Positions 1 through 64,000 of a stretch of 64,000 bases of DNA are shown piece after piece. The notes beneath the pieces were generated by a model, which saw only the letters and a program-made list of their open reading frames with translations, was not told the DNA's origin and did not search any database. This DNA comes from Candidatus Gastranaerophilales bacterium (GTDB lineage Bacteria > Cyanobacteriota > Vampirovibrionia > Gastranaerophilales > Gastranaerophilaceae): positions 95,790-159,789 of the forward strand of contig CALUPY010000002.1 in assembly GCA_944322755.1 (NCBI GenBank). Direction: 5' to 3'. Position 1 is the stretch's first letter, and every line of letters begins with the position of its first letter. Made by a program: the position numbers and the translations under genes.

Positions 1-1069
1 GGGCTGCTTTTATTATTTTTATAAATTTGTAATCTATGATATCAAAACCGACTTTTACTAAAATACCTGACAAAACAGGCAGCGGAATAACTGATGCAAA
101 CGGGGCAAAAAACAGTATAACGCAGACTAAAAATATTGAATGCACTACACCTGAGAGCCGTCCTGTTGCGCCTGAGTTTACGTTTACTACAGTTCTCATT
201 GTTGCGCCTGCACCTGCGATACCTCCGAATATACCTGCAATAAAGTTGCCTATCCCTTGCCCAATCAGTTCTTTGTTAGAGTTGTGTTTTGTTTTTGTTA
301 TGGAATCTGCAACAAGAGAGGTCAATAAAGAGTCAATTGACCCAAGCACAGCAAGCGTCAGTGCTACCGGTATAATATCAAAAAATTCTTTTACAGATGG
401 CAGACCTATTTTGATTTTTGGAAGCGATGACGGTATTTCTCCAATAACTTTTACATCCATATGAAATAATATACTTATTATTGTTACGCCTATCAGTGCA
501 ATAAGCGCCGACGGAATTCTTTTGGTTATTGCCTTTGGAGTAAAAAATACAATGAGAATAGACAAAAGTCCTGTTATTAAACTGGACGCGTCTGCATTTT
601 TTAGTGTGTTAACAAAACCTAAAATCGCATCTAATGTGCTTCCTGTTGAATCTTGTCCAAGAAGAGGGTTTAGCTGCAGCAGAATTATAATTACGCCTAT
701 ACCGCTCATGAAACCGGAGATTACAGGATAGGGAACATATTTTATATATTTTCCGACTTTTGTTATTCCGAGCAAAATTTGGAATATGCCGGCAAACATA
801 ATTGCAAAGAAAACTATTTTTAGATTTCCACTATATGTTGCCGCTATTGATGCTATAATGACTGTCATCGGCCCTGTCGGCCCGGAGATTTGCGTCGGGG
901 TTCCGCCAAAAAGCGTTGCGAACAGGCAAACAAGAATTGCGCCGTAAAGCCCTGAGGCTGCTCCGAGCCCGCTTGCTGTCCCGAACGCGAGAGCCAGCGG
1001 CAGCGCAATAACTCCTGCCGTCAGTCCGCCGAATATATTTCCTTTTATATTTGATTTTGTGATTTCCAT
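1..1069 (-). CDS. SulP-family anion permease, N-terminal part only (gene runs off the left edge)
   Basis: Absent from the ORF track because there is no stop in the window. The reverse complement from ATG at 1069..1067 reads MEITKSNIKGNIFGGLTAGVIALPLALAFGTASGLGAASGLYGAILVCLFATLFGGTPTQISGPTGPMTVI, the conserved SulP N-terminal signature. Plus-strand ORFs 36..464 and 522..731 are antisense shadows. Confidence 0.8.
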   Translation of the reverse strand, partial: MEITKSNIKGNIFGGLTAGVIALPLALAFGTASGLGAASGLYGAILVCLFATLFGGTPTQISGPTGPMTVIIASIAATYSGNLKIVFFAIMFAGIFQILLGITKVGKYIKYVPYPVISGFMSGIGVIIILLQLNPLLGQDSTGSTLDAILGFVNTLKNADASSLITGLLSILIVFFTPKAITKRIPSALIALIGVTIISILFHMDVKVIGEIPSSLPKIKIGLPSVKEFFDIIPVALTLAVLGSIDSLLTSLVADSITKTKHNSNKELIGQGIGNFIAGIFGGIAGAGATMRTVVNVNSGATGRLSGVVHSIFLVCVILFFAPFASVIPLPVLSGILVKVGFDIIDYKFIKIIKAA

Positions 1070-1114
1070 TTTGACGATTATAGCATGGATGTATAGATTT
1101 TTTAACTTACCGGT

Positions 1115-1480
1115 TTATATTTTCAGTTTTTTCTCTGCTGCCGCAAAAGCAATAGCTTTTTCTCTGTCATGAGAAAGAGAAATCGAGATTTCTATATTTT
1201 CACTGCAGCCTATAAGATTCACATACGGTGCACCGTTTTCTTTTTTCAAAATTTCTATATTTGAGTAGGAAATGTTTTTTTCAAGAATAGAGCTTAATGC
1301 TTTTACTACAGCCTCTTTTGCGCAAAATCTGGCCGCAAGATGTTTTGCCGGCATGGAGTTTGAAAAACAGTAGTCAAGTTCTTTTTTTGTGAAAATTTTG
1401 TTTAAAAAATGCGAATCTTTTTCAAGTGTTTTATTCTCAAATCTTGAAATATCTTCTATGTCAACACCTACCTGAATCAT
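1115..1480 (-). CDS. acpS: holo-[acyl-carrier-protein] synthase (4'-phosphopantetheinyl transferase)
   Basis: 121 aa. N-terminus MIQVGVDIEDISRF and KEAVVKAL...ISLSH are typical AcpS motifs and size. Confidence 0.85.
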   Translation of the reverse strand: MIQVGVDIEDISRFENKTLEKDSHFLNKIFTKKELDYCFSNSMPAKHLAARFCAKEAVVKALSSILEKNISYSNIEILKKENGAPYVNLIGCSENIEISISLSHDREKAIAFAAAEKKLKI

Positions 1481-1542
1481 TAGTACTCCTGATAAGCTTA
1501 TTTGTGAAACTATTATAACTTAATAGTTATGTTTTTTCTATG

Positions 1543-1606
1543 TTGACAATCAATTTTTAGTACCATAAAATAATGTTGGAATTACAACATGTTGGAAACA
1601 CAACAT
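1543..1606 (+). promoter_or_regulatory. sigma70-type promoter plus tandem palindromic operator upstream of the MarR-family gene
   Basis: TTGACA (1543..1548), 17 nt spacer, TAAAAT (1566..1571). It is followed by two overlapping 18-nt pseudo-palindromes, ATGTTGGAATTACAACAT (1573..1590) and ATGTTGGAAACACAACAT (1589..1606), ending 1 nt before the ATG at 1608. Confidence 0.6.
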
Positions 1607-1607
1607 T

Positions 1608-2096
1608 ATGAGAAAAGAGATTAAAGAGGAGAGAACCGGTTTCGTCAACTGCTATGCTGACAAACTGCCGTATATTATTGAGAAAACTACTGTATATTTT
1701 AGGCTCAGAGGGTCGCAGTTACTCGCAAAAATGGGGTGTCCGCTTACTATTGACCAGTTTATAACGCTGGATACTATTGCATTTAATAAAGGAATATGCC
1801 AGAGAGATTTAGCGAAAATTGTTCTTAAAGACCGTTCTAATATAACTCGTATTCTAAATATTCTTGAGAAAAAGGGGCTTATTCTTCGGAAAAATACCTG
1901 TAAAGGCAACAGGATGGTTAAGATGGCTAATCTAACTGCTGACGGTAAAAAAATTATTGATAAATATTCCCAGGCAATGAAAGATGATTTGGATGACATG
2001 CTCTCTGAATATAAAACAGAAGAGCTTCTTGTAATAAAGAAGGTCCTTTCTTTGATAATAGAAAAAATCAGCAAAAATACAAATATTCAGATTTAG
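1608..2096 (+). CDS. MarR-family transcriptional regulator
   Basis: 162 aa. Winged-HTH region LTIDQFITLDTIAFNKGICQRDLAKIVLKDRSNITRILNILEKKGLI...R is typical of MarR; it sits directly upstream of an MFS efflux gene. Confidence 0.8.
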   Translation: MRKEIKEERTGFVNCYADKLPYIIEKTTVYFRLRGSQLLAKMGCPLTIDQFITLDTIAFNKGICQRDLAKIVLKDRSNITRILNILEKKGLILRKNTCKGNRMVKMANLTADGKKIIDKYSQAMKDDLDDMLSEYKTEELLVIKKVLSLIIEKISKNTNIQI

Positions 2097-2110
2097 AAAA
2101 AGCGAAGAGA

Positions 2111-3685
2111 ATGGAAAATATTGTAGAAAATAAACCTGAAAAAACAATAAACCCCTGGTTGACCACTGTGGCAGTTATGACCGCAACGTTTATATTCGTA
2201 CTTGACGGTACGATTGCAAACGTTGCTCTGCCGCAGATGGCAGGGAGTTTTTCGTCAAGCAATGATGAAGCAACCTGGATTTTAACAAGCTATCTTATTG
2301 CCAGCGGTATAGTTGTACCGTCAGTTGACTGGTTTAGTAAGCTTTTTGGACGAAAACATTTTTTTATCGGATGTATATTATTGTTTACTGCTGCATCCTT
2401 GTTTTGCGGGCTTTCTCGTTCTCTCGATGTAATGATTTTTTCCCGTATATTGCAGGGACTCGGAGGCGGAGCTTTGCTGCCTGTTTCTCAGGCAATTCTT
2501 CTCGAGGCCTTTCCTAAAGAAAAGAGAGCGCTTGCCATGTCTATTTTCGGATTCGGTGTTGTAGTTGCGCCGGTTATTGGCCCGGTTTTGGGAGGATGGC
2601 TTACTGACAACTGGTCTTGGAGCTGGATTTTTTATATAAATATTCCTTTTGGTATATTTGCGGCTATTGCTTCCAGGATGTGGATTGTTGATCCTCCGTA
2701 TGCAAGAAAACAAAAAAATCCATACATTGATTATATCGGCTTTACTCTTTTGATAATCTGGCTCGTTACTCTGCAGGTTGTTCTTGACAAAGGCAACAAT
2801 GCGGATTGGTTTAATGCAACATGGGTTTGCGTGGTCAGTACTATTTCTGTAATCGCAATGGTTTTATTCATTTATTCGCAGATAAAACAGAAACGCTCAA
2901 TTATAAATCTCGGAGTTTTCAAAGACAGAAGTTTTCTGCTAGGTACTATAATACTTGTTCTTGTAAACATGGTTCTGTATGCTTCGACGACAATCATGCC
3001 GCTATTTTTACAAAATTTGTTAGGATATAGTGCATTTTTAAGCGGGTATTCTTTGATGCCAAGAGGCATTGGCAGTATTGCCGCTCTGGCATTGTACAGT
3101 CTTTTGAGTGATAAAATTGATTTTCGGATATTTACAGCCCTCGGGCTTATTCTTCTGGGGGTATCCGGGCTTATGTTCGGATTTTTGAATCTTGAGATTT
3201 CTATGATTAATATTATTTTGCCGAACTTGTTTTTTGGTTTTTCTGTAGGATTAACAGTTACGGTTTTGAGTACTGTTTCAATGGAGACAATTAGTAATGC
3301 TGATATGACCAATGCAAGCGGGGTTCAGAATCTTGTAAAAAATATCGGAGCTGCAGTCGGTACATCTCTTGTTGCAACAATGATTTCGAGATATTCTCAG
3401 GTTTTCCAGCACAATATGGTTGAATATCTTAATCCTCTAAATCCGATATATTCAGACAGACTTAACGAACTTACTATGTTTTTTGCGCAAATGGAGGAAT
3501 TTACATTTGCACAGGTAAAAGCTCAGGGTATGCTCTATCAGCAGCTTGTCCAGCAATCCACACTTTGGGCGTATATGCATTCCTTCAGAATATTCGGAGT
3601 TGTCTGCTTTGTGTGTCTTCCTCTGCTTTTATGTTACGGCCGCAAAAAAGACTCAAGCAAAGTCAATAAAACTCAGGAAATGTAG
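2111..3685 (+). CDS. MFS transporter, DHA2 (EmrB/QacA-like, 14-TMS) drug efflux family
   Basis: 524 aa and multi-TM. N-terminal FIFVLDGTIANVALPQMAGSF and LQGLGGGALLP motifs are characteristic of EmrB/QacA. Confidence 0.85.
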   Translation: MENIVENKPEKTINPWLTTVAVMTATFIFVLDGTIANVALPQMAGSFSSSNDEATWILTSYLIASGIVVPSVDWFSKLFGRKHFFIGCILLFTAASLFCGLSRSLDVMIFSRILQGLGGGALLPVSQAILLEAFPKEKRALAMSIFGFGVVVAPVIGPVLGGWLTDNWSWSWIFYINIPFGIFAAIASRMWIVDPPYARKQKNPYIDYIGFTLLIIWLVTLQVVLDKGNNADWFNATWVCVVSTISVIAMVLFIYSQIKQKRSIINLGVFKDRSFLLGTIILVLVNMVLYASTTIMPLFLQNLLGYSAFLSGYSLMPRGIGSIAALALYSLLSDKIDFRIFTALGLILLGVSGLMFGFLNLEISMINIILPNLFFGFSVGLTVTVLSTVSMETISNADMTNASGVQNLVKNIGAAVGTSLVATMISRYSQVFQHNMVEYLNPLNPIYSDRLNELTMFFAQMEEFTFAQVKAQGMLYQQLVQQSTLWAYMHSFRIFGVVCFVCLPLLLCYGRKKDSSKVNKTQEM

Positions 3686-4026
3686 GTTTTAATCGTATTT
3701 AAGAATTCATCAATTTTTATGGGTTTGGGAATATAGTCTATACAGCCCAGATTTTTTGCCTTTTCTATTTCTTTATCCATTGCACAGGCAGAAACAACAA
3801 TGACCGGCGGACGTTCAATATCTTTTGTTGCTTCTAAAAAATCATAACCTGTGTAAACCGGCATTTGAATATCTAAAAGGATGAGATCAAATTTTTCTGA
3901 TTTAACCATGTCTACACCGGTAAGCCCATCCTCTGCTGTTTCGATTTCATATCCTGCAAACTCCAGCACATCTTTCATGAGTTTCAGGTTAAGTTCATTA
4001 TCTTCGATGATAAGTATTTTTTTCAT
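3673..4026 (-). CDS. single-domain response regulator (CheY-like receiver)
   Basis: 117 aa. ILIIEDNELN, phospho-acceptor context DLILLDIQMP and a C-terminal PKPI motif. Its 3' end overlaps the convergent MFS gene by 13 nt. Confidence 0.85.
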   Translation of the reverse strand: MKKILIIEDNELNLKLMKDVLEFAGYEIETAEDGLTGVDMVKSEKFDLILLDIQMPVYTGYDFLEATKDIERPPVIVVSACAMDKEIEKAKNLGCIDYIPKPIKIDEFLNTIKTYIS

Positions 4027-5354
4027 TATTCATTCTCTTGAGGTAATTTTGCTTCTAAGGGCAGTGTAACATAGAATGTTGAACCGACATCCACCATGCT
4101 CTCGAATGTAATTTTCCCCCCGTGGAGTTCTACGAGTTCTTTTGTAATGGTAAGGCCCAGTCCGGTTGAACTTTCTTTTTTCGAATAAATATTGTTCAAC
4201 TGGACGAATTTTGCAAAGATTTTTCCGTGATATTTTTTGTCAATGCCTATACCGTTGTCTTTTACATATATTTCTACTTTATCATCTTTTTTAGTAAAAC
4301 CGGTTTCTATTTTTCCATTTTCTTTTGTGAATTTAATGGCATTACTCAAAAGATTGTAAAGAATTTGCTGTATTTTTTGATAGTCTGCTCTAATTTCTAC
4401 ATCCTCCGGAATGTCGACTTTGAGTTCTATATTTTTTTTGTTTGCGAGAGGTGTAACTATATTTACTACTTCTGTTATTGACATCGTAAGGCTGAAATTA
4501 GAGAGTGCAAGTTTTATTGCTTTTGATTCTATTTTAGATATTTCCAGTATCTCATTAATCATACCCAGAAGGTGTATACCCGAGACGTGAATGTCATTGA
4601 CATACTCGGACTGCTTTTCATTCAGGTCTCCAAAAAATTTTTTAGAAAGCGCTTCTGAAAAACCGATTATTGCATTCAAAGGGGTTCTGAGTTCATGTGA
4701 TATGTTAGCTAGAAAATCGTTCTTTATTTTATCTGCTTCAAGTATTTTTTCGTTTTGTTGTTTTATAGTCGCATATGCTCTGCTTTTTTCCTGAATGCTT
4801 TCCTGTAAGGCTTTAAGCTGAAGCTTGAATACATTTGCCAGTTCGCTGTCTTTAATTGCATATGAAACAACTGCGCAGAATTTATCGGTTATATCTGTGT
4901 CTTCTTCTGTAAAAGGTTCTTTTCTGACAAGCATAATGAAGCCGAAAACCGTGTCTCTCAGATGTAGTTTACAAATAAGAAAATTGCATCCTGTTTTTTG
5001 AAAAGAACAACCGTTGAAATAGCCGCTGTTTTCGTCAAAGATAAGCGGTTTTTTCTCATAAAATGAATCTTTTACAGACTTATCAATTGTGAAAGATTTT
5101 TCTTCATTTTGAATTGGTTCATTACCGGAGGTCTTTTTATACTGAATATTAGCTGTATCTGAATTTAAGTAGCATATATATGCATTTTCATAGTTCAGTA
5201 CTGCCTTTAATTCGGTGAGAGCTTTTTCAAAACTTATATTTACGTCCTCATATGTGGTAAGAATGGACGGTATTTTATCGAGTATTATTTTATATCTGTC
5301 TTTTTCCATTTTTTCATTATAGTCTCTAGTTTTGTCATGTCCAATTTTTAACAA
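4026..5354 (-). CDS. sensor histidine kinase with an N-terminal GAF-like domain (no TM segment seen)
   Basis: 442 aa. H-box SHELRTPLNAIIGF, N-box LLSNAIKFT, G1 DNGIGI and G2 GLGLTI. Its stop overlaps the start of the response regulator. Confidence 0.85.
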   Translation of the reverse strand: MLKIGHDKTRDYNEKMEKDRYKIILDKIPSILTTYEDVNISFEKALTELKAVLNYENAYICYLNSDTANIQYKKTSGNEPIQNEEKSFTIDKSVKDSFYEKKPLIFDENSGYFNGCSFQKTGCNFLICKLHLRDTVFGFIMLVRKEPFTEEDTDITDKFCAVVSYAIKDSELANVFKLQLKALQESIQEKSRAYATIKQQNEKILEADKIKNDFLANISHELRTPLNAIIGFSEALSKKFFGDLNEKQSEYVNDIHVSGIHLLGMINEILEISKIESKAIKLALSNFSLTMSITEVVNIVTPLANKKNIELKVDIPEDVEIRADYQKIQQILYNLLSNAIKFTKENGKIETGFTKKDDKVEIYVKDNGIGIDKKYHGKIFAKFVQLNNIYSKKESSTGLGLTITKELVELHGGKITFESMVDVGSTFYVTLPLEAKLPQENE

Positions 5355-5358
5355 TTCG

Positions 5359-5775
5359 TTAGTTAAATTTCATATCAGTAATTTCTTTTTCTTTATTTGC
5401 GTCTATGTAGTGATATATTTTTTCCGGAATTGTTTTTGAAAATTTATAAATATTGTTTGCAGGTGCTATTTTTACAAAACTGTGTTTTGCATCTTTTTTC
5501 ATTACGCTCAAAAGCAGTTCCTGATTGGCTGTTTCAAAAAGAATATATCCGCTTCTCGACTGCATTTCAAGAGGTTTAAATCCATTTGCATTTATTGCAG
5601 AAAGACTTAAATAATAAAGTTTTTCAAAAGGAATTTCGTATAATTTTATACATTCATCCGGTTCTGCGTAAGCAGGTGCAACAGGTTTGCTCTGCAGAGG
5701 CAGGGTCTCTGAAAATGCATTTAAGCCGGTAAATAAAAATAAAACAAGAACTGTAAAAATACTAAATTTCTTCAT
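5359..5775 (-). CDS. hypothetical secreted protein
   Basis: Signal-peptide-like MKKFSIFTVLVLFLFTGLNAFS. The start is chosen at the second Met; the ORF track start is 5790. It overlaps the 3' end of polA and lies 4 nt upstream of the kinase gene. Confidence 0.55.
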   Translation of the reverse strand: MKKFSIFTVLVLFLFTGLNAFSETLPLQSKPVAPAYAEPDECIKLYEIPFEKLYYLSLSAINANGFKPLEMQSRSGYILFETANQELLLSVMKKDAKHSFVKIAPANNIYKFSKTIPEKIYHYIDANKEKEITDMKFN

Positions 5776-8719
5776 TTTCCATACTTCCATCTTCTTCGTT
5801 ATTCTGCATCCAGGTTGAACCTACTTCAAAATCCACAACTAAAGGAACATCAAGCGGCTGTCCTAGCTCCATAGCTTCTTTAACAAGTTCTTTTGTATTG
5901 TCCAGCTCGTCTTTGTATACTTCCAAAATAAGTTCGTCGTGTACTTGAAGCAGAATTTTTGATTTTGAACCTGTTGTTTGCAGTTTTTTGTCCAAATCAA
6001 CCATCGCCATTTTTATTAAATCAGCGGCTGCACCCTGCAGCGGGCTGTTTATAGCTGCTCTTTGCGCAAATTCTTTAATTTGATGATTAGAGCTGACAAG
6101 CTCATCCAAAAGATATCTCTTTCTTCCAAACATTGTCTTTGCATAACCGTTTTTGTAGGCAGATTGAACTGATTTTTCCATATATTCTTTTATGCCAGGG
6201 TATGTTGCAAAATATTTGTCTATAAAATCCTGGGCTTCATCTGCGCTTATTTTCAAAGCAGCAGCCAGTCCGTAGCGTGTTTGTCCGTATACGATGCCAA
6301 AATTTACGGCTTTTGCCCTGCTTCTCATTTCTTTTGTGACCTGTTCAAGCGGCACATTAAATATTTTTGCGGCAATCTCCGCGTGAATGTCTTCTCCTGT
6401 CCTGAATGCTTTTATCATTGCTTCATCACCAGAACAGTGCGCAAGAAGTCTGAGTTCAATCTGTGAATAGTCAGCTGATAACAGCACTTGTTCATCGGGC
6501 AGTGAGGGGATGAATGCTTTTCGTATTCTGTTTCCGAGCTCGGTTCTGACCGGAATATTTTGGAGATTCGGATTGGATGAAGATAAACGTCCGGTTACTG
6601 TTGCTGTTTGATTATAGCTTGTGTGTATTTTTCCGTCATATGGGCTTATCAACTCGGGAAGTGCATCAACGTATGTGTTTTTCATTTTTGCAAAATGTCT
6701 GTAATCCAGAATGTATTTTGCAATGTCGTAGTCTTTGGCAAGTTCTGAGAGAACTTTTACATCTGTTGAAAATGTTTTTGCTCCTCTTTTTTTGCCTTTG
6801 GGCTTTATTTTAAGCTCTTCAAACAGTATCTGTCCAACCTGTCTAGGTGAATTTATATTAAATGATGTTCCGGCAAGCTTGAATACTTTTTCTTCGACAT
6901 TACTTAAATCTGCTGCCAGCTCATTAGAGAGTTGGTGCAGATAGTCAACATCTATTGTTATTCCTGCCGCTTCCATTTTTTCAAGTACTTCGCATGTCGG
7001 TAATTCTATATCATACAGAAGTTTTTTCTCTTCATCGTCAAGTTTTTGAGCCCAGTATCTGGTAAGTTCCAATGTGGCAAATGCATCATCACATGCATAA
7101 TCAGATGCATCTTCAATAGGCACGCAGTCCATTGTAATTTGGGCTTTTCCTTTGCCTATTAACTCGTCAATATCCTTCATCATGTAATCAAGATGTTCAA
7201 GTGCTTGTACTTTTAATCCGTGTTTTCTTGACGGATCTTTTACGTAACTTGCGAGCATTGTATCAAAAATTACACCGTCAGTTTTTATTCCATACTTTAA
7301 GAATGCATTGACATCATATTTTGCATTTTGGAGTGTTTTTGATATATTTTTTGATTCTAATACAGGCTTCAACATGCTGACTACATAGTCCAAATCGAGC
7401 TGTTCTCCGTATCTATGAAAAACAGGAATATAAAATGATTCTGTTTTGGCACCAGTGTCTTTTATTTCTATTTTTCCGTTTGATGCTTGGATATCAGGAT
7501 TGTAAGCAAGAGATATTCCTACTAAATCAGCTTCAAGCGCATTTACGGATGTCGTTTCTGTGTCAAAAGCAAATAATGTCTGTTTATTTAACGTATCAAT
7601 AAGTTTTTTTAAATCTTCTTCGGTCGTTATCGTATGGCAGGAATTTTTCAGTTTCTCTTTTTTCTGCTTTTTAGTAGGTGCAGACTCTTGTGCTCCGGCT
7701 GCTTCAAAGCATAAACCGAGCTGTATTTGTTCTCCTACAGATTTTATGGGGTCCGGTGTTGATTTTTTCGGATCAGCTGCAATTTCGCTGATTTCTTTTG
7801 TTACTTCTTCCGGATAATCAAAGGGTTTTAAAATTTCATTCAGATTTTTTAAGAAGCTGAAAAGCTGTACTTTTTTTAGAAACTCAACGACTTTATTGAC
7901 ATCAGGTAGCTCAAGAGACGTTTTATTTATATCAAAATCTATATCCACATCTCTTTTGATAGTCGCGAGAAACTGGCTCATTTTGGCCATTTCTACCCCG
8001 TCTATGAGTTTTTGTTTTAATGCCTTTTCTTTTATTTCGTCCGTGCTGTTTAGTATATTTTCAAGATTGTGAAATCTTGTTAAAAGTTTAACCGCTGTTT
8101 TTTCACCAATACCCCGTATGCCGGGTATATTATCGGATGTATCTCCTCTAAGAGCTTTGTAGTCAACAACCTGATTCGGATAAACACCAAGTTTTTCATG
8201 TACTTTCTCCCAGTCATATTCAATCAGTTCACCTTTTGACGGTATTAGTACAGAAACAAGCCCTTCTCTGTCTATAAGTTGAAAAGCATCCTGATCTCCT
8301 GTCAGAATCAGGGTTTTGTGTCCTTGTCCGGAAGCTTCTTTTGTGATGGTTCCGATAACATCGTCCGCTTCGAAACCTTCTTTTGTGTACATTGGGATAT
8401 TAAGAGCCTGCAGTCCCTCGCATATAAGCCCCATTTGGGAGCGTAAAGTGTCAGGCATGGTTTCTCTGTTCGCTTTATATTGGTCATAATGTTCAACGCG
8501 GAATGTTTGTCTGCCGACATCAAATGCTACAGCAATTGCATCAGGTTTTATCTCTTGGTTTTTCAGGAGGTCAAAGACTGCTTTAAAAAAGCCAAAAACT
8601 GCCCAGGTCGGAACCTTGTCTGTTGTTTTCATTCCCGTTCGTTCAAGAGCAAAATAACTTCTGAATGCAAGAGCATGCCCGTCTATAAGTATTAATGTCT
8701 TTTTATTGTCCACTCTCAT
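5762..8719 (-). CDS. polA: DNA polymerase I with 5'-nuclease, 3'-5' exonuclease and polymerase domains
   Basis: 985 aa. Exo motifs FAFDTETTS, NAKYDVN and YACDDA. Pol motifs DYSQIELRLLAH, RSRAKAVNFGIVYG and QVHDELI. Confidence 0.95.
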   Translation of the reverse strand: MRVDNKKTLILIDGHALAFRSYFALERTGMKTTDKVPTWAVFGFFKAVFDLLKNQEIKPDAIAVAFDVGRQTFRVEHYDQYKANRETMPDTLRSQMGLICEGLQALNIPMYTKEGFEADDVIGTITKEASGQGHKTLILTGDQDAFQLIDREGLVSVLIPSKGELIEYDWEKVHEKLGVYPNQVVDYKALRGDTSDNIPGIRGIGEKTAVKLLTRFHNLENILNSTDEIKEKALKQKLIDGVEMAKMSQFLATIKRDVDIDFDINKTSLELPDVNKVVEFLKKVQLFSFLKNLNEILKPFDYPEEVTKEISEIAADPKKSTPDPIKSVGEQIQLGLCFEAAGAQESAPTKKQKKEKLKNSCHTITTEEDLKKLIDTLNKQTLFAFDTETTSVNALEADLVGISLAYNPDIQASNGKIEIKDTGAKTESFYIPVFHRYGEQLDLDYVVSMLKPVLESKNISKTLQNAKYDVNAFLKYGIKTDGVIFDTMLASYVKDPSRKHGLKVQALEHLDYMMKDIDELIGKGKAQITMDCVPIEDASDYACDDAFATLELTRYWAQKLDDEEKKLLYDIELPTCEVLEKMEAAGITIDVDYLHQLSNELAADLSNVEEKVFKLAGTSFNINSPRQVGQILFEELKIKPKGKKRGAKTFSTDVKVLSELAKDYDIAKYILDYRHFAKMKNTYVDALPELISPYDGKIHTSYNQTATVTGRLSSSNPNLQNIPVRTELGNRIRKAFIPSLPDEQVLLSADYSQIELRLLAHCSGDEAMIKAFRTGEDIHAEIAAKIFNVPLEQVTKEMRSRAKAVNFGIVYGQTRYGLAAALKISADEAQDFIDKYFATYPGIKEYMEKSVQSAYKNGYAKTMFGRKRYLLDELVSSNHQIKEFAQRAAINSPLQGAAADLIKMAMVDLDKKLQTTGSKSKILLQVHDELILEVYKDELDNTKELVKEAMELGQPLDVPLVVDFEVGSTWMQNNEEDGSMENEEI

Positions 8720-8847
8720 ACCCCCTTTAGATAGTTTATCATTGAATAAATGTTTTATATACTAATTTTTGTAAAAATTTTATATAAAGTAGCAAAAAAA
8801 ATATTTTCGGGATTTTAAAACTAGGGAGTAAAAAACAGAGGTTTGTG

Positions 8848-9156
8848 ATGAAAGCTAATAACATTTCACCGGAAGTAAAGACGGGTATTTACAACATTGT
8901 TTCAGCTGTAAAAAAGCATGCCGAAGCAGCTGAAAATTTGAAAAATGCGGCAGCAAAAACAAATAGCGCAGAACCCGCTAAAAATCCTTACATAAGAGAT
9001 ATTTTTGCTCCACAGGTCACAGAAGAAGTTGTACCTAAAAAACGCACGCACCGTTACCGTAAAAATCCCTATGCTGTCTCATGGCCCAAAGATTCGCCGT
9101 TTTATATGCCGTGGCATGAACGTATTATTAAATATCTGAAGTTTATGTTTAAGTAA
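8848..9156 (+). CDS. hypothetical protein
   Basis: ORF with AGAGG 7 nt upstream of ATG 8848 (the track start 8845 is GTG). No recognisable domain. Confidence 0.5.
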   Translation: MKANNISPEVKTGIYNIVSAVKKHAEAAENLKNAAAKTNSAEPAKNPYIRDIFAPQVTEEVVPKKRTHRYRKNPYAVSWPKDSPFYMPWHERIIKYLKFMFK

Positions 9157-9245
9157 TGTAACAATTTTTTTATTTCGGTAAATTTTTCTTCAAAAAAACA
9201 CTTTATAGATTTATAGGATAAAGGGAATTTTTGAGGAAGTTTAGA

Positions 9246-9725
9246 ATGGGAATTTTTAATATTTCGTCATTTGCTACAAATGATATGTCCCGCACTTTAA
9301 GGGAAAGTCATGCTTATTCTGAAAAAAATAAAGATTCAAAATTGCCGCTGTTGTTTACTTTTAATAACAGTTACGGCAAAGGGGATCTTGCTCAGGATTT
9401 AAAAGAGCGCAGAGAGGCGCAGGAAAAACGTGATGCAAAACTTGCGGAAGATAATACAAAGTATCTCAAAAAGTTTGCACCATCAGGGGGTGAACTTAAC
9501 AGTCTGCCGGATTTGCTTGCTGCAAAAGAAAAAATTGCACAGTTTAAGTACTATAGAAATTGCACGGAAAAATATGATAAGTCTGAAATCGATAATCTTC
9601 TTTATGCATTTGAAAAACAAGAAGGTATTGTAAATGAAAAAATTAATAATATAAATTCTGGAAAAGAGCAAGAAGGCAGTTCTATTCATCTATACAGTGA
9701 TTTGAAAAGAGATTTTTACGCTTAA
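9246..9725 (+). CDS. hypothetical protein
   Basis: ORF with GAGGAAG 6 nt upstream of ATG 9246 (the track start 9231 is TTG). Charged, probably helical. No recognisable domain. Confidence 0.5.
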   Translation: MGIFNISSFATNDMSRTLRESHAYSEKNKDSKLPLLFTFNNSYGKGDLAQDLKERREAQEKRDAKLAEDNTKYLKKFAPSGGELNSLPDLLAAKEKIAQFKYYRNCTEKYDKSEIDNLLYAFEKQEGIVNEKINNINSGKEQEGSSIHLYSDLKRDFYA

Positions 9726-9838
9726 TTTCGCAAGGACATTTGGCGTCCATAAATTTTAGTTGTAATATATAATAAGACATAACAACACCTTATACGTCCT
9801 ATATGCGTCAGGTATATTTACGTAGAAGGAGTTTGCAA

Positions 9839-10498
9839 ATGGATAAAGTAAAACAACTCTTTGGGCAACGAATTAAATTTTTAAGAAAAACCCGCCATAT
9901 GACACAGGAGCAGCTTGCGGAGCGCTTGGGGCTGAATGTAAGACAGATCAGCAGAATAGAATCTGGAGTGAATTTTGTTTCTCTGGATACTATGAAAATG
10001 TTGAGCGTTATTTTTAATGTAAATATTAGTGAGCTTTTTAATATATCAATTACTCCTGATGAAATTTTATTGAGTTGCAAGGATAAAATACTGCATTATA
10101 CAGCAGTTGATACTGACAAGGGAACGAAATTTACAAAAACAGGAGATTCTGACTCATTTTACATAAAGAATTTTGTCTATGATAAAAAGGACGAATCTCT
10201 CAGTGATATAGCAAAAAAATGTAATCACCAATTAACAGTTTCTTATATGAAAAATAATGAGGCAACAGCTGATATTATTTATTTTCCGAATGGTGATTTT
10301 AAAGTTTATAAGAGGCAAAATTTTTTCAGAATTGATTATAAGCTGACAAAACTTTTTAATGAAATAATCAAAATTTCCAAAAATGAATTGATGCTAGATT
10401 TTATTAAAACAGCAGTTAATGCCTGCAGAAGCCTGGCTGCAAGAAAAAGATTGCGGATTCTTCTTGATGGTTTGGATTTGGCAGACAAAATGAAGTAA
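9839..10498 (+). CDS. XRE-family HTH transcriptional regulator with an uncharacterised C-terminal domain
   Basis: GAAGGAG 7 nt upstream of ATG 9839. N-terminus FGQRIKFLRKTRHMTQEQLAERLGLNVRQISRIESG is a classic Cro/C1-type HTH. Confidence 0.8.
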   Translation: MDKVKQLFGQRIKFLRKTRHMTQEQLAERLGLNVRQISRIESGVNFVSLDTMKMLSVIFNVNISELFNISITPDEILLSCKDKILHYTAVDTDKGTKFTKTGDSDSFYIKNFVYDKKDESLSDIAKKCNHQLTVSYMKNNEATADIIYFPNGDFKVYKRQNFFRIDYKLTKLFNEIIKISKNELMLDFIKTAVNACRSLAARKRLRILLDGLDLADKMK

Positions 10499-10500
10499 GA

Positions 10501-10917
10501 TTATTTTGTTTCAAAAGGGCTGCCTTTTGTTCCTTTTATAATCTGTTTTATAAAATTTCCAGCTTCATCATACACGTTCATATACCAGTCAAAAAGGTTA
10601 GGAATACCGTTTATTAGCTCTTTCGTTTTTACATAACCTTTGCTGTTGGGCTTTTTGGTGAAGTAGGTTCTCGTGCCTTCTTCAGAAACAATTTTTTCTT
10701 TTGTACCGTCCGGCAAAAATCTCGTGTATGTGAGTTGTTTTTTATCTGGATAAACAATCAGATGGGCTGTTTTCTGAATTTCTTGCCGATTTTCTCCTCT
10801 TACGATTTTTTCAATTTTTGCATATTTAGTATAATGTTTGCTTGTTTTATTTATTTGTACACGTGTTTCAATTGGTGTTATTGAAATAATTTTCATAGGA
10901 AGTTTTTTGAGTGCCAT
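10501..10917 (-). CDS. hypothetical protein
   Basis: 138-aa ORF convergent with the XRE gene (2 nt between stops). No recognisable domain. Confidence 0.5.
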   Translation of the reverse strand: MALKKLPMKIISITPIETRVQINKTSKHYTKYAKIEKIVRGENRQEIQKTAHLIVYPDKKQLTYTRFLPDGTKEKIVSEEGTRTYFTKKPNSKGYVKTKELINGIPNLFDWYMNVYDEAGNFIKQIIKGTKGSPFETK

Positions 10918-11060
10918 ATTTAATTCCTCCTGGCTTTTTGTTTTTATAAAAGAACGTGAAAAAAATAATTTATTGAAATTCAGAAAAAATTTACAAAACT
11001 TTAGAATATAAAACTAAAAATCATATAAAATAACTAATACAAGGAGGCTTGGTATTTAAA

Positions 11061-11492
11061 ATGGAAAAATTGACAGAAAGCCAGGAAGATTATTTAGAAG
11101 AAATATATTTGCAGGTTTTAAGAAACGGAGCTGCTAAAGTTACCGATATTTCAAAAAATTTAAATGTTAAAAAAGCATCAGTAAGCGGAGCCCTAAATAC
11201 CCTCCAAAAAAGGGGATTAATAAATTATGCTCCATATTCTCAAATTACATTGACGCTTTCAGGGGAGCATCAGGCACAAAAAATATTGCAAAGACATAAT
11301 ACTATGACAAAATTTTTTGTTGAAGTTCTTGGACTCAGTGAAAAAGAAGCTGTTGAGAATGCATGCCGTATCGAACATTCCATGACGGAACTGCTTTTTG
11401 AAAAGGCTATAAAATTTTATGAAATAATTAAGGATTATTCTGAGCGAAATGAAGATTTCAGAGAATCGCTGGAAATCTTAAAAAATAAGTAA
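11061..11492 (+). CDS. DtxR/MntR-family metal-dependent transcriptional repressor
   Basis: MEKLTESQEDYLEEIYLQV...VTDISKNLNVKKASVSGALNTLQKRGLI plus C-terminal RHNTMTKFF...A...EH match the DtxR family. The start is uncertain (TTG 11049 or ATG 11061). Confidence 0.8.
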   Translation: MEKLTESQEDYLEEIYLQVLRNGAAKVTDISKNLNVKKASVSGALNTLQKRGLINYAPYSQITLTLSGEHQAQKILQRHNTMTKFFVEVLGLSEKEAVENACRIEHSMTELLFEKAIKFYEIIKDYSERNEDFRESLEILKNK

Positions 11493-11497
11493 AATAA

Positions 11498-11528
11498 AAG
11501 AGGGGATGACAATTGTGTATCCCCTCTT
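11498..11528. terminator. bidirectional intrinsic terminator between convergent genes
   Basis: 10-bp perfect stem AAGAGGGGAT / ATCCCCTCTT with an 11-nt loop, flanked by A-run and T-run. Confidence 0.7.
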
Positions 11529-11551
11529 CTTTCATAATTCAAGCATTTTTA

Positions 11552-12301
11552 TTATTTTATTGTAAATGTTGCATTAACAACAGCAATTACTTTCTTTTCT
11601 ATTGACTGCGTATCATTTATTCCGTAATCTGAAACTTCTGTTGAATTTACCGGAACTATTTGGAATACTCCCATTTTTGCGGAATTCATCACTCCGATAT
11701 GTCCGTTTGTACTTTTTACCATGCTTTCAGCTCTGTCTTTTGCATTTTTCGTAGCATCTGCCAGTACCTCAACTTTAAGTTCATCAAGATTAGAGACAAA
11801 ATATTGTGCAGAATTTGACGTAATTTCCACATTCTTTTCTACTAATTCTGATACTTTTTTAGAAATATCTGTGATTATGTTTATATCATTGGATGAAACT
11901 TCAACATTCTGAGACAGCCTGTATCCGTCTACTTTATTTGTTTCATAACCATTTGGCGTTCTTTGATATATTGCATATGAATTAACCGGAGAGAATTTTA
12001 TGTCTTTATCTTCTATTCCGTTTGCAACTAAAAATTCTTTTATTGTTTTTGAATTTTCGTTCATTGTCGCATATGCTGATTTTAGATCAGCATTTCTTGT
12101 TTCATAATATGCTTTCCACATTCCACTGTCGGACATCACATTTTTGCTGGCAGAGCCGGTAACTGTCAGTGCCTGGGTATTAAGCTTTTGAAATGCAATA
12201 ACAGCATGCGAGAAAATAAATGTTGATAAAATAACACCAAGTGCAATGAAAAGACCAAGCAATGCAACCTGATATTCTTTCAGTTCTTGTAATTTATTCA
12301 T
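11552..12301 (-). CDS. SIMPL (DUF541) domain protein, N-terminally membrane-anchored
   Basis: 249 aa. N-terminal TM VALLGLFIALGVILSTFIF, then a SIMPL-like body (LTVTGSASKNV..., ...DATKNAKDRAESM...). Confidence 0.6.
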   Translation of the reverse strand: MNKLQELKEYQVALLGLFIALGVILSTFIFSHAVIAFQKLNTQALTVTGSASKNVMSDSGMWKAYYETRNADLKSAYATMNENSKTIKEFLVANGIEDKDIKFSPVNSYAIYQRTPNGYETNKVDGYRLSQNVEVSSNDINIITDISKKVSELVEKNVEITSNSAQYFVSNLDELKVEVLADATKNAKDRAESMVKSTNGHIGVMNSAKMGVFQIVPVNSTEVSDYGINDTQSIEKKVIAVVNATFTIK

Positions 12302-12390
12302 TTTGACCCCTTTCTTATAGGAGAATAGTATAAATGTTTATTTATATAATGTAAATACTATATTCTGTATTTTTGTATTAATATGTAAGT

Positions 12391-12732
12391 ATGTTAAGAC
12401 AAATTGCACCAATAGTACTATTAACAATTTCTAATGTTTTTATGACTTTTGCCTGGTACGGTCATTTAAAATACAAAAATGCCGCTTTGTGGCTGGTTAT
12501 ACTTGTGAGCTGGGGAATTGCCTTTTTTGAATACTGTTTTCAGGTGCCTGCTAACAGAATTGGTCATGGGTATTACGATGCAGCACATTTAAAAACAATA
12601 CAGGAAGTTATAACATTGGTCGTCTTTTGTTTCTTTTCTGTTTTCTATCTTAAAGAAAATTTAAAATGGAATTATATAGTAGGATTTCTGTTTATAATAC
12701 TTGCGGTATTTTTTATATTTAAAAAGTGGTAA
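12391..12732 (+). CDS. small DMT-superfamily membrane protein (DUF486 family)
   Basis: 113 aa with 4 TM segments. N-terminal SNVFMTFAWYGHLKY motif is typical of DUF486. Confidence 0.7.
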   Translation: MLRQIAPIVLLTISNVFMTFAWYGHLKYKNAALWLVILVSWGIAFFEYCFQVPANRIGHGYYDAAHLKTIQEVITLVVFCFFSVFYLKENLKWNYIVGFLFIILAVFFIFKKW

Positions 12733-12753
12733 TTCTTTTGAATTACCACTTTT
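12722..12753. terminator. bidirectional intrinsic terminator
   Basis: 14-bp perfect stem AAAAGTGGTAATTC / GAATTACCACTTTT with a TTTT loop. It overlaps the stop codon of the DUF486 gene. Confidence 0.75.
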
Positions 12754-12761
12754 CTAATTGA

Positions 12762-13382
12762 TTATTTTCCGGGTGCCGGTTCTATAGGTGGAGGTCCCAT
12801 CATCGGCGGCATATCCGGACTCATTCCCGGAGCGCCAGGGCCTCTATGACCTCTTGGGCCTCGTGGACCTTCTGGTCTGCCAAAATCATTTTTCATCTTT
12901 TCATGGATTTCTGCTTTCATTTTTTCGAGTTCTGCTTTTTGTTCAGGAGTAAGTACTGCTTCGAATTTATCCATGCTTGATTTTCTTATTTCAGCTTCTG
13001 ATTTAATGAGTTCTCTCATTTCATCATGTTTCTTTTTCATTTTGGTTCTGATTGGTTCAAGTTTTTTCTTTTCTTCTGCTTTTATTGATTCAAGTTTCGA
13101 TTTTTGTTCTGCTGTAAGATTCAATCTTTTTTCAAATTCTGCACGTCTTTCTTCAGGTGTCATTCTTTCTGGTCGTGCAGGTTTTTTGCAACCGCATTCA
13201 CAATCAGGCGTACATTCTTTACCCGGGTGCTCTTTTTGGCACTGACAATCCTGAGAACAAGTTTTTTCTGATTTCAAATTCTGTGTTTCATTGGTCTGCG
13301 TATTTGCCATTACGGCAGAAGAGCAGATTGACAGGGTGAAAAGACTCGCCAAGGCTGCAGTTAGAATTGTTTTCTTTTTCAT
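12762..13382 (-). CDS. Spy/CpxP-family periplasmic protein with a Cys-rich N-terminal segment and Pro/Gly-rich tail
   Basis: Signal peptide MKKKTILTAALASLFTLSICSSAVMA. Two LTxxQ motifs (LTAEQKSKLE, LTPEQKAELE). Cys cluster CSQDCQCQKEHPGKECTPDCECGC. Tail GPRGPRGHRGPGAPG...PPMMGPPP. Confidence 0.65.
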   Translation of the reverse strand: MKKKTILTAALASLFTLSICSSAVMANTQTNETQNLKSEKTCSQDCQCQKEHPGKECTPDCECGCKKPARPERMTPEERRAEFEKRLNLTAEQKSKLESIKAEEKKKLEPIRTKMKKKHDEMRELIKSEAEIRKSSMDKFEAVLTPEQKAELEKMKAEIHEKMKNDFGRPEGPRGPRGHRGPGAPGMSPDMPPMMGPPPIEPAPGK

Positions 13383-13678
13383 ACAAATCTCCTTTCGTCT
13401 ACCTTATCGAGTATTAATTATTTTTACATGACTGTCAATCATCTGCATAATTTAATGTAATAATGTAAAATTTAGTTAAAAATTATTAAAAATACATGTT
13501 TTTTCTTATTTTTACTCTTGTATGATGTTTTTGAAATGGGTAAAAATAGCTGGGACAAGTCGGTTTTGGGTGGTGTCTAAAATCGTAAATTTTTTCAAAA
13601 AAATATACCCGATTGGGTGATATTTTTTGAAGTAAAAAATGTATATCATAAAAAAAAGGTTTGGGCATTAGAGGCAAT

Positions 13679-14338
13679 ATGAAAGAAAACCACATATCAG
13701 TATATATTGTAGAAGATTATAAATTGAGTAGAATGTGCATAAAACAGGTTCTTCTTGAAGACGGCTCTTTTAATATATATGGCGATTTTGAATCAGCTGA
13801 AGAGATGCTGGAAAATATGTATAAAAAATCGTCGGATTTAGTAGTTATGGATATAGGGCTAACAGGAATCGATGGACTTAAAGCAACGAATTTAATTTGT
13901 AAAAATTTTAAAAATACAAAAGTAATTATTTACACATCCCATAAAAACAGAAAAGAAATCTATAAGGCGTTTAAGTATGGAGCACAAGGTTATTTTCTGA
14001 AAGAAAATAATCCATTATTATTGCCCTTGATTTTAAAGTCTGTGTATAATAGTATGGTATGTGTTGATACAGCAATTTCAGATAGTGTAATAGGTAGGTA
14101 TACGTCACGTATGAAAAACAAAAATGGAAATTTTGGCTTTGACATTAGCAATTTAACTGAAGAGGAAATTGAGATTATGCGCTGCATTGCAAGCGGTGAC
14201 AGTAATACAGTTATTGCTAAGAAATTTAAGATTAGTCCCAATACTGTTAAAACAAGGGTTGCAAAACTGACAGAAAAACTAAACGCACAGGATAGGATTC
14301 AGGTAGCAGTTATTGCTGCTAAATGTAATCTTATCTGA
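13679..14338 (+). CDS. NarL/FixJ-type response regulator (receiver + LuxR HTH)
   Basis: AGAGG upstream of ATG 13679. VYIVEDY, DLVVMDIGLTGIDG and the C-terminal LTEEEIEIMRCIASGDSNTVIAKKFKISPNTVKTRV LuxR-type HTH. Confidence 0.85.
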   Translation: MKENHISVYIVEDYKLSRMCIKQVLLEDGSFNIYGDFESAEEMLENMYKKSSDLVVMDIGLTGIDGLKATNLICKNFKNTKVIIYTSHKNRKEIYKAFKYGAQGYFLKENNPLLLPLILKSVYNSMVCVDTAISDSVIGRYTSRMKNKNGNFGFDISNLTEEEIEIMRCIASGDSNTVIAKKFKISPNTVKTRVAKLTEKLNAQDRIQVAVIAAKCNLI

Positions 14339-14362
14339 ATAAAAACACAGAGAGATGATAAG

Positions 14363-16018
14363 ATGAAAGAAAAAACATTGTTTATGCTAGCCGGGTTCGG
14401 GCTGGCTTTATCCGTATTATTATTTACAGCAAAAACAAATATCTACAATTATATACTAGGTGTTTGTTCATTATTAAGTGTAGCTGTGTTTCTCATTTAT
14501 TATTTAAAAGAACGCAGTTATTATCTGAATCTAATTAAAAAAGCAAGAAACAAACGAGGAAAATCTATTTGCAGTTTGTTTGATAATTCTCCAGATATGA
14601 TATATTACAAGGATTGTGACGGAAGATATATTGCTTCTAATAGTTCATTTATGTGTGCTAATGGCTTGAAGTCAGAGGCAGATTTAATAGGTAAAAAAGA
14701 CATAGATTTATATGACAAATCCGTATCAAAAGAGCTGAAAGATTTTGACAATAAGGTTCTTTCTTCTGGTAAAGCTGTTAGATTTCTAAAATCTAGCAAA
14801 GGACAGAATGGAAAATTGTTTATACATGAAGTTGTTAAAATTCCTGTCAAAGAGTCAGGAAAAATAATAGGAATAGCCGGTATAGCAAGAGATGTTACAG
14901 AGCAGCAAAAACTACAGGAATATCTGATTTTGAAACAGGCTCAACTTAGTTCGTTTATGAACAATACTTCACTGTTCATTTTTATGCTTGATCCTGATGG
15001 CAAAATACTTCTGGGTAATGACAAATTTAGTGAATTAATTGGTGACCCACAAAAAGATTACCTTGGAAAAACTTTTGATGAAACTATTCTTGCCGACTAT
15101 ACAGAGAAGCTTTCCTGGGGATTGGAGTCTGTTCTTGTTAGCAAAATAGCTACTTCAAATAATTTAATAATGGAACAGGATGGAACGCAAAATTGGTTTA
15201 AGGTTATTAAATCTCCTGTCTTGGATAAAAATAACCGTGTAATCGGTGCATCTTGTGTAATGAGTAATATCGATGAAGAGATACATTTGAAAATGCGCAG
15301 AGATAACTTTCTTGTAACAGTGTCTCATGATTTAAAAACTCCTCTGGTTGCACAGATAAGAGCTCTTGAGTTAATGTTAAATGAATGTTTTGGAAAATTG
15401 AGTGGTCAACTGCGTGATATAGTTGAACAAATATGGACTTCTAACAAACATTTGCATCAAATGGTCTCAAATCTTATGAGTAGTTATAAAAATGAAGAGG
15501 GTGTTGTGCATCTTCAATTTTCGGATTTGCATATGTTAAAAATGGTCGAGGAAGTAGCAAAAGAATTTTATTTGCTGGCAAGAGACAGGAATCTTACATT
15601 TGAATTTGTTGATAAACCGGAAGATGATGTAATATTTGCTGATTGGCAGGAGATAAGAAGGGTTGTCATAAATCTTTTATCTAACGCAATTGCATATGCA
15701 GATGCCGGGTCAACTATTTATGTGTCTATGTATAAGAATAGCAATGAATATTCTCTGGAAGTTACCAACAAAAGCGAATACATACCAAAAGAAAAATTGG
15801 ATACACTTTTTGATAAATATGTTTCACTCTCAAATAAATTTGATAGAATAGGAACAGGGCTCGGGTTATATTCCTCACGGCAGATTGTTACTGCGCATAA
15901 TGGATATATGCTCGCAAAAAGTTCAAAAAATAATGTAAATATGTTTGGATTTATTGTTCCGGTTTCGCCTGACAAGAAAGTTAACATGAACAGACGTGAA
16001 ATTATTAAAAATCATTAA
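14363..16018 (+). CDS. membrane-anchored PAS-domain sensor histidine kinase
   Basis: 551 aa with two N-terminal TM segments and two PAS-like regions. H-box SHDLKTPLVAQI, N-box LLSNAIAYA and G2 GTGLGLY. Confidence 0.85.
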   Translation: MKEKTLFMLAGFGLALSVLLFTAKTNIYNYILGVCSLLSVAVFLIYYLKERSYYLNLIKKARNKRGKSICSLFDNSPDMIYYKDCDGRYIASNSSFMCANGLKSEADLIGKKDIDLYDKSVSKELKDFDNKVLSSGKAVRFLKSSKGQNGKLFIHEVVKIPVKESGKIIGIAGIARDVTEQQKLQEYLILKQAQLSSFMNNTSLFIFMLDPDGKILLGNDKFSELIGDPQKDYLGKTFDETILADYTEKLSWGLESVLVSKIATSNNLIMEQDGTQNWFKVIKSPVLDKNNRVIGASCVMSNIDEEIHLKMRRDNFLVTVSHDLKTPLVAQIRALELMLNECFGKLSGQLRDIVEQIWTSNKHLHQMVSNLMSSYKNEEGVVHLQFSDLHMLKMVEEVAKEFYLLARDRNLTFEFVDKPEDDVIFADWQEIRRVVINLLSNAIAYADAGSTIYVSMYKNSNEYSLEVTNKSEYIPKEKLDTLFDKYVSLSNKFDRIGTGLGLYSSRQIVTAHNGYMLAKSSKNNVNMFGFIVPVSPDKKVNMNRREIIKNH

Positions 16019-16092
16019 ATTTTGTAAAAAATATGCAAAAAAACATCATTTATGATTTAAAATAAATATAGAAGTATGAAGGGTGTGTTGTA

Positions 16093-16602
16093 ATGTTAGA
16101 TGTGAACAGATTGTATCCACAGTATTCGGTTTCATCGGAGCGAAGAAAGCAGAATATATCTGTACCGTTTGAACGACGTTCCGGTCTTGACCGACGTTCA
16201 GAGGAGCGTGTTGCTTTGGATACAAATCTGACTCGTGATATTTTTGAAGTCCGAAATTCTATTTCAGAACTAAAAAAAACAGCACAAAAAAATGCACAAA
16301 AGATAGATGTCGATGCTTCGATTTCGATATCTGCACCTGCTAGTTTAAATTCAGATCAATTTATAAAAACACACAATTCAAAGAAAATAGAGCAAGTGGA
16401 AAAATCTTTTGAGCCTCCATCAACAGCTGCTCTTATGGGGGGAATTCTTGCTATAGCAATGGGCGGAGTTATAGCCTCTACTCTTCTTGGTACAGCCGGT
16501 GCTGTTATTGCAGTTGGATTTGGCGCTTACATCGGCGGTAAAGTATTAAAACAGGCTATTGTCAATCAAATAATTGAAAATGAAAAAAATAAAAAATTAT
16601 AA
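16093..16602 (+). CDS. hypothetical protein with Arg-rich N-terminus and C-terminal glycine-zipper TM region
   Basis: 169 aa. ERRKQNISVPFERRSGLDRRSEERV near the N-terminus. The hydrophobic segment is LMGGILAIAMGGVIASTLLGTAGAVIAVGFGAYIGG. GAAGGG SD lies upstream. Confidence 0.5.
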   Translation: MLDVNRLYPQYSVSSERRKQNISVPFERRSGLDRRSEERVALDTNLTRDIFEVRNSISELKKTAQKNAQKIDVDASISISAPASLNSDQFIKTHNSKKIEQVEKSFEPPSTAALMGGILAIAMGGVIASTLLGTAGAVIAVGFGAYIGGKVLKQAIVNQIIENEKNKKL

Positions 16603-16825
16603 AAATAAACGTTGTTAATTAGTCATGCTACGTAGTGTTTCGTAATATTAAAATATTATTGTTAAAAGATGCAGCCAAGAAACTGAGACACAACCTTGAA
16701 GCAATGTCTGATTTTTGAAGCCGCTTTTTTGGGGCGTATTAAGGTTTCTATTTTTTTTGTTAGAAAAATATTTCGTTTTATTTTGAGAATTATTACAAAA
16801 TTGATACAAATTATAGAAATTACTG

Positions 16826-16854
16826 TTGACGAGCGTTTATGTTTAATATAAGTT
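16826..16854 (+). promoter_or_regulatory. candidate promoter of the ribosomal protein cluster
   Basis: TTGACG (16826..16831), 17 nt spacer, TAAGTT (16849..16854). The predicted start coincides with the onset of the GC-rich leader. Confidence 0.4.
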
Positions 16855-16861
16855 ATATAAT

Positions 16862-17028
16862 GCACTAGCGTGGGGGCACGTATAGGTGTTAGACGGTTCG
16901 AACTTTCGGGTTCGCTTCTGAAAACGGCGAAACGCCGGTGTTAAGATAAGAGATTGCCGCATATAATTTACCCCCCGCACTCTGCAAACAGCACAAACAA
17001 TAAGTTGAAAGCAAAGGAAGTATATCAA
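16862..17028 (+). promoter_or_regulatory. structured 5' leader of rpsJ (candidate r-protein autoregulatory RNA)
   Basis: GC-rich island in AT-rich surroundings. Long-range pairing of GTGGGGG (16870..16876) with CCCCC(C)GCAC (16971..16980, one G bulged out). Local hairpin CGGCG-AAA-CGCCG at 16925..16937. SD AAAGGAAG lies just before ATG 17029. Confidence 0.45.
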
Positions 17029-17349
17029 ATGAGTACATCTCAAAAAAGACAAAGAATCAGAGTTTGCTTAAAAGCATATGATCATAAACTTATTGATGTT
17101 TCAGCAGAAAAAATCGTCGAAACAGCAAAAAGAACTGACGCAAAGGTGGCAGGTCCTATTCCTTTGCCGACAAAAAGAAGATTATATTGCGTTTTAAGAT
17201 CACCTCACGTGGATAAAAAATCAAGAGAACATTTTGAAATGAGAATCCACAAAAGAATTATCGATATCTATGATCCGACTCAACAAACTACTGAAGAACT
17301 CAGCAGAATGGACTTGCCGGCAGGCGTAGATATTGAAGTAAAACTTTAA
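17029..17349 (+). CDS. rpsJ: 30S ribosomal protein S10
   Basis: [23 protein letters not shown]... is the canonical S10. The start is taken at the internal ATG with an SD; the track ORF 16954 extends into the leader. Confidence 0.95.
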
Positions 17350-17577
17350 CGGTGTGGCCGATAGTGGTTCGCGCAGGCGAATCGCAGGAGGTGATACTGT
17401 TAAAAGCCGCCGTTATGGAAAACAAATTGTTGATTTACAGGCGGAATATAAAACGAAACTAATAACACATACAATTGAATATAGATTGAATGTGATCTAC
17501 AGGGCTCGAAACAAGAGCCCGGAGGACTTCCTCCGAAACAAGTAACTAGGTAGCGCTCACAAGGAGAAAGGTAAGAA
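17350..17577 (+). other. 228-nt structured intercistronic spacer between rpsJ and rplC (candidate cis-regulatory or processing RNA)
   Basis: Hairpins GGGCTC-GAAACAA-GAGCCC (17502..17520) and GGAGG-ACTT-CCTCC (17521..17534). Pairing of CCGCC (17407..17411) with GGCGG (17440..17444). GAAACAAG is repeated at 17508 and 17535. No convincing coding potential. Confidence 0.5.
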
Positions 17578-18234
17578 ATGACCACTAAAGGAAAATCTTC
17601 CAGATTGGGAGTAATAGGTAAAAAACTTGGAATGACACAGGTCTTTGATGAACAAGGGCTTGCTATTCCTGTCACTGTTATCAAAGTTGATCCTTTAACA
17701 GTTACTCAGATTAAAACTGAAGAAACTGATGGATATAATGCGATTCAAGTCGGTTTTGAACCTGCTAAGGAAAAACACCTTACAAAGGCTCAAATCGGTC
17801 ACTTTGCTAAAAACGGACTTGATAACTTCAGATATTTACAGGAATTCAGAGTTGAAAATTCCAATGAATATAAAGTAGGACAGACTATCGATTTGTCAGT
17901 TTTAGAAAGCGTCGAGAAAGTTGATGTTACTGGAAAGTCTATAGGTAAGGGCTTTCAGGGTACTGTTAAAAGATGGAATTTCGGCAGAGGGCCAATGGGA
18001 CATGGCTCTAAAAACCATAGAGAACCAGGTTCAATAGGTGCAGGTACTACTCCGAGTAGAGTTATTAAAGGTAAACGTATGGCCGGAAATATGGGTAACG
18101 AAAAAGTTACAATCACAAAGCTTTCAGTTGTTAAAGTTGACAATGCAAACCATTTGCTTCTTGTTAAAGGTTCAGTACCTGGGCCTGAAGGCAAAATGGT
18201 AACAATCGTTCCTGCAAGAACAAAATGGAATTAA
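17578..18234 (+). CDS. rplC: 50S ribosomal protein L3
   Basis: GVIGKKLGMTQVFDEQG..PVTVI and the C-terminal VKGSVPG motifs. Confidence 0.95.
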   Translation: MTTKGKSSRLGVIGKKLGMTQVFDEQGLAIPVTVIKVDPLTVTQIKTEETDGYNAIQVGFEPAKEKHLTKAQIGHFAKNGLDNFRYLQEFRVENSNEYKVGQTIDLSVLESVEKVDVTGKSIGKGFQGTVKRWNFGRGPMGHGSKNHREPGSIGAGTTPSRVIKGKRMAGNMGNEKVTITKLSVVKVDNANHLLLVKGSVPGPEGKMVTIVPARTKWN

Positions 18235-18270
18235 CGGGACACTCCCATAAATATAATTGAGGTTATAAAA

Positions 18271-18906
18271 ATGACAAAAGAAGTTTCAATATTAAGTACA
18301 AACGGAAATGCAGTAGGGCAGATGTCCTTGGATGAAAACGTTTTTGGCGTTGAACCAAACCTGCATGTTATGCATCTTGCTCTGAGAAGACAGTTGAACA
18401 ACGGAAGAGCAGGAAATGCATCTACAAAAACTAGAGCCGAAGTTTCAGGCGGCGGAAGAAAACCATGGAAACAAAAAGGTACAGGAAGAGCCAGAGCCGG
18501 TTCTATCAGATCACCTCTGTTTGCTGGTGGTGGCGTTATCTTTGGACCGAAACCCAGAGACTACAGTTTTTCTATGCCCCAAAAGGCAAGAAGACTTGCG
18601 TTGAAATCAGCACTTTCTGCCAGAATAGAACAAACAGTTCTTGTTAAAGATTTCTCTGAAATTAAAGAACCTAAAACAAAACTGATGGCAGAGACTCTGA
18701 AAGCCTTAAATGTTGAAGGAAAAATTCTTATCATTGCAGATATTAAAGCAGCGGAAAATGCTTACCTTGGGCTTTCTGCAAGAAATTTACCAAATGTGAA
18801 GATTATTATTCCTTCTAATTTAAATGTAAAAGACTTACTGGATGCAGATAGTGTAATTATTACAGAAGCTGCAATTACTGAAATAACTGAGAGGTTATCA
18901 AAATAA
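18271..18906 (+). CDS. rplD: 50S ribosomal protein L4
   Basis: GGGRKPWKQKGTGRARAGSIRSPLFAGGGVIFGPKPRDY motif. Confidence 0.95.
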   Translation: MTKEVSILSTNGNAVGQMSLDENVFGVEPNLHVMHLALRRQLNNGRAGNASTKTRAEVSGGGRKPWKQKGTGRARAGSIRSPLFAGGGVIFGPKPRDYSFSMPQKARRLALKSALSARIEQTVLVKDFSEIKEPKTKLMAETLKALNVEGKILIIADIKAAENAYLGLSARNLPNVKIIIPSNLNVKDLLDADSVIITEAAITEITERLSK

Positions 18907-19214
18907 TGAGCAAGATTAAAAACAACACAGAAAGATTATACGATATCATCAAGAGACCTATAATCACAGAAAAATCTATGGAAGCAACTACTCTCCAGCA
19001 ATACACTTTTGAAGTTTTAAAAGATGCAACAAAAGTTGAAATTGCACAGGCAGTAGAACTTGCATTCCCCGGAAGAAAAGTTACAAAAGTTAGAACAGTG
19101 TATGTTCCATCTCACGCCAAAAGAGTTGGATACTCAATGGGGCGTACTCAATCCGGCAAAAAAGCAATTGTCACGATTGAAGGCGAACCGCTTAACGAAT
19201 TAATTGGAGCTTAA
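18906..19214 (+). CDS. rplW: 50S ribosomal protein L23
   Basis: YDIIKRPIITEKS motif. The start overlaps the rplD stop (TAATG). Confidence 0.95.
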   Translation: MSKIKNNTERLYDIIKRPIITEKSMEATTLQQYTFEVLKDATKVEIAQAVELAFPGRKVTKVRTVYVPSHAKRVGYSMGRTQSGKKAIVTIEGEPLNELIGA

Positions 19215-19267
19215 CGGTGGCTGAGATGCCGATGGTTAAGTAAAACTCTAGGAAACAGGAGCAGAAA

Positions 19268-20095
19268 ATGGCTATAAAGAAAATTAATCCGACTTCACCA
19301 GGACAAAGAGGAATGACAAAAAGTGATTTCTCGGAAATTACTGCAACCACTCCCCACAAACCGTTGGTGAAATCATTAAAAAGAACAGCCGGAAGAAACA
19401 ATACCGGCCGAATTACTTGTCGTCACAAAGGTGGCGGTGCAAAGAGATCTTACCGCGTTGTTGATTTTAAACGCGAAAAATTTGGTGTACCTGGCGTCGT
19501 AAAAACAATAGAATACGATCCGAACAGAAACGTAAGAATTTCTCTCGTATTCTATGCCGACGGTGAAAAGAGATATATCTTGACACCTCAAAACCTTAAT
19601 GTAGGTGATACTATTGTCTCAGGGCCCAATGCTGAAATTAATACCGGTAATGCACTTCCGTTAGAACTTATTCCGCTAGGTACTATGGTGCATAATATCG
19701 AAATGATTCCCGGCCGCGGTGCAAAACTCGTTCGTACAGCTGGCGGTGCTGCGCAGCTTATGGCGAAAGAGGGCAATTATGTTACTCTGAAAATGCCAAG
19801 TTCAGAAATGAGAATGATTAGAAAAGAATGTTTAGCAACAATTGGCGTGCTTGGTAACTCAGAGTTTAAAAACTTATCACTCGGTAAAGCCGGTAGAAAA
19901 AGATACCTTGGTATCAGACCGACAGTCCGTGGTGTTACAATGAACCCCTGCGATCACCCGCATGGTGGTGGTGAAGGTAAAACAGGTCCCGGCGGACACC
20001 CGAAAACTCCATGGGGTAAACCGGCTCTTGGTTACAAAACTAGAAAAGCTAACAAACATTCTGACAAATATATTGTCAGAGCTAGAAAACGTTAA
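19268..20095 (+). CDS. rplB: 50S ribosomal protein L2
   Basis: [16 protein letters not shown] and [13 protein letters not shown] motifs. Confidence 0.95.
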
Positions 20096-20113
20096 TAAGT
20101 AAGGAGATAATGA

Positions 20114-20395
20114 ATGGCTCGTTCGCTAAAAAAAGGTCCATTTGTACAAGAATCACTTCAGAAAAAAATCGCTAAAATGAACGAAGCTGGAGAGAAAAAA
20201 GTAATAAAAACTTGGTCAAGAGCATCAATGATTGTTCCCGATATGCTCGGTCATACAATCGCAGTGCACAATGGAAAAAGCCATGTACCGGTTTATGTTA
20301 CGGAACAAATGGTTGGTCATAAATTGGGTGAATTTGCACCTACAAGAATGTTTAGAGGCCACGCAGGCCAAGATAAAACGGCAAAAAGGAAGTAA
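20114..20395 (+). CDS. rpsS: 30S ribosomal protein S19
   Basis: [11 protein letters not shown]...[10 protein letters not shown] motifs. Confidence 0.95.
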
Positions 20396-20398
20396 ATT

Positions 20399-20737
20399 AT
20401 GCAAGAATCAATGGCAAAACAAACGAATATACAAATGCCTGCCCGTAAATTACGCCGTGTAATTAACGAGATAAGAGGCAAATCAGTCTCGGAAGCAGTA
20501 AGAATTCTGAAATTTATGCCGTATTTTGCAGCAAGAGTGGTCGAACAGAACTTAATCGCCGCTATTGCTAATGCCAGTGAAAAATTTGGCGCAAGCGCAA
20601 GCGACTTGAAAGTTTCAGAAATTTATGCAGACGAAAGTAAAACTTACAAAAGAGGTAAGCCGAGAGCTCAGGGAAGAATTTACAGAAGGCTAAAGCGTAC
20701 TTCTCATTTGACAGTAAAATTAAGTAGTAATAATTAA
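20399..20737 (+). CDS. rplV: 50S ribosomal protein L22
   Basis: [25 protein letters not shown] motif. The start may be the Met at 20411. Confidence 0.9.
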
Positions 20738-20748
20738 GGAGGCTTACC

Positions 20749-21480
20749 TTGGGACAGAAAACACATCCAAAAGGATTTAGAGTCGGAATAATCGAACCTT
20801 GGGAAAGCACATGGTTTGCTAAAAAGAAAGATTACCCCGAATTTGTATCCGAAGACGAAAAAATTAGAAGATATATCAAGAAAAGATTATACACAGCAGG
20901 CATATCAAAAATCTTGATTGCCAGAAAAGCACAGAACGTAAATATCACTGTTGTGACTGCAAAGCCCGGTATCGTAGTCGGTAGAGGCGGTCAGGGCATT
21001 GAAGACTTGAGAGCTGATGTGGCTAAATTAATTAAAAGAACAGTTTCAATTGACGTTGTTGAAGTAGCAAGAATTGATGCTGATGCTCAACTGGTTTCTG
21101 AGTCTATTGCTCTCCAGCTTGAAAAACGTATTGCTTTCAGAAGAGCAATGAAACAGGCTGTTCAAAGAACAATGAGGTCCGGCGTTCAAGGTATCAAAAT
21201 TATGGTATCAGGACGTTTGGGTGGTGCAGAAATCGCAAGAAGCGAATGGGTTAAAGAAGGAAGAATTCCTCTGCAGACTCTGAGAGCCGATGTAGATTAC
21301 GGTTTCGCCGAGGCTGATACTATCATGGGAAAAATCGGCGTTAAGGTTTGGATATTTAAAGGAAACCTTCTGCCCGGTGAAAAAGCTGATCAGAATGTAA
21401 AATCCAAAAAATCTACAGGCGTTGAAGAAAAAAATCTTGGCGGCAGAAGAAGAAGAAAAGCCGTTCAAACTGAAGAATAA
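20749..21480 (+). CDS. rpsC: 30S ribosomal protein S3 (TTG start, Lys/Arg-rich C-terminal extension)
   Basis: (M)[14 protein letters not shown] and KH-domain motifs. The first codon is TTG. Confidence 0.95.
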
Positions 21481-21510
21481 GTTAATAAAAATTAGGAGCG
21501 AAAAACAAAA

Positions 21511-21933
21511 ATGTTAATGCCCAAAAAAACAAAATATCGTAAAAAAATGAAAGGTAATAGAAAAGGTCATGAAACTCGCGGTACAAAACTTGAGTTTGGT
21601 TCATTTGGCTTGATTGCTTGTGAACCCGCCTGGATTACCTCAAGACAAATAGAAGCAGCAAGACGAGCTATGACTCGTAATATAAAAAGAGGCGGTAACG
21701 TCTGGATTAAAATTTTCCCTGACAAACCCATTACTGCAAAACCTGCTGAAACTCGTATGGGTAAGGGAAAAGGCTCTCCGGAATACTGGGTAGCTGTTGT
21801 TAAGCCTAACAGAGTGTTGTTTGAAATCGACTTCCCTGTCAGAGAGACAGCTATAGAAGCTCTTGAGCTTGCTGCACAAAAACTTCCTATTAAAGTGAAA
21901 GTTATAGAAAAAGAAGCCCAGGCTGAGGCATAA
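21511..21933 (+). CDS. rplP: 50S ribosomal protein L16
   Basis: [15 protein letters not shown]...RMGKGKG motifs. Confidence 0.95.
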
Positions 21934-22000
21934 TCCCTTTGCGGACAAACCTCGCCCCAGCCGCATTAAAGTGCGGAAACAAGGAATAAAGGACAAAAAA

Positions 22001-22195
22001 ATGAAGTTACAAGAAATCAGAGAAAAATCTATAGATGAGCTTCTGGAACTGATTAAAGATTCCAAAAAACAGCTTTTGGATTTGAGAATGCAAAAAGCTT
22101 TGCAGAAACTCGAAAACACTGCTGAAATCGGAAAACTCAAAACAGTCATTGCTCAGGCTAAGACAGTTATTAAAGAAAAGTCAGAGGTAAAGTAA
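22001..22195 (+). CDS. rpmC: 50S ribosomal protein L29
   Basis: MKLQEIREKSIDELLELIKDSKKQLLDLRMQ. ATG 22001 is preferred over the GTG 21971 track start. Confidence 0.9.
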   Translation: MKLQEIREKSIDELLELIKDSKKQLLDLRMQKALQKLENTAEIGKLKTVIAQAKTVIKEKSEVK

Positions 22196-22196
22196 G

Positions 22197-22442
22197 ATGC
22201 CGAAGAAAGAAAAACAAGGTGTTGTAATTAGCAACAAAATGGATAAAACTGCCGTTGTTAAAGTGGCAGAATACAACAAGCACCCTAAATACCACAAAAT
22301 CATAGAAACTACAAAAAACTACAAAGCACATGATGCAGAAAATGCTTGCGGTGTAGGCGACGTAGTGAGAATTGTGGAATCAAGGCCTATTTCCGGCGGA
22401 AAACGTTGGAATATTGCTCAGATTGTTGAAAAAGCAAACTAG
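22197..22442 (+). CDS. rpsQ: 30S ribosomal protein S17
   Basis: GVVISNKMDKTAVVKV...HDAENACGVGDVVRIVESRPIS motifs. Confidence 0.95.
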   Translation: MPKKEKQGVVISNKMDKTAVVKVAEYNKHPKYHKIIETTKNYKAHDAENACGVGDVVRIVESRPISGGKRWNIAQIVEKAN

Positions 22443-22553
22443 TTTAGGTGTGTTAGGCGGGGACTGCCTTAAACCGGCAGCTGAGTCAAAAGCCGTTTTG
22501 GATAAGTCCTTGCGGTAAAGATTCCAATAATTTAAGTATAAGGATAAGTAACA

Positions 22554-22922
22554 ATGATACAACCAGAAACCAGATTAGTCGTAGCTGACAACACAGGCGC
22601 AAAAGAACTTTTGTGTATTCGTGTAATGGGCAGTTCAAATAAAAAATATGCTCACGTCGGTGATGTAATTGTAGCGACTGTTAAAGATGCTACTCCGAAT
22701 ATGGCTGTAAAGAAATCTGAAGTCGTAAAAGCTGTTGTTGTCAGAACAAAAGCTGATATCAAACGTGCTGACGGATCAGTTATCAGATTTGATGAAAATG
22801 CAGCGGTAATTATTAACAAGGACGGCAACCCTAGAGGTACACGTGTATTTGGACCGGTTGCAAGAGAACTTCGTGAAAAGAATTTCATGAAAATTATCTC
22901 ACTGGCTCCCGAAGTTATATAA
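22554..22922 (+). CDS. rplN: 50S ribosomal protein L14
   Basis: [24 protein letters not shown]. It is preceded by a 111-nt structured spacer. Confidence 0.95.
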
Positions 22923-22934
22923 GGAACAACGAAA

Positions 22935-23285
22935 ATGAGAAATACTAAAAAACAAATAGAAAAACACGATTTGCATGTAAAAACCGGTGACAGAGTAATC
23001 GTTACCGCCGGCAAAGACAGAGGCAAAATTGGTAATATCAAAAAAATTGTTGCATCTGAAAACAAGGTAATTGTTGAAGGTGCCAATATGATTAAAAAAG
23101 CCCAGAAACCCAATCCTATGGCTGGTATTCAGGGCGGTCTCATCGATATCGAAGCTCCGATGGATTCATCAAAAGTTATGATTTACTGCCAGAGCTGCGA
23201 AAAAGCTACCCGTGTTAAACATGAAATCGTTGACGGTAAAAAAGTCCGTGTTTGCAAAAAATGCGGCGAACATATTGACGCGTAA
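22935..23285 (+). CDS. rplX: 50S ribosomal protein L24 (Cys4 C-terminal variant)
   Basis: HVKTGDRVIVTAGKDRGKIG KOW motif. The C-terminus carries CQSC...CKKC. Confidence 0.95.
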   Translation: MRNTKKQIEKHDLHVKTGDRVIVTAGKDRGKIGNIKKIVASENKVIVEGANMIKKAQKPNPMAGIQGGLIDIEAPMDSSKVMIYCQSCEKATRVKHEIVDGKKVRVCKKCGEHIDA

Positions 23286-23362
23286 CACATAAGTATGGGC
23301 ATCTTGTTTGAGGTATAATTTTACCGTGAATGAAGATGCATTCTACGGAAGGAAAAAAGAAA

Positions 23363-23923
23363 ATGACAGTAACTAAAGATTTAAAAGTTAAATACAACGA
23401 AGAAGTTAAAGATGCACTCAAATCTCAATTTGGTTATGATAATGTACACCAGATTCCGAAACTTGACAAAATCGTTATCAACATGGGTGTCGGTGAAGCT
23501 TGCCATAACTCAAAACTGGCTGAAAGCATTGTTGCACAGTTGACAAAAATTGCCGGTCAAAGAGCAGTAATTACCAGAGCAAAAAAATCAATCGCATCTT
23601 TTAAGCTCAGAGAAGGCATGCCTGTCGGCGCAATGGTTACACTTCGCGGCGAAAGAATGTATGACTTTCTTCAAAAATTGATTTGTGTTGTACTCCCCAG
23701 AATCCGTGACTTTAGAGGCGTTTCTTCTAAGAGTTTCGACGGTAGAGGTAATTATACATTAGGGTTAAAAGAACAGTCTTTGTTCCCTGAGATTACATAT
23801 GATGAAGTTGATCTTGTTAAAGGTATGAACATTTCTATCATCACAACAGCAAAAACCGATGAAGAAGCCAGAGCTCTTCTTGCAGAACTCGGCATGCCTT
23901 TCAAGAAAAAATCACACAACTAA
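23363..23923 (+). CDS. rplE: 50S ribosomal protein L5
   Basis: [43 protein letters not shown] 23363 is preferred over track start 23330. Confidence 0.95.
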
Positions 23924-24002
23924 GCTAAAAACAGCTTAAATAGCAAAAAGCAATTTAAAGCCGCTAAATTGGCGGAATAAATACAAAAAGGAGAAATTAA
24001 TC

Positions 24003-24209
24003 GTGGCTAAAAAAGCAATGATAGCTAAAGAACAAAAAAGAGAATTGCTCGTATCAAAGGGCAAATACCCGAGAGTAAGACTCCATAACAGATGTTCTGT
24101 ATGCGGACGTCCTCACGGATTCCACAGAGATTTCGGTCTTTGCAGAATCTGCCTGAGAAAAATGGCGCATGAAGGCTTGTTACCCGGTGTAGTTAAAGCA
24201 AGTTGGTAA
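24003..24209 (+). CDS. rpsN: 30S ribosomal protein S14, short zinc-binding (type Z) form, GTG start
   Basis: [20 protein letters not shown] zinc-ribbon and C-terminal KASW. SD AAAGGAG lies upstream. Confidence 0.9.
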
Positions 24210-24395
24210 CAATTTGTTCTTGACTATACTGCTAGACAGGCAGGGGGTGCGTTTGCGGCTTCTGCGTTACGGCGGCAGGTATAGTACCTGCACCGCAAAG
24301 TTTTAGTAAGTAGTAAGGGAATCAGTTTATAAAAGGCGGCTGTATAATCGCCGCGGCTTTAAAAATTGAGAGCCCGCAAGAAAAAGGAATATAAA
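24210..24395 (+). other. 186-nt structured spacer between rpsN and rpsH
   Basis: GC-rich. 7-bp hairpin GCAGGTA-TAG-TACCTGC (24275..24291) and flanking complementary GGTGC / GCACC and TTTGCGG / CCGCAAA segments. Confidence 0.5.
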
Positions 24396-24791
24396 ATGTA
24401 CACAGATCCGATAGCAGATATGCTCACAAGAATCAGAAACGCAAACATCGTTTCTCATCCGGAAGTTGAAATGCCGAGTTCAAAATTAAAACTTGAACTG
24501 GCTAAAGTTTTGAAAGAAGAAGGATACATTACTGATTACACAGAAAAAGAATCAGGAAAATTCAAAGTCCTTTCTATCACCTTGAAATACGATGAAAAGA
24601 ATAAACCTGTAATTTCAAACCTGAAAAGGGTTTCAAAAACAGGTCTCAGAATTTATTGCAAAGCTAAAAACCTTCCGCAGGTATTCGGCGGCTTGGGAAT
24701 AGCTATTATTTCTACCAGCAAAGGCTTGATGACAGACAGAAAAGCCAGAAAAGAAAACATCGGCGGAGAAATCCTCTGCTATGTATGGTAG
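24396..24791 (+). CDS. rpsH: 30S ribosomal protein S8
   Basis: [19 protein letters not shown] 24396 is preferred over track start 24366. Confidence 0.95.
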
Positions 24792-24899
24792 TCCCCATCT
24801 TTATTAGTTAGTTAAAAATTAGCGAGCAAGCCCGGGATTGAGAATAGAAAAGACTGAAAATAAAACAGTTTGGGGCTGGCGAGCAAGAAGGAGATAAAA
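24792..24899 (+). other. 108-nt spacer between rpsH and rplF with a direct 9-mer repeat
   Basis: GCGAGCAAG occurs at 24822..24830 and 24879..24887. AGCCC / GGGCT are complementary segments. Confidence 0.4.
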
Positions 24900-25439
24900 A
24901 TGTCACGTATAGGTAAAAAACCTGTTGAAATTCCGGAAGGCGTCGAAGTTAAAATCGACGGTCAGACCGTCACTGCCAAAGGACCGCTCGGTACAGAGAC
25001 TGTCACTGTATGCCCCGAAATTTCCGTTAAATTAGAAGATAATCACGTTGTATTAGCTAAAGTTCAGGACGACAGAAAATCCCGCTCACTTTGGGGCTTG
25101 TCCAGAACTCTCGTTAATAACGCTGTTCAAGGCGTAAAACACGGTTTTGAAAAGAAACTTGAAATCAACGGCGTCGGCTACCGTGCAAATATGGAAGGTA
25201 CAGTATTGAACCTTGCGCTCGGTTATTCTCACCCGGTAAAAGTAGAACCTCCGCAGGGTATCACTATCACTGTTGAAAATAACACAAAAATCACTGTAAA
25301 AGGTGCTAACAAACAGCTTGTCGGTGATGTTGCTGCTGAAATCAGAGGAAAGAGACCTCCTGAAGTATACAAAGGAAAAGGTATCAAGTACGAAGGCGAA
25401 CACATCAGACGTAAAGCCGGTAAAACTGGTAAGAAGTAA
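24900..25439 (+). CDS. rplF: 50S ribosomal protein L6
   Basis: MSRIGKKPVEIPEGV. ATG 24900 is preferred over track start 24870. Confidence 0.95.
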   Translation: MSRIGKKPVEIPEGVEVKIDGQTVTAKGPLGTETVTVCPEISVKLEDNHVVLAKVQDDRKSRSLWGLSRTLVNNAVQGVKHGFEKKLEINGVGYRANMEGTVLNLALGYSHPVKVEPPQGITITVENNTKITVKGANKQLVGDVAAEIRGKRPPEVYKGKGIKYEGEHIRRKAGKTGKK

Positions 25440-25448
25440 GGGGTAGTC

Positions 25449-25766
25449 ATGAAAGTAAATCCAGTATCTTTCGGTAAAATATTCGATATACGCTACAAAC
25501 AGGGGCTTGATACATCGAAAGAACAAGTCGAAAATCGTATTGAAAAAGACCAGGCTACCATTTTTCGCAACCGCAGTGTAATCTTTGTTGACAGGGTTGA
25601 TTTTGTCAATAATAATACAAAATTCTACGGAAGATTACACCCGGAGGGGTTGAGAATATTCACTGAAGATTCATACAAGGATTATACGTTATTAAAATCC
25701 ATTGACCAGGACGCTGCTGATCAGTATACAGCTAATGAAGCTAAACAATTAGTAGTCACAGTATAG
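25449..25766 (+). CDS. hypothetical acidic protein encoded inside the ribosomal protein operon
   Basis: 105-aa ORF. Strong SD AAGGGG 5 nt upstream of the ATG, starting 9 nt after the rplF stop. No resemblance to any r-protein I recognise. Confidence 0.6.
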   Translation: MKVNPVSFGKIFDIRYKQGLDTSKEQVENRIEKDQATIFRNRSVIFVDRVDFVNNNTKFYGRLHPEGLRIFTEDSYKDYTLLKSIDQDAADQYTANEAKQLVVTV

Positions 25767-25848
25767 ATAAAGCCGGTATAAGCCCTTATAGAATGTTTGA
25801 ATAAAATCAAAATTCAAAGTAAGAAGGCTTCGGTGAAAGGAAAGAAAA

Positions 25849-26217
25849 ATGATTGGAACAAAAAACAGAAAAGAACAAACCAGAAAAAGACACCAGAGAG
25901 TAAGACTCAAAATCTCAGGAACTGCAGAAGCTCCAAGACTGGCTGTCTACAGAAGTACAAAACACATTTACGCTCAGCTTATTGATGACGTAAAAGGCGT
26001 TACAATCTGCTCTGCTTCTTCAATTGATAAAGATTTAAAAGCAAACCTTGCACACGGTGGAAACATTGAATCAGCAAAAGCAGTGGGAGAAGCAATCGCT
26101 AAAAAAGCACTTGCTGCAGGTATAAAAGATTGCGTTTTTGACAGAGGCGGTTTCCTTTATCATGGCAGAGTTGCTGCACTCGCAGACGCTGCAAGGGAAG
26201 CAGGTTTGAATTTTTAA
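25849..26217 (+). CDS. rplR: 50S ribosomal protein L18
   Basis: [34 protein letters not shown] and [15 protein letters not shown] motifs. Confidence 0.95.
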
Positions 26218-26243
26218 TAAAACAACTCATAATTATATTGATA

Positions 26244-26280
26244 AAAGCTCTCTGTAGTCTACAGTGAGCTTTTTGTTTTT
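26244..26280 (+). terminator. intrinsic terminator ending the ribosomal protein cluster after rplR
   Basis: AAAGCTC...GAGCTTT stem with an inner CTGTAG/CTACAG pairing, followed by TTTTTGTTTTT. Confidence 0.65.
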
Positions 26281-26342
26281 AATGAATATAAACCCCTGAT
26301 TAGAAAAATAAATCAGGGCTTTTATTAATTTAAATTAAGATT

Positions 26343-26918
26343 TTAAAATTTTACCTGAGGAACTGCTTTTTCTGCTTCGCTTGCTTCGAAGTATTCACGC
26401 GTTTTTATACCTGAAATTGCCGCAACTATTGATGTCGGGAATGTCCTGATTTTAGCATTGAGTGTTTTTACGCTTTCGTTGTAGTCCATTCTCGCAACCG
26501 CAAGTCTGTTTTCTGTTCCTGCAAGTTCATCCTGCAGAGCAGTAAAAGATTTGTCAGCTTTGAGCTGTGGATATCTCTCAACAACGAGCAGTAGTCTGGA
26601 TAAAGCTCCGGTAAGTTCGCTATTGCTGTTTTGAATGGCTTTTACGTCATTTTTATTCATTGCACCGGAGAGTTTTGAGCGTGCGTCTGCAATGTTTGTG
26701 AATACTGCTTTTTCATGGGTTGCATAGCCCTTGACCGTTTCAACAAGGTTCGGTATTAAATCATTTCTCCTTTTTAGCTGGTTTTCAACCTGTGCCCATT
26801 GGCCGTTTATTTGTTCGTCCATAATTTGAAGATTGTTGTACGCACCGATAAAAGAACCGGCTATCATTACTCCGAGAATCAGTATTACTCCTAAAATAAT
26901 CCATACTGTTTTGTTCAT
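26343..26918 (-). CDS. lemA: LemA family protein
   Basis: 191 aa. N-terminal TM, YNNLQ...WAQVENQLKRRNDLIPNLVETVKGYA and ...RMDYNESVKTLN are LemA hallmarks. Confidence 0.9.
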   Translation of the reverse strand: MNKTVWIILGVILILGVMIAGSFIGAYNNLQIMDEQINGQWAQVENQLKRRNDLIPNLVETVKGYATHEKAVFTNIADARSKLSGAMNKNDVKAIQNSNSELTGALSRLLLVVERYPQLKADKSFTALQDELAGTENRLAVARMDYNESVKTLNAKIRTFPTSIVAAISGIKTREYFEASEAEKAVPQVKF

Positions 26919-26938
26919 ATTTTGACTCCTTTATTTTA

Positions 26939-27637
26939 TTACATGTTGTTTGCATAGTTTAGCAAAATCGTTATAGAGCTGACTATTTCATCAGCAAACT
27001 CAATAATTTCTTTGTTATTCATCTTGCATTGCTTCCGTTTGTAACAAAGCAGTTTTTCATATGTTCCTGTATTGAGACCTGTTATTTCTCCGACTTTTTT
27101 GATTATATCTGACTTTTCGTCAGGTACATTTGTAAACTTAACTCTTAATATTGCTTTAAATATTGCATTACACGTTTTTGTAAGCGGTATAAAGCTGTCT
27201 TTGAGGCGTTTGGGATTGTCTGCATTTTCAAGATAAAACTGTCTGAATCGCATAAGAAGATTTTTCGTCTCCTGTTCACACTGAAAACGAATATTGTCCT
27301 TATCAACTGTTATTCCTGATATCAAATCTTCACCATATAAAATTCTGTGAGTATCTTTTATGTCAGAATACTCCATTGCATAAACATCGGCAGAATGAAA
27401 CCATTCTGTTTTGTCCATAAAAACTGGAGATGGATTGCCGCCTTTTATCCATTTTTTTACCGCTGTTGAGCATGCTCTAAGGTCTACTCCTGAAAGATTT
27501 TCAATAATAACCATTATATTTACATCTGATCTAAGCTGTTCATTAGTGTATTTAACTTTCGAACCATACATAAACACAGAAGTCAGTCGTTCGTTCAATA
27601 TATTTTGAAGTTCATTTATAAATTTTTCCATTACCAT
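26939..27637 (-). CDS. nucleotidyltransferase-fold-like protein (uncertain)
   Basis: 232 aa. N-terminal FMYGSKVKYTNEQLRSDVNIMVI resembles the GS...DxD minimal NTase motif but has D.N instead of D.D. Confidence 0.4.
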   Translation of the reverse strand: MVMEKFINELQNILNERLTSVFMYGSKVKYTNEQLRSDVNIMVIIENLSGVDLRACSTAVKKWIKGGNPSPVFMDKTEWFHSADVYAMEYSDIKDTHRILYGEDLISGITVDKDNIRFQCEQETKNLLMRFRQFYLENADNPKRLKDSFIPLTKTCNAIFKAILRVKFTNVPDEKSDIIKKVGEITGLNTGTYEKLLCYKRKQCKMNNKEIIEFADEIVSSITILLNYANNM

Positions 27638-28344
27638 CCTCCTGAGGCTCCGCCTCCTCCGAATCCGCCTCCGCCGCCAAATCCTCCGAATCCGCCTGAT
27701 GAAAAGCCATGTGAAGAATATCCACCGAGGAAAATCGGGAAGAATCCTCCCCTGAAACTTAGCGATATAAAAACAATTACAAGAATTAAAAATAGTGCGT
27801 CGCTGCCTTCACTTGTTTTTATTGGCGGCGGTATGCATTGGTCTGTATTTATTGTTTTTCCGTAAGATTTTGCTATATCAGAAGCTAAAGTATAACTGCC
27901 TCTTAATATACCGTTTTCGTATTCGCCCCGGCTGAAATATGGCAGCATGTCGTTATCTCTTATCCGTCCTGCATGAGCGTCAGTAATTGCGCCTTCAAGC
28001 CCGTAGCCGATTTCTATTCTCATTTTTCTTTCGTTCGGGGCAACGAGAATGACAGCTCCGTTGTTTTTTCCTTTTGCTCCGATTTTCATATTTCTGCCGA
28101 TTTTAAGAGCTGTTTCTTCTATAGACCGTCCGTCCAGGGATTTTACTGTTACCACTGCAACATCAGAGGTCGTTTTCTTCTGTAAATCCCACAAAAATGC
28201 ATTGATTTTTTCTTCAACCGCGGGTGAAAGCAGATTTGCATTATCTGCAATAAATCCGTTAAATTTTATATTCGTGTCTGCAAAAACTGCATTCGTTATA
28301 AAAAATAAAAATATAAAAAGAATTGATATAATAATTTTTTTCAT
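27631..28344 (-). CDS. TPM-domain protein (YgcG-like) with TM and Gly-rich tail
   Basis: Signal peptide, then a TPM body (VVTVKSLDG...RIEIGYGLEG). The C-terminus has a TM segment plus GGFGGFGGGGGFGGGGASGGW. Confidence 0.8.
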   Translation of the reverse strand: MKKIIISILFIFLFFITNAVFADTNIKFNGFIADNANLLSPAVEEKINAFLWDLQKKTTSDVAVVTVKSLDGRSIEETALKIGRNMKIGAKGKNNGAVILVAPNERKMRIEIGYGLEGAITDAHAGRIRDNDMLPYFSRGEYENGILRGSYTLASDIAKSYGKTINTDQCIPPPIKTSEGSDALFLILVIVFISLSFRGGFFPIFLGGYSSHGFSSGGFGGFGGGGGFGGGGASGGW

Positions 28345-28532
28345 CTTAAAAAAATTATAGAGCTTTTTATTTATTTTTACAATTAGACTTTATATACAAA
28401 AATTTATAAACCTGTATAAAAAAATTTGCTTGTAGTATATTTTTATTATTAGAAGTAGAATAATTACATAATGTAAATATTTATTGAAAACTGGCAAAAA
28501 AATAGGTTTTTCGCTTTAATAGAAACAGGACA

Positions 28533-29243
28533 ATGATTTACACTATAAAAAATACGGACAATACCGGATATAATAAAAAGAGGAATGTCTTTAAAAAGTT
28601 CCAGACTTCTTCTAACTTTCATGTGCCAGCACATGGGGGATTGAGAGATCTACGTGTAAAATCCACTACCCATAAACTCGGATTTTGGGAAAAATCAGGA
28701 GTCATTATTGGTTCTGTTGCAGGAACTATTTTGCCGATGATTTATTTTGCAAAGCGCCAAAATGCAAAGATCTATAATTTGAATTTTGGCTTAAAAGAGA
28801 TGATAACTGTCGGTGCCGGCTCTATTTTTGGCGGCGTAGCTGCAGGTATTTTGTCAGACAAGTCTAAAAATCATAAAAATAAAATAAATGAAGGGATTTT
28901 CCAGTTTTTTAACGCAACTGTCCCCCCTCTGGTTTTTGCCGGTCTTACTAAAATACAGGAAAAAACAAAATTTGCAAAAAATAAAGCAGTAAGTATCCTA
29001 AATACAATTGTCGGATTAACAGGCGGTATGTTCCTTGCGGCAAAGGTTTCAAATCTTGTTATTGATCCGTATGATAAAGTGCCTGACAGAAAATTGACAA
29101 TGAAAGATGCTGTTGTAAATATTGATGATGCTCTTGGTGTTTTTGCTTTGGCTAAATTCCCGCTTATTGATAAACTGCATCCTGAAAAAGTTTTGCCGGC
29201 TATATATGCATGGTGCGGATACAGAGCTGGTCAGAGTAACTAG
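28533..29243 (+). CDS. hypothetical multi-pass membrane protein
   Basis: 236-aa ORF with several Gly/Ala-rich hydrophobic segments. AGGA SD upstream. Confidence 0.5.
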   Translation: MIYTIKNTDNTGYNKKRNVFKKFQTSSNFHVPAHGGLRDLRVKSTTHKLGFWEKSGVIIGSVAGTILPMIYFAKRQNAKIYNLNFGLKEMITVGAGSIFGGVAAGILSDKSKNHKNKINEGIFQFFNATVPPLVFAGLTKIQEKTKFAKNKAVSILNTIVGLTGGMFLAAKVSNLVIDPYDKVPDRKLTMKDAVVNIDDALGVFALAKFPLIDKLHPEKVLPAIYAWCGYRAGQSN

Positions 29244-29619
29244 CTTTGTTTGTTAGCTTTACCCATTGATATATAACAAGGATTATTTCACCTTATAATA
29301 TAGGTTGTAGACTCCATCGATTATTAGCCGTCGGAATTTTTTGTGTTTTCGCAGGTGTACTCAAAATTCACTCACGTCTTTTGTTTTATATTTCAAGGTT
29401 TTGGGGAAATATAATAAATTTTCAGCAGGTAAAATTTTAATTGTCAGGCTTATCAAGTAGAATTAAATATATTTTTCAACAACTTTATGTGAAGTCTATT
29501 GAAGCGGAAAATTAATATAAAGTAGTAGTTTTTTGTCTGTAATATTAGCTGTTTGGAAGATTAACCAATGTTCATTATTGTTTAATATTAATTTGGCAGA
29601 CAATAAAGGATAAAAAGAT

Positions 29620-29937
29620 ATGACCCATCATAGTGTTATCGAACTTAAAGAAATGATTGACTTTAACGACGAGAAAATAAACTCAAAAGTTTTGGCTGAA
29701 AATGGAGAAAGTAAGGCTATTCTTTTCGCAATAAAAAAAGAACAGTTTATGCCTGAGCATATCTCGCCCAAAGATACATTTATTTATGTGTTGGAGGGTG
29801 AGATTGAATTCGAGATAAATCATGATGAAAATGAAAGATACAAGATTGAAAAGGGAGACATCTTTTTCTTTAATGCAGAAGAAAAACATACTGTGCTCGG
29901 CAAAAAAGACACAAAAATGCTTGTTGTTAGACTATGA
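29620..29937 (+). CDS. small cupin-domain protein
   Basis: 105 aa. MPEHISPKDTFIYVLEGEIEF...GDIFFFNAEEKH matches the two-motif cupin pattern. Confidence 0.6.
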   Translation: MTHHSVIELKEMIDFNDEKINSKVLAENGESKAILFAIKKEQFMPEHISPKDTFIYVLEGEIEFEINHDENERYKIEKGDIFFFNAEEKHTVLGKKDTKMLVVRL

Positions 29938-29941
29938 TAAC

Positions 29942-29971
29942 AAAAAGGCAGCTTAACCGGCTGCCTTTTTG
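29942..29971 (+). terminator. intrinsic terminator
   Basis: GGCAGC-TTAACCG-GCTGCC stem-loop flanked by A5 and T5. Confidence 0.75.
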
Positions 29972-30284
29972 TTATTAAATTCCTATATTCTAATTAAGTT
30001 TTAATACTTCGGCAATGCTGATTAGTTTCGAAAATTTAATAAGAAATTCTTTGTAATTTGTCGGATCCTGACAGGATTTGAAAATTGGAATCTGAAACCA
30101 GTCTTTCCTTATGTCAATGAGTACATATACGTTGTTCTATATAAAAATAGCTTTTAGTTTTCTTGTTTAAACAGTAGTGAAGGCTTGTTGTACACTGTAT
30201 GTACAGAAATATAATGGCAAAATTAATGAAATTGGTAAATATTTTGTCAATTAATCAGAGACAGAATATTGTGTATTTTTGCTC

Positions 30285-30313
30285 TTGACTCGTTTTTGCG
30301 TGTGGTTTATAAA
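30285..30313 (+). promoter_or_regulatory. promoter placed for a leaderless rqcH transcript
   Basis: TTGACT (30285..30290), 17 nt spacer, TATAAA (30308..30313), then 6 nt to ATG 30320. There is no SD in between. Confidence 0.5.
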
Positions 30314-30319
30314 AATTAA

Positions 30320-31987
30320 ATGATTAATATTGATTCCAAAATACTTGAAATATTTATTAAAGAAAATCGTGATTTTTTGCAAGGTGCGCGTGTACAAAAG
30401 ATTCAACAGCCTACACGTCGTGAAATTATTCTGCATCTCAGAAAAAATTCCGAATCAAGAAAACTATATATTAATATAAATCCACGTTTTTCTCATTTGT
30501 GTTTTATGAACAGGGAAAATGAAATTCGAAGAAATCTGACTCAGCCGCAGCATCCGCCTATGTTCTGTATGCTTTTGAGAAAACATATGGAGGGTGCAAA
30601 AATCCTTGATGTACAAAAACCTCAGAATGAAAGGATTGTAGAGCTGTTATTTGAAAATTACAATGAAGTCGGGGATGTAATAGAAGAATGTCTTGCTATT
30701 GAAATAATGGGTAAACACAGCAATATTGTATTATACAATACTGATACCAACATAATACTAGGCTGTGCTCACAATATTGGTGCAGAAAAAAGTAAAGAAA
30801 GAGAGCTTGCCGGCGGACTGCCATACATTTATCCCCCGAAACAGAACAAAAAAAATCTTCTGACTACAAGGTTTTCCACATTTGAAAAAATTATAGAAAA
30901 GGAAATTCAGGATAAGCCGTTAAAAAATATAGTTAATGAAAAATTTCTTGCAATTGCGCAGATTACTGTTGAAGAGATATGTAAAAGAGATAACATAGTA
31001 AGCGAAAACAAAGAAGATATTCAAAAACTATACATTGGACTGCATGAATATCTGGAAAATGAAAATCCGGTTTATTCATTATCCGATGATAAAAATACTT
31101 ATTCGTCGATTCTTTCTTATCCTAAAAAATATGAGAAAGTAAATGAGCTTATTGATGACTATTATGCATATCATATTGAAATACAAAATATGATATCACT
31201 TTCATCAGAGCTGAAAGTTTTTGTGCAAAAGGAAATAACCCGTCTTAAAAACAGCTTAAAAAATCAGAGCCAGCAGATAGAAAAAGCGAAAAAAGCAGAT
31301 ATTTACCGGCTTAAGGCTGATATAATTATGGCAAATCTCTATATTCTTAAGCATTTTGGAACAAAAGTCGTTTTGAAAGATTATACATCAGACAGTGATG
31401 TTGAAATTGATATGGATGAAACATTGAGTGCCGTAGAGAACGCAAACAGATATTATAAACTTTATAACAAAGCAAAGCGTGCTGCTGATATAGCAAAAAC
31501 TCTTTCTTTAGAAACAAGTAATGAACTGATATATTATCAGGAGCTTTTTTATAGTATTGAGAATGCCGGCTGCTATCAAAATTTGATTGAAATAAAACAG
31601 GAGGTTTTGCCGGATGTACAACAAACAAAAAAAGCAAAAGAAAAACAGATAAATATTTTAAAAACAGAAATAAACGGTTTTGCTGTTTATATCGGCAAAA
31701 ATAACAAACAAAATGACTATATTTATTCCAAACTTTCATCCCCTGATGATTTATGGTTTCATGTACTAAACACTCCGGGCAGCCATATTCTGATTAAAAC
31801 AGACAAAAAAACTCCGGATAGTGATACCCTTTTAAGAGTTGCGCAGCTTGCAAAACAGTATTCTTCCGCAAAAAACTCTTCAAAAACATCTGTTGTTTAT
31901 ACCATGCGAAAATATATAAAACGACCTTTGAATACAAAAAGTGGTTTTGTTGTATTTAAAAACGAACAGGAAATTGTTGTTGAATAA
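30320..31987 (+). CDS. rqcH: NFACT-family ribosome quality control protein (FbpA/RqcH)
   Basis: 555 aa. HPPMFCMLLRKHMEGAKI, IGKNNKQNDYI and NTPGSHILIK motifs (NFACT-N, coiled coil, NFACT-R/DUF814). Confidence 0.9.
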   Translation: MINIDSKILEIFIKENRDFLQGARVQKIQQPTRREIILHLRKNSESRKLYININPRFSHLCFMNRENEIRRNLTQPQHPPMFCMLLRKHMEGAKILDVQKPQNERIVELLFENYNEVGDVIEECLAIEIMGKHSNIVLYNTDTNIILGCAHNIGAEKSKERELAGGLPYIYPPKQNKKNLLTTRFSTFEKIIEKEIQDKPLKNIVNEKFLAIAQITVEEICKRDNIVSENKEDIQKLYIGLHEYLENENPVYSLSDDKNTYSSILSYPKKYEKVNELIDDYYAYHIEIQNMISLSSELKVFVQKEITRLKNSLKNQSQQIEKAKKADIYRLKADIIMANLYILKHFGTKVVLKDYTSDSDVEIDMDETLSAVENANRYYKLYNKAKRAADIAKTLSLETSNELIYYQELFYSIENAGCYQNLIEIKQEVLPDVQQTKKAKEKQINILKTEINGFAVYIGKNNKQNDYIYSKLSSPDDLWFHVLNTPGSHILIKTDKKTPDSDTLLRVAQLAKQYSSAKNSSKTSVVYTMRKYIKRPLNTKSGFVVFKNEQEIVVE

Positions 31988-32173
31988 TTGCAGAAAAATA
32001 CTGTTACATGTACTGTTATGTAAATAATTATTAAGGATAAAAACATTGCTACGACTGGAATTTATTTATAAACAACAGGCTAGGTAAATTTTTAATTGCA
32101 TTCGTGCTATGTTATTGATATAAAATTTATCGAAGGAAAAATAAGATTAGTATTAGAAAAACAAAGGAGAGTT

Positions 32174-33862
32174 ATGGGATTACCAAAAGTAGCATATTTC
32201 TCAATGGAAATAGCAATTGATCAGTCTCTGAGCACATACTCGGGCGGATTGGGCTTCCTTGCTGGTTCTCACATGCAATCAGCAGGTTATCTGCAAATGC
32301 CGATGGTCGGTGTTACGATGCTCTGGTCATACGGATATTACAATCAGCGTATTAACGAAGAAGGTAATGTTGATGTTGCATACATCAGAAAACATTATGA
32401 CTTCTTGCAGCCGGTAAAAGAAACAGTTACTGTTGATGTATTTGGCGAAAAAGTTTTGATTAAAGCCTTTAGAGTTGATCCGTCATTGTTTGGAACCTGC
32501 CCTGTTTATCTTATGACAACTGATGTCGAAGAAAACTCTGAATGGGCTCGTTCTATCTCTCACAAATTATATGACGGAGATGAAAAAATCAGAATAGCGC
32601 AGGAAACTGTTCTCGGTGTAGGTGGTATCAGACTTTTGCAAGCTATTAAATACGATTTTGAGTGCGTTCACATGAATGAAGGTCACGCACTTCCCGCTGC
32701 ATTTGAACTCCTTAGACAATACAACGGAAACCTCGATAAGGTTAAAGAAAAAGTAGTCTTCACTACTCACACTCCTGTTGCTGCAGGCAACGAAGTACAC
32801 TGGGTTGATACACTTTTAGAAGGCGGATTTTTCGCAGGCTGCTCAAGAGAAAGAGCAATCGAACTCGGCGGTGAACACTTCTCTCTTACTGTTGCAGCAT
32901 TGAGAATGAGCCGTATTGCAAACGCAGTATCACAGCTTCACGGTCTTGTTGCTAACAAAATGTGGGATTGGGTTCAAGGCAGATGCCCCATTCGTGCTAT
33001 CACAAACGCAGTAAACCTCCACTACTGGCAGGATGAAAGAATTGCCAAAGCACACGAGCTTCAGGACTTCCTCGATGCAAAACTCGAAATGAAAAAAGAA
33101 GTATTCAGCTTTATCGCAAATACGACCGGTAAAAGATTTGATCCGCACGTTTTGACCATTACATGGGCAAGAAGATTTGCTGATTACAAACGTGCTTGGC
33201 TCATATTTATGGATATGGACAGAATCTTAAAACTCTTAAATGCTGATAAGATTCAATTGATTTTTGCCGGCAAATTCCATCCAGATGATGCAATGGGCAG
33301 AGAAATGTTCAACAACATTCTCCATAAATCATATAATATCAAAAATGTTGCAGTTCTTGCAGGTTACGAACTTGAACTCAGTGCAAAACTGAAAAAAGCT
33401 ACTGATGTTTGGTTGAATACACCTATCAGACCGCTTGAAGCTTCAGGTACTTCAGGCATGTCCGCTAACATGAACGGTGCACTCCACCTTTCTATCTTTG
33501 ACGGCTGGACAGTTGAGGGTACATTCCCGGGCATTAACGGCTACACAATTGAATACCCTGGTCTTGATGATGATATTCCGTGGGAAGAAAGACACTGGAA
33601 AGACCATGACTGCATGATGGATATCATTGAAAATCAAATCATTCCGACCTACTACGAAAACAAACTCGAATGGGCAAGAATGATGAGACAGGCAGTCAGA
33701 ACTGCAGAGGCTTACTTCAACTCTGACAGAATGGTCATTGAATACTACAACCGTATCTACAAACCGATTGCGCACGGCAAAAAAGAAGGCGGTTTGGATG
33801 AAGGCGGTTCCAGAATGTCTCAGCCAAACATGGAAGCCTGGACGTATTCAAATATCAAATAA
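32174..33862 (+). CDS. divergent alpha-glucan phosphorylase-family (GT35) homolog
   Basis: AAAGGAG SD before ATG 32174. YSGGLGFLAG, FTTHTPV, EASGTSGM(S)ANMNG and LSIFDGW blocks align by eye with the short alpha-glucan phosphorylase family. Confidence 0.8.
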   Translation: MGLPKVAYFSMEIAIDQSLSTYSGGLGFLAGSHMQSAGYLQMPMVGVTMLWSYGYYNQRINEEGNVDVAYIRKHYDFLQPVKETVTVDVFGEKVLIKAFRVDPSLFGTCPVYLMTTDVEENSEWARSISHKLYDGDEKIRIAQETVLGVGGIRLLQAIKYDFECVHMNEGHALPAAFELLRQYNGNLDKVKEKVVFTTHTPVAAGNEVHWVDTLLEGGFFAGCSRERAIELGGEHFSLTVAALRMSRIANAVSQLHGLVANKMWDWVQGRCPIRAITNAVNLHYWQDERIAKAHELQDFLDAKLEMKKEVFSFIANTTGKRFDPHVLTITWARRFADYKRAWLIFMDMDRILKLLNADKIQLIFAGKFHPDDAMGREMFNNILHKSYNIKNVAVLAGYELELSAKLKKATDVWLNTPIRPLEASGTSGMSANMNGALHLSIFDGWTVEGTFPGINGYTIEYPGLDDDIPWEERHWKDHDCMMDIIENQIIPTYYENKLEWARMMRQAVRTAEAYFNSDRMVIEYYNRIYKPIAHGKKEGGLDEGGSRMSQPNMEAWTYSNIK

Positions 33863-33890
33863 AAAATAATAAAAAGTAGATTCGTTTAGA

Positions 33891-33925
33891 AAAAGTCCGA
33901 TTCAATTTTGAATCGGACTTTTTTC
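33891..33925. terminator. bidirectional intrinsic terminator between convergent genes
   Basis: AAAAGTCCGATTC / GAATCGGACTTTT 13-bp stem flanked by A/T runs. Confidence 0.75.
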
Positions 33926-33960
33926 ATAAAAAATTCTATATCAACAAAAGATATTTTATT

Positions 33961-34653
33961 TTAATCTGTAAACCTAAATTTTATGAGTGCAATGACTGCA
34001 TGGATTCCGTCTTTCCAGGTAATTTTCTTCCCTTCTGCATATTCTCTTCCGTAGTATGAAATAGGCAATTCATAAAGTCTGGGATGACGTTTTAGAACCT
34101 TCGCTGTAATTTCAGGCTCAAAATCAAATCTGTTTGATTTTATTTCTATTCCCTTAATAAAATCAGTTCTGAATGCTTTATAGCATGTTTCCATATCAGT
34201 CAGAGTCGTGTTATAGAGCAGATTTGTAATGAATGTTAAAAGTTTGTTTCCTAAAAGATGAGTGAACATAAATGATCTTGACGGTTTTCCGCCGGATAGT
34301 CTTGAACCGTAGACAACATCTGCTTTGCCCTCAATAATAAGTTTTATCAAATCATCATAATCCGCAGGATCATACTCCAAATCCGCATCCTGTATTACCA
34401 TTATATCGCCTGTTACATGAGACAGACCGGTTCTTATTGCGGCTCCTTTTCCCTGATTGTAGTCATGGTAGAATACCTTGTACATTCCTTCGTAGTCTTT
34501 TATGAGTTCCCGTGTTCCGTCTGTTGAGTAGTCATCTACGATTATTATTTCTTTTTCCAGTCCGCAGAAAGGAACCTCTTGAAGTCTGTCAATGACCCTC
34601 TCTAATGTATTAATTTCATTGTAAACAGGAACAATTATACTGATTTTTTTCAT
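33961..34653 (-). CDS. family 2 glycosyltransferase (polyprenol-phosphate sugar transferase-like)
   Basis: 230 aa. ISIIVPVYNE, IIVDDYSTDGT and VIQDADLEYDP motifs. Confidence 0.85.
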   Translation of the reverse strand: MKKISIIVPVYNEINTLERVIDRLQEVPFCGLEKEIIIVDDYSTDGTRELIKDYEGMYKVFYHDYNQGKGAAIRTGLSHVTGDIMVIQDADLEYDPADYDDLIKLIIEGKADVVYGSRLSGGKPSRSFMFTHLLGNKLLTFITNLLYNTTLTDMETCYKAFRTDFIKGIEIKSNRFDFEPEITAKVLKRHPRLYELPISYYGREYAEGKKITWKDGIHAVIALIKFRFTD

Positions 34654-34726
34654 ATTTCTCCTTCTTGGATGTATTATTTCTTAAAAATATTGTATAATTA
34701 AATTGAAAATATGTTAAGGGTTTACG

Positions 34727-36448
34727 ATGGAAGAAATGTCAAAAATTGTGAATGGTTGTGAAAATGCAGAGAATGAACTGAAAAATCTGTTTTCTAAAAT
34801 TGAAACAGAATCACCGGCTTCTCTTTTGGCAAAAACACAAAATCTGCACAAAAATCTTATTGTATACAAAGCATATAATCTGATATCAATTGTTCTGTCT
34901 TTGACTGCAATACTGAAATACAAGCTCTCTTCAGATAATTTTAAAATAGCTTCCAGAATACTTAATGATGCAAAGTTTCTGGCATTGAACGGAAAGGACA
35001 AACAGGCTCTGGCGGTTAATGAATACTGTGAAGGGGTTATTCAATACTATGAAGGAGCCCTTGGCGATGCTTTCAATACTTTCTCAAAAATCAATATAGA
35101 TGATTTACCATACGAGAATTTGAGAACGAACAAAAATCTTATACTGAAAAATCTTACAGGAGACTCTTCTTCATCTACAGTGCAGGAAGAGCCGTATACA
35201 GCATTATTGAATGTGGCGCGTACTCTCGCTGCAGAAACAAATACAGATACATTGCTAAAAACTGTTGCTGAAGAGATTAAAAAAGTTCTCAATGCTGACC
35301 GATGCACGGTTTTCCTTTTAGACAGAGACAAAAATGAACTCTGGTCAAAGGTTGCTCTCGGAATGGAAAGCAAAGAAATAAGACTGTCTGCTGATACCGG
35401 TATTGCCGGATATTCTGCTAAAAACGGCGAAATTATAAATATAAAAGATGCATACAGCGACCCGAGATTCAACAAAGAAATAGATAAACAGACAGGCTAT
35501 GTTACGAAAAATATGATAACAATGCCGATATGGAACCTAAAACATGAAATTCTCGGAGTTTTTCAGGTTTTAAATAAATTGGACGGAGAGTTCTCAAAAC
35601 AGGATGAAGAAACTCTTCTTACCATAGGAGCCAGTGTCGGCATAGCGATAGAAAATGCAAAACTTTTTGACTCTCAGCAAAAAATGATTGAATCCCAGCG
35701 CCGGCTTTTTGCAAGTTTTATAGACACACTTGCTGCCTCAATAGATGCAAGGGATAAAATTACTGCAGGTCATTCAAACCGCGTAAAAATGTATTCGGAA
35801 CTTATTGCCGATGTCCTTGAGCTTCCGCAACAGGAAAAAGAAAATGTTTCTCATGCCGCAATTCTCCATGATATCGGGAAAATAGGCATAAGAGACGCTG
35901 TTCTTCAAAAGGACGGCAAGCTTACAGATGAAGAGTATGCGCATATTCAGCAGCATGTCAAAATAACATATGACATACTCACTAAAATATACCTTAATGA
36001 AGAATTTAAGGATGTTGCAGAAATTGCATCAAGTCACCATGAGAAATATAACGGTACAGGATATTTCAGAAAACTTAAAGAAGGAGAAATCCCCTTTGGC
36101 GGAAGAATTCTTGCAGTAGGAGATGTATTTGATGCAATCACTTCGAAACGTCATTACAGAGATAAAATGCCTGTTAAACAGGCTCTTGATATTATAAAAA
36201 ACGGGGCAGGGGCTCATTTTGATCCTGTTGTTGTTGATGCCTTTTTCAAAATCAGAACCGACAAACTTGTTCAGGTATTTTTGAGTGAGGTCGATGCCAG
36301 GCTTGATGAAGAAGCAGCTAAAATATTAGAAAACTATACAGTTGATTATTTGTATGATTTGTTATCAAATAAAGAAAACTTATCAGATGACGAAAAAATT
36401 TTTGTTGAGGTTTTTAATAAATATTACAACTGCAAAGCGGGAAATTAA
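34727..36448 (+). CDS. GAF domain / HD-GYP-type phosphohydrolase (probable c-di-GMP phosphodiesterase)
   Basis: 573 aa with a GAF-like middle region. HSNRV...LHDIGKIGI...HHEKYNGTGYF...GDVFDAITSKRHYR is an HD-GYP family variant with GYF. Confidence 0.8.
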   Translation: MEEMSKIVNGCENAENELKNLFSKIETESPASLLAKTQNLHKNLIVYKAYNLISIVLSLTAILKYKLSSDNFKIASRILNDAKFLALNGKDKQALAVNEYCEGVIQYYEGALGDAFNTFSKINIDDLPYENLRTNKNLILKNLTGDSSSSTVQEEPYTALLNVARTLAAETNTDTLLKTVAEEIKKVLNADRCTVFLLDRDKNELWSKVALGMESKEIRLSADTGIAGYSAKNGEIINIKDAYSDPRFNKEIDKQTGYVTKNMITMPIWNLKHEILGVFQVLNKLDGEFSKQDEETLLTIGASVGIAIENAKLFDSQQKMIESQRRLFASFIDTLAASIDARDKITAGHSNRVKMYSELIADVLELPQQEKENVSHAAILHDIGKIGIRDAVLQKDGKLTDEEYAHIQQHVKITYDILTKIYLNEEFKDVAEIASSHHEKYNGTGYFRKLKEGEIPFGGRILAVGDVFDAITSKRHYRDKMPVKQALDIIKNGAGAHFDPVVVDAFFKIRTDKLVQVFLSEVDARLDEEAAKILENYTVDYLYDLLSNKENLSDDEKIFVEVFNKYYNCKAGN

Positions 36449-36451
36449 ATT

Positions 36452-37999
36452 ATGAAAAAAGCATTATTACTGGCAGCTATTTCTATTCTTACTATATCCG
36501 CGGTAACAGCGGAGGAAAAGCCGCTGCAATACAATGCGCCTGCAATTAATCGTGATACGTTAAAGCAGATAAAAAATCAAAATCTGGCAAACGATTTTTT
36601 AAAGATTATAACTTATTCCTCTGAGACCAAACACGCCGCAACAAGTATTGATGCTGTGAAAAAGTATGATGAGGCAAAAGAAAAATTTGCACAGGGAAAT
36701 ATAACAGCTGCTTACAGGGATTTTAAAGATGTGGTTCAGCAGTCAAAACACAATGATTTTGTGAATATTACTCTTGCATACAAATTTGCCAACCTTGGCT
36801 TTTTCTCCCTCTCTCAGGAAGCAATTTTGAACATAGAAGATACTGAGCTTTATAAAAACCAGATAGAACTTATAAAATTGCACTTATATCCGAAGGTTGC
36901 GCTTTCGTACGATGAAGAAATATATCTTGCGCAGAATTTTACGGAGATTTATTTCAATAATCTTGCATTTGAAATTGTTCGTGAGATGTCTAAAAAATCT
37001 GATTTGCTCAAAAAATCAGACTATGCAAATTACATTCTTGCGCAGGGATATATAAATCTGAAGGAATACGGCAAAGCACAAAATGCTATAAATAAAGCTA
37101 TTTCAATGAATCAGGAAAATGCAAATTATCAGAAAATTAAGGCTCAGATTTTCTGTGAAAATAACAAATTTTCTGATGCTCTAAAAGTAACGACCCAGCT
37201 GCTTTCAAAAAATATAGATATAATGAATTACAGAAAAGAAGCTCTCGCGCTAAAATATTTTACGCTTGCAAAATCCACAAAAGACAGAAATGAAACAAAA
37301 TATTACCTCGCAAACTATTTCCTGAACACAGGAGATACTGCTCGTGCTGTCAAGGAATTGACCCAGAATGTATCGCAGAATAAAAAGGATTACGCATCTC
37401 TGGCTCTTCTGGGTGAGATTTATTTTAAGCAAAAAGAATTTGCAAAAGCTGCGGAATGTTATGAAAAAGCATATAAGATTAAAAAATCCTATGTTCCGAC
37501 TCTGAAAGGCATGGGAGATTTGAGTTTTTATAAAAAAGAATATAAACAGGCTCTCGATTTTTATATAAAAGCGGTTAAAAAAGATAAAAAGAATCCCGTG
37601 TTGAATGCTCTAGCCGCAAGATGCTTCAGTATTCTGGAGCAGCCTGAGAAGGCGGAAAGTTATGAAAAGAAAGCGCTTGCATATGGTAAAAACAATGCCG
37701 AGGTTTACTACATAATGTCTCAGCTTTCTAATAAAGAAAAAGAAAAATATTTGAAAAAAGCACTTTCAGCAAACCCGACTTTTTCTGATGCCTGGATTGA
37801 TATGGCCGGTCTTGCTCTTGTTGAGTGCGATTTGAATCTGGCAAAGAAGTACCTGTTTCCCGTAAAAACACTTGATCCCAAAAATTACAGATACAACTAT
37901 TATTCTGACCTGATAAAGAAAAAAGATATTTCATCAGGTTTGCAGCAGGCGGGTGAACAGGAAAATATGAATATAAAGGAAGTAAATGACAAAATATAA
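36452..37999 (+). CDS. secreted TPR-repeat protein
   Basis: Signal peptide MKKALLLAAISILTISAVTA and multiple TPR-like repeats. It starts 3 nt after the HD-GYP gene. Confidence 0.75.
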   Translation: MKKALLLAAISILTISAVTAEEKPLQYNAPAINRDTLKQIKNQNLANDFLKIITYSSETKHAATSIDAVKKYDEAKEKFAQGNITAAYRDFKDVVQQSKHNDFVNITLAYKFANLGFFSLSQEAILNIEDTELYKNQIELIKLHLYPKVALSYDEEIYLAQNFTEIYFNNLAFEIVREMSKKSDLLKKSDYANYILAQGYINLKEYGKAQNAINKAISMNQENANYQKIKAQIFCENNKFSDALKVTTQLLSKNIDIMNYRKEALALKYFTLAKSTKDRNETKYYLANYFLNTGDTARAVKELTQNVSQNKKDYASLALLGEIYFKQKEFAKAAECYEKAYKIKKSYVPTLKGMGDLSFYKKEYKQALDFYIKAVKKDKKNPVLNALAARCFSILEQPEKAESYEKKALAYGKNNAEVYYIMSQLSNKEKEKYLKKALSANPTFSDAWIDMAGLALVECDLNLAKKYLFPVKTLDPKNYRYNYYSDLIKKKDISSGLQQAGEQENMNIKEVNDKI

Positions 38000-38633
38000 T
38001 CTTTTGATAGTCGAAGATCATGCACTAACACGTTTTGCGCTGAAAACAGCATTTGAGTCTGCTGAATTTATTAATCATGTTTTTGAAGCAGATAATGCAA
38101 ATTCTGCGTATAAAATAGAGGCAGAAAATAAAATAGATGTTGTGCTTATGGACTTAGGGCTCCCAAATATTGACGGCATTGAGGCATGCTCTGCACTAAA
38201 AAACAAAAATCCGTCTCTTAAAATTCTAATTCTGACCTCTCATGAGCAGGAAGAAGAGGTTATAAATTCTATTAAAGCAGGTGCAAGTGCATATTGTTCA
38301 AAAGATATTGAACCGGAAAAGCTGAAAGATATAGTTTTGTCAGTTTTAGGCGGGGCTGCATGGTTTGATGCAAAAGTTGCTGATATAGTATTAAAAACAG
38401 TTGCAAAGTCTGAAAAAGAACAAAAAATAAACAATGAGAATTTAAACCTCACTGAACGAGAAAAACAGGTTCTGGCCTTAATTGCCGAGGGGTTAAATAA
38501 TACTGAGATTGCACAAAAACTGGATGTTAGTATTAACACAACAAAAGCTCATGTCTGTAATATTTTACAAAAGTTATCAGTGCAAGACCGTACGCAGGCG
38601 GCGATTAAGGCGATTAAAGACAAAATTATATAA
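37986..38633 (+). CDS. NarL/FixJ-type response regulator (no cognate kinase adjacent)
   Basis: LLIVEDH, DVVLMDLGLPNIDG and the C-terminal LTEREKQVLALIAEGLNNTEIAQKLDVSINTTKAHV LuxR HTH. It overlaps the TPR gene by 14 nt. Confidence 0.85.
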   Translation: MTKYNLLIVEDHALTRFALKTAFESAEFINHVFEADNANSAYKIEAENKIDVVLMDLGLPNIDGIEACSALKNKNPSLKILILTSHEQEEEVINSIKAGASAYCSKDIEPEKLKDIVLSVLGGAAWFDAKVADIVLKTVAKSEKEQKINNENLNLTEREKQVLALIAEGLNNTEIAQKLDVSINTTKAHVCNILQKLSVQDRTQAAIKAIKDKII

Positions 38634-38759
38634 ATATTTTAAAAAAAGTATTTGACGCAGAATTTTGTTCTTGCTATTTTAATTATACAGCCGTAACGAA
38701 TTAAGATATTGGAATTGATTTTTCGGTGTAACAATTGAAAATTGAATAGTTACAAAAAT

Positions 38760-38832
38760 GCGTCACTAGCTCAGTAGGTAGAGCACTCCCCTTTTAAGGG
38801 ATAGGTCCCGCGTTCGAATCGCGGGTGACGCA
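38760..38832 (+). tRNA. tRNA-Lys (anticodon UUU), CCA not encoded
   Basis: Cloverleaf folded by hand. Acceptor GCGTCAC/GTGACGC, D-arm GCTC-AGTAGGTA-GAGC, anticodon arm CTCCC-CTTTTAA-GGGAT and T-arm CCGCG-TTCGAAT-CGCGG, discriminator A, followed by T6. Confidence 0.9.
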
Positions 38833-38908
38833 TTTTTTATTTAGATTTATTAAAGAAAACGTTCTATTCTAGATAAAAGATTAAGAAAAAATAACTCTAG
38901 AAATGCAA

Positions 38909-41866
38909 CTAAGCTCCGAGTGAGAAGATTTTGTAAATTTCTTCATCAGAGAGTTCTGTTATAACTTTTTCACCTTCAAATACTGCCACATTTGCGAGGT
39001 CTTTTTTGTTAGAAATCATTTCATCAATTTTTTCTTCAAATGTTCCTAATGTAATAAATCTGTGCACCATGACATTTTTTTCCTGTCCTATACGATATGT
39101 ACGGTCAGTCGCCTGGTCTTCAACTGCTGGATTCCACCACAGGTCGTAGTGAATAACATTTGTCGCTGCAGTGAGGTTAAGCCCTGTTCCGCCCGCTTTT
39201 AAAGACAGAATCATAACGTTCGAATCATCATTTTCCTGAAACTCTTTTATCAAATCTTCACGCTGCGCACGATTTAACGAACCATGGAAGAAAAGAGGAT
39301 TTATTCCCAGCTCGTCGTTCAAAATGGACATGAGAATATTCCCCATTTCTTTGTACTGTGTGAAAATAAGGGTTTTTTCATTGTTTTCTAAAATATTTTT
39401 TGTAATAGATACCAGATGTTCAGCTTTACCAGATATCTCTTTCGACATATCTCCGGATTTAAGATACTGGTACGGGTGATTACAAATCTGCTTGAGAGCC
39501 GTAATAAGTTTAAAAATCATACCTCGTCTGTTTATACCGTTCAGTTTTGCAATATCGGACATAAGATTGTCGAGGACTGTCTGATAGAGTGCCGCCTGCA
39601 TTTTACTTAAATAGCAGTATTCATTAAGAACAACTTTTTCGGGTAAATCAGAGATAATTGTTTTGTCTGTTTTTAAACGTCGCAGCACAAACGGAGAAAT
39701 AGCAAGTCTTAATTTTTCAGCTCTGTTAGTCTGCTTAAATTTTTCAATCGGTATTGCATAACTCTTTTGAAAATCCCTTATTGAACCCAGATAGCCGCGG
39801 TTTATGAAATCAAAAATACTCCACAGCTCTGTTAATTTGTTTTCAACCGGAGTACCTGTCATTGCTATTTTTATATCAGACTTAATCGCTTTTACGGCTT
39901 GTGTCTGGGAGGTGTCAGGATTTTTTATATTCTGTGCTTCATCAACAATGAGCATTGACCATTTCTGTTTTTTTACAGCTTCTACATCAATACGCAGAAT
40001 TGCATAGGTTGTAATTATTATGTCAGCCTTTGAATCAAGTTTTCTCTCCAGCCCGTGATAAACCGAGGTATTCAAAAGTGGAGCAAACATCTTTATTTCT
40101 TTGACCCAGTTGCCAAGAAGCGTGGTGGGACAAACCACAAGAGCCGGATTCTTGAGAAGACCGAGTTCTTTTTGTTTTAGTATAAAACTAATAACCTGAA
40201 TAGTTTTGCCAAGTCCCATGTCATCTGCCATACAGCAGCCAAAGCCTTTTTGTATATTTGTATACAGCCATTTGAATCCGCGTTCCTGATAAGGGCGGAG
40301 AACTCCTTTAAGCGATTCGGGGGGCGGTACATCTTCTGTTTTTGTAAGATCCTTCAAAATATTCGCAAACGCTTCATCGTAGTCAAAATCATAGTCATCT
40401 ATCTGTGAAGACAGTGCAGCATGAAGGATATCCATCTTTGTTTTGTCGTCGAGTTTCGGATTCTTCACTTTTTCAATTAGTTTTGTGTTTTCAGCAGGAT
40501 CTATTAACACATAGTAATCTTTGTATTTTATAAGCCCCTGCGCATTTTTTGTCAATTCTTCATACTCTTGGGGTGTCAGTTTGTCATCCCCGATTGCAAT
40601 AGTGTATGAAAATTCAAACATATCATTAAGTGCTCCGTCAGAGGCTCCATTTGAGGTAAGAATGTCTCTGAGTTCACCCAGTCTGGCTGTTTTAACTTTT
40701 GCATTTATGGATGCTCTGGGGGTTATGATATTGTCTATGCCTTCAGGCAGTATAACTTCAACAGAAGCCTTTTGCAGATAGTAGGATATCTGGGCAATAA
40801 TTTTGTACACTTCATTCAAATTCATCCGGAGTTCATAGTCATGTCCGTCTTCAAATAATTCAACTATTTCCGGATAGTATCTTGCAATATAGTTCAGTTG
40901 TTTTTCGATAATTTCAATCGCTTCATGATTTGTATAATTTGAAAATTTTGCACTATCATTGTATAAATTTTCGACCCTGTATTTTTCACCATTTGTTTTA
41001 TCGAGAATATTTATTTTAAGAATATATTCATCATCGGCTTGGGTTTTATATATCTCAAATTCTGGAAGAAGTGTATATTTGCCTATATAAATTTCATCGA
41101 GCCACTCTGAAATTGCCATTGCGTAGTCTAAACCGCGGACATAACGTTTGTTCGATGCGGATTTTACAAAATATACTGCAGCTTTCGCATCCTTAAATTT
41201 TGCTGCTTTTATGTGCAAAAACTGAAAAATAACAAAGTTTACATATTTATCTATAAGTTTATCTATACTGTACTTTCCCGGTGCAAGTATAAAATTTTCA
41301 GGTACAGATTCTTTCAATGAAGAAATGATTTTAGCAACTTCTTTTGAGCTCTTATAAATTTCATATTTTATTTGAAAAATATTGTCGTTATAGTGCACAA
41401 CGGGAATAAAATGTAATTTTTCAATGATTTTTAGCAATGTAACTGTAAATCTGTTTAAGAAATTAAAACTTTTCGTTCCATCTTCAAAGTTCAGTATTTC
41501 ATTGAACGAATCAAAATATTCCCAAATGATATCCTGTTTTGTACGGTATCCTATTTTGTCCTCTCCGTTGATTTCAAGGATTTCCGAGCGCAAACGGTAT
41601 AAGGAGCCTTTTGATTTAAGGTAAAATTCAAAGTTATTGGTCGGTGTGACAAAAAAGTCTCCATTGTCCAGCAGATAAAAGTCAGTGCCTCTTAATGGTG
41701 TATTTTTACCTACAAAAACATCTTCAAATTCATCTTCAAATAACTGATATATTGTACTGAGTTGAAGCCGAAAATCTTTATTTTCAAGCCCAATAGGGTT
41801 TTCTGTGAGATTCAAAAAAAGGTCGTCAATGTTATTTTTCTTTAAGTTTATTGCCATAAAAATCAC
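38909..41866 (-). CDS. SNF2-family helicase/ATPase with a large N-terminal accessory domain
   Basis: 985 aa. Motifs CMADDMGLGKT, IVDEAQNIKN, MTGTPVEN, SLKAGGTGLNLT and WNPAVEDQATDRTYRIGQ. The start may be ATG 41857 rather than GTG 41866. Confidence 0.9.
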   Translation of the reverse strand: MIFMAINLKKNNIDDLFLNLTENPIGLENKDFRLQLSTIYQLFEDEFEDVFVGKNTPLRGTDFYLLDNGDFFVTPTNNFEFYLKSKGSLYRLRSEILEINGEDKIGYRTKQDIIWEYFDSFNEILNFEDGTKSFNFLNRFTVTLLKIIEKLHFIPVVHYNDNIFQIKYEIYKSSKEVAKIISSLKESVPENFILAPGKYSIDKLIDKYVNFVIFQFLHIKAAKFKDAKAAVYFVKSASNKRYVRGLDYAMAISEWLDEIYIGKYTLLPEFEIYKTQADDEYILKINILDKTNGEKYRVENLYNDSAKFSNYTNHEAIEIIEKQLNYIARYYPEIVELFEDGHDYELRMNLNEVYKIIAQISYYLQKASVEVILPEGIDNIITPRASINAKVKTARLGELRDILTSNGASDGALNDMFEFSYTIAIGDDKLTPQEYEELTKNAQGLIKYKDYYVLIDPAENTKLIEKVKNPKLDDKTKMDILHAALSSQIDDYDFDYDEAFANILKDLTKTEDVPPPESLKGVLRPYQERGFKWLYTNIQKGFGCCMADDMGLGKTIQVISFILKQKELGLLKNPALVVCPTTLLGNWVKEIKMFAPLLNTSVYHGLERKLDSKADIIITTYAILRIDVEAVKKQKWSMLIVDEAQNIKNPDTSQTQAVKAIKSDIKIAMTGTPVENKLTELWSIFDFINRGYLGSIRDFQKSYAIPIEKFKQTNRAEKLRLAISPFVLRRLKTDKTIISDLPEKVVLNEYCYLSKMQAALYQTVLDNLMSDIAKLNGINRRGMIFKLITALKQICNHPYQYLKSGDMSKEISGKAEHLVSITKNILENNEKTLIFTQYKEMGNILMSILNDELGINPLFFHGSLNRAQREDLIKEFQENDDSNVMILSLKAGGTGLNLTAATNVIHYDLWWNPAVEDQATDRTYRIGQEKNVMVHRFITLGTFEEKIDEMISNKKDLANVAVFEGEKVITELSDEEIYKIFSLGA

Positions 41867-42132
41867 TCTATCCTAACACCGGTCGCTGTCAGCTTCCGTA
41901 AAATACAGACTCTTCATATTATGGATTATAACAAAAACAAAAAAATATAAAAAATAGCCGATTTAGTTGTAGTTACTTCTGTTATTAAGTACGATACTCT
42001 AAAATCCGAAATATTTTTAGCTATTCGAATCTGGTGTTTTTTTATTACAATTGTAAATTTTTTTTTAATATAAGCAATTTTAACAAACAAAAATTTTTTT
42101 TATAAGTACGGAAGTTAAAGTGAAGGTATGCT

Positions 42133-42825
42133 ATGATTGATGCAATGGTTAGATCAGCATTATTTGGTGTAAGGAACGTCGATAAGGTTCAAAACGGCGA
42201 TACCGGAAGAAGTGCTGCTGCTACATTCCAGCTATTCAATGCGGGTAAAAATGCCCTGGAGAGTGCAACAAAACTGCATAACACTCTCGGTAAAGGTGCA
42301 CAAAGCGCAATCACGGCGATGGAAACTGTATCAAAATCAGGCAAAGCTCTTGAAACCGCTGCAAAAGTCGTGAAATTCGGCAGTGATAATGTAAATGTCC
42401 TGCTTTGCGGTGCAGCAGCTTACCGTGTTTTGACTGCAGAAAACAAAGAAAAAGCAGTCAAAAAAGAATTGTGGGGTATGTCCACAATGTTTGGTGTTGA
42501 ACATTTGATGCGGGAAGGGTTTAAATCAAAGGCTATGATGAATTTAAAAAACAAAGTAAATAACAAATATGCAAAAGCCGGGATATCAATACTTGAAGGG
42601 GTTTTGTTCGTAATGGGCTCTATCGCGGCAAGTACTGCAGGATTTAAAATAGGCGAATCTCTTTATGATGAAGAAGCAAAATGGAACAAAAATCCGGAGC
42701 TTCTTGAAATAAAAAAGAAAGTTGAATCAGAAAAAGTACAGACAGGAAGTCTCGAAAAATTTGCAAATGACGATTTGAAAGTAAAAGATGATGAATATTA
42801 CGTAAACCGAGAAGTTCTTGCTTAA
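42133..42825 (+). CDS. hypothetical protein (Ala/Lys-rich helical, one or two hydrophobic segments)
   Basis: 230-aa ORF with GAAGG SD 6 nt upstream. No recognisable domain. Confidence 0.55.
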   Translation: MIDAMVRSALFGVRNVDKVQNGDTGRSAAATFQLFNAGKNALESATKLHNTLGKGAQSAITAMETVSKSGKALETAAKVVKFGSDNVNVLLCGAAAYRVLTAENKEKAVKKELWGMSTMFGVEHLMREGFKSKAMMNLKNKVNNKYAKAGISILEGVLFVMGSIAASTAGFKIGESLYDEEAKWNKNPELLEIKKKVESEKVQTGSLEKFANDDLKVKDDEYYVNREVLA

Positions 42826-42849
42826 CTTTTTTTATTATATAATCATTGT

Positions 42850-43569
42850 ATGAATAGGGATTTAATAGGCTTTTGGGGATATCCCGAGCCGGAAATGATA
42901 CAAAGGTACAAAAAGCAGAACTATGAATTTGTTGATTTGGATATTGATTTTGGATATCCGAGAACAGACATTCTGCCCGAATCATACTGCAAGATAGTAA
43001 AAAATATTATTGATAATGCTATTTTTCTTAAAGACAGGCTGTATACAATACTTGCGCCTATCGGAAAGGACAAGTGTGATTCTGGATGGTTTGCTTCTGC
43101 CGTATTAAAGGATTTGGGTTTTTGCGTAGAAACCTCGGTTTATGAAGATTTAGAGATAAAAAGAGACCTTGTCGTAAGTGTTTCTGATTTGCCTTTAAGA
43201 AAGAAATTTGAAGTAATTACTGATGATATTATAAACGAACATGATTTTGCGCATTTAAAAAAAACAAAACCCCGTTTCGGTTTTTGGGGGGTTCCGCCAA
43301 ATGACCTTTCTGTTCTTGAACTATTCCCTGATGACACGCATGTATACGGCTGGACAAGATGCGTTGAAGCAGGTTGTCCTGCGAATCTTGAACTTGAAAT
43401 GTTTGTTGATGAAAATATTCCTACTGTGTTTTATGCACAGTCGTTCTGCTCAAAAACACAGATTGCAAAATATCTTGCTGACAAATACAATGGACTTTAC
43501 ATTGATGTTGACGACTATGCAACGAAATCAACACTTGCAAAAATTGAGGCATTTATAAAATTAAGATGA
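42850..43569 (+). CDS. hypothetical Cys-containing protein, translationally coupled to the activase-like ATPase
   Basis: 239-aa ORF. Its stop overlaps the next ATG (ATGA). Cys in DKCDSGW, TRCVEAGCP and SFCSK contexts. No domain recognised with confidence. Confidence 0.55.
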   Translation: MNRDLIGFWGYPEPEMIQRYKKQNYEFVDLDIDFGYPRTDILPESYCKIVKNIIDNAIFLKDRLYTILAPIGKDKCDSGWFASAVLKDLGFCVETSVYEDLEIKRDLVVSVSDLPLRKKFEVITDDIINEHDFAHLKKTKPRFGFWGVPPNDLSVLELFPDDTHVYGWTRCVEAGCPANLELEMFVDENIPTVFYAQSFCSKTQIAKYLADKYNGLYIDVDDYATKSTLAKIEAFIKLR

Positions 43570-44264
43570 AAGAAAAAACAGTACTGGACGCAGGTACAAC
43601 CTGGTCGAAAATAATTGAATATAAAACAGATTTACTGAAACAGGGCTTTTCAAAATATTTGGTAAAGTCATTTGAGAAAAAAAATTATTATATTTTGCCC
43701 TCCTCTATTTTAAAGACTCAGGATTTAAAATTCGATGCGATGACCGGGCATATGTCAGCAAAATTTGTTGAGGATAAAAATCATTATACAAATGAAATTA
43801 TTGCATTAACAAAGGGCGCAAAAAATATAGAAAAAAACGCACTGATTTTGGATTTGGGCAGCAGAGATGCAAAATGGGTCAGATTTAAAGACGGGAAATT
43901 TAAAGATTTGGACTGGAACACTGCCTGTGCAAGCTCTACAGGTGCTACGATTGAAATGCTTCTGAAATTTTATAATGTTTCCTCATCAGAGCTTGTATGT
44001 AATGAAGAAAAATACAATATTACCTGCGGAATATTCGGACTGGAAAGAATTATGGATGATATAGCAAGAGGTGTTAGCGCTCAGGCTGCAATATCAAAAT
44101 TTATTCACGGAATAGCGTTTAATACCTGGAATTTTTCAAAAAGGTCAGAAAAAATCTATCTTTCCGGCGGTTTTTGCGAAAATAAGTGTTTTGTTGATTC
44201 ATTATCAAAATACTGCGAACTTGTGCCTCTGGGCAGATTTGTTCTCTGCGAAGGTATTCTGTAA
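43566..44264 (+). CDS. BadF/BadG/BcrA/BcrD-type ATPase (2-hydroxyacyl-CoA dehydratase activase-like)
   Basis: 232 aa. It aligns by eye along its length with HgdC-type activases: LDAGTTWSK (phosphate 1), LILDLGSRDAKWV, NTACASSTGATIEMLL (vs NDKCAAGTGRFLE), ITCGIFG and IYLSGGF. Both cluster-ligand Cys positions are retained. Confidence 0.75.
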   Translation: MKEKTVLDAGTTWSKIIEYKTDLLKQGFSKYLVKSFEKKNYYILPSSILKTQDLKFDAMTGHMSAKFVEDKNHYTNEIIALTKGAKNIEKNALILDLGSRDAKWVRFKDGKFKDLDWNTACASSTGATIEMLLKFYNVSSSELVCNEEKYNITCGIFGLERIMDDIARGVSAQAAISKFIHGIAFNTWNFSKRSEKIYLSGGFCENKCFVDSLSKYCELVPLGRFVLCEGIL

Positions 44265-44392
44265 CTGCTATGTTCGTAGAAATGTGTAAAAGTTTGTAAA
44301 AGTTTTAGCCCGACCGGCTAATTATAACTTTTATTATTTTTTATTATGTTCTAATATAAACAAAAGTATGTGTGTTAAAAAAGGAGTAGTGT

Positions 44393-45664
44393 ATGAAAAT
44401 TTCTCCGATAACAAGTTATAATTATTCAATAAAAAAAACATCGTCACAAACAACAAGTAGTCAAAAATTAAATTCAAATAATTTTTTTCATAACAGCACT
44501 AAACCCTCTTTCGGTTCATATTTAATAGATGATATGTTTTACTACTTAAGAGGTCAAAAAAACGGTGAACGAGAAGAGTTCAGAAAAGACCAGATAGAAC
44601 AAATCTGGACAAAAACCACAAGCGATGTATCAATGGTCTCTGATCGGCTCGGCATACCGTTTCGTGATGCAAAAGAGATGTATCAAGAATATCTTGAACT
44701 CGGCGGTATTAAAGCAAACAGAAACGGTAATGAAAGCGGTTTAAATAAGGTCGTCGGCTATTCGCTTGAAAAACTTGATCTTATAAAAGAAGTGGTTGCG
44801 CCGATTGTGTTATTGTTAAAAAACAATGATGAAAAAGAAGATGTTCAAAAATACAGAGAAGCAATACCATCAGGTGTTGTTTTGTTCGGTCCGCATGGCT
44901 TTGGCAAAGATTTTTTGACAGAATGCTTTTATGAACACCTGCAGACAGTTGCAAAACAAAAGGATGTAAAACTTGTTACTGTCGATATGGATGAGCCTGT
45001 GAATCCTGATGATGAAGAGGGAATGATTCAATATATACGAAACACATTTGAAAATGCAGAGTGCTGGGACGGTAAAAAACACACAGTGATTTTTATAAGA
45101 AATCTCGATGATTATCTTGATAAAGCGAGTGATAATGTTGTTACAGAACTTGCATTTGAAATGACAGGAGCAAAAGATAAGGGTATTACGTGGATTGCAA
45201 AGAGTGACAAAGGAGCAGATTTGCCGGACTGGATTTTTAGCCCGTCACGACTTGGAGTTGCAAAATCCATAAGAGATATTAATGCTCGTGAGATGTCTAC
45301 AGTAATGAGCTATTTCTGGGCAAAATTCGGTAGATTTGACAAGTCAAAGCATGAAGAAATTATGAAATACTGTAAAACAAATTCAGTAGTACTTACTCCA
45401 CCGATGTTTGCAGAGGTTGCAGATCTTGTGAATGATAAGTTATCAGAATCTGACAGAACATATGCAAATGAACCGGATTATATTGCCCCTGTTACAACAG
45501 AAGAGGTACTTTACGGAATAAAAGAATATGAAGCAAAAAAGAACAAGGAAGCTGAAGAGTCCGGAAAAGAAAGAGAACTGCCGAAAAGTAAATACACCCG
45601 CTCTGATGAAGAACGATTGGTCGGCACAAAAATCGGCAGGAATATGGCACTGTTAGGGCTTTAA
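44393..45664 (+). CDS. classic-AAA-like protein with degenerate Walker motifs
   Basis: 423 aa. GVVLFGPHGFGKDFL (Walker A with D in place of T/S). VIFIRNLDDYL in place of IIFIDEID (Walker B acidic pair lost). SPSRLG in place of RPGRFD. Confidence 0.6.
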   Translation: MKISPITSYNYSIKKTSSQTTSSQKLNSNNFFHNSTKPSFGSYLIDDMFYYLRGQKNGEREEFRKDQIEQIWTKTTSDVSMVSDRLGIPFRDAKEMYQEYLELGGIKANRNGNESGLNKVVGYSLEKLDLIKEVVAPIVLLLKNNDEKEDVQKYREAIPSGVVLFGPHGFGKDFLTECFYEHLQTVAKQKDVKLVTVDMDEPVNPDDEEGMIQYIRNTFENAECWDGKKHTVIFIRNLDDYLDKASDNVVTELAFEMTGAKDKGITWIAKSDKGADLPDWIFSPSRLGVAKSIRDINAREMSTVMSYFWAKFGRFDKSKHEEIMKYCKTNSVVLTPPMFAEVADLVNDKLSESDRTYANEPDYIAPVTTEEVLYGIKEYEAKKNKEAEESGKERELPKSKYTRSDEERLVGTKIGRNMALLGL

Positions 45665-45718
45665 TATGCAGATATGAAATAGTCTCAGCTTTACTCAAAA
45701 AATACAAAGGAACTCCTT

Positions 45719-46618
45719 ATGAAAATATCCCAGATTAACAATTACGCTTATAATTACAAAAATAATAATTCGCTGAATAAATTAAAAACTAATCAAAAAA
45801 CTGTAACATCACCGGCTTTTAAAGGTGATTTTCTTGAATTGTCCCAGTTTGAAGATTCTTATAACAGAAAACCTGTAATAATTGACGGTCGTATATATAC
45901 TTACAAACAAACAAGAAAACCCGTGGGGTTTGACTATATCCGCTATGCATATGTTGCAGCTCCTGGCGAAAAAGATGAAGATATACAACAGCGTTTTATT
46001 AATTTGACAATATGTACCATCCATACTGAAATGCCTTTCAGCTGGATAAGAGATAACTACAGAAACGGTTATAAAAATTTTGCTAATAATGCATACAGAG
46101 AAAAGAAATTTTTCGCTGAAAAAATTAAAACAGAAAACGAAAAATTAGACACTTTGTATGAAAACAAACAACAATTCAAAGATATTTATACCCATTACAA
46201 ACTTAAAATATCAAATGACTTTGAAAAACTTGTTAATTCGAAACTTCCTGGAAGGCTTGAACGATTCGATAAAGTTATAGACGAACAAAAAGAAAAAATT
46301 GAGGGTATAAAGAAACAAAAAGAAATCTCTGATAAAAGATTTGAACTGCTTTGCGAATTGGATGAATTGGGCGGACAAAAACAGTCAATGATTGATGAAC
46401 AGGCCAGAATCCACGGAAGAAAATCCGAAATAGAACGAATACTTCCCGAAAAATACGGAAATGAGTATGATACATTGAATGCAGAGCGGCAGATTCTCGA
46501 AAATCACCTGACTCAAATGGATAAGGATTTTGCAAAAATTGACGAAAAACTGGACAATTCTTTCCATAAAATCGAAAATTTTTATGAAGAATATTATCCT
46601 GAACTGTATAAACAATAA
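45719..46618 (+). CDS. hypothetical coiled-coil protein
   Basis: 299-aa ORF. The C-terminal half is heptad-like and rich in E/K/Q. Its N-terminus resembles that of the preceding gene. Confidence 0.55.
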   Translation: MKISQINNYAYNYKNNNSLNKLKTNQKTVTSPAFKGDFLELSQFEDSYNRKPVIIDGRIYTYKQTRKPVGFDYIRYAYVAAPGEKDEDIQQRFINLTICTIHTEMPFSWIRDNYRNGYKNFANNAYREKKFFAEKIKTENEKLDTLYENKQQFKDIYTHYKLKISNDFEKLVNSKLPGRLERFDKVIDEQKEKIEGIKKQKEISDKRFELLCELDELGGQKQSMIDEQARIHGRKSEIERILPEKYGNEYDTLNAERQILENHLTQMDKDFAKIDEKLDNSFHKIENFYEEYYPELYKQ

Positions 46619-46658
46619 GCACTGTTTTTGCTATATAGGTTAAATTTATAAAAAATGC

Positions 46659-46715
46659 TTGCAAATTTTAAAATACATGTGTATAATGAACTTATTAAGA
46701 ATGATTCTTAATAAG
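46659..46715 (+). promoter_or_regulatory. rubrerythrin promoter with a Fur/PerR-type palindromic operator
   Basis: TTGCAA (46659..46664), 17 nt spacer, TATAAT (46682..46687). Perfect 12-1-12 inverted repeat CTTATTAAGAAT-G-ATTCTTAATAAG at 46691..46715; its core TAAGAATGATTCTTA fits the 7-1-7 Fur-family pattern. Confidence 0.6.
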
Positions 46716-46747
46716 GGTAAAATAACAGGAAATGAAAGAGGTTAATT

Positions 46748-47308
46748 ATGACAGCAACAGTAACAAAATTTGTATGCTCAGTATGTGGATATACACATGA
46801 AGGTGATACCCCTCCGGAAAAATGTCCTCTTTGCGGTGCACCTGCATCTAAATTCAATAAAGTTGACGCTTCTGCAGGGTTAACTTATGCAGACGAACAC
46901 AGAATCGGTGTGGCTGCAGGCGTTGATGCAGAGGTTCTGCAGGGTCTAAAAGAACACTTTATGGGCGAATGTACAGAAGTCGGTATGTATCTTGCAATGA
47001 GCCGTCAGGCAGACAGAGAAGGATATCCGGAAGTTGCTGAAGCTTATAAGAGAATAGCTTTTGAAGAAGCTGAACACGCTGCAAAATTTGCAGAACTCCT
47101 TGGCGAAGTCGTAACTGATTCTACGAAGAAAAATCTTCAAATGCGTGTGGATGCAGAAAATGGCGCATGCGCTGCTAAGCTTGCAATTGCAAAGAGAGCA
47201 AAAGAATTAAATCTCGACGCTATTCATGATACTGTTCATGAAATGTGCAAAGATGAAGCCCGCCACGGAAAAGCATTTCAGGGACTTCTTAACAGATATT
47301 TCAACTAA
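46748..47308 (+). CDS. rbr: reverse rubrerythrin (N-terminal rubredoxin-like CxxC..CxxC + ferritin-like diiron domain)
   Basis: [10 protein letters not shown]...CPLCGA at the N-terminus. The diiron helices are [17 protein letters not shown] and [10 protein letters not shown]. Confidence 0.9.
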
Positions 47309-47330
47309 GTGAACCCCTGTTAGTTCATGA

Positions 47331-47361
47331 ATACCGCATCATTTGAGATGCGGTATTTTTA
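47331..47361 (+). terminator. intrinsic terminator
   Basis: ATACCGCATC-ATTTGA-GATGCGGTAT followed by TTTTT. Confidence 0.8.
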
Positions 47362-47425
47362 TATCACATTGTATTACGCAAAAAGGCTGTGTGAATTATT
47401 TTGTAATTTGTGCTAAATTAAAACA

Positions 47426-49276
47426 ATGAAAATGACAAAAGGCAGAGTTTACATATTATCACTTCTTGTATTTATTGCATTATTTCTGGCTGCCTGTATT
47501 CGTATTGATAAGCCTGAATCGGAAACACTTCCTAGAAGCAGTGAAAACAATGCAGCAGAGACAGAGACTGTTTATCCTCAAAAAACAAAAAGCATAAACG
47601 GTGTTGACTACCTTTTGTCGAGAAAGCCGGCAGGAAAATACGGCGGAGATATTGTCATCAGCACAATAGGAGAAGGCCCTAAAACATTTAATCCCTGGAA
47701 TTCAAAGGACAATACTTCCTCTGCGGCCAGTGAAATAATGTTTGACAGCCTTGTTGCAACAGATGCTTATACCGGCGATGTTATCCCAAAAATGGCAAAA
47801 TATATAAAAACCTTGCCGGATAAGAAAACCTACATAATTGAACTCAGAAAAGGTTTAAAATGGTCAGACGGAACGGAAATAACTGCTGACGACGTTGTTT
47901 ACACCTGGAATACAATTATATTCGGCGGATACGGAAATACCAGTACCAGAGATGCAATGTATATTAACGGTCAGCTCCCTGTTGTCAGCAAAATTGATAA
48001 ATACACAGTAAAATTTGTTACCCCAAAACCATTTTCCCCGTTTTTAAGACAGGTGGGAGTTCCGATTGCGCCGAAACATGTGCTTAAAAAGGTTACAGAT
48101 AAAGGTAGACGCGCTTTTGACTCTTTTTGGAGTTCTTCTGTGAAACCCGAAGAACTTGTGACGAGCGGTGCTTTCAGGCTGAAAGAATATGTCCCGGCGC
48201 AGAGAATCGTGTATGAACGCAACCCTGATTATTACATTATTGATGAAAAAGGGCAAAAACTGCCCTACGTCGACAAATATATTATGTTGATTGTCGGTGA
48301 TTTAAATAATGAATTGTTAAAGTTTAAGTCGAAAGAACTTGATATGGTGGGATTAAGAGGGTCTAATGTCTCTATTTTTAAGGAAAAGGAAAAGCATTCG
48401 GACTACAAAATCTATAACCTCGGCCCCAATACCGGAACAATGTATCTCGGCATAAATATGAATGACCGGAAAAACGCTTCCGGCAAGTATTATGTGGCAC
48501 CTGTAAAACAAAAATGGTTTAATGATATTAATTTTAGAAAAGCCGTTGATTATGCCATTGACCGTGAGAATATTGTTTTTAATATTGCTGGCGGAGTCGG
48601 AGCGCCTTTGTTTACTCCGGAACCGCTGTCTTCTATATACCTTAATGAAAAAGTTGCCAAGGGCCACCCTCAGGATATGCAAAAAGCTGCTGAACTTTTG
48701 GCGCAATCCGGTTTTAAAAAAGATAAAAACGGTACACTGCGCGATAAATACGGGAACAAAGTCGAGTTTGACCTGTACACAAACGCCGGAAATACGGAAC
48801 GCGAATCTATAGGTGTTATGATAAAGCAGGATTTGGAAGACCTTGGAATGAGCGTTAATTTCAAGCCTGTTGAATTTAACACGCTTGTTAATAAATTAAC
48901 AAATACAAAAGACTGGGATATGGTTATTCTCGGGTTTACAGGGAGCCCGCTTGAGCCTTACAGCGGGAAAAATGTATGGTATTCTAACGGTACACTGCAT
49001 CTTTTTAATATGCGTTCTGAAGACGAAATTGTAAAACTCCTTCCGTGGGAAAAACGTCTGGATGAAATTTTTGACGCTGCTGCACTTGAGCTGGATTTTG
49101 CAAAAAGAAAACAGCTTTATGAAGAGTATCAGCAGATTATTTATGATGAAAAACCTTTGATATATCTGTATTCTCCGTTGCTTATATATGCCGTGAGAAA
49201 ACGATTCGGAAACCTTCATCCGACAGAAATCGGCGGAGTAATGCATAATATTGAGGAAATTTATATTAAAGATTAG
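47426..49276 (+). CDS. ABC transporter substrate-binding lipoprotein, family 5 (peptide/nickel type), orphan
   Basis: 616 aa. Lipobox FLAAC. PKTFNPW, LRKGLKWSDG and ERNPDYY blocks are typical of SBP family 5. No permease or ATPase genes adjacent. Confidence 0.8.
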   Translation: MKMTKGRVYILSLLVFIALFLAACIRIDKPESETLPRSSENNAAETETVYPQKTKSINGVDYLLSRKPAGKYGGDIVISTIGEGPKTFNPWNSKDNTSSAASEIMFDSLVATDAYTGDVIPKMAKYIKTLPDKKTYIIELRKGLKWSDGTEITADDVVYTWNTIIFGGYGNTSTRDAMYINGQLPVVSKIDKYTVKFVTPKPFSPFLRQVGVPIAPKHVLKKVTDKGRRAFDSFWSSSVKPEELVTSGAFRLKEYVPAQRIVYERNPDYYIIDEKGQKLPYVDKYIMLIVGDLNNELLKFKSKELDMVGLRGSNVSIFKEKEKHSDYKIYNLGPNTGTMYLGINMNDRKNASGKYYVAPVKQKWFNDINFRKAVDYAIDRENIVFNIAGGVGAPLFTPEPLSSIYLNEKVAKGHPQDMQKAAELLAQSGFKKDKNGTLRDKYGNKVEFDLYTNAGNTERESIGVMIKQDLEDLGMSVNFKPVEFNTLVNKLTNTKDWDMVILGFTGSPLEPYSGKNVWYSNGTLHLFNMRSEDEIVKLLPWEKRLDEIFDAAALELDFAKRKQLYEEYQQIIYDEKPLIYLYSPLLIYAVRKRFGNLHPTEIGGVMHNIEEIYIKD

Positions 49277-49677
49277 CGGATTTTAAAAAGCTGGTTTCTT
49301 ATTTTTGAATCAAAAAGTCCTCTGAAACCTACAGGGATAATCTGATCTTTAATTATTTTCCAGTTCGGAGATTTTTCCAGCAACATAAATCTGACTTTTT
49401 TAAAGGGTTCCAGTATTGTCAGAGTGTTATCATGCATAGAAATCTGTCTGCCGTCGTATTTTTGAATCTGACGTTCCATAAGAAGTCCGCTGCCAGTGTA
49501 TTCCGAGCGGACTCTCGTGCCCGAGGGAAGTTTCTTTATGGTTACATGTCTTGGGGGATCGATTATTGAATATCTGTAGCTTTTCCAGCATTTTCCGTTT
49601 TGGTCTGTTCCCTTGCGTTCTGTTTTTACACCGGTTAATGTGTTTAAAATCGAATTACAAATATTTGATACTTTCAT
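49273..49677 (-). CDS. hypothetical protein
   Basis: 134-aa ORF. Its stop overlaps the convergent SBP stop by 4 nt. No recognisable domain. Confidence 0.45.
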   Translation of the reverse strand: MKVSNICNSILNTLTGVKTERKGTDQNGKCWKSYRYSIIDPPRHVTIKKLPSGTRVRSEYTGSGLLMERQIQKYDGRQISMHDNTLTILEPFKKVRFMLLEKSPNWKIIKDQIIPVGFRGLFDSKIRNQLFKIR

Positions 49678-49876
49678 TTATACCTGCCTTGAGTCTTTTT
49701 ATTATTATATAAACCCTGTAAAAATAAAATTTGCTATTGAATTATATAAAGATAACACAAGAAAGACGATATGTCTTAATGCATGTTTTTAAGCCTTTTA
49801 AAATTAACGTGCAATCTGCCTTAATCTCTGGTACAATATGCGTAGTATTTACAGATGTTAAATAGAGGTTACCAAG

Positions 49877-51208
49877 GTGGAAAATATAAAGAAAAGAGAA
49901 ATCCGATATCCTTTTCTCCCTTCTCCTGTTGAAGTTTATGAAAGAGAAAACGGACACAAAATAGTTTTTGCAAAAAAAGAAGGCGGACTTGTTAATATCA
50001 GCAGCTGGGTAAAAACCGGTTCTATCAATGAAAATGACGAAATCAACGGAATTTCTCATTTTCTTGAGCATTTAATGTTCAAAGGCACGCACAAGCACCC
50101 TGCAGGATATTTTGACAGAACGCTTGAGGCAAAAGGCGCAATCGTAAATGCGGCTACATGGAAAGATTATACATACTATTATGTAACCCTTCCTAAAGGC
50201 CCTGATAATGCATATTTCTATGAGGCTATTGAACTGCATGGCGATATGATGCTTGATCCGATTATTCCTGAAGAAGAAATCGGGCCCGCTTTCAAACTCG
50301 GCGATGATACCGTAAAAGAGAAAAGAGAGCGCCATGTCGTAATTGAAGAGATAAGAATGAGACAAGACCAGCCGTGGACAAAGGTCTATAATGAGGCCAA
50401 CCATAATATGTACAAGTCTCATCCTTACAAACGTGATGTAATAGGCTTTGCTGAGACTATAGCGTCTGTTCCCCGTGAAACAATAATGAATTATTACAGA
50501 ACATTCTACAGTCCGAATAATATAACGACTATTGTTGCCGGTGAATTTGACAGTGAAGAAATTTTGAAAAGAGTAGTCGATGCATTTGACTTTAAAGGCC
50601 GTGAAAATACTGAGAAAAAACATTTTGAACTCGATACACCGGAAGCAAAATATGTGGAAAACTACGCACATATAAACACAGGCTTTTCCATAATCGGCTG
50701 GCTCGGACCTGTTGCATGCGATATAAAAGAAAATATAGGGCTTGAGATAGCCAATATCATTCTCGGCGAAGGCCAGAGCTCGAGGCTATACCAGAATCTT
50801 ATTGAAAAACCCAAAGAGCCTGTTTTTAATGTCGTAGCATCTGATTATTACAGCTTTAGAGACGGCGGAAACTTCTTTGTGCAGGCTAATTTTAAACCGG
50901 AAAACAAAGGGGAGGCTGTTACCCAATTAAAGAATGAAGTTGAAAAACTCTCAAATATTGAAGAACGCGAGTTTAAAAAAGCAGTTAAAAAACTGAAAGT
51001 ACGTTTTGCGGAAAGTGCGGAAACAGTTTCTGATATAGCGGACACTATCGGTTACTATATGACCGTATGTGACAATATAGAACTTGTTGAAGAGTATCAA
51101 AAAGTTCTCGAAACTATCAGCATAGACGATTTTAAAGATATTGTAAAAAAATATCTTCCCACGGAACACGCAGTCGTATCGGTTTTAATGCCGGAAAAGA
51201 AGGATTAA
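49877..51208 (+). CDS. M16-family zinc peptidase (active-type subunit), GTG start
   Basis: HFLEHLMFKGT (the HxxEH zinc motif) and downstream E...E residues. 443 aa. Confidence 0.85.
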   Translation: MENIKKREIRYPFLPSPVEVYERENGHKIVFAKKEGGLVNISSWVKTGSINENDEINGISHFLEHLMFKGTHKHPAGYFDRTLEAKGAIVNAATWKDYTYYYVTLPKGPDNAYFYEAIELHGDMMLDPIIPEEEIGPAFKLGDDTVKEKRERHVVIEEIRMRQDQPWTKVYNEANHNMYKSHPYKRDVIGFAETIASVPRETIMNYYRTFYSPNNITTIVAGEFDSEEILKRVVDAFDFKGRENTEKKHFELDTPEAKYVENYAHINTGFSIIGWLGPVACDIKENIGLEIANIILGEGQSSRLYQNLIEKPKEPVFNVVASDYYSFRDGGNFFVQANFKPENKGEAVTQLKNEVEKLSNIEEREFKKAVKKLKVRFAESAETVSDIADTIGYYMTVCDNIELVEEYQKVLETISIDDFKDIVKKYLPTEHAVVSVLMPEKKD

Positions 51209-51212
51209 TCTT

Positions 51213-52439
51213 ATGAAAAAAATATATTTGGACAACAAAATACCTGTTATATACAAAGAAAACAAAAATACTCCGCGTCTTGCGTTATGTTTGTATTTTA
51301 AAATTGAAGAACCGGAAAAGAAAGCAGGATTGTATTCAATATTGAACAGACTTCTGATGCAGGGCACTGCAAACCGCAGCGCGGAAGAACTCGCAAGAGA
51401 GCTGGATGAAAATGCAATCGAGTGTTACAGCGAAATGAAACACGATTTTCTGAGATTTAAACTTCTTTGTCTCAATGAAGACATAGATAAAGCCTTGGAA
51501 ATACTTGAAGATATCGTGAAAAATTCTACAATGGAGGATTTTTCAAAAGAAGTCGTAAAAATGAAGGGTGAAATAGAAGCAGAGCTCGACTCGCCGAAAT
51601 CACGTGCGGCCGACGCTTTTTACAAAACATTATTTGACGGCCTTTCTTACGGGCATACTTATACAAAAACGCTCGAAGCTCTTGACAGTATAACAAAAGA
51701 TGAGGTGAAATCTGCTTATTTTGATATGCTGGAAAAGGCACCAAAGGTTATGAGTCTTGTTGGTGATTTTGATGAATCTGATATGACGGCTAAATTGAAT
51801 AAACATTTCCGCAGTCTTTCGAATCCACCCAAAGAATCAAATGACGATGATATTGTGCAGCTTGCTGAAAACAAAAAGGTTACTGTAGAAAAAAATGACG
51901 CTTCCCAGGCGCAAATCTTTCAAGGATGGAGAGTCCCGACTATTTTTGATAAGGATTATCCTGTGCTTATGCTTTTGAATACTATTCTTGGCTCAAGCGG
52001 TTTGTCTTCAAGACTTTTTGTTGAATTAAGAGACAAAAAGGGGCTTGCGTATGTAGTCAGAAGCAGCTATGAAGTTTATGACAAAGCAGCTGCGTTTTCT
52101 GTATACATTGCAACAGAGCCAAAGAATATCAAAACATCACTTGAGGGGTTTGAGTTTGAGATAAACAGAATCAAAACTACTCCTGTTGATGAAACAGAAC
52201 TCGAGAATGCAAAAAATAACCTGATAGGCAAACGTCAGTTCTTTACGGAAACAAACCTGCAGCAGTCCAGCCTGTATGCTTTTTATGAGGATAAAGGGCT
52301 CGGATATGATTTTGAAGAAAAACTTATTGAAGCAGTGAAGAAGGTTTCTGCAGAAGATATAAAAAGAGCTGCAAACGAATATCTGAAAGACCCGCATGTC
52401 TTGACAGTGCTTGCGCCCGGAGAGTATCTGGAGTTTTAG
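51213..52439 (+). CDS. M16-family peptidase homolog lacking HxxEH (non-catalytic partner type)
   Basis: 408 aa with an M16 fold-like sequence (LLMQGTANRSAEEL...) but no HxxEH. It starts 4 nt after the first M16 gene. Confidence 0.75.
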   Translation: MKKIYLDNKIPVIYKENKNTPRLALCLYFKIEEPEKKAGLYSILNRLLMQGTANRSAEELARELDENAIECYSEMKHDFLRFKLLCLNEDIDKALEILEDIVKNSTMEDFSKEVVKMKGEIEAELDSPKSRAADAFYKTLFDGLSYGHTYTKTLEALDSITKDEVKSAYFDMLEKAPKVMSLVGDFDESDMTAKLNKHFRSLSNPPKESNDDDIVQLAENKKVTVEKNDASQAQIFQGWRVPTIFDKDYPVLMLLNTILGSSGLSSRLFVELRDKKGLAYVVRSSYEVYDKAAAFSVYIATEPKNIKTSLEGFEFEINRIKTTPVDETELENAKNNLIGKRQFFTETNLQQSSLYAFYEDKGLGYDFEEKLIEAVKKVSAEDIKRAANEYLKDPHVLTVLAPGEYLEF

Positions 52440-52440
52440 T

Positions 52441-53049
52441 ATGGCGGCAATAAAGAAGGGGCTTAAAGTACAAATCGAATTCGAAAGCGGTTTTGGTAAA
52501 AAATCAAGAATAGACTGCTATATTCTGGATTACGAGGACGACAGAATAGAACTTATGTACCCGGCGTCTAAGGAAGAATTTATTCCTTATCTTTCTGAGG
52601 GTACGGAGCTCAAGGCTTTTATATACACATTTGCGGGGATACAGGTTCTTGATTCTATTGTTTTGAACTCTCCGCTGGAAGATTTTACAATCGAGTATCA
52701 TGAAGACACCCAGATAATCCAGCGGCGGAGATATCTTAGAGTTCCGTTGATTGCGGAACTTTTTATAGCGCTTCCTGAAGGCAACAAAAAATCTGAAACA
52801 CTCGACATAAGCGGTGGAGGGATACGTTTTGCCTTCGGACAAACACTTGAAAATCAGAAGGTTTACAATGGAAGTTTAAGACTGGAAAAATACGATTCTT
52901 TAATATTCTTTACCGGAATTGTATCTAAAAAAAGCTTCTTTAAGCCCGATGAATACGTAATCGAGTTTACTGAAATAGATGAAAAAAATCGTGAAAAAAT
53001 TATCCAAAAATGTGTAGAAGTGGACAGGATGAATAATAAAAAGGTGTAA
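52441..53049 (+). CDS. PilZ-domain protein (YcgR-like two-domain architecture)
   Basis: QRRRYLRVPL and DISGGGIRF are the RxxxR and D/NxSxxG c-di-GMP binding motifs. ATG 52441 lies 1 nt after the M16 partner stop. Confidence 0.8.
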   Translation: MAAIKKGLKVQIEFESGFGKKSRIDCYILDYEDDRIELMYPASKEEFIPYLSEGTELKAFIYTFAGIQVLDSIVLNSPLEDFTIEYHEDTQIIQRRRYLRVPLIAELFIALPEGNKKSETLDISGGGIRFAFGQTLENQKVYNGSLRLEKYDSLIFFTGIVSKKSFFKPDEYVIEFTEIDEKNREKIIQKCVEVDRMNNKKV

Positions 53050-53056
53050 ACTTTCT

Positions 53057-53539
53057 TTACCGGTATGGGTTTATGCAGCCCATATTTACCAGTGTTTGGC
53101 GTAAAACTGCTTCGTCGAATACCGATGTTTCCCACGGAATATTAAAATAAATCAAATAGGAAAAATACATTGCAATATATCCAATAATATAGAATTTTAT
53201 GCTGTTATTTTTTTTACCTTTATTGAACAAAAAGTAATTTAGCGCAAAAATAGCGAATAAGGTGAAAAATTTTAATATCTCAGTGTCTAATAAAGTCCAC
53301 GAAATTTGGTTGCTTGAGTTCAAAGAAAAAATAGCAACAAGTAAAGAGAGCGGTGTAATTATAATCAGATAAAATATACATAAAAGCTCCCACAAAATCA
53401 GAATCAAAAACGGTACATTAAAAGAATACAAAAGGAGTCCGAATATATTTAACGGACTCAGCCCTGCGGGAGAGTGAAAATTGCTCCAATAAGATTTCCA
53501 AAAATCTTTAATTCCTGATTTGATTTGTTTCAATTTCAT
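53057..53539 (-). CDS. hypothetical integral membrane protein
   Basis: 160 aa with about 4 hydrophobic segments. Confidence 0.5.
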   Translation of the reverse strand: MKLKQIKSGIKDFWKSYWSNFHSPAGLSPLNIFGLLLYSFNVPFLILILWELLCIFYLIIITPLSLLVAIFSLNSSNQISWTLLDTEILKFFTLFAIFALNYFLFNKGKKNNSIKFYIIGYIAMYFSYLIYFNIPWETSVFDEAVLRQTLVNMGCINPYR

Positions 53540-53682
53540 TAAACTCTCGTAATTTTCATATTACAATTTGTTGAAATTGTACCATAATTCCAGATTTTTG
53601 TGTAGTTGTATTTGGCTGTTTTCAGCGTAAACAGCTAATAAGACCGAAAGTAGACAATATTGCTATATCCGGTAAGAATAAG

Positions 53683-54699
53683 TTAAGCTCTCTCAGGAAC
53701 CGGCCCATGTAAGTCGTCATGAGCATCTTTCAGAACATTACCGAGTTTTATAAGTTTATCCGGCAGTTTGCAATCTCTCAAAACTCTCATTGCATCGTAG
53801 TGAGAACGTGCTGGTTTGTATGGACGTTCTTCTGTCATAGCTGAATAAATGTCAGCCATTCTCAAAATTTGTGCAAGTTCATTTTTTGAATGAGGGTTGT
53901 GATGGTCTCTGACTGCTTCTGCTATTTCGGGTTTGTAGCCGAGTGACTTCATCAACTCATAGCCGAGTACGGCATGAAGATTTACGACCCGTCTTTCGTC
54001 TTTTGAAAGTGCACCGTTTTTATTCAGGTATTTGGCAGGAATAAGAGATTTTCCTATATCGTGAAACGCAGCGGCAACTTCTACGGTTTTCACTTCTTCC
54101 GGAGACAATCCCAATTTCTTTGCCAGTGCTTTTGAATATTCAACTGTATCGTTGAGGTGTCCTTCTTTTATTGTTGATAAGTTTTTGTAATCTATAACAA
54201 GCGGAACGCCGGCTTCATACAAAATTTGTCCTATACGCGGATTTGAAGCCACTGCTGTTTTGATATCTTCTTCGGATGAAAGTTTTGACAGCGCATTCGG
54301 ACGCTTAAACCATTTTAAAAGTCTGCTTGAGAGAACTGATTTTACATTGTCAGGCTCTTTATTAAACGGGTTTTCTGTTGTTTCAAATTTGTCTTTTTCC
54401 AAAGGCGCAAGTTTCTCCGGCTCGGGTTTTACACTTACCGGAGCTTTTTGGAACATATTAGTGCTGAACAGATTCGTCTGTTTTAACTCGGGTTTTTCAT
54501 CAGACGTTTTAAAACTGTCAGGAGTTTCTACAAACAGATTTTTGCTGAGATTTACGCTCTCCCCAATCGGAAATTCCATTGTCGGAGTGCCAAAAACCTG
54601 TATGCCATTCTCTGCAGGACTATTAAATTTTATTTTACTTGCTTCCGTATCCAATCGGACATCGGACACAAGCCTCTGTGTCACTTTTTCTGTTGCCAA
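53683..54699 (-). CDS. HD-domain phosphohydrolase (HD-GYP-related, GYP loop absent) with a long disordered N-terminus, TTG start
   Basis: The C-terminal half has FHDIGKSLIP, LHAVLGYELM, VRDHHNPH and ADIYSAMTEERPYK. The N-terminal 150 aa are low complexity. Confidence 0.7.
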   Translation of the reverse strand: MATEKVTQRLVSDVRLDTEASKIKFNSPAENGIQVFGTPTMEFPIGESVNLSKNLFVETPDSFKTSDEKPELKQTNLFSTNMFQKAPVSVKPEPEKLAPLEKDKFETTENPFNKEPDNVKSVLSSRLLKWFKRPNALSKLSSEEDIKTAVASNPRIGQILYEAGVPLVIDYKNLSTIKEGHLNDTVEYSKALAKKLGLSPEEVKTVEVAAAFHDIGKSLIPAKYLNKNGALSKDERRVVNLHAVLGYELMKSLGYKPEIAEAVRDHHNPHSKNELAQILRMADIYSAMTEERPYKPARSHYDAMRVLRDCKLPDKLIKLGNVLKDAHDDLHGPVPERA

Positions 54700-54895
54700 A
54701 ATATAATATTCCTATGTTTCCTTCGGTTCCTATATATTAATAAACAAATTTTTTTCAATTTAATTTACAGAAAAACTAAGTTCTTTAACATATGTTTACA
54801 AAATTGTCCGAAAAAAAAATTAGCAATTAAGGAATAACGCGGCTGCAGCGACTTTTTTGAGTGCCCAAAAGTGAGCAGATTGGCAACTACCGGAT

Positions 54896-54927
54896 TAAAA
54901 ACAAAGGAGCTCTTATTTTGAAGAGCC
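54896..54927 (-). terminator. probable intrinsic terminator after the 635-aa gene
   Basis: The minus strand reads GCTCTT-CAAAAT-AAGAGC followed by TCCTTTGTTTTT. Confidence 0.45.
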
Positions 54928-54950
54928 CCGTAGTGCCTCGATATGGTTGA

Positions 54951-56858
54951 TTAAAAAATCATATCGGGGTAGGGAGAGACGTAGAGATCGTTGAAACCAA
55001 GAGGAACACTGCCCATGGATATTGCGTTCATCGCATTGTGGTAATCCTGATATATATTTCTTGCGGGCAATTGATAATTCATTGTTGTCTGCGGAGTCTG
55101 AAAGCTTGACGCAGCTTCTGTTTCTGTTTCTTCTTGCTGTGTGTTTTGCGGCTGTTCAGCTTGTTGCTGTGCCTGCTGCTCCTGCATTTGCTGCATGTAT
55201 TCTTCCATTTCTGCCTGATATTCTGCGAGCGACGTATTTTCTGCTGTTGAATTGTCATTCAAACCGCCTGCTATGCCTGCAGTGAGGGCTTTTTCATAAC
55301 CTGGCATGTTTTTATATGAATTTATTGCATTTGTTTTGTAGAGTCCGGCTTTTGCCATTGCTGATTGTACTTTGTTTTCTGTGATAAGTTTTTCCACATT
55401 TGCTTTATGGCGGTTGAGTTTTGCAAGTTCAATTGCTTTTTGAGCATCAGACATAGTGCTGTTTTCAACGTCGCTTATTTTTTTGTTTAATTTTTCAAGT
55501 GCTGCTTTCAGTTTTGCATTTTTAGCATTTGCATATTTTATAATATCCAGCTTTTCATCTATTTTATTGAGCTTCTTAGTCTCATTAAGTCTGCGTTTTG
55601 CTGCCTTTAACTGTTTGTCATAAACAGCTTTTCTGACCGAGGTGGCGTCCTTCATCGCTGTTTTTATATCATTAATTTCTGCTTCAATTTTTTCAACAGC
55701 TGCTTTTCTTGCGTCTGCAGAAGCCTTTTGATTGTTTATTTGTCCTGCTTGAGGATTTCTTCTGACCATGCCGTTTTCCTGCGAAGTTTTGCCAATATTT
55801 GACTTCTGTTCTTTAACCTTGTTTATGTATCTGTAAAGCTTTTCAAGTCGTGCTGTTTTCTGCTTTATTTCAAGTTTAAGTTCTTCAGTCTGCGGCTTTC
55901 TCTTTAGTTCTGAAATTTCCTTAGCAAGCTTGTCAGCGTTTTTATTCAGTTTTGCAATGTCCTTGTCATAAGCTTTTCCGAGAGCTTCTTTTGTGGTATT
56001 TTTTGCTGATTTTGCAGACATTGTATCATTCCAGGCCTTTTTCAACCTGCCGCCGGCTGCTGTCCAAGTTTCTGCTTTTGACAGCGGTGCAAGAGTTTCT
56101 TTGGGGCTTGTTGCAAGAGTTTTTACGCCATCCTTTACTGCTTTAAAACTTTCTGCAGTGGCTTTTGCTGTACTTGTTACTGCATTTCCTTTAGGAACGG
56201 CTTTCCCTGCGGCTTTGAGAGCTCCTTTGGCACCTGCGGCGGATAGCCCGATAGATAAGGTGCCGGCGCCTATATCCTGCCACGCTGCTTCTGCTTCAGC
56301 GTCTGTCTTAGCATTGGCTGCTTTATAAGCGCCTTTAGCTGTCTGGACTGCTCCGATTCCGACCCCTGCTGCAACAAGGAAAGGTGCTGCTGCGCCGCCT
56401 GTTGCTACAGTAATAGCGGCGGCTGCTCCGGCAACAGCTACTGTTGTAAGTGTTCTTTTTAAGCTAAATCCCTTTTCATCGCAGAAAAGACCTTTTGCCA
56501 TGTTCAACATACCTTTTCCGAAATTTTTAAGTTTTCTTTTCCAGCTTATTTTTCCGTCATCAGCGTCCGGTTCCGGCATTTTTGATTCCTGAGTGTTCTG
56601 TTGCGGCTTTACATCATATTGTGTCATATTTTTGGCTGTATCAGCCTGTTGGGTTTGTTGGGAACTCTGAGTCTGCGCAGGTTGTTGATTCTGTTGCGTC
56701 TGAGTTGGCGCTGCTGCAGGCTGCTGGGCAAATTGTAAATATTGCGACAGCAAATCAGAATTCTTCTGATTTTGACCGGCCCAAAGCCCTAGCATTCCGT
56801 ATAAATCATTGAAATTGTACATGCCATATGGCATCTGCATCCCAATCGGATAAGACAT
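54951..56858 (-). CDS. hypothetical large protein: Gln-rich termini, Ala/Gly-rich hydrophobic core segment, Lys-rich coiled coil
   Basis: 635-aa ORF. Composition and motifs were read from the translation. No recognisable domain. Confidence 0.6.
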   Translation of the reverse strand: MSYPIGMQMPYGMYNFNDLYGMLGLWAGQNQKNSDLLSQYLQFAQQPAAAPTQTQQNQQPAQTQSSQQTQQADTAKNMTQYDVKPQQNTQESKMPEPDADDGKISWKRKLKNFGKGMLNMAKGLFCDEKGFSLKRTLTTVAVAGAAAAITVATGGAAAPFLVAAGVGIGAVQTAKGAYKAANAKTDAEAEAAWQDIGAGTLSIGLSAAGAKGALKAAGKAVPKGNAVTSTAKATAESFKAVKDGVKTLATSPKETLAPLSKAETWTAAGGRLKKAWNDTMSAKSAKNTTKEALGKAYDKDIAKLNKNADKLAKEISELKRKPQTEELKLEIKQKTARLEKLYRYINKVKEQKSNIGKTSQENGMVRRNPQAGQINNQKASADARKAAVEKIEAEINDIKTAMKDATSVRKAVYDKQLKAAKRRLNETKKLNKIDEKLDIIKYANAKNAKLKAALEKLNKKISDVENSTMSDAQKAIELAKLNRHKANVEKLITENKVQSAMAKAGLYKTNAINSYKNMPGYEKALTAGIAGGLNDNSTAENTSLAEYQAEMEEYMQQMQEQQAQQQAEQPQNTQQEETETEAASSFQTPQTTMNYQLPARNIYQDYHNAMNAISMGSVPLGFNDLYVSPYPDMIF

Positions 56859-57026
56859 AACTGTCCCCTTTCCCCGTAGTAAATTATTAATATCCTAAAT
56901 TCCTTAAATTAATAAAAACAAATACATCTGAGGAATTTACTTACTTTTTAATTTTGAAATATTTGATATATATAAGATATTTATTAAACTTAACAATGTT
57001 TTACAATTATTACGGGAATATCAGGC

Positions 57027-57914
57027 TTAAGACTCCCAAATATCAGCCAAATCCCTGATGTATGGACGAATATCAAGATTTATGGATGAATACTCATCTA
57101 TTCTGTCTTCTGAAATCTCCATAGCTGTATCGTTTGAGGAAATCAAAATTACATTTGTTATATCGATAACGCGTTTGTCCAAACCGAAAAATGCTTTGTA
57201 ATAGACGTGGTCAGAGGTGTCGCCTCTGAATACAAGGTTTTTTCTAAAATGTTTTGTGTAAATTTTTTTCAGCTTGCGTATGAAATAATTTTCGGGATGA
57301 CCAAAATCAGGGCTTGCACAGAGATTTGAAACGAAGAGACCGTTCTTTGAAAGGCAGCTGTTCACAAGACTAAAATACTCATCAGACAAAAATCTTTCGT
57401 CTATTCCTTCATCAGAAGCAACATCGACTATTATAAGGTCATATTTTTTCGGGTTTTCGCGCAGAAATACAATTCCATCTTGCAGCACGAAACTTGTATT
57501 TTTTAAATTTTTATAACCGAAAAATTTCTCTGCAATGTATACGATATTTTCTTCTATGTCAACAACATCGAAGCCGGCAATATCTCCGTAAAGTCTGTAC
57601 AGGTCGTTAACCAGCCTGCCTGTACCAAAACCGATAAGAAGCACATTTTTAACATTTTTATTAATTAAAAACGGAATTGTAAAATAGTTAATGTATGGCA
57701 GATTGCCTGTATATGAGGGTGTTTTTATGTGTCCTGCCTGATAAGTGTCTTTGTAGTGCAAAAAACGTCCAATCTCATTTTTAACAACTTTTACAGTATG
57801 AAAATCTGACTGTTTTTCAAACAGAATTTTATCATCGAAAACCCTGTTGTTTATTATTTCGAGCAGGTTTTCATCAGGTTCGTGTATTTGCAGTTCTTCA
57901 GGTATTATTGTCAT
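57027..57914 (-). CDS. spermidine synthase-like / class I SAM-dependent methyltransferase-fold protein
   Basis: 295 aa. VLLIGFGTGRLV (motif I-like), VVDIEENIV...EKFF and DLIIVDV. Confidence 0.55.
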   Translation of the reverse strand: MTIIPEELQIHEPDENLLEIINNRVFDDKILFEKQSDFHTVKVVKNEIGRFLHYKDTYQAGHIKTPSYTGNLPYINYFTIPFLINKNVKNVLLIGFGTGRLVNDLYRLYGDIAGFDVVDIEENIVYIAEKFFGYKNLKNTSFVLQDGIVFLRENPKKYDLIIVDVASDEGIDERFLSDEYFSLVNSCLSKNGLFVSNLCASPDFGHPENYFIRKLKKIYTKHFRKNLVFRGDTSDHVYYKAFFGLDKRVIDITNVILISSNDTAMEISEDRIDEYSSINLDIRPYIRDLADIWES

Positions 57915-57951
57915 TTCGCGTTTTCCGTGTGTTTATAGTATAAATTATAAT

Positions 57952-58800
57952 ATGAATTACTTTTTACGAGCAAAACAATTCAGAACAAAAAAGCGCCTCG
58001 GACAAAACTTTCTCATAGATGAAAGTGTAATTAACCGCATTATGGAGGAAGTGTCGCCGGATGATATAGTAATTGAAATTGGCGCAGGCGCAGGCTTTGT
58101 AACAGAGCAGCTGGTTTCAAAGGCGAAAAAAGTTTATGCGGTTGAAATTGATGAGGAGGCTGTTTCTGTTTTAAAGAAAATTAATGCCCAAAATCTAAGC
58201 ATTATACATCAGGATATTTTAAAAACAAATTTGAAACAACTTGAAGACACGACTTTTAAAGTCGTTGCGAATATTCCTTACTACATAACGAGCCCCATCC
58301 TTGTTCATCTGCTTGGTGAAATTGATGATTTGGACAATGAAAACAGGAACAGAATTTCTGAAATAATTCTGATGGTTCAGTACGAAGTTGCGCAAAGACT
58401 TGTTGCAAATGAAAAATCACAGGCAAAACAGTACGGGCTTTTGTCTATTTTGACACAGTTTTATGCAGATACGGAGATTATAAAAAAAGTTCCTGCACGT
58501 TCTTTTTATCCTGCGCCAAAAGTTGATTCTGCTCTTGTAAAACTCAAAGTAAGAAAAGAACCGCTGGTTAAGCTGGATGATTATTCATTTTTTAAAAAAG
58601 TTATAAAAGCCTGTTTTGCTACGCGGAGAAAGAATCTAAAAAATTCGCTCCTGAACGGAGGTTTTTCAAAAGATATGATATCAACAGCGTTGTCAAATTT
58701 GAATATCCCTGAAAATACACGCGGTGAAACACTTTCTATACAAGAATTAGCACGACTGTCAGAGGAATTAAAAAAGAATTATGAAAACAATCAGAGTTAA
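57952..58800 (+). CDS. rsmA: 16S rRNA (adenine1518/1519-N6)-dimethyltransferase
   Basis: KKRLGQNFLIDESV, EIGAGAGFVT and ANIPYYITSPIL motifs. ATG 57952 is preferred over track start 57847. Confidence 0.9.
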   Translation: MNYFLRAKQFRTKKRLGQNFLIDESVINRIMEEVSPDDIVIEIGAGAGFVTEQLVSKAKKVYAVEIDEEAVSVLKKINAQNLSIIHQDILKTNLKQLEDTTFKVVANIPYYITSPILVHLLGEIDDLDNENRNRISEIILMVQYEVAQRLVANEKSQAKQYGLLSILTQFYADTEIIKKVPARSFYPAPKVDSALVKLKVRKEPLVKLDDYSFFKKVIKACFATRRKNLKNSLLNGGFSKDMISTALSNLNIPENTRGETLSIQELARLSEELKKNYENNQS

Positions 58801-59629
58801 GACACCCGCAAAAATAAACCTTACTCTTGAAGTCCTCAATAAAAGGAATGACGGATTTCACAATATAAAAAGCATAATGCAGGCAATAAATCTGTATGAC
58901 TATCTTAATGTATCAGCTGAAGATGCTGTCGAAAATGAAATAAAGCTGACAGGTACATCTGACAGTATACCGTACAACGAAAAAAATCTTGTCTGGAAAG
59001 CTGCTGAAAAATATTTTGCAAAAACAGGCCTAAAAAACAAGAAAATAACAGTTCATATTGAAAAAAATATTCCGGTTGAAGCCGGGCTTGCCGGCGGCAG
59101 CACGAATGCGGCAGGCATGTTTTTTGCCCTGAATGAAATTTTTGATACACATCTTTCTGAGTCTGAAATGAATGAACTGTGTGCGTCTTTGGGCTCTGAT
59201 TTGAATTTTTGCCTGACGGGGGGAACTGCGCTATGTACCGGACGCGGGGAGCATATTGAACCTCTTCCTGCTCCTGAACTTGATGTGTCATTGATAAAAC
59301 CGCTCGGGTTTGGAATATCAGCAAAAGAAGCTTATACAAAATTCAGTCATCTTGAAGACAAGTCAGTGCCTGGAAATACAGACAAAATGGCAGCTCTTTT
59401 GAAATCAGGAAAATTTGATAAGACACTTTTGTACAATTCTCTTGAGGCTGCTGTAATAAATGACTTTCCTGAGCTTTTAAAAATAAAATCGGAAATCACG
59501 GGTTCAATGATGTCAGGTTCAGGGCCTGCGTTTTTTACTCTTGAAAAAGCAGCCAAAATCTCTGAATCACAAAACTTTCTGGTTATTAACGGGCTTCATA
59601 CAGTGACAGACGGCGTAAAAGTTTGTTAA
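58781..59629 (+). CDS. ispE: 4-diphosphocytidyl-2-C-methyl-D-erythritol kinase
   Basis: PAKINLTLEV and KNIPVEAGLAGGSTNAA GHMP-kinase motif. This is the conserved rsmA-ispE arrangement. Confidence 0.9.
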   Translation: MKTIRVKTPAKINLTLEVLNKRNDGFHNIKSIMQAINLYDYLNVSAEDAVENEIKLTGTSDSIPYNEKNLVWKAAEKYFAKTGLKNKKITVHIEKNIPVEAGLAGGSTNAAGMFFALNEIFDTHLSESEMNELCASLGSDLNFCLTGGTALCTGRGEHIEPLPAPELDVSLIKPLGFGISAKEAYTKFSHLEDKSVPGNTDKMAALLKSGKFDKTLLYNSLEAAVINDFPELLKIKSEITGSMMSGSGPAFFTLEKAAKISESQNFLVINGLHTVTDGVKVC

Positions 59630-59729
59630 ATTATACTGTAACTCTCCTTTTCGGTGTTGATATTTGTGAATGTTGTTCAGTTAAATTTTTGCGGTTTAGC
59701 TTAATGCATAGTAGCCAAGTGAAAATTAA

Positions 59730-61121
59730 TCAGGCGGCCTTTCTTTGCTCTCTGAACAATATTCTTGCTTTTCTGACAATACCTCCAAGACTTGAAAAAT
59801 ATCCTGCGGCAACAATTATTGCTGCTGTCACCCAAGCAATCGGACCGGCATAAAATATTCCCATATATCCAAACTTTACAGCAAGATAAACAGCAGCAAA
59901 GGATCTGACAATAAGCTCTGCAAGACTTGCGCTCAGAGGAATTATCACTTGTCCCATTCCTTGCAATGCATTTCTGAATATAAAAATTTGTCCAAGGAAA
60001 AAGTAGAAAAGTGAACTTAAAAAAAGGTATTCATGGGCAATTTCTATTATATGATGTTTTGAGTCTCCGAGAAAAATTTTAACAATCTCTGCGCCCTGAT
60101 AATGCATAATAAATGCCATTATAATGCTGAGACAAATACAAATAAGGGAGCACTTGTTCACACCCAAACGTATTCTTGCGAAATTATTTGCACCATAATT
60201 TTGTGCTGTATATGCTGCTAGTGCAACACCAAATGATATCATCGGCATTGTCGCTATCTGCTCTATTCGCAAAGCTGCGGTAAATGCTGCAATTACATCA
60301 GGCCCAAATGTATTGCATACGCTTTGTATGATAAGTATGCCAAATCCTAAAATAGAAAACTGTATTGCCATTGGAATACCGACTTTTAAATGGTCGAATG
60401 CAAATGAAAGTTCTTTATCTCTATTATTTTTTAAATCAAATGTCCAGTCAGATTTTTTTAAATGTAAAATTGGAAAACGTTTTTTTACATAAAAAAGGCA
60501 TAGAATAACAGAAACAGCCTGTGAAAAAATGACAGCAACAGCAGATCCGGGTACTCCCCAGTGAAATACAAGAATAAACAGCAGAGCCAGAAAAACATTC
60601 AATATAGAAGCAAAAATTAAGAAGTATAGAGGTGTTTTACTGTCGCCCAGTGCTCTGACTATATTAGCCAGCAGATTATAAAAATTGCAAATCCAAAGTC
60701 CACCGATTACTATTTGAATATACCAGAATGCATCTTTATATATTTCTTGCGGAACATTCATAATATAAAGAATTTTGTTCATAAATACAGCAAGAATTAC
60801 TGAAAAAAACAATGTAAAAACTGAACTTAGAATTGTTGATACCGTGACTGACTTACGAACACCTGAGAAATCTTTTGCTCCAAAACGCTGACCTGTGATA
60901 ACAGCAAAACCATTTGTCAGTCCGACGACAACAAACATAATAAAGAAAAATATTGGAGATATAGCTCCCACAGCGGCAAGGGCATTTATTCCAAGAGTCC
61001 TGCCTACTATAACTATGTCGGCTATATTATACAACTGTTGGAAAATATTTCCGATAAGAAGGGGAACAGAGAACCAAAATATCAGGCTCAAGGGGTTACC
61101 CTTTGTCATATCATTAATCAT
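59730..61121 (-). CDS. MATE-family efflux transporter
   Basis: N-terminus MINDMTKGNPLSLIFWFSVPLLIGNIFQQLYN with 12 TM segments. ATG 61121 with GAGGA SD is preferred over TTG 61133. Confidence 0.85.
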   Translation of the reverse strand: MINDMTKGNPLSLIFWFSVPLLIGNIFQQLYNIADIVIVGRTLGINALAAVGAISPIFFFIMFVVVGLTNGFAVITGQRFGAKDFSGVRKSVTVSTILSSVFTLFFSVILAVFMNKILYIMNVPQEIYKDAFWYIQIVIGGLWICNFYNLLANIVRALGDSKTPLYFLIFASILNVFLALLFILVFHWGVPGSAVAVIFSQAVSVILCLFYVKKRFPILHLKKSDWTFDLKNNRDKELSFAFDHLKVGIPMAIQFSILGFGILIIQSVCNTFGPDVIAAFTAALRIEQIATMPMISFGVALAAYTAQNYGANNFARIRLGVNKCSLICICLSIIMAFIMHYQGAEIVKIFLGDSKHHIIEIAHEYLFLSSLFYFFLGQIFIFRNALQGMGQVIIPLSASLAELIVRSFAAVYLAVKFGYMGIFYAGPIAWVTAAIIVAAGYFSSLGGIVRKARILFREQRKAA

Positions 61122-61221
61122 TGTTATCCTCAAATTTTTCCGTATATTTTACATGATTATATAAAAATAATTTTATTCAAACCCACTGACGAGATGATTG
61201 CTGATAATCTATTAAAGTTTG

Positions 61222-62451
61222 CTACACGCGAAAAGCTTTGAAGGTCGGATTTAGCTGCTGATGGGATGGATAGTGCTGATTTTTTTGTTCTTTTGTAAAA
61301 CGGTATTTTGTAAATAAATTAGAAATTCCTGCAACAAAAAATCCCATAAATCCAATGCTAAAAAGGTATGGAACACCTGATATCAGAGTCTTTTGTTTTG
61401 CCAGCTTTTTGAATTCTGTTTCTGCTTTTGAGCCATTTCGTTGTGCGTAGCTTTTTGCGAGTTTTTCCAGTTCTTCAAATGACGGTACTTCCAGATTTTT
61501 TCCGATTGTTTCTTTACATTTTTCCATTTTTACAAGAAGTTTTTTGAATCCTTTTTCAAAGAGTTCGCTACCTGTAATTATGTAAAATCCGACAACGGGA
61601 AATCTAAATAAAGTTTCCAGAAAATTTTGTTTTCCACGGTCTTTTGAAGCACCAAAATATCCTGCTCCGCCAATGAGTACACAGGAGGTAAGCTGCCCTT
61701 TGCTGAGAACAAGTTTCCCGTCCTGTTGTGCAAAATCAATACTAAAGTATTTGTTGAAAAAGTTTTTGGCTTTTTGATTATTTTTAAATAATTTTGTTCC
61801 GGGAGCCAGTATAAGTTCGCTCAGGTTTTGCAATGTTTTTGAGTCAGCACCTTTTTTTGCAATTAGTGTACCGAGTCCCAAACATCCTGCAAACACAGAC
61901 GCAGCCCGAAGAATGTTCTTTTTCGCACTCTTTTCAACTTTGTTCTGGAGCGTTTTGTCCTCTTTTTTATTTTCCAGAGCTGCTATATTATTGAAGTCTG
62001 CTTTGTTAAATGCTTTTATTGTGAAAATATTTTTGAAATAGTTAAGGGTAAATTCTGTGAGCGGGATAAGCATTGCACTCAGTGCAATGCCTGCTTTTAC
62101 CGGTAGAATTTTTTTGTTCAGCGGATTTTTTGTTTCAAGAAGTTTTGCGGCAGGAGTAGGAATGAGCTTTTTGGCAGTGTTTTCAAGTTTCTTGGAAAAA
62201 ATCTTTCTTGAAATTTTCTCTCCGATTAGAGCCGGAGCGAAATATACAAGTCCGCTTTCAGACAGTTCAAGAAATGCATTTTCTGCCAAATCAGCAGCAC
62301 TTCTGGAAAAAACAGCTTTGGGCAGCAGACATGTTCCTGTGTCCTGAATAAATCTGGATGTTGACAGTCCTGAAGCTTGCTCCTGATAATTTATAAACTT
62401 TGCGGCTGATTTTAACGGCTGGGCTAATGTATTTATTAATGTGATGTGCAT
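61222..62451 (-). CDS. hypothetical membrane protein (about 5-6 hydrophobic segments, Lys-rich loops, no Trp)
   Basis: The start is placed at ATG 62451 (MHITLINTL...) because AAGAAGG lies 8 nt upstream. The track start 62487 lies inside a terminator hairpin. Confidence 0.55.
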   Translation of the reverse strand: MHITLINTLAQPLKSAAKFINYQEQASGLSTSRFIQDTGTCLLPKAVFSRSAADLAENAFLELSESGLVYFAPALIGEKISRKIFSKKLENTAKKLIPTPAAKLLETKNPLNKKILPVKAGIALSAMLIPLTEFTLNYFKNIFTIKAFNKADFNNIAALENKKEDKTLQNKVEKSAKKNILRAASVFAGCLGLGTLIAKKGADSKTLQNLSELILAPGTKLFKNNQKAKNFFNKYFSIDFAQQDGKLVLSKGQLTSCVLIGGAGYFGASKDRGKQNFLETLFRFPVVGFYIITGSELFEKGFKKLLVKMEKCKETIGKNLEVPSFEELEKLAKSYAQRNGSKAETEFKKLAKQKTLISGVPYLFSIGFMGFFVAGISNLFTKYRFTKEQKNQHYPSHQQLNPTFKAFRV

Positions 62452-62472
62452 ATCTGTTACCTTCTTTAAACT

Positions 62473-62504
62473 AAAAAACCTGTACATATTAAATCAGTAC
62501 AGGT
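62473..62504 (-). terminator. intrinsic terminator forming the 3:4 element of an attenuator
   Basis: The minus strand reads ACCTGTAC-TGATTTAATAT-GTACAGGT followed by a T run (TTTTTT counting the last stem base). Confidence 0.7.
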
Positions 62505-62542
62505 CTTTCATAAAAATTATATGCGTTATACACCTGTACTCT

Positions 62543-62593
62543 CTACAGGCGCCACCAATTTCTATTTAAGTTTAAAGAATTTCTATTTGTCAT
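62543..62593 (-). CDS. candidate 16-codon leader peptide MTNRNSLNLNRNWWRL
   Basis: ATG at 62593..62591, tandem TGG TGG at 62557..62552 and stop TAG at 62545..62543 inside stem segment 1. There is no SD; the ATG sits 6 nt after a -10 hexamer (leaderless geometry). Confidence 0.45.
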   Translation of the reverse strand: MTNRNSLNLNRNWWRL

Positions 62594-62599
62594 ACCAGC

Positions 62600-62628
62600 A
62601 TAGTAACAATAAAATATTACTGCGTCAA
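62600..62628 (-). promoter_or_regulatory. promoter of the attenuator leader
   Basis: The minus strand reads TTGACG (62628..62623), 17 nt spacer, TACTAT (62605..62600). Confidence 0.5.
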
Positions 62629-62658
62629 TAGTCCCGATTTACAATATGTTACAGCTTT

Positions 62659-63846
62659 TCACTTTACTTCACAGTATTTTGCAATAAATTCCGCAACATT
62701 CATGACGACAGGTTTGCGCGCATTAAGTTCAATAAGCCCCTGATTAAGTCCGAGTTTGCAGGCAGGGCAGTTGGTTAAAACAAACCCGGCTCCAGTCTGA
62801 AGTATGTCTTTCGCTTTGCGTTTTGATATTTCTCTTGAAATATTTTGGTGTGTAAGAGCAAATTTGCCGGAAAAACCGCAGCATTTATCAAAATTCTCAG
62901 CCTCAATATATTCTGCATTTTCAATATTTTTTAAAAGTGTAATAAAATCAAAATCATCATGGCAGGGTTTATGTGCTGTTATTTTTATCTTCTCTTTGAC
63001 GACGGATATTTTTTTATCTTTTATTAAATCAAGTATACTGACTACCTTAGATGTAATATCAGATGGCACATACTTTTCATAAGACTTTAGAACATAACTG
63101 CAAGACGCACAGTCTGTTAAGATGTAATCACAATCTTGAGGTATTAAAGAAAGATTATGTTTTGCGATTTTTAAAAATTCTTTTTCCAGACCTGAGCTTA
63201 GAAGGCTTATCCCGCAGCATTCAAACGGTTTTTCAATTACTTCAATATCTGTATTTTCTAAAATTTTTTTTACTGCATTAGCTGAATCATTGTTTATGTA
63301 GTTATTGAAACACCCTTTAAAAAACACGGCTTTTTTCGTTTTTTGTGAATGTGCTGCTGTCTTTTTTGTATGGTTCGGAAGGAGCTTTTTGGCAAGGGTG
63401 TTAAATAACAATATTCGTTTGAGTAAAAAATTATTTATGCCATAGAAGAGCTTATTAGTTATTATGTCCAGTTTTAAGCTGCGATATACAATTAATGCTG
63501 CTCCTGCAGTAATCAACAGCATTTTAAAAAAACTGTATGAATTGGTAAATGGAATGTGTTTGTATCTGTAATATTGCGCTTTTACTGCAGTAAATATTTC
63601 GCGTGCATCGATATTACTCGGACAGAACTCCTTGCAGGCATTACATCCGAGACACAAATCCATATACTCCAGAATTTTTTTGTTGAGTGTCAAATCTCCT
63701 TTTAGTATTCCATTTAGCATATTGAATTTTGTTCTGGAGACAGAACACTCATTTAGTGTAACTTTATAAACAGGGCAGACCGTCTGGCAGAGTCCGCAGC
63801 GTGAACATTTGTATATTTCTTCTTGAAAATCATTCAAATTCTTCAT
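62659..63846 (-). CDS. (Fe-S)-binding oxidoreductase subunit with two 4Fe-4S motifs and two CCG domains (GlcF/HdrD-like)
   Basis: CSRCGLCQTVCP and CLGCNACKEFCP ferredoxin motifs, then two CCG-containing Cys-rich domains (FECCG, DKCCGFSG). Confidence 0.75.
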   Translation of the reverse strand: MKNLNDFQEEIYKCSRCGLCQTVCPVYKVTLNECSVSRTKFNMLNGILKGDLTLNKKILEYMDLCLGCNACKEFCPSNIDAREIFTAVKAQYYRYKHIPFTNSYSFFKMLLITAGAALIVYRSLKLDIITNKLFYGINNFLLKRILLFNTLAKKLLPNHTKKTAAHSQKTKKAVFFKGCFNNYINNDSANAVKKILENTDIEVIEKPFECCGISLLSSGLEKEFLKIAKHNLSLIPQDCDYILTDCASCSYVLKSYEKYVPSDITSKVVSILDLIKDKKISVVKEKIKITAHKPCHDDFDFITLLKNIENAEYIEAENFDKCCGFSGKFALTHQNISREISKRKAKDILQTGAGFVLTNCPACKLGLNQGLIELNARKPVVMNVAEFIAKYCEVK

Positions 63847-63940
63847 TACAAATAATATTATATAAATAAAATAAATTTAGTGGTAAAATTGAAGAAAAAT
63901 AAGTTGCATCACTTAAAAAGTATGAATAAAGGATAGGGAA

Positions 63941-64000
63941 ATGAAGGCAGCCTTTGCAGAAAATCAACAGATAGTTATAAAAGATATTGAAAAACCGGTG
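63941..64000 (+). CDS. 5' end of an ORF running off the right edge (possibly MDR-type dehydrogenase)
   Basis: MKAAFAENQQIVIKDIEKPV resembles the N-terminus of zinc-type alcohol dehydrogenases. Only 20 codons are visible. Confidence 0.3.
   Translation, partial: MKAAFAENQQIVIKDIEKPV

Follow-up and report, generated by a model that had tools for sequence, protein, structure and literature searches.

What signal controls the gene on the minus strand at positions 61222 to 62451 of the 64-kb window (the whole stretch of DNA analyzed here), and why should this gene, which encodes a 409-amino-acid (aa) protein without a single tryptophan, be preceded by a short open reading frame (ORF) with two adjacent Trp codons and by a series of segments that can pair with each other in alternative ways? 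Combining folding, comparisons across species, and the composition of the product, we consider it about 85% probable that the region is a ribosome-mediated transcription attenuator that senses charged tRNA-Trp and controls this single gene.

Reading the minus strand in the direction of transcription, we found the promoter, the 16-codon ORF with its two TGG codons, the four segments, the T run, the Shine-Dalgarno (SD) sequence, and the ATG base for base where the earlier note had placed them; its statement that the product contains no Trp codon was likewise accurate. The candidate promoter, recognized by sequence reading and a promoter scan, comprises a -35 hexamer TTGACG (62628 to 62623), a 17-nt spacer, and an extended -10 element TGtTACTAT (62600 to 62608; TACTAT at 62605 to 62600, with TG two bases 5'), and it scores 9/12 in the scan with the TG. 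The -10 element ends 6 nt before the ATG at 62593, which opens the leader ORF of 16 codons plus TAG (62543 to 62593; TAG at 62545 to 62543). Its peptide, MTNRNSLNLNRNWWRL, ends in W-W-R-L-stop, and the tandem UGG UGG codons 13 and 14 (62552 to 62557) are, by sequence and conservation, the putative sensing site. Segment 1 is CGCCTGTA at 62551 to 62544 (as a feature, GGCGCCUGUA, 62544 to 62553) and contains the first two bases of the leader stop codon. Segment 2, GTACAGGTG / GUACAGGUG at 62539 to 62531, can pair with either segment 1 or segment 3. Segment 3, ACCTGTAC at 62504 to 62497 (as a feature, AAGACCUGUACU, 62496 to 62507), can in turn pair with segment 2 in the putative antiterminator or with segment 4 in the putative terminator. 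Segment 4, GTACAGGT at 62485 to 62478, forms the 3' arm of the terminator and runs into a T6 run at 62478 to 62473 (as a feature with U6, GUACAGGU, 62473 to 62485). The SD sequence AAGAAGG of the regulated gene lies at 62460 to 62466 and its start codon at 62451; some public gene calls use an upstream ATG at 62487 instead. A covariance model of the element (see below) gave this one site only in the 64-kb window. Weak matches of the model at 3153 to 3220 and 26236 to 26329 were rejected as coding sequence and ordinary terminators.

Folding of the 149 nt between 62600 and 62452 of the minus strand gave a minimum free energy (MFE) of -43.3 kcal/mol, compared with -24.4 ± 3.3 kcal/mol for 200 shuffles (z = -5.76), none of which was as stable as the real leader. 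The MFE structure consists of hairpins 1:2 and 3:4, as the earlier note had anticipated, and the isolated hairpins have energies of -13.4 (1:2), -14.0 (2:3), and -12.6 (3:4) kcal/mol, so that the mutually exclusive antiterminator that it had postulated is comparable in stability to the terminator. The 3:4 hairpin has 8 to 10 bp and is followed by the U6 run, which gives it the form of an intrinsic terminator; a terminator scan that allows loops of up to 8 nt missed it solely on account of its 11-nt loop. The 2:3 hairpin uses the 5' arm of this terminator and thereby excludes 3:4, as is expected of an antiterminator. We also folded the leader under constraints that let the ribosome footprint extend, by assumption, some 12 nt beyond the A site in the 3' direction. 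With a ribosome on either Trp codon and the transcript ended before segment 4, the leader adopts 2:3 as its MFE structure. A ribosome on the stop codon instead hides most of segment 2; an alternative of -2.0 kcal/mol is then all that remains, 2:3 does not form, and 3:4 is free to do so. Under the assumed footprint, therefore, a stall masks segment 1 and the stop position masks segment 2, which is the geometry of an attenuator. At equilibrium, masking segment 1 does not stop the full-length leader from preferring the terminator (-18.8 to -20.2 kcal/mol). Because the terminator is thus more stable once segment 4 exists, the switch must be kinetic; in the E. coli trp leader, too, the choice between terminator and antiterminator is kinetic.

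The regulatory scheme that we propose builds on the anatomy, the energetics, the Trp-free composition, and the conservation and covariation found for both conformations, all of which were computed, and in it we infer the transcription start, the ribosome footprint, and the response to tRNA charging. Transcription would start at or next to the leader AUG, giving a leaderless mRNA, so that a ribosome could load on the RNA immediately upon its emergence. With ample Trp-tRNA, this ribosome would reach the UAG at 62545 to 62543, where its footprint of about 12 nt would hide most of segment 2; segment 3 would then pair with segment 4, and 3:4 with the U6 run would terminate transcription near 62473. 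When Trp-tRNA is scarce, the ribosome would stall with UGG 62557 to 62555 or 62554 to 62552 in its A site and cover segment 1. Segment 2 would then pair with the newly made segment 3, no terminator would form, and RNA polymerase would enter the gene. Since the product lacks Trp, it could be made during the very starvation that induces it.

To place the element in a comparative context, we collected 80 loci from different species by a genome scan with the downstream protein (identity, 59 to 92%), nearly all of them labeled as Gastranaerophilales or Melainabacteria metagenome-assembled genomes (MAGs), with a few bin names that are evidently wrong. A leader ORF with UGG-UGG is present in 79 of the 80 orthologous loci. 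Because the arrangement recurs 5' of the orthologs in so many species, it lies far beyond chance. In 78 loci the ORF starts with ATG, has 13 to 26 codons, carries the tandem UGG, and is situated 135 to 220 nt 5' of the gene; in one further locus (L045) it starts with TTG, and in another (L065) it has been lost. The leaders can be divided into class A (52 loci; ...LNLNN.WW(R/C)L-stop), to which the window belongs, class B (20 loci; ...NLNTQSWW(H/C/R)LF..TGLLSW(R/Q)-stop), in which the ORF runs on across hairpin 1:2 and has a third Trp codon, and class C (5 loci; ...KLNNQWWRS-stop), with L006 and L052 as variants. Both UGG codons are invariant in 72 of 72 distinct leaders, and the N-terminal part of the peptide is variable. 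The codon after W-W is CGC, CAC, UGC, or AAC, followed by CUG, such that the CCUG of stem 1 is kept, and the class A stop is UAG and UAA equally often, with its U and A within the stem. The orthologs thus retain what the earlier note had asked of them: the small ORF, the W-W codons, and, with compensatory changes, the alternative pairings. In addition, L at position -4 (encoded by UUG, UUA, or CUU) and N at positions -3 and -2 are conserved beyond the need of the simple model, and these residues 5' of W-W may indicate that the nascent peptide has a further function.

Conservation of the pairings was assessed in two ways. Folding locus by locus, we found that segment 2 has its best downstream partner, in nearly every locus, in the 5' arm of the last hairpin. 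A covariance model built from the subgroup of the window (class A with a T run) recovered the window site with 92 bits and 77 matches in the loci. In the resulting alignment of 74 distinct sequences, the pairs of 1:2 and 3:4 are 95% paired (96% for helix 1:2), compared with 11 to 42% for slid controls, and double-sided changes occur in 10 of their 15 pairs, values that none of 500 shuffles attained. This alignment was fitted to 1:2 and 3:4 and leans toward them; the 2:3 pairing, which was not used in the fitting, is 87% paired versus 22 to 38% when slid, with changes that include UA>AU, AU>GC, and UA>CG. Within the subgroup of the window, the four segments hardly vary and covariation is almost absent, and for this reason the covariation is drawn mainly from comparisons between subgroups. 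Three cases illustrate it. In locus L044, segments 2 (UGCAGG) and 3 (CCUGCA) have changed jointly, and 1:2 and 3:4 survive via G-U pairs. The class C stems differ in sequence (e.g., GGCGCAGCUA / UGGCUGCCU / GUCAGGCGGUC), and 1:2, 2:3, and 3:4 still pair. The stems of L052 (GGGUUAGU / ACUGCCC / UAAGGGUAGUA) are wholly different, yet they too form 1:2, 2:3, and 3:4.

The expression platform is less uniform than the sensor. A T run follows 3:4 in 31 of the 52 class A loci, including the window, and is also present in class B. The remaining 21 class A loci lack it, and in 20 of these an extended 3:4 helix pairs with the SD sequence of the gene. Thus, the same sensor appears to drive termination or SD sequestration, depending on the species; such swaps of the expression platform are typical of real regulatory RNAs and would here represent a natural exchange in a leader-peptide system. 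The start of the leader is comparably conserved. A TAnnnT hexamer, accompanied by a TTG-type -35 element, ends 6 to 7 nt before the leader ATG in 44 of the 52 class A loci, with no SD sequence, and TTGAC occurs at the equivalent position in most class A loci; in class B, AAAGGAAA is found 8 to 9 nt before the leader ATG. Given that the -10 element in the window ends 6 nt before the ATG, the transcript is predicted to start at or next to A62593, and the leader ORF of the window would be translated from a leaderless transcript. Leader peptides are often translated from leaderless transcripts in Actinobacteria.

We then considered the composition of the regulated proteins. Trp is absent from 119 of 120 close homologs (one W in 48,654 residues), and the products of genes with a W leader contain 5 W in 33,158 residues (0.015%), against a background of 0.70% in the long ORFs of the window and 0.9% in distant members of the family. 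A single Trp-free protein of 409 aa is unremarkable alone against the 0.70% background (P of about 0.06); hence, the significance of the Trp purge derives from the whole set of orthologs. A paralogous subfamily of about 455 aa (40 to 48% identical) from the same order contains Trp, and two tryptophans that are invariant in the paralog alignment, W74 (TNW.PK) and W420 (R.WTQYRY), correspond to L and F in the window protein. We found Met-rich leader ORFs (e.g., MNMMAMMSMQMMMCMPTLACRM and MINHNATMMMQMMMSMYDTGRLSFLLRM, each followed by a stop codon) in 26 paralog loci, which were recovered partly by a metagenome scan with a narrow profile. All 9 of the Met-leader loci that were folded have a T run of at least 5 nt 3' of the leader ORF, and 6 of the 9 have a hairpin immediately 5' of the T run. 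In L088, L092, L095, and L101, and likewise in L081 in a longer fold, a segment within the ORF reads as complementary to the 5' arm of the hairpin. The proteins encoded downstream of Met leaders are poor in Met (0.85% versus 1.45%) and have an ordinary Trp content. In two cases (L092 with L106 and L091 with L110), one paralog of each kind is found on contigs of near-identical coverage in the same assemblies, suggesting that one genome probably holds both. The Trp-free state of the ortholog group as a whole and the low Met content of the Met-leader paralogs strengthen the case for a response to Trp starvation. We tentatively suggest, at somewhat short of even odds, that the paralogs are each induced by a leader-peptide attenuator for one of the two single-codon amino acids, Trp and Met, that each is purged of the amino acid concerned, and that they constitute a new starvation effector, most simply a Trp/Met uptake system, within a helical membrane family of unmatched fold. 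If this is true, UGG-UGG(-UGG) leaders serve Trp and AUG-rich leaders serve Met as ribosome-mediated attenuators, an unusually clean match between the composition of the proteins (Trp free or Met poor) and the signal.

Several other explanations can be weighed against these observations. The 3:4 hairpin lies on the same strand about 155 nt 3' of the stop codon, at 62659, of an upstream gene for an Fe-S (CCG-domain) protein, and it could in principle be nothing other than the terminator of that gene, with the small ORF and the repeated segments fortuitous, an outcome against which the earlier note had itself warned. We regard this as scarcely credible: a promoter-like site stands between the Fe-S gene and the hairpin, no loci other than those of the two closest relatives (L001 and L002) have the Fe-S gene upstream, and elsewhere the upstream neighbor varies (with divergent orientation in 31 of 76 loci) while the leader, the W-W codons, and the segments stay with the downstream gene; furthermore, 21 class A loci lack the T run altogether. 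The near invariance of the segments within class A also invites the view that the GTACAGG / CCTGTAC repeats are sites for a protein, either as a DNA operator or for an RNA-binding regulator, which would set the choice of the terminator by sequence-specific recognition. The slow drift of these segments is already explained by each of them having two pairing partners. As class C, L052, and L044 maintain their pairing with other sequences, RNA pairing is favored over a sequence-specific protein site, and class B also pairs with different sequences. A protein site would not account for the conservation of the W-W codons, the frame, and the position of the stop relative to stem 1; moreover, the leader contains no TRAP-like array of 9 to 11 (G/U)AG triplets and matches no T-box or other Rfam family. 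We therefore judge this view very improbable.

An explanation that shares the translating ribosome with ours is that the nascent peptide senses free Trp, in the manner of TnaC, or another small molecule, such that an excess of the ligand stalls the ribosome and Trp abundance is the inducing condition. The conservation of L at -4 through three synonymous codons and of N at -3 and -2, beyond W-W itself, is in keeping with this, as is the recurrence of similar ..LNN.WW motifs in distant leaders. However, the Trp-free targets and the Met-poor paralogs with Met leaders fit induction by shortage and not by excess. The length and the N-terminal sequence of the peptide vary widely, and the R-L after W-W can be attributed to the RNA of stem 1, in which CGC gives way to CAC, UGC, or AAC with the CCUG fixed. 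The starvation model is also matched by the placement of the stall site and the stop codon with respect to segments 1 and 2, and the hallmarks of TnaC are missing: there is no W-x3-D-x7-P, as the peptide ends in W-W-R-L-stop without Asp or Pro, and in place of the Rho site used by TnaC the window has an intrinsic terminator with an alternative pairing. Sensing by the peptide is, on this evidence, improbable, and the attenuator that responds to charged tRNA-Trp is the reading on which the following comparisons are based.

Searches with Rfam 15 recovered no model at its gathering score, T-box included, in either 60000 to 64000 or 62400 to 62680. The strongest of the sub-threshold matches are without exception Trp leaders or motifs, among which RF00513 (Trp_leader) aligns over its full model length to 62470 to 62563 of the minus strand with 20.0 bits, compared with the 41 of its gathering score (the E value was 0.083 when 281 nt were searched and 1.2 for 4 kb); RF01692 (Bacteroid-trp; 19.7 bits versus 49) and RF04312 (trpB motif; 19.8 versus 59) are similarly below gathering. 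The earlier note had compared the element to the enterobacterial trp attenuator, and this comparison is sound for the design, with its four segments and W-W leader, and does not extend to homology, given 20 bits versus 41. As in enterobacterial trpL, a tandem UGG lies before or overlaps segment 1 and the stop codon is near segments 1 and 2. In both, 1:2 would act as the pause and anti-antiterminator hairpin, 2:3 as the antiterminator, and 3:4 with the U run as the terminator; derepression is predicted upon scarcity of Trp-tRNA; and the comparable energies of 2:3 and 3:4 imply a kinetic switch. Unlike trpL, which is proteobacterial and precedes trp biosynthesis genes, the window element belongs to Melainabacteria (Gastranaerophilales), precedes a single gene for a Trp-free protein with no Pfam or NCBIfam family, has a leader ORF that is apparently leaderless, and in sister species would act through SD sequestration instead of termination. 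Lineage-specific leader ORFs with terminator/antiterminator alternatives are also found in Bacteroid-trp and in the actinobacterial trp, leu, ilv, and cys leaders, but these precede biosynthesis operons, whereas the window element precedes the gene for a probable membrane protein; the actinobacterial leaders are often leaderless, as the window leader is predicted to be.

The coupling of Trp limitation to a nonbiosynthetic membrane protein gene that we propose has parallels in Trp transporter genes, which are controlled by TRAP at Bacillus trpP/yhaG or by Trp T-boxes. There the sensor is a protein or an uncharged tRNA, whereas here it would be the translating ribosome, and the window protein, unlike those transporters, resembles no known transporter family. 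Nutrient-sparing paralogs offer a further parallel: sulfur-depleted proteins are made under sulfur limitation and zinc-free paralogs of ribosomal proteins under zinc limitation. In these, as here, the induced protein lacks the limiting nutrient and a paralog of normal composition exists in the same lineage. The present family differs in that a single amino acid (Trp or Met) is spared and the switch would be a leader-peptide attenuator, and functional replacement is only conjectural. On sequence grounds, we would classify the element as a new family, specific to its lineage, of the already known leader-peptide attenuators. We found no literature on leader peptides or attenuators in Melainabacteria or on Met-rich attenuator leaders, in a survey whose incomplete coverage makes it weak evidence of absence, and nothing relevant on the trpB motif. 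The element would extend classical ribosome-mediated attenuation to Melainabacteria, the nonphotosynthetic sister lineage of Cyanobacteria; the attenuators of this lineage are not represented by any family in Rfam.

With respect to the genomic setting, the regulated gene stands outside trp biosynthesis, and simple motif searches found no TrpA-E signatures in the 64-kb window. The missing amino acids listed by Di Rienzi 2013 (PMC3787301) are ones other than Trp, and we found no statement on Trp synthesis in Soo 2014 (PMC4040986). An operon with the downstream MATE gene was considered and rejected, as MATE is downstream in 0 of the 80 loci.

The regulated protein has more than 1,000 relatives, all unnamed, and belongs to a family that is restricted to Melainabacteria. 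This family is small: when 1.8 billion proteins are clustered at 50% identity, it accounts for 211 clusters. Neither Pfam nor NCBIfam has a family for the 409-aa protein or for 10 of its distant homologs, and a sequence profile search of the PDB produced no real match. The protein was modeled by AlphaFold2 with confidence (pLDDT, 85.8; pTM, 0.81) as a wholly helical fold that includes very long helices; a Foldseek search of the PDB with this model gave no match at an E value of ≤0.001, with TM scores of at most about 0.2. The description of the protein as uncharacterized thus holds for families, sequence profiles, and folds alike. Hydrophobicity is strong in three stretches of 19 residues and moderate in several others, and the protein is likely located in the membrane. 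The simplest guess at its role would be that it takes up or salvages the limiting amino acid, albeit a doubtful guess that is more apt to fail than to hold. The predicted response to Trp limitation would provide a concrete physiological handle on a conserved family that has no annotation, Pfam domain, or structural relative. It would also point to scavenging of amino acids by uncultured bacteria of the human gut and could inform the design of cultivation media. Finally, a distant, higher-GC tandem pair of homologs is preceded by a leader of the form ...CWWWQPF... with its stop codon and a terminator, which suggests that the tie of this family to Trp-codon leaders is old.

On the minus strand of the window, and likewise at the other loci with its leader type (class A), the -10 hexamer ends just 6 to 7 nt ahead of the leader ATG (62593-62608 in the window), and there is no Shine-Dalgarno (SD) sequence. 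The leader peptide of class A is thus probably translated off a leaderless mRNA; in contrast, the class B leaders, which carry a third Trp codon, have a normal SD. In all classes, the tandem Trp codons are preceded by a conserved Leu at -4, for which UUG, UUA, and CUU are all used, and by a conserved Asn at both -3 and -2. That this conservation reaches across distant leader classes suggests that the nascent peptide is under some constraint besides the two Trp codons.

Class B loci show an additional long-range helix around the terminator (for example, positions 2913-2990 of locus L072; also L074, L070, and L056), whose 5' arm begins at the leader stop codon, immediately past the third Trp codon, and whose 3' arm comes after the T run. 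A further set of orthologous loci (L003, L010-L013, L015, L017-L023, L025, L027, L028, L032, and L038-L041) has a last hairpin without a T run, at about 2950-3000, and in these, the hairpin is extended such that it pairs with the SD of the gene (AAGGA). The target of the Trp sensor at these T-run-less loci appears to be translation rather than transcription termination. L065 is the sole orthologous locus with neither leader ORF nor hairpins (region 2700-3000); its promoter lies immediately ahead of the gene, the product of which is Trp-free all the same, pointing to an apparent loss of the attenuator.

Outside the orthologous set, a leader (MFIPNTQINAQCWWWQPFEEPPVSS*) and terminator are found at 709-945 of L121, ahead of a distant, higher-GC tandem pair of family members (genes 946-2460 and 2549-3985). 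The proteins of this pair contain 7 and 2 Trp residues; hence, not every member of the family is Trp-free. The paralogues of the regulated gene (~455 aa) also contain Trp and have Met-rich leader ORFs upstream, such as MSDMMMDMQMMMCMSASVCRM* and MNMMAMMSMQMMMCMPTLACRM*, usually ending in R-M-stop (L081, 5849-6000; L084-L105, L112, L116, L118, and L119, 200 to 300 nt upstream of each match). Nine of these loci were folded: most have a hairpin with a T run 3' of this ORF, and in several, a segment within the ORF is complementary to the 5' arm of that hairpin. The proteins encoded downstream are Met-poor, and their leaders have the appearance of leader-peptide attenuators that sense methionine.

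In two public gene calls (P0001 and P0002), the regulated gene of the window begins at an alternative ATG at 62487 (minus strand; region 62449-62487), giving 421 aa. This codon is part of the terminator (loop and 3' arm), and when the protein is aligned with its homologues, the true start falls at 62451, for a product of 409 aa. Another hairpin, GCATTGCACTCAGTGCAATGC (62070-62090), with a perfect 9-bp stem, was picked up by the terminator scan within the same gene, on the opposite (plus) strand. Elsewhere in the window, ctctgtagtctacagtgagcttttt and cccctgattagaaaaataaatcagggctttt (26236-26359) form two adjoining intergenic hairpins that have T or A runs; they match the attenuator model weakly and look like ordinary terminators.
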